DNA of 10,175 nt from Candidatus Heimdallarchaeota archaeon (GCA_030668825.1 DAOVET010000094.1:1-10175), one strand, 5' to 3'. Shown: positions 1 through 10,175, counted from the stretch's first letter. Program-made: numbers and translations. Notes: generated from the letters alone by a model not told the origin.

Positions 1-1
1 A

Positions 2-688
2 ATTAAAAATCATAAAATTTCAGCTAAACTTGCAGAAGAGTTGATGGAAGATGTTGTTGAACCATTAATTAAACCTGGCATGATAGAAAAGGAATTAGCA
101 GCAATAATTGAATTTGAGTGCAATAAAAGAGGTGGAGTAGCCTTTGAACCTATAGTAGCTTCAGGGTCTAATGCAGCTATACCTCATCATAAAGCAGGAA
201 CTGGTAAAATCAAAGAAAATCAAGTTCTTCTAATCGATTATGGAGTTGCTTATGATATGTCCAATTCCGATATTACTCATACATACTGGATAGGTAGCAA
301 TCCGAACGAAGAAGTTCTTAGAGCTTATGAAGCCGTTCATGAAGCAAAGGAAGCAGCTTATACTAAAATCAAAGCAGGAATTCCTTCAGATATCGTTGAA
401 CTAGCTGTAAGAGACAAATTTGAAGAATTTGGTTATGATCATGAAAAGTTATACATTCATTCAACAGGACATCCAATTGGTATTGAGACACATGATATCG
501 GCGTAGGCATTAGAAAGTCCTATCCCGAGAGACCAGCTCAAAACTTACTAGAAAACTCAGTAATTACTGTAGAACCAGGTTTATACTTTACTGGTGAATT
601 TGGAATACGTCTAGAAGATGATTGTATTGTGATAAAGGATGGAGTAATAAGGATTTCAAATACACCAAAAGACATCGTGTGTTTATGA
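2..688 (+). CDS. Xaa-Pro aminopeptidase/prolidase (M24 family), 5'-truncated by the window edge
   Basis: The frame is open from base 2 (IKNHKISAKLAEELM...), so the TTG at 41 is probably not the true start. M24B metal-binding motifs are present: AAIPHH, LIDYG, SDIT, HSTGHPIG..HD, TVEPGLY, GIRLED. Confidence 0.93.
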   Translation: MKNHKISAKLAEELMEDVVEPLIKPGMIEKELAAIIEFECNKRGGVAFEPIVASGSNAAIPHHKAGTGKIKENQVLLIDYGVAYDMSNSDITHTYWIGSNPNEEVLRAYEAVHEAKEAAYTKIKAGIPSDIVELAVRDKFEEFGYDHEKLYIHSTGHPIGIETHDIGVGIRKSYPERPAQNLLENSVITVEPGLYFTGEFGIRLEDDCIVIKDGVIRISNTPKDIVCL

Positions 689-689
689 A

Positions 690-710
690 GTCTTTTTCTC
701 TTTATCTTTT
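690..710 (+). terminator. Oligo-T/pyrimidine tract, likely archaeal intrinsic terminator
   Basis: TCTTTTTCTCTTTATCTTTT lies just after the peptidase stop, in the 22-bp gap between convergent genes. Confidence 0.45.
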
Positions 711-1778
711 CTAAGGTTTCTCATAACCCCATCGATCGATTGTTTCATGCCATTTTGAGTAGATGAGTTCTTTATCTTTCTTCGAAATTTTGTAATTCCC
801 TACTTCATAACCAGTTAGAGAATCCAAATAAATTTGAATTTTATCTCTTAATAGTTCAAAATCTCCCAAGTTGATTTGATCATATATTTTTACTAATTCT
901 TCCATTGGGTTTGAAATTAGATTTTCATATTTAACTTCTATTAGCTGTTCTTTTGGAATAGAATCAAAGTCCTTATAGTATTTTTCATACATCTCTAAAT
1001 ATAAATCGAAAATAAAATCTTCCAGTTTATATTCTGGTTTTTGTAACCAGAACAAGTGAGTATTAGTTTTATGGAGCTTAACGGTTGAAAAGAAGACTTT
1101 GTATGGATTTCTGTAAATATTGATAAATTTTGCATTAGGAAAGATTTCTAAGATAAGCTTAATTCTATGAGTATCCAGAGGATTTTTGAGTAAAAGCTGT
1201 TTTCCTCCTTCTTTTAATGTTAGTTTTTGTAGATAAAACAAGAAGGTTTCTTTCCATTTATTAATTTCAGTTTCAGTCGCTTTCTCGAAAGTACCATACT
1301 TAAGATATCGTTCTCTGTTACTTGGAAAAAACAAACCAGTTTGTGGAGAAAGCAAGCAAAGATCAACCATAGGAAAATCATGCTCTTGAGGTGTGGCTGC
1401 ATCCATAGACATATTGTCCATTGGTCTAGTTTCAGGAATAAGTGGTTTTATTAGTAATGAAATAAACTTGAAACTACCAAGCATTAGATGAGGAAATGTA
1501 GCTTCAACTAAATCTAGATAACCATATTTTTCATCAAGAAGTAGTAGATTTTGTAAATGTGTTGTTCCTGTCCGCCAATGACCGATTATGAATATGGGGT
1601 CTTCCTTGATTTCTGTTTTTCTGACTTTTCGATTGAATCGTATATGTTCATAGATGGTTAGAGGAGTAAATAAAGCTGTAACTAATGTTATTGCAAGAGT
1701 TCTTGGAATATGCTTCCAACTGATGTTGAATCTATTTTCCCAGAGTAATTTTAACCACACTTTTAGACTAGCGCCCAT
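711..1778 (-). CDS. PAPS-dependent sulfotransferase (Sulfotransfer_3-like) with an N-terminal hydrophobic segment
   Basis: 5'-PSB loop PIFIIGHWRTGTTHL, RPMDN...PQE, LLKNP, 3'-PB motif YRNPYKVFFS and late YENL..NP motif. Hydrophobic stretch TLAITLVTALFTPL. Confidence 0.9.
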   Translation of the reverse strand: MGASLKVWLKLLWENRFNISWKHIPRTLAITLVTALFTPLTIYEHIRFNRKVRKTEIKEDPIFIIGHWRTGTTHLQNLLLLDEKYGYLDLVEATFPHLMLGSFKFISLLIKPLIPETRPMDNMSMDAATPQEHDFPMVDLCLLSPQTGLFFPSNRERYLKYGTFEKATETEINKWKETFLFYLQKLTLKEGGKQLLLKNPLDTHRIKLILEIFPNAKFINIYRNPYKVFFSTVKLHKTNTHLFWLQKPEYKLEDFIFDLYLEMYEKYYKDFDSIPKEQLIEVKYENLISNPMEELVKIYDQINLGDFELLRDKIQIYLDSLTGYEVGNYKISKKDKELIYSKWHETIDRWGYEKP

Positions 1779-1883
1779 AATGAAAATTTAAATCACGACC
1801 TAAATTAGGAAATCCTTGTTTCGAGTTTCTTTTTTTTAGGCTTAATAAACCTTATTAGATGACCATTTTACCCACTAATTTCT

Positions 1884-1900
1884 AAAGATTGTTATATATC
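1884..1900 (+). promoter_or_regulatory. Putative BRE/TATA promoter for the arvAB operon
   Basis: Purine-rich AAAGA is followed by TTATATAT about 90 nt upstream of the TTG start. A GGTGA SD-like motif at 1976-1980 implies a leadered transcript. Confidence 0.35.
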
Positions 1901-1985
1901 AATTTGCAATCGTAATACGACCGTGTGATGTCCATAATATTTCTTTTTAAGTTAACAAGAGAGTAAGCTTGTTCAGGTGAAATAA

Positions 1986-2600
1986 TTGTCATGGAGATTA
2001 TGGCTAAAATCAAAGCCAAAATCAATTAATTTGGGGTTCTACGGTGAAGTAAATGCTGGTAAAACCACTCTCGCAAACAAAATTGGTGTGGATTGGGCTG
2101 ACCAAGAAGTTGGGATTGTAAGTGAAATTCCACACGAAACAAGAACAATTCAAAAGCTTGAGAAGGTTAACTTCTCTTCCAAAGGAACAACCTTGGATCT
2201 TACATTAATCGATATGCCCGGTATAGCATCCTCAGTAAATCCAAAGGAGTTCATGAAATATGGACTTACAGCTGGAGAAGCAATGCAAAGAGCTAAGGAA
2301 GCAACAAGAGGAATAGTGGAAGCAATAAAATTCCTTGAAAACGTGGATGTCGCACTAGTAATAATAGATGCAGCAAAATCACCGTTTGATCAGGTAAACT
2401 TTACCATTATAGGTAATTTGGAGCACCAAAAGAAGCCTTTCATACTAGTTCCAAATAAGATTGATTTACCTGATGTTGACATTCGCGAAGTTAAAGATGC
2501 GTTCAGCGAGTATCATGTTATCCCCGTATCTGCGCTACAGGGTTATGGTATAGAACAATTATATGATAAAATAGCCGAATTGGCTAGGAAGGTAAGGTGA
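1986..2600 (+). CDS. arvA: Archaeal Era-like small GTPase, ArvA/OapA family
   Basis: G1 GEVNAGKT, G2 PHETR, G3 DMPG, G4 NKID and G5 SAL. Family-typical helix AMQRAKEATRGIVEAIKFL and PFDQVN..IIGN. GGTGA precedes the TTG start and the gene overlaps a DUF2073 gene. Confidence 0.88.
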   Translation: MSWRLWLKSKPKSINLGFYGEVNAGKTTLANKIGVDWADQEVGIVSEIPHETRTIQKLEKVNFSSKGTTLDLTLIDMPGIASSVNPKEFMKYGLTAGEAMQRAKEATRGIVEAIKFLENVDVALVIIDAAKSPFDQVNFTIIGNLEHQKKPFILVPNKIDLPDVDIREVKDAFSEYHVIPVSALQGYGIEQLYDKIAELARKVR

Positions 2601-2956
2601 AGAGAATGAAGTATAGAGTAGATTTTATACCTTTTTCTGAGACTGATGATCTGTCATCTGAAGAAAAAATCAGTTACATCTTATCCAAAGTAATGAGGAA
2701 CAGCATATTGGTTCTCGAAGATGGACTCTCTCACAGTGAAGAGCTTAATCTTATCGAAAGAACTATGAGTAAAATTGATTACGGAAACTTTGTAGGTATT
2801 AAGATGTTCTCATTCGAGAGCGGAGAAGACTTTAAATGGACAAAACTTTTTGGTAAAGGAACCAAGAACAAAGGATTTACTGTAGTAGCACCAAATGAAG
2901 CAGTGTCAGTAATTAAAGATAAAAGAGGTATCTTATCCATAAGAATAAGTGGATAG
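2597..2956 (+). CDS. arvB: DUF2073 / OapB / ArvB family protein
   Basis: The pattern LSSEEKI..IL..V....ILVLEDGLS..EE..LIE.TM..I....F.GI...FTVVAP matches DUF2073. A 4-nt GTGA overlap with the GTPase suggests translational coupling. The ATG at 2606 is an alternative start. Confidence 0.85.
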   Translation: MKRMKYRVDFIPFSETDDLSSEEKISYILSKVMRNSILVLEDGLSHSEELNLIERTMSKIDYGNFVGIKMFSFESGEDFKWTKLFGKGTKNKGFTVVAPNEAVSVIKDKRGILSIRISG

Positions 2957-2966
2957 ATCCTTAACA

Positions 2967-3461
2967 TTAATCTGCTAAATTTGCTAAAACTTCCTCAAAT
3001 GTTTTCTCAATGGAAACATCTGTGGAGACAACTCTAACAAGACCTTTACCATATAGTTGCATCATGTCGGTCAAAATAACTTCCATTATTTCTGCTTCGA
3101 TGTTCTCATCAATCTTTGATTCACTATAACCGCGTACCACCAGTCTCTGTCGAAGGTTATGAATCGAGCAACGAAAAACGATACATCGTGATACCAACGG
3201 TGGAGGGAGTCGCACTACATGTCCATCAAGCACAAGAGGGAAAGGTGAAGGGTTTTTTTCAATCAGTTGAGTAAGGACAGCATTCAGTTTGTTATCGTCT
3301 ATTACAAAACTATCTCGTTTTTTATCATAGGAATCATAAAGCATCTCATCTTTGATTAAATTTCCGACATTCATTACTGAATAGCCTCTAGCCTCTAGAA
3401 GATCTGCAACAGTAGATTTTCCAGTACCAGGTGTTCCAGTTAGAATATATGCTTGCTTCAT
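2967..3461 (-). CDS. Adenylate kinase AK6/Fap7-like P-loop kinase
   Basis: Walker A ILTGTPGTGKST, VLDGH Walker-B/His motif and RL..RGYSESKIDENIEAEIM. The start is moved to ATG 3461 (MKQAYILTG) because a TATA-like TTTTAAT lies 23-29 nt upstream on the minus strand. Confidence 0.9.
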   Translation of the reverse strand: MKQAYILTGTPGTGKSTVADLLEARGYSVMNVGNLIKDEMLYDSYDKKRDSFVIDDNKLNAVLTQLIEKNPSPFPLVLDGHVVRLPPPLVSRCIVFRCSIHNLRQRLVVRGYSESKIDENIEAEIMEVILTDMMQLYGKGLVRVVSTDVSIEKTFEEVLANLAD

Positions 3462-3483
3462 TGTACTAGCGTTTGTCAGCAAG

Positions 3484-3496
3484 ATTAAAAGCATTT
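3484..3496 (-). promoter_or_regulatory. Putative BRE/TATA for a leaderless AK6 transcript
   Basis: The minus strand reads AAATGCTTTTAAT, with the TATA about 25 nt before ATG 3461. Confidence 0.45.
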
Positions 3497-3516
3497 ACAA
3501 AAGAATTAAGTCACCG

Positions 3517-3570
3517 TCAGAATTTTCTGAAATTTCTGATTATTCAGAATAGTTATAAATATCTGAAAAT
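3517..3570. repeat. Phased 9-bp tandem array (TCWGA core) embedding a TATA box; putative operator
   Basis: Units at 3517 TCAGAATTT, 3526 TCTGAAATT, 3535 TCTGATTAT, 3544 TCAGAATAG, 3553 TTATAAATA (TATA) and 3562 TCTGAAAAT. The period is exactly 9 bp and the TCWGA core is self-complementary. Confidence 0.8.
3553..3561 (+). promoter_or_regulatory. TATA box of the AbrB-like/arsM operon
   Basis: TTATAAATA ends about 22 nt before TTG 3584 and about 31 nt before ATG 3593. Confidence 0.6.
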
Positions 3571-3592
3571 ATTATTTTTTTAGTTGGTAAAA

Positions 3593-3874
3593 ATGAGTGA
3601 TAAAGAACAAAGTGAGAATTGTCGCAGTTCAAGCAGCGAAGGTTCCGGATGTTGTCATGTAGAAGGTGTTGTGCAATTAGATGGTAGAGGACAAATCGTA
3701 CTTCCAAAAAATCTTAGAGAAAAAATGAATTTGAAAGAAGGAGACAAACTTGTAGTCATAAGCATGAATGAAAAAGGAAAGATTGCTAGCATATCATTAA
3801 TGAAATCCAGTAGATTTGATGGTATGGTCAAATTGTCACTCAGACCAATAATGAAGGAAATTATGCAAGATTAA
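3593..3874 (+). CDS. AbrB/MazE/SpoVT-fold protein with an N-terminal Cys-Cys motif, resembling the HgcAB-associated HgcC family
   Basis: Swapped-hairpin signature LDGRGQIVLPKNLREKMNLKEGDKL, preceded by ENCR...GCCHVE. C-terminal ISLMK...GMVK..L.PIMKEI resembles HgcC-like proteins. TTG 3584 is an alternative start. Confidence 0.82.
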   Translation: MSDKEQSENCRSSSSEGSGCCHVEGVVQLDGRGQIVLPKNLREKMNLKEGDKLVVISMNEKGKIASISLMKSSRFDGMVKLSLRPIMKEIMQD

Positions 3875-3875
3875 G

Positions 3876-4745
3876 GTGTTTCAAACGTCAGATATAGAAA
3901 AAGAAAATCTTAGAAAAGTTGTTAGAGATAGATATGGTAATGTCGCAAAGAAAAATACTTCCTGTTATGGAAGTGAAACTGAATTACAACCAAAAGAATC
4001 TTCTTGTTGTGGAACTCCGACTATAGAGGAAGTTAGTAAAGCTATAGGTTACACTTTGGAAGAGCTATCATCTATCCCTGAAGCATCCAATATGGGTTTG
4101 GGTTGTGGAAACCCAACAGCTATAGCAGAAATGAAGGAAGGAGAGGTTGTTTTGGATCTTGGCTCAGGTGGAGGATTAGATTGTTTTCTTTCAGCTAAGA
4201 AAGTTGGAACTTCTGGAAAAGTAATAGGTGTTGATATGACTCCAGATATGGTTGATTTAGCAAGAAAAAACGCACGTAAGTTTGAGTACGGTAATGTAGA
4301 ATTTAGACTTGGAGAAATAGAAAATATTCCTGTAGCTGATGACTTAGTCGATGTAATTATCTCGAATTGTGTAATCAATTTATCTCCAGAAAAACAAAGA
4401 GTCTTTAACGAAGCATTCAGAGTTCTGAAACCTGGAGGAAGAATTTCTATCTCAGATATGGTCTTATTGCAGGAACTCCCTGAATCAATTAGGAAGGATG
4501 ATAGTTATTTAGCTGGTTGTGTGGCAGGAGCAGAGCTTAAACCAGTCTATCTAGAAATGATAAAAAAAGCTGGATTTACTAATATTGAAGTTTCAAAGGA
4601 AGAGGATATTCCTGATAAAGCAAGAGATTTTGATTACGAAGATGTAGTTGAAGCTGTTGAATTTGATTCAAAAGAAGAGGAACTAGCATTCATAAATAAA
4701 GTAGTTGAAAGCGTAACTGTAACTGCTTTCAAACCAAACAATTAG
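3876..4745 (+). CDS. arsM: Arsenite S-adenosylmethionine methyltransferase
   Basis: SSCCG, GLGCGNP, SAM-binding VLDLGSGGGLDC, GVDMTPDM, ISNCVINLSPEK, LKPGGR and AGCVAGA contain the ArsM cysteines. The gene starts 1 nt after the upstream stop. Confidence 0.93.
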   Translation: MFQTSDIEKENLRKVVRDRYGNVAKKNTSCYGSETELQPKESSCCGTPTIEEVSKAIGYTLEELSSIPEASNMGLGCGNPTAIAEMKEGEVVLDLGSGGGLDCFLSAKKVGTSGKVIGVDMTPDMVDLARKNARKFEYGNVEFRLGEIENIPVADDLVDVIISNCVINLSPEKQRVFNEAFRVLKPGGRISISDMVLLQELPESIRKDDSYLAGCVAGAELKPVYLEMIKKAGFTNIEVSKEEDIPDKARDFDYEDVVEAVEFDSKEEELAFINKVVESVTVTAFKPNN

Positions 4746-4747
4746 AT

Positions 4748-5482
4748 TCATTTAAGCATCTCATCTGAAAGTTTCTTTTTACCAAAGATACCTTTCCAGA
4801 TTTTCATTTTTTTTGCTTCACCAGAACGAATTTTCTGGAAATTTTCTTTTTGTCTACTAAGCATAATTAAGGATATGCCAATAAGAAGCAAACCTAGTGA
4901 TAGGGGACAGGGAGCCCAAGGCATTAACAAATAGGTTGGTAGGAAAAAACCAATTACACCTACTAAAACTGTAACCACAATATAAGTGATCGAAGAATAA
5001 CCAATAATAGTTATAATAACTGGCCAAAAAGCAATCCAAAATCCGAGCAAAATAGGGTTAGCGAAAATTAGTGAAGCCAAAACTACGGTGATTCCTTTTC
5101 CCCCAGCAGATAAGAGATAAAGGGGCCAATTATGTCCTAGAATAGCACCCATTCCAGCAACAGTCAAGCATAAACACCATCGAATGTCAATAAATGGGTG
5201 TAATAGTATGTTACCTCCAGTTTTTGAGAAATAAAGAATGTTTGCTAGAAAGTACGGGACGATAACAGCTGTAACTGATCTACTCACATCTAGAAATCCT
5301 GCAAAATATGCCCATCTAGAAGATTTAGTTGCTCTGTAAACATTACGACCTCCTACATTTCCTGATCCAATTTTTCTTATGTCTTCTCCTGTTTTAAGTT
5401 TTGTAACTATCCAACTGAAAGGAATTGATCCGATTAAATATGAACTCAAGAAAACAAGAATATATACAACTGAAACGTGCAT
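4748..5482 (-). CDS. plsY: Glycerol-3-phosphate acyltransferase PlsY-family membrane protein (divergent)
   Basis: YLIGSIPFS, DIRKIGSGNVGGRNVYR (motif 1), ILGHNWP...GGKG (motif 2), multiple hydrophobic helices, and RQKENFQKI..GE at motif 3. Confidence 0.85.
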   Translation of the reverse strand: MHVSVVYILVFLSSYLIGSIPFSWIVTKLKTGEDIRKIGSGNVGGRNVYRATKSSRWAYFAGFLDVSRSVTAVIVPYFLANILYFSKTGGNILLHPFIDIRWCLCLTVAGMGAILGHNWPLYLLSAGGKGITVVLASLIFANPILLGFWIAFWPVIITIIGYSSITYIVVTVLVGVIGFFLPTYLLMPWAPCPLSLGLLLIGISLIMLSRQKENFQKIRSGEAKKMKIWKGIFGKKKLSDEMLK

Positions 5483-5505
5483 AACTTCAAAATTGTTCTA
5501 GCTTG

Positions 5506-5538
5506 AATAAAAGATTTACGTGTAAGCAAATTTTTATA
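5506..5538. promoter_or_regulatory. Back-to-back TATA boxes for divergent plsY and pmm genes
   Basis: Minus-strand AAATCTTTTATT lies about 25 nt before plsY ATG 5482. Plus-strand AAATTTTTATA (TATA 5531-5538) lies about 25 nt before ATG 5561. Both spacings fit leaderless mRNAs. Confidence 0.5.
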
Positions 5539-5560
5539 CATCTAATTTACCCTTAAACCA

Positions 5561-6946
5561 ATGAACAAAGATATCTCCCCTAATATATTTCGAGCATATG
5601 ATATACGAGGAATTTACAATAAGGATATCTCTCCACCATTAATGTATAAAATAGGTTTAGCCTTTGGTACATATGTTAAAAACACATTAAAGGGCAAAGA
5701 AGTTGTTGTGGGCAATGAAATTAGACAGTCTAGTATTCCATTAGTTTATTCTTTTATTTCTGGAGTAACAGCAACTGGAGTTGATGTAGTTTACGTAGGT
5801 ACAACAGCATTTGGGCAAACTCTTTATGCGGGGTGGTTTTTAGAAAAAACAGCAACAGCGTTTGTAACAGCAAGCCACCTTCCACCTGAATGGAACGGTA
5901 TAAAATTCTATCATTCAGACGGTGTTGGTTTTTCTGAAGAAGAATTAATGAAGATTAGAGATATAACTATAGAAGAAAAATATTCTATGGTGGGATGGGG
6001 AGAAATTGGAAGTTCAATTTCCTATGAGATTAAGGATAAGTATGAGGAGTTTTTCAAACAAAAATTCAGTTTTACAGAAAAAATGAAAGTTGCATTAGAT
6101 TGCGGTGGTGGTAGCACCACATTATCAGCCCCAGTAATTTTTTCATCCTTGGGAATTGAGATTACAAAAATCTATTGTGATACTGACCCTACTTTCTCTG
6201 GAAGACCATCTGATCCAAAACCAAAAAATCTAACTGAATTGGTTAAAGCAGTTACAAAGAATGGATGTAATTTTGGAGTAGCATTTGATGGAGATGGAGA
6301 TAGAGCTGTAATCGTAGATGATTTGGGAAGAATTCTCTCTGCAGATCAAACAGGAATAATTATTGGTCAGTATGGCTTATCTAAGAAAGAAGGGACGATT
6401 ATTGCAAACGTAGAATGTTCAAAATCTGTAGCCGAACAACTTGAACCCTTAGGTTATAAAGTAAAACAGATTCCTGTTGGACACACCTTTTTGACAATCG
6501 AGGCAAAAAAAGAAAAATCTCCCTTGGGTGTTGAATCTAGTGGGCATATTATTTTACCTGAATATTTTCTCTTTGATGATGCACTTGTTACCCCCCTTAA
6601 GATAGCAGAAATACTTAATAAAGAAAAGATAAGATTGTCAACTTTAGTGGATAAAATCCCAACGTATCCCCTAAGAAAGGAAGAAATTCATTGCGAAGAT
6701 GATATCAAATTTGCTGCAGTAGATTTACTGAAGAAGAAATTACTATCAAAATATGAAGATATTAATACCATGGATGGGGTTAGAATCAACTTGAAAGAAG
6801 GCTGGGTTCTAATTAGACCATCTAACACTGCACCTGTAATTAGAATGACAATTGAAGCAGACAATGAGGAAGCAATAGAAGAATTAGCAATTGAATTTAA
6901 AGGAAATCTTATGGAATCAATAATTGAGATTCAAGCACGAAGGTGA
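5561..6946 (+). CDS. Phosphomannomutase/phosphoglucomutase (alpha-D-phosphohexomutase family)
   Basis: IFRAYDIRG, phosphoserine loop TASHLP, metal loop FDGDGDR, sugar-binding ESSGH and phosphate loop LIRPSNTAP. Confidence 0.95.
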   Translation: MNKDISPNIFRAYDIRGIYNKDISPPLMYKIGLAFGTYVKNTLKGKEVVVGNEIRQSSIPLVYSFISGVTATGVDVVYVGTTAFGQTLYAGWFLEKTATAFVTASHLPPEWNGIKFYHSDGVGFSEEELMKIRDITIEEKYSMVGWGEIGSSISYEIKDKYEEFFKQKFSFTEKMKVALDCGGGSTTLSAPVIFSSLGIEITKIYCDTDPTFSGRPSDPKPKNLTELVKAVTKNGCNFGVAFDGDGDRAVIVDDLGRILSADQTGIIIGQYGLSKKEGTIIANVECSKSVAEQLEPLGYKVKQIPVGHTFLTIEAKKEKSPLGVESSGHIILPEYFLFDDALVTPLKIAEILNKEKIRLSTLVDKIPTYPLRKEEIHCEDDIKFAAVDLLKKKLLSKYEDINTMDGVRINLKEGWVLIRPSNTAPVIRMTIEADNEEAIEELAIEFKGNLMESIIEIQARR

Positions 6947-6950
6947 AAAA

Positions 6951-7397
6951 ATGACTCTTCCAGATTTAGAATTCTATTGTCCATATACAGACACTTGTTA
7001 TGAATGCTGTTTAGAAACAGAAATGCCTCTAGGAGAAAAAGACATAACAAGAATTGAAAAATTAGGATTCCAAATTGATGAGTTTCTAGTAGAAAAAGAA
7101 GGATTTATGGTTTTAAGAAACATAGATGGTCAATGCTTCTTTCTAAATGATAAAAGATGTTCTATCTATGAGGATAGACCAGAAGGGTGTAGATACTATC
7201 CTTTGATTTACGACCTTGAAACAGATGAATTTGTTATTGACGATCTATGTACTCATCTTCATGATTTTAATCCAAGAATCTATCAACCACTTCATGAACC
7301 AATAAGATATTTTATTTACATGCTTTTAAGTGAAAAAGAGATACGACTTGAAAAAACAAGAGAGGAAGAAAGAAAAAGAGATGAAATTCAAGACTAA
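6951..7397 (+). CDS. YkgJ-family cysteine-cluster (CxxCC...CxxC) zinc/iron-chelating protein
   Basis: CYECC, CFFL, CSIYEDRPEGCRYYP and a distal C. ATG 6951 follows GGTGA (6942-6946) overlapping the pmm stop, so it is preferred over TTG 6924. Confidence 0.88.
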   Translation: MTLPDLEFYCPYTDTCYECCLETEMPLGEKDITRIEKLGFQIDEFLVEKEGFMVLRNIDGQCFFLNDKRCSIYEDRPEGCRYYPLIYDLETDEFVIDDLCTHLHDFNPRIYQPLHEPIRYFIYMLLSEKEIRLEKTREEERKRDEIQD

Positions 7398-7543
7398 TCG
7401 TGGAATTTATCCTCCAATTTCTTAAGCACACCGGTAATGTTGTATATTCCATTTCACTCAAAGGAAGACGACCAGGTTCGAAAGGTCCATGCCTACGGAT
7501 ATATTCAGCGATTTCATTGACTCTTGTTCGTGTAGAATCAAAA
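7394..7543 (-). pseudogene. Possible frameshifted 3' remnant of an unknown gene
   Basis: The minus strand reads ...DSTRTRVNEIAEYIRRHGPFEPGRLPLSEME. Removing 2 nt at TATA 7443-7446 continues it as YNITGVLKKLEDKFHD-TAG, with the stop overlapping the YkgJ stop. No start codon is present upstream. Confidence 0.3.
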
Positions 7544-7563
7544 GAAAATGAAAAGAGAAGAGT
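7535..7563 (-). terminator. Pyrimidine/T tract downstream of fbp
   Basis: The minus strand reads CTCTTCTCTTTTCATTTTCTTTTGATTCT shortly after the fbp TGA. Confidence 0.4.
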
Positions 7564-7573
7564 TGGAAAACAT

Positions 7574-8491
7574 TCACAAGTCTTCTATTTTATGCCATAA
7601 TTCGATTAAATCTTTAGAACCGCCAACAAAACCAGTTCTTTGATGCAGATAGTGCATTGATGTAAGTTTGTTTACGTCTAAGGGTTTTATATTCTCATAC
7701 CTAATTTCGTGTCCATCGGCTGTTATGTAGAATCCTTCTCCATTAACTTTAGACAGAATATAAAGATAAGGGAGGATTTCATAACAGAACCTAAGTTTAG
7801 GTGCGAAATAACCAAAAACACCTGTTTTTTCAAAAACATTATTCATGTCTTGGACCATACAGCCACCATATCTGTTCTTTCCTTTAATATCTAATGCGTC
7901 AACGAAGAGTTTCTGCTTTGCTGAATGGTCATTATACTTCCCTCCAAGCCCAAACACAGGATTTTTACTGGGACTAATATCCAAATTATCTCTAACTACT
8001 CGAAACGACTCTCCATCATGAATAAATTGAATGAATCCCAGATCCGTCGCTAAATCAAATCGCAAGAATAATGTGTAACTTACTGTCAAAGCAGCAATAG
8101 TATTCCCATTTTGATCAATGACATTAACAATTGCTCCTGGACTTCGTGTCCTAATAATGGAAGATCCATCAATAAAATCACCTAAGATAATAAGATCACC
8201 TGTTCCTTCCATGATATTATTTTCATCTGTTTCTTCACCTAATAAGAGAGAGTAAAGATTATTAGGAATTCTTTGCATAAATAATTCCTGTGTAGCAATA
8301 TCTAGACTTAGCTGATCATCGCCAGACACATTAATAACACCAGAATAATCACTTTCTCCTAGAAGAAATGTTAAAATCTGTTTTGGTACATCCAAACTTA
8401 TATTGATAATCTCTCTCAGTATTTCTCTGAGAGATTCAGGTTGAACTTCCTCAAGATATACTTCCAGTGTATGATATTTTATTATAGACAT
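7574..8491 (-). CDS. fbp: Fructose-1,6-bisphosphatase class 1 (divergent)
   Basis: NVSGDDQLSLD, GEE, DFIDGSS (canonical DPLDGSS), RYGGCMVQD, KLRFCYEILP and HQRTGFVGGS. Lies 11 nt downstream of an FBP aldolase. Confidence 0.85.
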   Translation of the reverse strand: MSIIKYHTLEVYLEEVQPESLREILREIINISLDVPKQILTFLLGESDYSGVINVSGDDQLSLDIATQELFMQRIPNNLYSLLLGEETDENNIMEGTGDLIILGDFIDGSSIIRTRSPGAIVNVIDQNGNTIAALTVSYTLFLRFDLATDLGFIQFIHDGESFRVVRDNLDISPSKNPVFGLGGKYNDHSAKQKLFVDALDIKGKNRYGGCMVQDMNNVFEKTGVFGYFAPKLRFCYEILPYLYILSKVNGEGFYITADGHEIRYENIKPLDVNKLTSMHYLHQRTGFVGGSKDLIELWHKIEDL

Positions 8492-8502
8492 TTTTTCAGA
8501 TC

Positions 8503-9675
8503 CTAATATGTATTTGTTAGAAAGTTATCTAACATATATTTAAAGCAAAGAGATGCAGTGTTTTCCATTTTTAAAGCTTTGATAAAATCAGTCATATCTG
8601 ATTCAGCTTTCACAATTATTGCTTGTTTGGCGTCCTTACTAATATTTTCAACCTCATCAAAGAATTCCTTCCAAGCGTACTTAGAATTCTTAGCGAATGT
8701 TTTATGTTCGTCGACATCAGGCTTCCTATATTTATCTAGCACCCAAGCACGTATTTTAGTTGATAGTTCAGGTTCATGTTCTTCTAGAACATCTTGTACT
8801 AGTCTCTGCCAAAAAGTACCTATGTTACCCTTTGTTATACTTCCATGTGGAAAAGTTGATGCTATTACCTCAACTGGAGTTCCTGTGATTCCATGTTGTG
8901 CAATTCTTGTTCTTATTCCCAATTTCTTGAATTCATCTACTATCTCAACTGTTCTTTTAACATTAATGCCTAGTTGTGGAACGACTTTGCCTTCAGCGTC
9001 TACACTTACACCATGTGTGGATCCATTAGCTATAGCTAGATAATCAATTATGACACCATTCTTAATTAAGGAGGAAACATAGTGGATCGCTTCTTCAACT
9101 GTTGTAAACTCTGTAATGCCAATTTCCCCCACTTCTCCTTCAAGGCCATATGGTTTTTCACCCATCACTTCTTTGAGAAACTCAAACAAGACAAGACCTT
9201 TCGATAAAATGTCACTTAGTTGACCTTTTACAGTTTCTTCCTCTCCGTTAAAGAGAAAAGACGTATCAATAGCATAACCAGTAAATCCTGCTTCAACTCG
9301 AGCATTGATTTCTTTCATTAAATTAGACATTTCTTCATCAGTACCTTTCTTTAAGGTCAAATGATCAGCATGTAATGAGTATGCAAACCATTTCTCTTTT
9401 TCTGCTGCAGATTTACAGCGTTGAGCAAATTTCTCTGGAGTATAACCAGTGTATCCTCCACTGAGTGACATTTCACTTAAAGCTAGTTCAAATATCACGA
9501 CAGATTTTGATTGCTTTGCAGCTCTCAATATTCCAATAATAACTTCCTCAGTAGCACGAGGATTTATTGCGGCAATAATAGTTTCTACTCCCTCAACACC
9601 CTTAGCTATATAGTTCAATGGCAAGGGATTCCGAGGAGTCTCAAAATAAGCGATAACTTCATTTTCAGAATTCAT
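8503..9675 (-). CDS. fba: Class II (metal-dependent) fructose-bisphosphate aldolase
   Basis: LHADH, IDTS, EGEVGEIG, LAIANGSTHG, AQHGITG and KGNIGT contain the Zn-binding histidines and substrate loops of class II aldolases. Confidence 0.9.
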   Translation of the reverse strand: MNSENEVIAYFETPRNPLPLNYIAKGVEGVETIIAAINPRATEEVIIGILRAAKQSKSVVIFELALSEMSLSGGYTGYTPEKFAQRCKSAAEKEKWFAYSLHADHLTLKKGTDEEMSNLMKEINARVEAGFTGYAIDTSFLFNGEEETVKGQLSDILSKGLVLFEFLKEVMGEKPYGLEGEVGEIGITEFTTVEEAIHYVSSLIKNGVIIDYLAIANGSTHGVSVDAEGKVVPQLGINVKRTVEIVDEFKKLGIRTRIAQHGITGTPVEVIASTFPHGSITKGNIGTFWQRLVQDVLEEHEPELSTKIRAWVLDKYRKPDVDEHKTFAKNSKYAWKEFFDEVENISKDAKQAIIVKAESDMTDFIKALKMENTASLCFKYMLDNFLTNTY

Positions 9676-9769
9676 CTAACTACCCGTGAGACAATTGAAT
9701 AAAGAGTATTAAGAATTTATTTGTGTATCATTAGCGGTAAATTATACATATTCAAAACAAATAGTAGAA

Positions 9770-9777
9770 TTTTATAA
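9770..9777 (+). promoter_or_regulatory. Putative TATA box for the secreted beta-helix gene
   Basis: AGAA-TTTTATAA lies about 33 nt upstream of ATG 9810. Confidence 0.4.
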
Positions 9778-9809
9778 GCAGCCACTACATTATATTTACT
9801 AGAAATCAA

Positions 9810-10175
9810 ATGTCTCTGGGGAAAATTTACAAGATTATGTTTTTGCTGACCATATTACTTGGAATAGGTTTTCATAGTCCCTCAACTGCAATTTTTGGAG
9901 AAGGTCCTAATGTTCAAGCAAATGATTTCACTATAATAACAAAACCTCAAACATTTTTGATACAAAGTGATCCAATTCATATAACCAATGATAATGACTT
10001 TTCAGTCTTCCCAGGAAGTGGGACAAAAACAGACCCCTATAGATTAGAGAACTACAATATATCATCTGAAATTCAAAATTTCGGAATAAACATCAGTGAT
10101 ACAACTAAGTATTTTGTTATTCAGAACTGCTTCATTAAAGTTAAACAAGTAGGGATATGGATATCATGGATTTCT
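9810..10175 (+). CDS. Secreted right-handed parallel beta-helix (NosD/pectin-lyase-like) surface protein, 3'-truncated; absent from the ORF track
   Basis: Manual translation gives 122 open codons to the window end: MSLGKIYKIMFLLTILLGIGF (signal peptide-like)...DPIHITNDNDFSVFPGSGTKTDPYRLENYNI...GINISDTTKYFVIQNCFI. Confidence 0.85.
   Translation, partial: MSLGKIYKIMFLLTILLGIGFHSPSTAIFGEGPNVQANDFTIITKPQTFLIQSDPIHITNDNDFSVFPGSGTKTDPYRLENYNISSEIQNFGINISDTTKYFVIQNCFIKVKQVGIWISWIS

Follow-up and report, generated by a model that had tools for sequence, protein, structure and literature searches.

The window analysed here is a 10,175-nt stretch from Candidatus Heimdallarchaeota archaeon (GCA_030668825.1 DAOVET010000094.1:1-10175), whose genome is 2.76 Mb and 90.6% complete and has Candidatus Heimdallarchaeota MAGs as its nearest named relatives. 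It contains a pair of plus-strand genes, a short member of the hgcC family followed by arsM, flanked upstream by an AAA_18 kinase-like gene that diverges from the pair and downstream by a PlsY-like gene that converges on it (Table 1). The initial annotation had placed arsM 1 nt behind an AbrB-fold gene of ~93 aa, and both the gene coordinates and the HMM scores agree with this: hgcC, which begins with an ATG at 3593 (an alternative TTG lies at 3584), ends in a TAA at 3872-3874, leaving a 1-nt gap before the GTG of arsM at 3876. It had also reported no arsR, acr3/arsB or arsC in the window, and Pfam searches of the 13 larger ORFs likewise returned no ars gene besides arsM. Other Pfam families are found in 12 of these ORFs, the one without a Pfam match being the incomplete last ORF, and the remaining genes are of housekeeping type (M24 peptidase, sulfotransferase, GTPase, OapB, phosphomannomutase, a CxxCxxCC protein, FBPase-like and aldolase-like). 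A search of the window against Rfam gave 0 matches, and the leader contains no known RNA element from that database.

Table 1. Features in and around the hgcC-arsM pair, numbered from the first letter of the window
Feature	Position	Strand	Basis
AAA_18 kinase-like gene, divergent	2967-3494	minus	Pfam
Intergenic region, 98 nt, shared with the divergent AAA_18 gene; contains promoter and putative operator	3495-3592		ORF list and sequence
Putative operator, five TCWGA	3517-3566		motif count
Candidate archaeal TATA box TTATAAATA, 32 nt before the ATG	3553-3561	+	read from sequence
hgcC-family gene, 93 aa	3593-3874	+	NF040962, TIGR01439, PF04014 over cut-off
arsM, 289 aa, GTG start	3876-4745	+	NF008823
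PlsY-like gene, convergent with arsM	4748-5482	minus	ORF list, Pfam

The assignment of ArsM as an As(III) S-adenosylmethionine methyltransferase is supported by a score of 356 bits against the arsenite methyltransferase model NF008823 (cut-off 263) and by a match to the solved ArsM 5evj (E 9.6e-36), with aligned motifs common to both. All of 44 paired ArsM sequences keep C77 (GCGNP), C165 (SNCVINL) and C215, and the protein of the window also has C44/C45; judged by alignment, the three invariant residues would correspond to the catalytic cysteines of the solved enzymes. This is the sole arsM over cut-off in the genome. HgcA had no match in the 90.6% complete genome and HgcB nothing over cut-off, and hgcA is likely absent from it. 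On another contig, an HTH_5 protein of 137 aa that carries a CVC motif (ArsR) is encoded divergently from an ACR3 of 354 aa, which at 277.4 bits falls just below its cut-off of 282.8; HTH_5 matches over cut-off number 13 in the genome as a whole. The hgcC-arsM pair had been described as a candidate ArsR-independent module. Since a canonical arsR(CVC)-acr3 pair is encoded elsewhere in the same genome, that description is overstated: arsM is simply not adjacent to arsR, and the canonical ArsR of the genome could act at hgcC-arsM as well.

The HgcC-family protein and its cysteines

The 93-aa protein matches the NCBIfam model NF040962 ('HgcAB-associated protein HgcC') over positions 1-70 of 70 (93 bits, cut-off 70). 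It is over cut-off for TIGR01439 AbrB (45.8 bits, cut-off 28.3) and Pfam PF04014 (37.4 bits, cut-off 24.7) as well, and the HgcC-like, AbrB-fold assignment of the initial annotation is thus borne out against HgcC and AbrB/MazE models alike. Its MraZ Pfam score (17.4) is below the cut-off of 23, and Pfam found in it no match to HTH_5, the winged helix of ArsR/SmtB, or to the ArsD family. Comparison of the family profile with the PDB retrieved AbrB-family regulators, with 5itj best (E 1.7e-5), then SpoVT and AbrB.

An AlphaFold model based on an alignment of 70 relatives has a pLDDT of 77.9, with residues 1-18 below 50 (a disordered tail). It places strands at 21-28, 52-60 and 63-71, the last two forming a hairpin, and helices at 39-44 and 72-92, the latter a long C-terminal one; this order of strand, loop (RGQIVLPK), helix and hairpin is as expected for AbrB/SpoVT/MazE. 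In a Foldseek search of the PDB with the monomer model, a poor query given that it is one chain of an obligate intertwined dimer, AbrB, SpoVT and C68 came top at E 0.3-0.6, with none at E <= 0.001. Conservation within the family is highest at G33, Q34 and R42, which are invariant, and at K39 and K52, which are nearly so, together with D30, P38 and G50; these positions fall in the loop and helix by which AbrB-type domains bind DNA. The domain matches place the protein in the HgcC family, with an AbrB/SpoVT-type domain plus a Cys-bearing N-terminal tail, and the expectation of a fold unlike that of ArsR is supported. HgcC resembles AbrB, SpoVT, MraZ and MazE in this DNA-binding domain, which is over AbrB model cut-offs, but adds to it the N-terminal Cys tail and the long C-terminal helix.

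A profile search of 1.84 billion representatives yielded 650 clusters with E <= 0.001, 169 of them with E <= 1e-10, and a scan of one genome per species yielded 586 relatives. The best 80 of these were analysed, the ranking being by likeness to the window protein, which is a bias. The window protein has exactly three cysteines, C10, C20 and C21, in the arrangement first noted (ENCR...GCCH); the tail contains C10, and the C20/C21 pair marks the very beginning of strand 1. Most HgcC relatives have three Cys-Cys pairs, with up to six cysteines per chain. Among the best 80 loci, the first pair, in the N-terminal tail, is kept in 37 (any Cys in 66), the second, directly before strand 1, in 78 (any Cys in all 80), and the third, in the second hairpin, in 68. 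Cysteine conservation is therefore centred on the second pair, found in bacteria and archaea alike, and the core motif of the family consists of two adjacent cysteines where the DNA-binding strand begins. In the Heimdall-type clade the first two pairs are kept and the third is missing (5/5 loci; 11/11 close homologues). The tail of the close homologues reads CC-x8-CC; the window protein has CR for CC and has lost the second Cys of the first pair. It is thus a reduced, minimal three-thiol form, in which sensing may differ or be weakened because this cysteine and the third pair are missing.

Phased TCWGA repeats at the hgcC promoter

The repeat array described as overlapping the TATA box consists of five TCWGA pentamers, beginning at 3517, 3526, 3535, 3544 and 3562 in a strict 9-nt register, and it does flank that box: TTATAAATA occupies the sole empty 9-nt slot of the register, with four pentamers upstream of it and the fifth between it and the expected transcription start. 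That TTATAAATA acts as a TATA box is suggested by archaeal promoter geometry, and we refer to it as a candidate. The 9-nt register does not equal the helical repeat. Three TCWGA in this register occur twice in the window, as overlapping occurrences, and in 0 of 200 shuffles of it; across the 2.76-Mb genome the triple-site pattern is found only at the hgcC promoter and at one site inside a coding region. The latter was considered as a sign of a wider TCWGA regulon in this genome and rejected, as it falls on Ser-Glu/Asp-Lys codons of a peptidase-like CDS and looks like codon repetition.

The motif travels with the gene. At least two TCWGA are present within 200 nt upstream in 71 of the best 80 loci (of 586 relatives), and a pair spaced 9, 18 or 27 nt is present in 70 of the 80, as against 6 of 1451 random 200-nt windows drawn from the same loci. 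Exact 9-nt pairs reach 3.9 per kb upstream and 0.007 per kb elsewhere. Most of the 122 intervals between successive sites (103/122) are of 9 nt (62), 18 nt (33) or 27 nt (8). The position of the sites relative to the promoter follows the domain of life: in bacterial loci they lie downstream of a TTGACA...TATAAT promoter (after the -10 box), and in archaea they stand on both sides of a TTTAAATA-type box, related archaeal loci having an xTTTAAATAx or TTATAAATA element between TCWGA sites. Loci linked to hgcA carry the motif too, with at least two TCWGA in 7/7 and an exact 9-nt pair in 4/7. A phased TCWGA motif upstream of HgcC genes is hence conserved across bacteria and archaea. The operator of MraZ is likewise made of short repeats of fixed period overlapping the promoter; the putative HgcC operator is similar to it as a fixed-period series of short repeats over a promoter, and differs in having a period of 9 nt where that of MraZ is 10 nt.

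Genomic partners of HgcC

The family takes its database name from a place beside hgcA and hgcB. The window protein does not stand in that context, its next gene being arsM, and its relatives mostly share this arrangement. Among the best 80 of the 586 relatives from species genomes, arsM is next in 68 and hgcA in 7, while 4 loci run into a contig end within 210 nt and 1 has neither gene. All 68 arsM genes are on the same strand as hgcC, 62 with less than 100 nt between the BLAST matches and one with an intervening gene. The 7 hgcA cases have an ORF with the HgcA cap-helix motif, HgcA being over cut-off at the place in 4/4 genomes tested, and one of them (L049) has the order hgcC-hgcA-hgcB.

Two further samples gave a similar picture. 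In a methanogen-type class, in which HgcC is over cut-off in 54 of the 151 genomes searched, the top 30 loci as ranked by the NCBIfam model comprise 25 with arsM, 4 with hgcA (one of which, L125, is the same place as L049 of the first sample) and 1 with neither. In the phylum of the window, 26 of 151 genomes bear HgcC; arsM is downstream in 24 of these, hgcA in 0, and 2 are without arsM. The HgcC and arsM model matches are separated by <=67 nt in 17 of these genomes, by 170-187 nt in 5 and by ~890 nt in 2. Viewed from the side of the enzyme, arsM is over cut-off in 76 of the 151 phylum genomes and has HgcC in front in 24 of the 76, or about one-third. The recurrent linkage to arsM or hgc genes foreseen in the initial annotation is thus present, with arsM dominant in all three samples, and the 'HgcAB-associated' context is a minority of the family as sampled. 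None of the comparative checks by which the initial annotation could have been refuted, linkage and cysteine conservation, went against it. The pairing with arsM is conserved across bacteria and archaea: when neighbours within 4 kb of the best 80 loci were clustered, only arsM recurred across phyla (66 loci), and the others followed lineage.

Annotation pipelines suggest that genes of this kind are type II antitoxins of the MazE/PrlF type, a reading also discussed by Zhang et al. 2023 (PMC10349881). The Pfam MazE_antitoxin model is indeed over cut-off for the window protein, and the NCBIfam MazE and PrlF antitoxin models match it weakly, far below their cut-offs. No toxin gene adjoins hgcC, however, its neighbours being the kinase-like gene and arsM, and the genes around the best 80 loci include no recurrent toxin-like family. 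We have rejected the toxin-antitoxin reading on these grounds and regard it as hardly credible.

The neighbours other than arsM and hgcA, along with the cysteines, bear on another alternative, namely a DNA-binding regulator whose cysteines sense redox state or sulfide, or hold a Zn or Fe-S centre, with arsM and hgcAB being switched by anoxia or thiol chemistry. The HgcC carriers come mostly from lineages that we take to be anaerobes, and up to six cysteines per chain in most members would be enough for a cluster or a disulfide switch. Some HgcC genes also precede other genes, either an FTR1 permease gene or a cluster of DUF2703 and a Cys-rich membrane protein, the latter being in keeping with such a role. 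Yet the dominant partners act on As(III) and Hg(II), and among the other neighbours are arsenic genes: at the one locus of the best 80 with neither arsM nor hgcA (L073), hgcC is divergent from arsR and an ArsP_1 permease gene, and ArsC-like and ArsP-like clusters, their sequences read by eye, are found at 5 loci each. The window protein, moreover, keeps only three cysteines, a number more in line with As(III) bound in an S3 site than with a cluster. A redox or metal-centre switch therefore appears improbable to us.

Whether HgcC has exchanged partners was addressed with a quick maximum-likelihood tree of 110 rows and 76 columns, in which many forks are open and only starred branches were relied on; the 4 contig-end loci, L073 and L139 were labelled together as 'other'. 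In this quick tree, 10 hgcA-linked proteins form four groups among the arsM-linked ones, and the starred branches force at least 2 partner changes. In one starred clade (98), two arsM-linked Methanoperedens proteins group with a Methanosarcinales protein that is hgcA-linked. The hgcA-linked L049 and the arsM-linked L083 are identical at 73 of 91 positions, with the same TCWGA motif upstream of both. The window protein falls in a starred clade (96) of six Heimdall-type rows, all arsM-linked. It is like the hgcA-linked members in family, size, the Cys-Cys before the AbrB domain and the upstream TCWGA repeats, and unlike the hgcAB-associated HgcC in its partner, which is arsM here and in most relatives, and in belonging to a genome without an HgcA match.

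A putative metal(loid)-responsive repressor

The simplest reading of HgcC, given its DNA-binding fold, the motif that accompanies its gene and overlaps the promoter, and the conserved dithiol where the first strand begins, is that of an autoregulated repressor. An HgcC oligomer would bind the phased TCWGA repeats flanking the TATA box of its own hgcC-arsM operon and, once bound, would block the access of TBP/TFB (or of polymerase) to the promoter. A thiol-binding metal(loid) would then be taken up by C20/C21 (and C10), and this ligand, sitting at the entrance of the first DNA-binding strand, would loosen HgcC from the DNA and so turn arsM on. The partner genes suggest which ligand this would be: for arsM, most likely As(III) or methylarsenite. 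Near-identical proteins and operators serve hgcAB, which suggests that the same or a similar signal acts there. We consider it quite probable that HgcC is a DNA-binding regulator of its own operon. That it is a metal(loid) sensor seems to us only somewhat better supported than the opposite, and the whole chain, from autoregulation by an AbrB-fold repressor to its release by thiol-binding ligands of the As(III) type, is favoured by a similarly narrow measure. Several observations weigh against it: the Foldseek matches are not significant, the window protein is a reduced form, the 9-nt register differs from the helical repeat, HgcC stands before arsM in only 24 of the 76 arsM-bearing genomes of the phylum sample, some HgcC genes precede genes other than arsM and hgcA, and the genome also encodes a canonical ArsR.

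The proposed logic, that of a small autoregulated repressor heading an ars or hgc operon, with a Cys As(III) site and release from DNA, is the logic of ArsR/SmtB. The means would differ: HgcC has an AbrB-type barrel and no winged helix, and its putative operator is made of phased pentamers and would not be of the ArsR type. ArsD offers a second comparison. ArsD binds As(III) through vicinal Cys pairs, and HgcC is similar to it in having a vicinal Cys-Cys as likely As(III) ligands and in being a small protein beside an arsenic-handling partner; it differs in lacking a sequence match to ArsD and in having a DNA-binding fold and a conserved operator. The likeness leads to the possibility that HgcC is a metallochaperone or accessory subunit, its Cys pairs capturing As(III) or Hg(II) and passing it on to the methyltransferase in the way that ArsD supplies ArsA, with the AbrB-like domain serving for dimerisation only; such a role could coexist with regulation. 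Besides the vicinal pairs of ArsD, this would be in line with the 1-nt gap between hgcC and arsM, which suggests coupled synthesis, with the CC-x8-CC tail of the close homologues, which resembles the N-terminal SCC...SCCG of the paired ArsM, and with partners that are two different methylating enzymes of thiol-bound metals. A pure chaperone, on the other hand, would have no need of a phased, promoter-overlapping DNA motif such as that in 70 of the 80 loci, basic residues in the DNA-binding loop and helix of the AbrB domain rank among the most conserved positions, and no ArsD-family match was found in the protein by Pfam. A predicted complex of ArsM and the 93-aa protein scored 0.00 against a mark of 0.32, a result that weighs neither way on a chaperone role. 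On balance we regard a chaperone as unlikely, and the repressor reading is the one carried forward here.

A regulatory role at hgcAB has already been proposed in print. McDaniel et al. 2020 (PMC7438021) reported that in 112 genomes hgcAB is immediately preceded by a gene for a 'putative transcriptional regulator'. Zhang et al. 2023 (PMC10349881) described, for the most part in archaea, a gene annotated as AbrB/PrlF/MazE that directly precedes hgcA, and proposed it as a regulator in a toxin-antitoxin frame. Going by these descriptions, as distinct from the sequences, HgcC as defined by NF040962 is probably both the regulator of the former and the gene of the latter. In Pseudodesulfovibrio mercurii ND132, hgcAB is reported (bioRxiv 10.1101/2022.10.17.512643) to be under an arsenic-responsive ArsR-like regulator, and a similar signal at hgcAB and arsM would fit this. 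Our search of the openly accessible literature found no paper linking HgcC to arsM, describing a TCWGA operator or discussing the cysteines; within that literature, only the arsM side looks unpublished.

The switching-on of hgcAB and of anaerobic arsM is of environmental importance, since it bears on the production of methylmercury and methylarsenic, and among the regulators of these genes only the ArsR-like one has been tested so far, in one bacterium. We know of no AbrB, SpoVT, MraZ or MazE protein that is a metal(loid) sensor, and if HgcC is a thiol-based sensor, it would add a fold to the known metalloregulator families and would offer a defined operator (TCWGA in a 9-nt phase) and a protein of ~90 aa to study. 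One control cassette would then link arsenic and mercury methylation from Asgard archaea to Chloroflexota. A broader version of the proposal is that HgcC proteins, with an AbrB fold and vicinal dithiols and reading 9-nt phased TCWGA, form a structurally new class of metalloregulator, and that in bacteria and archaea a single sensor-operator cassette has moved repeatedly between arsM and hgcAB, as well as a few further genes for thiophilic metals. We put this forward tentatively, as a possibility that falls somewhat short of being likely. Were it true, hgcAB in many archaea and bacteria would answer the same, probably arsenic-type, signal as arsenic methylation. The database name 'HgcAB-associated', if HgcC is a thiol-based sensor, would fit a minority context. 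HgcC is a catalogued but uncharacterised family, and its member in the window is probably a metal(loid)-responsive repressor of a new structural type. What the window contributes to the family is a minimal form with three cysteines, from an Asgard genome without an hgcA match, whose putative five-site operator is unusually regular.

Placement of the hgcC-arsM module

Around hgcC-arsM, the order OapB (origin-associated protein), kinase, PlsY-like and phosphomannomutase genes is repeated in four to five Heimdall-type loci, and the module is therefore stably placed in that clade, where it is perhaps close to a replication origin. Metagenome runs from cold seeps and sediment (X11 and X14), which belong to studies not flagged as a possible source of the window DNA, also contain contigs with DNA near-identical to window positions 2900-5600 (pieces of at least 99% identity). 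The coordinates of the features discussed here are collected in the table.

Features in the window, in its genome (G000) and in related genomes
Feature	Location	Positions	Remark
GTPase gene overlapping OapB gene	window	1986-2956	PF09846, 84.5 bits (OapB)
HgcC residues 10-11, first N-terminal Cys pair site	window	3620-3625	
ArsM residues 30-31, first N-terminal Cys pair site	window	3963-3968	
Cysteine-free AbrB-like gene and membrane methyltransferase gene	L002 (G000, contig C5)	1468-1722 and 1809-2390	
Canonical arsenic pair, ACR3 and ArsR-type genes	L027 (G000, contig C105)	1456-2520 and 2631-3044	divergent
39-aa ORF between hgcC and arsM	L151 (G200, same genus as window)	635-754	
Second class I SAM methyltransferase gene, 267 aa, in hgcC-arsM gap	L150 (G204)	1203-2006	
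430-aa ORF, HgcC-like N-terminus continuing in frame into unrelated sequence	L149 (G245)	81-1373	

Variation within the module

The spacing between hgcC and arsM varies within the phylum. The short intervening ORF at L151 carries two Cys-Cys pairs, one mid-protein and the other at the C-terminal end, and gaps of 170-187 nt, matching this arrangement, separate the two genes in five phylum genomes, four of them in the genus of the window. The window itself has no space for such an ORF, because its hgcC-arsM gap is 1 nt. In two further phylum genomes (G204 and G305), arsM follows hgcC at a distance of ~890 nt; the content of this gap was read in G204, where it holds the second methyltransferase gene. 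The arsM matches of several phylum genomes (for example G219, G243, G225 and G202) are each reported with one in-frame TAA or TAG, which may lie at the match edge or in the gene interior. The long ORF at L149, from a 66%-complete genome, may reflect either a gene fusion or chimeric assembly.

Both window proteins, HgcC and ArsM, are missing the second cysteine of their first N-terminal Cys-Cys pair. For HgcC, the pair reads CR in the window and CC in nine of ten close homologues; for ArsM, it reads CY in the window and CC in at least 90% of 44 relatives. This parallel loss may be a coincidence or a joint change.

Other partners of hgcC and related genes in the window's genome

A minority of HgcC genes have partners other than arsM or hgcA. 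At L148 (G184), hgcC is followed by an FTR1-family permease gene, and at L155 (G029) and L139 (G155) it lies ahead of a cluster that encodes a DUF2703 protein, a multi-pass membrane protein and small, Cys-rich membrane proteins that terminate in CC. At L073, arsR and ArsP_1 permease genes are divergent from hgcC. The partners at all four loci are compatible with thiophilic-metal handling.

The genome of the window also has a canonical arsenic pair, in which the ArsR-type protein (137 aa) has a CVC motif and the ACR3 protein (354 aa) is encoded divergently. A second AbrB-like gene of this genome, at L002, encodes an 84-aa protein with zero cysteines that scores 43 bits on the HgcC model, under the cut-off, and 25.9 bits on PF04014. 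Directly 3' of it is a PEMT/ICMT-family membrane methyltransferase gene, making this another AbrB-type gene ahead of a methyltransferase.
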